Below, piece after piece: positions 1 through 8,767 of a stretch of 8,767 nucleotides of DNA. The notes beneath the pieces are model-generated. The model made no database searches, was not told the DNA's origin, and was given only the letters and a program-made list of their open reading frames with translations. The position numbers were made by a program, and so were the translations under genes. The stretch spans positions 1-8,767 of the forward strand of contig CANQIS010000072.1 of NCBI GenBank assembly GCA_947624115.1. The letters run 5' to 3'. The number at the start of each line of letters is the position of its first letter. Position 1 is the first letter of the stretch. Source of the DNA: an uncultured Bacilli bacterium. GTDB taxonomy: Bacteria; Bacillota_I; Bacilli_A; RF39; UBA660.

Positions 1-192
1 AGTAAATGTGGATATAAAAATGAGAAGATAAAAAATTTAAATATAAGACATTACGAATGTCCGAAATGTCATAATGAGTTAGATAGAGATTATAATGCTA
101 GTGAAAATATCATGTTTGAAGGTTTAAAAAAATATATGAAAGAAGTCAACATATGGACGAACTGCAATTCAAAACAAAGAAACTATACATAA
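1..192 (+). CDS. tnpB: IS200/IS605-family TnpB (OrfB) RNA-guided nuclease, C-terminal 63 aa only (5' part outside window)
   Basis: Frame 1 is open from base 1 to TAA at 190-192. It reads SKCGYKNEKIKNLNIRHYECPKCHNELDRDYNASENIMFEGLKKYMKEVNIW... This gives a KCG-x16-CPKC zinc ribbon followed by DRDYNASENI, the RuvC-III D-R-D-x-N-A-x-x-N-I signature of TnpB/IS605 OrfB. It is not in the ORF track because there is no start codon in the window. Confidence 0.8.
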   Translation, partial: SKCGYKNEKIKNLNIRHYECPKCHNELDRDYNASENIMFEGLKKYMKEVNIWTNCNSKQRNYT

Positions 193-340
193 AGTCAAAT
201 AAAAAAATAATAAAAATTATCAAGTACGGTAGCGACTATCGGATTTTAAATCTGCTTTAGTAGGTAGGTAACGATTCTTTGAAGTAGAAACATTTAAGTG
301 TGAACTTAAATATTCAAAATTTGTTTTGAATTTTGTTCTT
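193..340 (+). mobile_element. Right end (RE) of the IS200/IS605-family element; expected 3' part of the TnpB omega-RNA scaffold, with subterminal hairpin 312-331
   Basis: This non-coding stretch lies directly downstream of the tnpB stop. It has a perfect 8-bp hairpin, ATTCAAAA(312-319)-TTTG-TTTTGAAT(324-331). The sequence is shared with a second copy at 2257-2352. Identity stops abruptly after ...TTGTTCTT (340 vs 2352), which is how I place the element boundary. In this family the omega-RNA scaffold ends at the RE and the guide is the flanking DNA, here 341 onward (TTTGATAAAGTTAAAG). Confidence 0.55.
295..340 (+). repeat. 46-nt direct repeat, copy 1 (IS right-end core)
   Basis: TAAGTGTGAACTTAAATATTCAAAATTTGTTTTGAATTTTGTTCTT matches 2307-2352 at 44 of 46 positions. 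The mismatches are G302/T2314 and C315/T2327. Weaker homology extends upstream to about 229 vs 2257. Confidence 0.9.
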
Positions 341-608
341 TTTGATAAAGTTAAAGCTTTATATAGTAAGACTAAATTGTTAATTTAAATTTATCTGAAC
401 TACAAAAGTCAAGAGTTTTGGTATTTCATTAACTAATGAAATTATAAAACGCATAATGGTAAAATTGATTATTTATCGATTAAAAATACAAGTTCGACTG
501 TTTAAATTATATTAGATAGTACTATGTAAAGTACTGTACAAATGAATTAAAAAAATTGATTTTATAAAATAAATATGTTAATCTATTATATAGAAAGTAG
601 GTAATTAT

Positions 609-1979
609 ATGAATGTCAAAAAATTCAGTAAAATATTTTGTAATTCGTTAGCGTTATTCTTGCTATTAAATGTTAATATAACTAATGCTTTAGAAAAAAA
701 TATTCAATTAGGAGACGCAAATTCAGATGGTGTTATTGATAATAATGATGCTCAATTGGTCCTAAAGTATGCAGCCGACAATAGTATTGAAATCAATAAA
801 GAGGCTGCTGATGTAAATCAAGATGGAAAAATTGATAGTTTTGATGCATCACTTATCTTAAGATATGTATCAGGTTATGATATTGAATTTGGAAACGTAT
901 CATCAGAATCTGAATGTTTACTAGGTGATGTAAATGCCGATAAAAAGGTTAACAATGAAGATGTAGAATTATTAAATAAGTATTTAGCAAGTGAAGAAGT
1001 ATTAATAGATCTGGTTGCAGCTGATATGAATAAAGACGATAAAGTAAATATATTGGATTTATCTATATTAAGAAATTTATTAGCAGATCAATCAAAAAAT
1101 CAGCAGAACATTAAATTAGGAGATGTGAATTCAGACGGTGTTATTGATAATAATGATGCTCAATTGGTCCTAAAGTATGTAGCCGACAATAGTGTTGAAA
1201 TCAATAAAGAAGCTGCTGATGTAAATCAAGATGGAAAAATTGATAGTTTTGATGTTGCACTTATTTTAAGATATGTGTCAGGTTATGATGTTGAATTTGG
1301 AAACGTATCATCAGAATCTGAATGCTTATTAGGTGATGTAAATGCCGATAAAAAGATTAACAATGAAGACGTAGAATTATTAAATAAGTATTTAGCAGGT
1401 GAAGAAGTATTAATAGATCTGGTTGCAGCTGATATGAATAAGGATGGTAAATTAGATATATTAGATTTATCCATGTTAAGACAATTATTAACAAACAATT
1501 TTTTTATAGAAGATCATGATAGTGGAATTAAAATTCAATTAAATGATAATGAAGAAAATAATTTAAATTTAAAAGTAACTACTTTGGAAAAAAATAAAAT
1601 TCCATCTAAAATAGTTGAAATGTCTGCTAAATATATTGCGTATGACATTTCATTAAAAAATCCTAATGGTATAGATGTTCAACCAAATTCTAAAGTGAAA
1701 GTATCAATTCCAATACCAGTAGATTTTGATAAAACTAAGCTATTAGTATATAGAATTGAAGACGATGGGACTTTAACAAAATTTAATGTCATTGTAAATG
1801 GAGAAAATGCTGAATTTGAAGTTGATCATTTTAGTAATTATGTATTAATTGAAACAAATGTTAAGAATCCTCAAACTTTAGATTCTAATAATAACTTATT
1901 TATAATTATATCTATAATTTGTTGTGGCTTTATATTAGTAAAAATTTTACGACTTAATAATGTATTAAAAAGTAAATAA
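609..1979 (+). CDS. Secreted surface protein with four dockerin (type I-like) modules, a beta-rich C-terminal domain and a sortase-type sorting signal
   Basis: N-terminal Sec signal MNVKKFSKIFCNSLALFLLLNVNITNA|LE. There are eight EF-hand-like Ca-binding segments of the dockerin type: GDANSDGVIDNNDAQLVLKY, ADVNQDGKIDSFDASLILRY, GDVNADKKVNNEDVELLNKY, ADMNKDDKVNILDLSILRNL, and the same four again. The C-terminus has NPQTL (1866-1880), a short linker, the hydrophobic LFIIISIICCGFILVKIL and a basic tail RLNNVLKSK, which is the layout of a cell-wall sorting signal. No catalytic domain is recognisable. Confidence 0.85.
   Translation: MNVKKFSKIFCNSLALFLLLNVNITNALEKNIQLGDANSDGVIDNNDAQLVLKYAADNSIEINKEAADVNQDGKIDSFDASLILRYVSGYDIEFGNVSSESECLLGDVNADKKVNNEDVELLNKYLASEEVLIDLVAADMNKDDKVNILDLSILRNLLADQSKNQQNIKLGDVNSDGVIDNNDAQLVLKYVADNSVEINKEAADVNQDGKIDSFDVALILRYVSGYDVEFGNVSSESECLLGDVNADKKINNEDVELLNKYLAGEEVLIDLVAADMNKDGKLDILDLSMLRQLLTNNFFIEDHDSGIKIQLNDNEENNLNLKVTTLEKNKIPSKIVEMSAKYIAYDISLKNPNGIDVQPNSKVKVSIPIPVDFDKTKLLVYRIEDDGTLTKFNVIVNGENAEFEVDHFSNYVLIETNVKNPQTLDSNNNLFIIISIICCGFILVKILRLNNVLKSK
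698..1496 (+). repeat. In-frame tandem duplication, 2 units with a 408-bp (136-aa) period, inside the dockerin gene
   Basis: Unit 1 is about 698-1088 and unit 2 about 1106-1496. For example, GGAGACGCAAATTCAGATGGTGTTATTGATAATAATGATGCTCAATTGGTCCTAAAGTATG at 711 matches GGAGATGTGAATTCAGACGGTGTTATTGATAATAATGATGCTCAATTGGTCCTAAAGTATG at 1119. Identity is roughly 90% at nucleotide level by eye. Each unit encodes two dockerin modules. Confidence 0.9.
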
Positions 1980-2005
1980 TATAACTAAAAAATCCTTTTT
2001 TTTAT

Positions 2006-2045
2006 AAAAGATGAAAAATTTTTTTAAAATTTTTTCATCTTTTTG
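2006..2045 (+). terminator. Putative rho-independent terminator of the dockerin gene
   Basis: AGATGAAAAA (2009-2018) pairs with TTTTTCATCT (2031-2040), 10 bp and extendable by AAA/TTT. It is followed by TTTTG. The stem is AT-rich with only 2 G:C pairs, so it is weak. Confidence 0.5.
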
Positions 2046-2161
2046 TATTAGTAATTATTTTAAAAAATGTTAATACATTCTTGGTGGTGATAGTCTGAAA
2101 AAAATTAAAGTTTTCAAAACTATTTGTAACTTGAACAAAGTGAAAGGAATGAGTGGTTAAC

Positions 2162-2251
2162 ATGGTAATAAATAAGGCATATAAGTTTAGATTATATCCT
2201 AAGAAAAAAAGGAAGAATAATAAATGCAACTATATCAAAAGAATTAGATAA
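2162..2251 (+). pseudogene. tnpB: tnpB N-terminal stub (internally deleted or frameshifted IS200/IS605-family TnpB)
   Basis: ATG at 2162 reads MVINKAYKFRLYPKKKRKNNKCNYIKRIR*. M-x-x-x-KAYKFRLYP is the conserved N-terminus of TnpB/OrfB proteins. Homology decays right after an A-run (2201-2209) and the frame stops at 2249-2251. The +1 frame after the A-run reads ...GRIINATISKELDNK*. The body of the gene is missing and the RE homology begins about 2257. Confidence 0.55.
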
Positions 2252-2256
2252 TAAAT

Positions 2257-2352
2257 AGTAGCATATGAAAAGTATAATAGAAATCGATTTATGAAACAGA
2301 AATATGTAAGTGTTAACTTAAATATTTAAAATTTGTTTTGAATTTTGTTCTT
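2257..2352 (+). mobile_element. Degenerate right end / omega-RNA 3' region of the gutted IS copy
   Basis: Colinear with 229-340. Examples: CGATTTATGAAACAGAAATATGTAAGTG vs CGATTCTTTGAAGTAGAAACATTTAAGTG, followed by the 46-nt near-identical core. The hairpin ATTTAAAA(2324-2331)-TTTG-TTTTGAAT(2336-2343) is retained. The left (LE) boundary of this remnant could not be fixed and lies somewhere between 2046 and 2161. Confidence 0.55.
2307..2352 (+). repeat. 46-nt direct repeat, copy 2 (IS right-end core)
   Basis: TAAGTGTTAACTTAAATATTTAAAATTTGTTTTGAATTTTGTTCTT, 44/46 identical to 295-340. Confidence 0.9.
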
Positions 2353-2417
2353 GCTATATTTAAAATATTTATTGTTTGAAGTTGATTATAGTAAAAAGCA
2401 ATAAAGTTAAAATTGAA

Positions 2418-2447
2418 TTGGCTAGTGTACTGAATTTGTGTTATAAT
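2418..2447 (+). promoter_or_regulatory. Sigma-A type promoter with extended -10, driving retron ncRNA and RT
   Basis: TTGGCT (2418-2423), an 18-nt spacer that includes TG at 2439-2440, then TATAAT (2442-2447). This forms TGTTATAAT, an extended -10. The predicted start at about 2453-2455 coincides with the 5' inverted repeat of the ncRNA. Confidence 0.55.
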
Positions 2448-2452
2448 ATTAT

Positions 2453-2610
2453 TGCAGTAGCGATTGGATTTATTCCTACTTTAACGATTCGTTAAGGGAC
2501 TATAATAATTAGTATGATTAAATAGTAATATTCCAAAGGACAATACTACACGTTGTGTAGGCGCTTCGCTTTAAGTCCATTTCCATATTACTATATCATT
2601 AGTACTGCAG
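2453..2610 (+). ncRNA. Retron msr/msd non-coding RNA (candidate)
   Basis: Terminal inverted repeats a1 TGCAGTA (2453-2459) and a2 TACTGCA (2603-2609), plus a U2452:G2610 wobble. G2460 lies immediately 3' of a1 in the context GTAGCGA and is the candidate branching G. Ec86 has a1-TTA-G-CGA (from memory). An msr hairpin spans 2479-2497, with TTAAC/GTTAA plus 2 further pairs and loop GATTC. A long msd stem is formed by ATAGTAATAT (2522-2531) with ATATTACTAT (2585-2594), continued by TGAT (2515-2518) with ATCA (2595-2598). The apex is locally GC-rich: GGAC/GTCC, CTACAC-GTT-GTGTAG (2546-2560) and GCG-CTT-CGC (2561-2569). The element ends 13 nt before the RT ATG, the canonical retron layout. Confidence 0.7.
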
Positions 2611-2622
2611 GAGGTAGTAATA

Positions 2623-3588
2623 ATGTGGAAATACATTGGAACAAAAGAATGTAATGAATTTTTACTATCTCTTAATCTATTTGATTGTAAGGATAAAAAA
2701 AAGTATATTAAAATATTATATTCTATAACTAATAATTTAGAGAAAAATTATAGTATTTATAAAATTAAAAAGAAGAATGGTAAATATAGAACCATATATG
2801 AACCACATTTACTTTTAAAACATATTCAAAAACAAATTTTAACTAATGTTCTTAATAATAAATCTATATCTAAATATGCTAAGGCATATCATAAAGGTTT
2901 ATCATTAAAAGATAACGCAATTCCACATATTAATAAAGATTTATTATTAAAGTTAGATATTAAAGATTTTTTTGAAAATATATCTTTTATTAATATTTAT
3001 AATAGTTGTTTTTCAATTGAGTATTTTCCTAAATCAGTTGGTATGTTGTTAACATATTTATGTACTTATGATGATCATCTAACTCAAGGTTCTCCAACAT
3101 CAGCATATATTTCAAATTTAGTTATGAAAGAATTTGATGAAGAATTAGGTAATTGGTGTGAAAAAAATAATATATCATATACAAGATATTCTGATGATAT
3201 GACATTTTCAGGTAGTTTTAATCCAAATGATATAATATTAAGAGTTAGAAAAATGTTATATAAATTGGGTTTGGAACTCAATAATGACAAGATACATGTT
3301 ATTAGCAAATCTGCTAGACAAAGCGTTACTGGTGTGACAGTTAATGAGAAATTACAAGTTAATGCAGAGTATCGTCATAGAATAAGACAAGAGGTATATT
3401 ATATTAAAAAGTTTGGGCTAAAATCTCATTTAAATAAATGTAACATTGATATGACAGAAAAACAATATATAAATATGTTGTATGGTAGAATACTTTATGT
3501 TTTACAAATTAATGAAAATGATTTGGAATTTAAAAAATACCAAAAATTTGTTTTAGGATTAAAAAGATGTTGTAATGAAATGAAATAA
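2623..3588 (+). CDS. Retron-type reverse transcriptase (321 aa, apparently intact)
   Basis: SD AGGAGG at 2609-2614, 8 nt before the ATG. Motifs: KKKNGKYRTIYEP, LKHIQKQIL, AKAYHKGLSLKDNAIPH (retron NAxxH), LLKLDIKDFFENI (motif A Asp), LTQGSPTSAYISNL (motif B), YTRYSDDMTFSG (YxDD at 3187-3198), and ARQSVTGVTVN (retron-specific VTG at 3325-3333). The size and C-terminal region (RIRQEVYYIKKFG...) fit stand-alone retron RTs. No fused extra domain is visible. Confidence 0.9.
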   Translation: MWKYIGTKECNEFLLSLNLFDCKDKKKYIKILYSITNNLEKNYSIYKIKKKNGKYRTIYEPHLLLKHIQKQILTNVLNNKSISKYAKAYHKGLSLKDNAIPHINKDLLLKLDIKDFFENISFINIYNSCFSIEYFPKSVGMLLTYLCTYDDHLTQGSPTSAYISNLVMKEFDEELGNWCEKNNISYTRYSDDMTFSGSFNPNDIILRVRKMLYKLGLELNNDKIHVISKSARQSVTGVTVNEKLQVNAEYRHRIRQEVYYIKKFGLKSHLNKCNIDMTEKQYINMLYGRILYVLQINENDLEFKKYQKFVLGLKRCCNEMK

Positions 3589-3764
3589 TTGCATTAACTT
3601 ATTTATCATAAAAATTAAAAATGTTATAATTATTAATTTTTTAACATTACATTTATTTACATAGAAGAAATGAAATAATGACTATGATTTTACAATAATG
3701 TTAATAATTAGTTATAATTAAAATATGTAAGAACTAGTTAAATATATTAAAAAAATTTTTATTT

Positions 3765-3792
3765 TTGACAAATTATTTACATATTGTATACA
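3765..3792 (+). promoter_or_regulatory. Candidate sigma-A promoter of murC
   Basis: TTGACA (3765-3770), 16-nt spacer, TATACA (3787-3792). It lies about 95 nt upstream of the murC GTG start. Confidence 0.45.
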
Positions 3793-3886
3793 TAAAAAAC
3801 ATAGAATTATTACTTGAAAATTGTAAAGAAAATATAATGGATTGCAGTTAAGTTTTAATAGTATAATTATATTGGAGGTGTTAGTT

Positions 3887-5185
3887 GTGAAATATTATTG
3901 TATAGGTATTAAAGGTGCCGGAATGAGTACTTTAGCTCAAATATTATATGATCTTGGCAATGTTGTTATTGGCTATGATGATGTTAGGGAATATAAATTT
4001 ACGGAAGATGGTTTACAAAAGCGTGGTATTAAAATTTATAATGATCAAAGTTGTAATTTAGATAGTGATACAATTGTTACTTATTCGGCTGCTGTTTCAT
4101 TGTTTCATCTTGAAATTCAACGCGCAAAAAAGTTAGGATTAAAAATTAAAAAGTATCATGATATAATTGGGGATATTACAAAAATGTTTACAACTATATC
4201 TGTATGTGGAACACATGGTAAAACAACAACTTCTTCACTTATTGCGCATATTTTAAAAAATACAAAGGGATGTAATTATTTTATTGGTGATGGAAGTGGA
4301 TATGCTGATTTAAAAAATAAGTTATTTGTGGTCGAATCTTGTGAATATAATCGCCATTTTTTAGCTTATCATCCTTCTTATACGGTTATTACTAATATCG
4401 AATTGGAGCATACTGAATGTTATAAAGATATTAATGAAATAGTGAAAACTTTTGAAGAGTTTGCAAATAAATCAATTAATGGTGTTGTAGCTTGTGGTGA
4501 TGATGAGAATATTCGCAAGTTGAGTCTGAATAAAGAAGTTTTTTATTATGGTTTTAATAAGGATAATGATTTATATGCTACTAATATAATGTTTAGTAAT
4601 AGTGGTAGTTGTTTTGATGTATATTATAAAAATAATTTTTATGGACATTTTGAGTTGCCTTTATTTGGAAAGCATATGATTTTAAATACGCTTGCATGTA
4701 TTGCTATATCAATTTTACAAGGTATAGATTATGCAACCATTCATGAGTTATTACATTCATTTAAAAATGCTAAAAGACGTTTTTGTGAGGAAAAATATGG
4801 AAGTAATATTATAATTGATGATTATGCCCACCATCCAACGGAAATTAAAGTTACTTTAGAATCAGCACGTCAGAAATATCCAGATAAAAAATTGATAGCT
4901 ATATTTAAACCTAATACTTATTCTAGAACTAAGGATTTTAAACAAGATTTTGTGAATGCTTTAAATATTGCTGATAAAGCTTATGTTACTCCGATAGATT
5001 GTAATCGGGAAAATCAAAATGATTATCCTGGAATTACTTCAGATATAATCATTAATGATTTACGAGATGGTGAGATTGTAACTGATGATTCTGTGTCTAA
5101 ATTAAAAAAATATAATAATTCAGTTTTATGTTTTATGAGTTGTGCTAGTGTGGCACATTTAATTGAAAATTATAAAAAACTATAA
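3887..5185 (+). CDS. murC: UDP-N-acetylmuramate--L-alanine ligase (MurC)
   Basis: Mur ligase motifs: N-terminal Rossmann-like YYCIGIKGAGMSTLAQIL, P-loop ISVCGTHGKTTTSSLIAHIL, and DDYAHHPTEI near the C-terminal domain. I place the start at GTG 3887 (MKYYCIGIKG...), 6 nt after SD GGAGGTG (3874-3880). The ORF-track TTG at 3842 has no SD and adds a non-conserved extension. Confidence 0.9.
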   Translation: MKYYCIGIKGAGMSTLAQILYDLGNVVIGYDDVREYKFTEDGLQKRGIKIYNDQSCNLDSDTIVTYSAAVSLFHLEIQRAKKLGLKIKKYHDIIGDITKMFTTISVCGTHGKTTTSSLIAHILKNTKGCNYFIGDGSGYADLKNKLFVVESCEYNRHFLAYHPSYTVITNIELEHTECYKDINEIVKTFEEFANKSINGVVACGDDENIRKLSLNKEVFYYGFNKDNDLYATNIMFSNSGSCFDVYYKNNFYGHFELPLFGKHMILNTLACIAISILQGIDYATIHELLHSFKNAKRRFCEEKYGSNIIIDDYAHHPTEIKVTLESARQKYPDKKLIAIFKPNTYSRTKDFKQDFVNALNIADKAYVTPIDCNRENQNDYPGITSDIIINDLRDGEIVTDDSVSKLKKYNNSVLCFMSCASVAHLIENYKKL

Positions 5186-5187
5186 TA

Positions 5188-5231
5188 AAAAAGGGTTGCT
5201 ATGAAATAGATTATTTCATTCAATCCTTTTT
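5188..5231. terminator. Bidirectional rho-independent terminator between convergent murC and tmcAL
   Basis: Outer stem AAAAAGGGTTG (5188-5198) pairs with CAATCCTTTTT (5221-5231), with one G:U. Inner stem ATGAAATA (5201-5208)-GAT-TATTTCAT (5212-5219). An A-run lies 5' and a T-run 3', so it can act in both directions. The 3' arm overlaps the last codons of tmcAL. Confidence 0.55.
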
Positions 5232-6373
5232 ATAATAGGTTTATTTGTATATTCCATATTGATAATTTTATTTTTTTGTTCATCATTATATATGCTTGCG
5301 TATATAGCGTTAACTCTAAATTCTAAATCTAGGTATTGTTTTCCTTTTGAGTAGTTACTAATAATAGGAATATTTATGGATTTTTTTATATTTTTTAAAT
5401 ATTTTGCTCCTAATTCATCAAATCCTAAAATTCTAATATAGATTATGTTTTGATATTGTATAGCTTCTTCTTTAGTAAAGCCACATAATATATGAATTAA
5501 CATACGCTTTATTTTGTTATAGGTATATCTTTTTGTTTTTATTTTGTTAATTAAATCTTCAACATTTATACAATTGTAAATATATTTTTTTATTCGATTT
5601 TCAATTCCTTCATCGACGGTTTGATATTTATCTAAGTTGTTTATTTCGGATATTATTTTGTATTTTATAAAGTTAAAAAAACTTTCGATATCGGATTTAT
5701 CGTTAATATATTTTAGTGATATATCTGGTACAAATGTGGTAATGTCAATATGATTTTTCATGGCTTCTCTAATACTAGTAGCACTAGTAATTTTTTTATT
5801 TAATTTTTTTGAATGGTATTTATTTGTTCTTTTAATAGTAATGGCTTCAATATTACTATTTTGTTTTTTTATTTCTTTAACATAACTTAGACCTAGAAGA
5901 TCATTAGGATCTTTAATCGTTTGTCCACATATATCTTTGAGAGCTTTTGATAATGCGGTAGGATAGTTGATACCTTGTTCTAAATAATTTTTTACAATTA
6001 ATTGATATTCGTCATTATGTATTTGAATATCTGCCATTTTATTTAAAAGTTCTATGTTGTTACATTCGCTACCAAAAACGATTTTTTCAACTTGCAGTTC
6101 TGTTAGTATTTTAATAGCTCCATGAGCAAAGATATCAGCTGATTGGGTAGCAAAATGAAATGGTAATTCAATAACTAGGTTAATGCCATATTTTAATGCG
6201 ATTTTAGTTTTGTTCCATTTATTGATTAGACTAACATCACCACGCTGTAAGAAGTTTCCACTCATTACTAGTATAATTAAATAATTAGGATATAATTTTT
6301 TTATTTTTTGTATATGATATATATGACCATTATGAAATGGATTGTATTCACAAATAATTCCAACTGCTTTCAT
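5216..6373 (-). CDS. tmcAL: tRNA(Met) cytidine acetate ligase (TmcAL; YlbM/UPF0348 nucleotidyltransferase family)
   Basis: The N-terminus MKAVGIICEYNPFHNGHIYHIQKIK...VMSGNFLQRGD...NKWNKTKIALKYGINLVIELPF closely matches the B. subtilis YlbM/TmcAL pattern (EYNPFHNGH, MSG-F-QRG). SD AGGTGA (rc of 6378-6383). It sits next to ylbN-rpmF as in Bacillus. Confidence 0.88.
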   Translation of the reverse strand: MKAVGIICEYNPFHNGHIYHIQKIKKLYPNYLIILVMSGNFLQRGDVSLINKWNKTKIALKYGINLVIELPFHFATQSADIFAHGAIKILTELQVEKIVFGSECNNIELLNKMADIQIHNDEYQLIVKNYLEQGINYPTALSKALKDICGQTIKDPNDLLGLSYVKEIKKQNSNIEAITIKRTNKYHSKKLNKKITSATSIREAMKNHIDITTFVPDISLKYINDKSDIESFFNFIKYKIISEINNLDKYQTVDEGIENRIKKYIYNCINVEDLINKIKTKRYTYNKIKRMLIHILCGFTKEEAIQYQNIIYIRILGFDELGAKYLKNIKKSINIPIISNYSKGKQYLDLEFRVNAIYASIYNDEQKNKIINMEYTNKPIIKRIE

Positions 6374-6390
6374 TTTTTCACCTATTTATA

Positions 6391-6419
6391 ATATTAGCAT
6401 ACTTAAAAAGCTTAATCAA
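6391..6419 (-). promoter_or_regulatory. Candidate promoter of tmcAL
   Basis: On the minus strand: TTGATT (rc of 6414-6419), 17-nt spacer, TAATAT (rc of 6391-6396). Confidence 0.45.
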
Positions 6420-6421
6420 GG

Positions 6422-6450
6422 TTGATTAATTTATAATTTTGGCGTATAAT
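6422..6450 (+). promoter_or_regulatory. Near-consensus sigma-A promoter of the yceD-rpmF operon
   Basis: TTGATT (6422-6427), 17-nt spacer, TATAAT (6445-6450). It lies about 34 nt upstream of the yceD ATG. Confidence 0.65.
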
Positions 6451-6483
6451 ATTTAATATATTATTTTTGTGGGGAGGCAGTTA

Positions 6484-6978
6484 ATGAAGATTGATATAAC
6501 TAAATTAAAAAATTCAATTGAAAAACAAATTGAAATCTCAGAAAAAATAGTTTTTAATGATGATGATATTAAGTCTGCAGATATGTTGTCACTTGAACCG
6601 GTATTAGTTAAAGGAATTATCAAGAAAAATAGTTTTGACAATTATAATGTTATTTTAAATATTACTGGTAAAATGGTATTACCTTGCGCTATTACTTTAA
6701 AACCAGTTGATTATCCATTTAATATTTCTATTGATGAAATTTTTTCTGAAAATGCTGAAGAAATGTCAAAAAAAATTAAAAATTGTGAAAATTCTATTGA
6801 TATTTTACCAATTGTATGGGAAAATATATTAATGGAAATTCCCATGAAAGTTGTTAGTCCAGATGCATCTTATGAGAAATTAGAGGGCGAAGGCTGGAAA
6901 ATTGTAACAGAGGATTGTGAAAGTATTAATCCTGAGTTAGCAAAATTAAAAGATTTGTTAGATAAGAAAGAGGTGTAA
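6484..6978 (+). CDS. yceD: YceD/YlbN family protein (DUF177; large-subunit rRNA accumulation protein)
   Basis: An acidic protein of about 165 aa immediately upstream of rpmF and translationally close to it (stop at 6976-6978, rpmF ATG at 6982). This is the conserved yceD-rpmF arrangement. The start is placed at ATG 6484, 6 nt after SD GGGGAGG (6471-6477). The ORF-track GTG at 6469 overlaps the SD itself. Confidence 0.8.
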   Translation: MKIDITKLKNSIEKQIEISEKIVFNDDDIKSADMLSLEPVLVKGIIKKNSFDNYNVILNITGKMVLPCAITLKPVDYPFNISIDEIFSENAEEMSKKIKNCENSIDILPIVWENILMEIPMKVVSPDASYEKLEGEGWKIVTEDCESINPELAKLKDLLDKKEV

Positions 6979-6981
6979 ATA

Positions 6982-7164
6982 ATGGCTGTACCATTTAGAA
7001 AAGTAAGTAAGACACGTGGAAGAAAACGTCGTACACATTACAAGATTGTAGAAAATGCAACAGTTAAGTGTCCAAAATGTGGTGAGGCAGTAAGACCACA
7101 TAGAGTTTGTCCAAATTGTGGAACATACAAAAATAAAGAAGTAGTAAAAACAACTGAAGAATAG
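6982..7164 (+). CDS. rpmF: 50S ribosomal protein L32 (zinc-ribbon C+ form)
   Basis: [21 protein letters not shown]...[20 protein letters not shown]. This shows the L32 N-terminal signature and a CxxC-x9-CxxC motif. SD AAGAGGTG lies upstream. Confidence 0.95.
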
Positions 7165-7174
7165 TTGTTTTTTT
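7146..7174 (+). terminator. Putative rho-independent terminator of yceD-rpmF
   Basis: AAAAACAACT (7146-7155) pairs with AGTTGTTTTT (7163-7172), with loop GAAGAAT, and is followed by further T residues. It overlaps the rpmF stop codon. The stem is AT-rich. Confidence 0.45.
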
Positions 7175-7270
7175 ATATATTAGGAATTTTCTTCTAAAAA
7201 ATGTTAAACGCTATCTAAAATTTCTTTACTTTTTTTTTATTTGATTGTATACTTAAAATAGGGTGATGAT

Positions 7271-7663
7271 ATGAAAAAAAATGGTTTTACATTAGCAGAA
7301 TTATTAGGAGTAATTGTTATTTTAGCAGCAATAGCATTGGTGGCTTTTCCACCAATAATTAATCAATTACGTAAATCGCGTTCTGAGTTGGATTCAGCTT
7401 TGAATAATATAATACAGACTGCTACTGATTTGTATTTGGAAGAACGAAATTTGCCTAAAACAGGAGAGTATTGCATTAATGTTAATGTTTTAATAAAAGA
7501 TGGTAAATTGGTTTCACCTGTTTCTGATTCTCATGGTAATGTAGTTGATAATTATACTTTTTATATTAATTATGAAAAAGGTGAACAAGAATTAGAGGCT
7601 GATACTGATAACCTTTGTACAGTTAAACATCTTGTACCTAAAAAGAATAATATAATGAATTAG
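7271..7663 (+). CDS. Prepilin-type N-terminal cleavage/methylation domain protein (ComGC/type IV pseudopilin-like), orphan
   Basis: MKKNG|FTLAELLGVIVILAAIALVAFPPII shows the class III signal peptide: a short basic leader, G-F-T-L-x-E with Glu at +5, and a hydrophobic helix. The protein is 130 aa with two Cys residues (YCINV, NLCTV). No other pilus or competence genes are in the window. Confidence 0.8.
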   Translation: MKKNGFTLAELLGVIVILAAIALVAFPPIINQLRKSRSELDSALNNIIQTATDLYLEERNLPKTGEYCINVNVLIKDGKLVSPVSDSHGNVVDNYTFYINYEKGEQELEADTDNLCTVKHLVPKKNNIMN

Positions 7664-8767
7664 TTATTTTTCTTTGGATATATTTAATACGAGTCCAATC
7701 ATAATCATAAATAGAATTAGGCTTGAACCACCATAACTTATGAATGGGAGGGTAATTCCTGTAATTGGCATAATACCAAAAGTCATACCAATATTTTGAA
7801 ATTGTTGAAATATTAGCATGCCAACTATACCAGCAATAAAATATTTGTTGGTTTTTTGTTTTGTTTTTTTTGCTATAAAAATTAATTTTATATCGAATAG
7901 AATAATTAGGAAAATTAGTATAATTGAGCCAATAAATCCAAAACTACTGGCATATACGGCGAAAATAAAATCGGTTTGGGCTTCTGGAAAGTAAAGTGGA
8001 ACTTTTTTAATGCCTTTACCAAATATTCCACCACTACCGATGGAAACTAGACTTTTTTCTAGTTGGTAACCGTCTTTATTTGACCAATCAAGTAAACGGT
8101 TAATACGTAGGAAGAAATTGTCTCCTAGTATTTTTTGAAATAGGTTTAGATTTAAAAAGTATAATCCAATAATTGTTAGTATAATGCTGATAATTATTAA
8201 TAATGCTAGGATAAACCATCTTATTCTAATTCCACCAATTAGTAACATAATCAAGGCAATTAGAATATAGATAAGAACATTTCCTGTATCTGGTTCTAAA
8301 AAAGTAAAGATACTTGGTAGTAGAATAATTAGGAATATTTTAAATAAAAATTTAAATTCTTCTAAATTAGATGTTAGTTGTTTTTTATTGAAGTTGTCAA
8401 TTTGTTTAGCAAGGAGAATAATTAAGATTATTTTCATTAATTCACTTGGTTGAAATGTTCCTAAGCCATAAATTTGAAACCAACATTTAGCTCCATTGAT
8501 AGGTTTTCCAATGAATAGTAGTAATAATAGTAAAAAATTGCCAATAGTATATATAATCCAAATATGTTCATAAATCCAATTAATATTTATTTTTATAATA
8601 CAAGTTATAGTAATAAATCCAAGAATATACCATAGTGTTTGTTTTATATATATTTTTTGCATATATTCTGGTAGAATATTTTGAGCACTAAAAATGGTTA
8701 TAATGCTGATAATTGATAATATTATCAATAAAGTTAATAATTGTTTATCACATTTGTTTTTAACCAT
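7664..8767 (-). CDS. SEDS-family peptidoglycan glycosyltransferase (RodA/FtsW/SpoVE family)
   Basis: A polytopic membrane protein with FQPSELMKI and the C-terminal GIMPITGITLPFISYGGSSLI motif typical of FtsW/RodA. The ATG sits exactly at the window edge (8765-8767), so the true start could be further upstream. The 367-aa length fits the family. Confidence 0.88.
   Translation of the reverse strand: MVKNKCDKQLLTLLIILSIISIITIFSAQNILPEYMQKIYIKQTLWYILGFITITCIIKININWIYEHIWIIYTIGNFLLLLLLFIGKPINGAKCWFQIYGLGTFQPSELMKIILIILLAKQIDNFNKKQLTSNLEEFKFLFKIFLIILLPSIFTFLEPDTGNVLIYILIALIMLLIGGIRIRWFILALLIIISIILTIIGLYFLNLNLFQKILGDNFFLRINRLLDWSNKDGYQLEKSLVSIGSGGIFGKGIKKVPLYFPEAQTDFIFAVYASSFGFIGSIILIFLIILFDIKLIFIAKKTKQKTNKYFIAGIVGMLIFQQFQNIGMTFGIMPITGITLPFISYGGSSLILFMIMIGLVLNISKEK

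Follow-up and report, generated by a model that had tools for sequence, protein, structure and literature searches.

We find that the window, an 8,767-nucleotide stretch of DNA from an uncultured gut Bacilli bacterium, carries a minimal retron of the clade-2 Ec107-like (Retron-Eco5-like) group that is complete and probably active. The bare cassette, made up of a promoter, an msr-msd noncoding RNA (ncRNA) and a reverse transcriptase (RT), is probably the normal, selected unit of its lineage and not a leftover. Since this lineage is already reported to be partnerless, the locus is real but largely an ordinary member of a known, still unexplained group. An earlier reading of the letters alone (hereafter, the sequence-only reading) had counted effector loss through a neighboring insertion sequence (IS) rearrangement and an undescribed retron class among its explanations. 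Both are unsupported, because the relatives of the cassette share the bare unit, intact RTs and a covarying RNA.

Promoter, noncoding RNA and reverse transcriptase

The cassette has its own sigma-A type promoter. This promoter (positions 2418-2447, plus strand) comprises a -35-like TTGGCT (2418-2423), an 18-nt spacer and an extended -10 element, TGTGT-TATAAT (2437-2447), scoring 10/12 matches with the TG present. Transcription is predicted to start at approximately 2453-2455, the first bases of the a1 repeat. Across 80 homologous loci, TGnTATAAT is the consensus. Nucleotide homology to all relatives begins at 2433-2439; thus, conservation takes in the -16/-10 element but not the -35.

The ncRNA folds as a canonical msr/msd and covaries among relatives. 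This 157-nt RNA (2453-2609, plus strand), delimited by the a1/a2 inverted repeats, has a minimum free energy of -42.6 kcal/mol (z = -2.99), and none of 200 shuffles was as good. We show that 93.8% of cells are paired in the 80-locus alignment, versus 29-45% when partners are slid. Double (compensatory) changes occur in 27 of the 43 pairs, spread over seven helices, and 0/500 shuffles reached the observed values. The structured ncRNA and promoter described in the sequence-only reading are thus borne out. An Rfam scan of the whole window (E <= 1) gave no match, so that no curated msr family is of help here.

The repeats a1 (TGCAGTA; 2453-2459, plus strand) and a2 (TACTGCA; 2603-2609, plus strand) form helix 1, in which 98% of cells are paired and six of seven pairs have changed on both sides (e.g., TGCAGTA/TACTGCA versus AGCAATA/TATTGCT). 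Directly 3' of a1, the G of a conserved UAG(C/U)G (G2460, plus strand) is the predicted branching guanosine, whose 2'-OH would serve as primer; its position, its conservation in the 80-locus alignment and the analogy with characterized retrons point to this role. Two msr stem-loops follow (2466-2497, plus strand), formed by helix 2 (2466-2468/2474-2476) and helix 3 (2479-2486/2490-2497). They are 95% and 99% paired, with double changes in 3/3 and 5/8 pairs, respectively, and are presumed to be RT recognition elements. The msd, which would template the msDNA (2514-2602, plus strand), folds into an extended, imperfectly paired hairpin (2514-2531/2585-2599 and 2538-2541/2575-2578), whose tip carries a further hairpin (2546-2560). 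Its helices 4-7 are 77-98% paired, each with compensatory changes, and the predicted msDNA would be roughly 85-95 nt long.

The RT gene is intact and encodes an RT domain only. Its ribosome-binding site, GGAGG (2610-2614, plus strand), abuts a2, lies 8 nt before the ATG and is nearly invariant among the 80 loci. The ORF (2623-3588, plus strand) is free of frameshifts and encodes 321 amino acids, recognized as a retron RT by profiles and by the motifs DNAIPH (NAxxH, aa 98-102), LDIKDFF (aa 111-117), YSDD (aa 189-192) and SVTG (VTG, aa 235-237). Pfam detects RVT_1 (7e-20) and no other domain. In all these respects (motifs, open frame, no spare domain) the sequence-only reading was correct. Alternative frames of the RT gene do contain stop-free stretches of at least 50 codons, but their frame and position vary from locus to locus; a hidden overlapping ORF was rejected, since they are not conserved. 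A terminator-like hairpin 3' of the RT (3620-3648) was also rejected, being no better than shuffled window sequence (z = 0.16). One relative, L011, has a 9-bp AT hairpin at the 3' side of its RT.

The RT is typed as clade-2 Ec107-like, a typing that rests on the profile named after Ec107, the one tree being an internal neighbor-joining (NJ) tree of the relatives. The best PADLOC profile, RT_Ec107-like (416.5 bits, 1.6e-125, model positions 2-304 of 307), beats every typed retron profile; the runner-up is RT_III-A (343.8 bits), with III-A models ranging from 344 to 226 bits. In NCBIfam, the retron St85, TIR and Ec67 families score 174-209 bits, against 56 for Drt2 and 46 for the group II RT. 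These retron scores are all under their curated cut-offs (St85 family, 209 versus 235), and NCBI naming would therefore not type the RT. Matches in the PDB are to retron RTs only, with the Ec86 RT at 2.5e-31.

It is extremely improbable that this is not a retron, with an RT drawn instead from group II introns, DGRs, Abi or UG/DRT systems. The weak secondary Drt2 and group II matches might hint at such an origin, but the top 25 PADLOC matches are retron RT models throughout, and the RT has NAxxH and VTG, motifs specific to retrons. Furthermore, the adjacent msr/msd covaries and has both a1/a2 and a conserved G 3' of a1, and we see no intron RNA, maturase/En domain or DGR template/variable repeat. 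The profile typing that the sequence-only reading had proposed thus returned retron profiles, with Ec107-like the best, and refutes a group II, DGR, Abi or UG origin.

Flanking sequence and homologous loci

The locus encodes no effector in cis, either as a separate gene or as a fused domain. By Pfam, the gene neighbors of the cassette encode a dockerin protein and MurC. A 298-nt spacer (3589-3886) separates the RT stop from murC and holds the murC promoter and no gene. This length, which is that of the sequence-only reading, follows from a probable murC start at GTG 3887, taken from the gene call in the identical contig L001. The spacer contains a promoter match, TTTACA-18-TATAAT (3689-3718), and its homology to the closest relatives is gone by 3641. 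Between 3589 and 3764, neither strand has an ORF of at least 20 amino acids. The sole later ORF has 28 codons and a TTG start (3765-3851), beginning inside the murC promoter TTGACA. The earlier statement that no downstream ORF exceeds 7 codons therefore stands for ATG starts only.

Upstream, positions 1980-2412 hold nothing beyond a TnpB N-terminal remnant of 32 codons and, on the minus strand, an ORF of 64 codons that has no family match. The TnpB remnant (2153-2251) and a right-end repeat copy (2285-2352) constitute IS605-family debris 85 nt upstream of the cassette. As the sequence-only reading had it, no partner gene is found on either side, and we see this on both strands.

The junction upstream of murC is variable. 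The retron is missing from four MurC-syntenic relatives, whose MurC is 72-74% identical, and the murC-upstream genes differ in the two that were examined, being an ABC transporter in one and an unidentified 282-aa ORF in the other. Given this variability, neither a clean empty site nor a deletion scar is definable. The murC-upstream comparison suggested in the sequence-only reading thus established the absence of the retron from these relatives but supplied no such site or scar.

The bare cassette prevails among relatives. We compared 80 species-level loci (GTDB species representatives), all from gut Bacilli MAGs. The unit common to them is the -10 box, the ncRNA and the RT only (~1.14 kb), homology to every relative stopping at approximately 3540-3575. 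In 76 of the 80 species the cassette is bare, with an identical sharp 5' boundary and in unrelated, IS-free contexts; the closest RT relatives of the window (L021 and L023) are bare too. This 5' edge coincides with the conserved -16/-10 promoter element, so that selection alone explains it. Among species-level relatives, 81/82 RT ORFs are intact (308-347 aa), and dN/dS between the window RT and its relatives is 0.13-0.22. The catalytic box is YSDD in the window RT and 81/82 relatives, and YxDD in all 82. Together with the compensatory changes in the ncRNA, this intactness argues against decay, as the sequence-only reading had reasoned.

The neighbors of the cassette are hypervariable. Using BLAST clustering at two stringencies and Pfam across the 80 loci, we found recurrence confined to close synteny groups. 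Recurrent neighbors are housekeeping genes: P-type ATPase, LexA, 3-hydroxyacyl-CoA dehydrogenase, NTP transferase, epimerase, NUDIX, GNAT, NusB and SecG. A small DUF1653-like protein (cluster c2) was rejected as a conserved neighbor, as it occurs at 8 loci only, where neither its distance nor its strand is constant. Co-orientation (78%) and tight abutment with upstream genes were similarly rejected as signs of targeted insertion, since strand bias predicts 78%. No close relatives were found in IMG/VR, INPHARED or PLSDB, where identity reached 44% at best.

No protein cluster is specifically associated with the cassette across the 80 loci, an ABC-type ATPase being present in four only. In these four species, just 5-6 nt separate the end of the 288-aa ATPase from the retron -10 box, and its spacing to the RT ATG is fixed at 208-215 nt. 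It also precedes the retron in those copies that human-gut metagenomes sample most often, in which the pair is carried on a Tn4451-like element. We see this arrangement in at least five distinct contexts, and no ATPase lies within +/-8 kb at the 76 bare loci. Bare and ATPase-linked cassettes have 76-81% DNA identity and the same RNA architecture. In the NJ tree, the ATPase-linked RTs form two small clades, and the subclade of the window lies outside both. The ATPase belongs to AAA_15/AAA_21 and weakly matches PtuA, ATPase-Toprim_I-B and the ATPase chain in a solved ATPase-RT complex (PDB 9n69); these matches score approximately 30-56 bits, far under family level. Its family is very large (at least 8000 close homologues) and, in the absence of a retron, pairs instead with DUF5680 or DUF2207_C proteins as sister modules.

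Proposed mechanism and explanations of the bare cassette

If the cassette is an active minimal retron, the extended -10 promoter would start a transcript at approximately 2453. Covariation shows that the 5' 157 nt of this transcript fold by pairing a1 with a2, exposing the two msr stem-loops and the long msd hairpin. By homology to Ec86 and Ec107, the RT, translated off the same transcript, would bind the msr, prime at the 2'-OH of G2460 and copy the msd from ~2602 back to ~2514, yielding a branched msDNA of ~85-95 nt. The RT-msDNA complex would be the functional product. As there is no cis-encoded effector, this complex would either use a protein encoded elsewhere or act alone as nucleic-acid or protein bait. 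The best candidate partner may be the small PtuA/AbiEii-like ABC ATPase directly upstream of near-identical cassettes in a minority of relatives.

The IS605-family debris beside the cassette has no bearing on its architecture. It is very unlikely that the cassette is the decaying remnant of a former ATPase-retron (or other tripartite) system that lost its effector to the IS605-associated rearrangement upstream. The debris does lie 85 nt away, and relatives with ~80% DNA identity carry the ATPase exactly where the debris region begins. However, tblastn with the ATPase finds no remnant in the window or the 14.4-kb contig L001, and 76/80 species have the same bare cassette and 5' boundary where no IS is present. 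The ATPase-linked RTs, moreover, exclude the subclade of the window, and the RT is under purifying and the ncRNA under structural selection. Effector loss through the adjacent IS, as the sequence-only reading had envisaged, thus finds no support. We also regard as unlikely, on different grounds, that the 1.14-kb cassette propagates itself selfishly between intergenic sites. This would explain its unrelated flanks: the context differs in nearly every species, the cassette often starts 0-60 nt from an upstream stop codon, and murC-syntenic relatives are without it. Similarly, Ec107 took the place of an intergenic palindrome of 34 bp, and no mobile element lies near it (PMC6868368). Against selfish spread, we see neither an integrase nor terminal repeats nor target duplications, and close copies are absent from the phage and plasmid collections. 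The conserved 5' edge is explicable by selection on the -16/-10 element, which an RNA-mediated copy would be without, and the 78% co-orientation is the prediction from Firmicutes strand bias.

The cassette could conceivably be the sensor half of a split defense system, with its effector, for example a member of the small ABC-ATPase family, elsewhere in the genome. The ATPase-retron pair is kept in several contexts and is cargo of a Tn4451-like mobilizable element, as is typical of defense modules. The ATPase family is both very large and modular in its partner gene, and linked and bare cassettes are alike in DNA and RNA architecture. The 76 bare loci, however, have no ATPase within +/-8 kb. 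Furthermore, homologues of known retron-associated proteins are absent from most orphan-retron genomes (Mestre et al. 2020; PMC7736814), which weakens a simple trans-effector model. A tentative alternative is that RT-msDNA is itself active, with no toxin involved. It could be, for example, a regulator that responds to stress, or a decoy aimed at a nucleic-acid-binding protein of the phage or the host. We know of no retron shown to act effector-free via RT-msDNA alone. Consistent with such a role, purifying selection keeps the bare cassette in ~76 species, where it is surrounded by housekeeping genes instead of lying in defense islands, and Ec107 is starvation-induced and not prophage-associated (PMC6868368; PMC7736814). 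The ATPase-linked sister cassettes nevertheless suggest that the module can couple to an effector. Speculatively, the ATPase-linked cassettes might be an undescribed subtype, in which the retron occupies the DUF5680/DUF2207_C “second gene” slot. Bare cassettes would then be plug-in msDNA sensors, with the ATPase elsewhere or with no effector at all. If true, this would be the first handle on the role of orphan (Ec107-type) retrons. Alternatively, the ATPase linkage, seen in 5% of species, could be a secondary acquisition and uninformative on bare cassettes.

The locus, read as a selected, minimal Ec107-like retron, adds no new category of retron. To our knowledge, no explanation for orphan retrons has emerged since the 1992 description of Ec107; both the 2020 classification (PMC7736814) and the 2026 SPIRE survey (10.64898/2026.05.14.725207) drew attention to them again. 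The family around the locus does provide a natural contrast between a bare, selected cassette in dozens of gut Bacilli species and an ATPase-joined cassette in relatives, on a mobilizable element. This contrast makes the dependence of the bare form on a partner amenable to direct testing. In addition, developers of retron-based editing tools for AT-rich Firmicutes may take an interest in the 1.14-kb minimal unit and its short predicted msDNA.

Comparison with known retrons

Stand-alone cassettes are a published feature of the Ec107-like lineage. Mestre et al. reported stand-alone msr-msd-RT cassettes in the clade-2 Ec107 branch in 2020 (PMC7736814). In the 2026 SPIRE preprint, clade2_Ec107like is abundant in host-associated Bacillota, with 192 members (93% Bacillota, 91% host-associated) and no accessory module (10.64898/2026.05.14.725207). 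The premise of the sequence-only reading that a retron without an effector is unusual thus fails for this lineage, and with cassettes of this type already published, its suggestion of an undescribed class finds no support.

The window resembles Retron-Eco5 (Ec107) and the Ec107-like retrons in its best RT profile, its RT of ~320 aa with no fused domain, and its non-YADD catalytic box, which is YCDD in Ec107 (PMC6868368). It also shares with Ec107-like retrons a minimal intergenic cassette of ~1.1-1.3 kb and the lack of a recurrent accessory gene. The 80 gut Bacilli MAG loci fit the mostly host-associated Bacillota membership of this lineage. In contrast to Ec107, the cassette resides not in E. 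coli but in an uncultured, AT-rich (~25% GC) gut Bacilli bacterium, and its predicted msDNA is ~85-95 nt and not 107. Furthermore, part of the sublineage of the window has the upstream ABC ATPase, which is unreported for the Ec107-like branch.

Type III-A retrons, with PRTase-like and winged-helix effectors, are the sister group of the Ec107-like branch, the two sharing a common node (PMC7736814), and supply the second-best profiles for the window RT. In contrast to type III-A, neither effector gene is present in the window or the 14.4-kb contig, based on Pfam and the gene list, and neither recurs near the 80 relatives. Types I-A (Ec78/Ec83: RT with PtuA and PtuB HNH) and I-B (ATPase-Toprim) have an ATPase beside msr-msd-RT, a likeness found in the ATPase-linked relatives only. 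These differ from types I-A and I-B in that their ATPase has just 288 aa and no HNH or Toprim, and their RT belongs to clade 2 and not to clade 1 or 3; the window itself is ATPase-free. The clade-11 retrons of Actinobacteria, the other published case of msr-msd-RT without an associated protein cluster (PMC7736814), are likewise partnerless, but they differ in RT clade and host phylum and are not among the top PADLOC matches of the window RT.

An intact retron cassette without a partner gene in cis

The locus is a genuine, intact, effector-less retron. As the sequence-only reading had proposed, its 321-aa reverse transcriptase (RT; 2623-3588) is an uninterrupted ORF with the retron hallmarks NAxxH (here DNAIPH), LDIKDFF, YSDD and VTG, preceded by a structured ncRNA with its own promoter. 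Three conserved elements lie within 200 nt 5' of the RT: an extended -10 promoter (2418-2447; TTGGCT, 18 nt, TGTGT-TATAAT), a 157-nt ncRNA (2453-2609; fold -42.6 kcal/mol, z = -3.0) and a ribosome-binding site (GGAGG) immediately 3' of repeat a2. The repeats a1 (TGCAGTA, 2453-2459) and a2 (TACTGCA, 2603-2609) pair, enclosing two short stem-loops and a long imperfect hairpin with a tip hairpin. Branching is expected at G2460, the conserved G directly 3' of a1.

Covariation was assessed in an alignment of the ncRNA region from 80 non-identical homologous loci. Here, 93.8% of cells are paired; sliding the partners by 1-3 columns lowers this to 29-45%. Changes on both sides are seen in 27 of the 43 pairs. 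The observed pairing values were reached by none of 500 shuffles.

We confirm that there is no partner gene in cis, also on the minus strand, which had previously been only spot-checked. Downstream of the RT, neither strand has an ORF of ≥20 aa before a 28-codon TTG ORF that starts in the murC promoter. Upstream of the retron there are only a 32-codon TnpB N-terminal remnant (MVINKAYKFRLYP..., 2153-2251) and a low-complexity minus-strand ORF without a family match. The RT locus occurs in identical copies, with unchanged gene order, on six metagenome contigs, the longest of which (L001, 14.4 kb) carries only housekeeping genes farther downstream. A tblastn search with the ATPase of some relatives detected no homologue or remnant in the window or in L001, and no conserved alternative-frame ORF was found inside the cassette across relatives.

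The window is AT-rich (GC 0.16-0.31 in 400-nt windows). At its left edge lies the C-terminus of tnpB (1-192; Pfam Cas12f1-like TNB domain), followed by a gene (609-1979) whose 456-aa product has four dockerin modules. This gene contains a 387-bp duplication (699-1085 versus 1107-1493, 92% identity), and its product ends in a hydrophobic segment; a four-dockerin surface protein is not expected for a small, AT-rich Bacilli or Mollicutes-like gut genome. Copies of a 69-bp repeat (88% identical) follow the tnpB C-terminus (272-340) and lie upstream of the retron (2285-2352), the latter preceded by the TnpB remnant. Taken together, these pieces suggest that an IS605-family copy with an internal deletion lies between the dockerin gene and the retron. 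On the other side of the RT are murC, a minus-strand HIGH-family nucleotidyltransferase gene, yceD, rpmF (ribosomal protein L32), a pilin-like gene and an ftsW/rodA-type gene. By mechanical ORF calling, murC begins at TTG 3842; in the identical contig, the called gene begins at GTG 3887, after a GGAGGTG site. The length of 298 nt for the spacer 3' of the RT depends on which start is taken and assumes the probable one, GTG 3887. The pilin-like gene (7271-7663) and a second one beyond the right window edge (L001:9194-9583) both have N-terminal methylation motifs and share a 65-nt 5' segment (83% identical).

Conservation of the bare cassette across gut species

A pattern scan across GTDB species, one genome each, gave 80 loci whose RTs share 57-87% identity with the window RT. 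Without exception, these loci are from uncultured gut MAGs, which carry the labels Bacilli, Erysipelotrichaceae, Tenericutes, Mollicutes or Clostridium sp. CAG:302; the hosts include rabbits, ruminants, mice and humans, Hadza among them. Each locus is homologous to the window at the nucleotide level from 2433-2439, just 5' of the extended -10 TG, to ~3540-3575, near the RT C-terminus (3641 in the closest relative). Thus, the shared unit is the promoter core, ncRNA and RT, ~1.14 kb in all. RT ORFs are intact in 81 of 82 cases (308-347 aa), the catalytic box is YSDD in 81 and YCDD in one, and RT dN/dS against the window is 0.13-0.22.

The loci hardly ever have flanking genes in common. At relaxed thresholds, neighbours recur within close synteny groups only, and all are housekeeping genes (heavy-metal P-type ATPase, LexA, 3-hydroxyacyl-CoA dehydrogenase, nucleotidyltransferase, epimerase, NUDIX, GNAT, NusB and SecG). 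Four loci keep the murC-nucleotidyltransferase-yceD synteny of the window (MurC 72-74% identical); none has a retron upstream of murC, and the genes there differ between the two examined. No close relatives turned up in phage or plasmid collections.

Individual loci show further peculiarities. L028 has A at the branching-G position (7826-7850), where its sister L026 has G, and the L086 RT (4597-5320) is truncated to 240 aa; both look like damaged relatives. The retron 5' region is partly duplicated at L041:2808-4180, where window segments 2435-2726 and 2571-3614 both align and a run of N lies within msd; either an assembly artefact or a tandem msr/msd copy could account for this. In three related species (L069, 5092-5706; L071; L073), lexA ends ~20-30 nt 5' of the retron -10 box, an arrangement by which SOS-linked read-through transcription could reach the cassette. 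In L011, a minus-strand tRNA gene (11251-11330) lies downstream of the retron.

ATPase-linked relatives

A 288-aa P-loop ATPase directly precedes the cassette in four of the 80 species (L027, L034, L040 and L043). Its stop codon lies 5-6 nt 5' of the -10 box, with a constant spacing of 208-215 nt to the RT ATG. Retron-linked copies lie at L008:8926-9792, L013:6001-6864, L181:3501-4367 and L193:1926-2792. The ATPase also precedes P0020, P0032 and P0015, the RT variants sampled most in human-gut metagenomes (135-248 indexed blocks of the contig collection each). In the widespread human-gut copies, ATPase and retron occupy one end of an element that encodes a large serine recombinase, TnpV and a relaxase (L008:8926-14529; L193-L200), which we take to be Tn4451-like and which is inserted at different chromosomal sites. 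The pair occurs without this element in other contexts (L013-L017, L040, L043 and L181). Upstream of the ATPase, at L008:8720-8760, a short motif (TTCGAACAGATTC...TGGAGC) resembles the L011 tRNA gene and may be an attachment-site remnant of an integrated element. In a neighbour-joining RT tree, ATPase-linked cassettes form two small clades nested among bare ones, and the window clusters with L021 and L023, both bare.

The ATPase matches Pfam AAA_15/AAA_21/SMC_N. Its matches to PtuA, AriA, MAD3, AbiLi and retron ATPase-Toprim profiles are weak (~30-56 bits), and it is therefore an ABC-type defence-like ATPase outside any named family; no named PADLOC v2 family fits. This ATPase family is very large (≥8000 close homologues). 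In members that are 74-81% identical, no retron follows; the next gene encodes a DUF5680 protein (1-nt gap, L018:6001-7732) or a DUF2207_C protein (13-nt gap, L183:3501-5430), neither of which has a PADLOC match. The ATPase acts as a modular first gene with the Ec107-like retron cassette, DUF5680 protein and DUF2207_C protein as alternative second genes. A defence-type module and a retron subtype, neither described so far, may be represented here. The survey of relatives yielded, as its most useful by-products, this ATPase-retron variant and the modular ATPase family.

Function and placement in the Ec107-like lineage

Consensus and conservation suggest that the promoter would drive transcription starting at a1. 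The ncRNA then folds into the msr/msd structure shown by covariation. By homology to characterised retrons, priming from G2460 would copy msd from ~2602 back to ~2514, giving a branched msDNA of a predicted ~85-95 nt.

The suggestion that an effector was lost through the neighbouring IS does not stand: local decay is rejected because species after species carries a bare cassette with an identical boundary, the cassette is under selection, and no remnant accompanies it here. A selfish, self-moving cassette is possible but unsupported. The -16/-10 promoter element, itself conserved, coincides with the sharp 5' edge of homology; strand bias predicts the co-orientation seen with neighbouring genes (57/73); and no integrase or repeats were seen. 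Two readings are roughly even: the effector may be encoded elsewhere, or RT-msDNA itself may carry the function. ATPase-linked sister cassettes show that the module can couple to a defence-type ATPase, which makes this ATPase family the obvious trans candidate. The same two options were left by Mestre et al., who asked whether such retrons have unknown effectors in trans or a different acquired function (PMC7736814).

The best PADLOC match of the RT is 'RT_Ec107-like' (416.5 bits, 1.6e-125, full model length), followed by type III-A models (344 bits and below); every top match is a retron RT. The RT scores under the cut-offs of the NCBIfam retron models and reaches marginal scores with Drt2 and group II. 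Among solved structures, the nearest are the RTs of retrons Ec86, Ec83 and Ec78 (E ~1e-31 to 1e-25). The proposal of an undescribed retron class is rejected, as the element falls in the published Ec107-like lineage. Ec107 (Retron-Eco5) is the classic minimal retron, with an unusual RT box, YCDD; it takes the place of a 34-bp intergenic palindrome, and no mobile element lies close by (PMC6868368). In the 2026 SPIRE preprint, 'clade2_Ec107like' is second in abundance among retron groups (192 members; 93% Bacillota, 91% host-associated), and its recurrent accessory architecture is scored 'absent' (10.64898/2026.05.14.725207). The window element agrees with this lineage in every respect that was tested. 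It adds a member to a lineage that is already known and was recently surveyed, and for which the effector-less architecture is normal.
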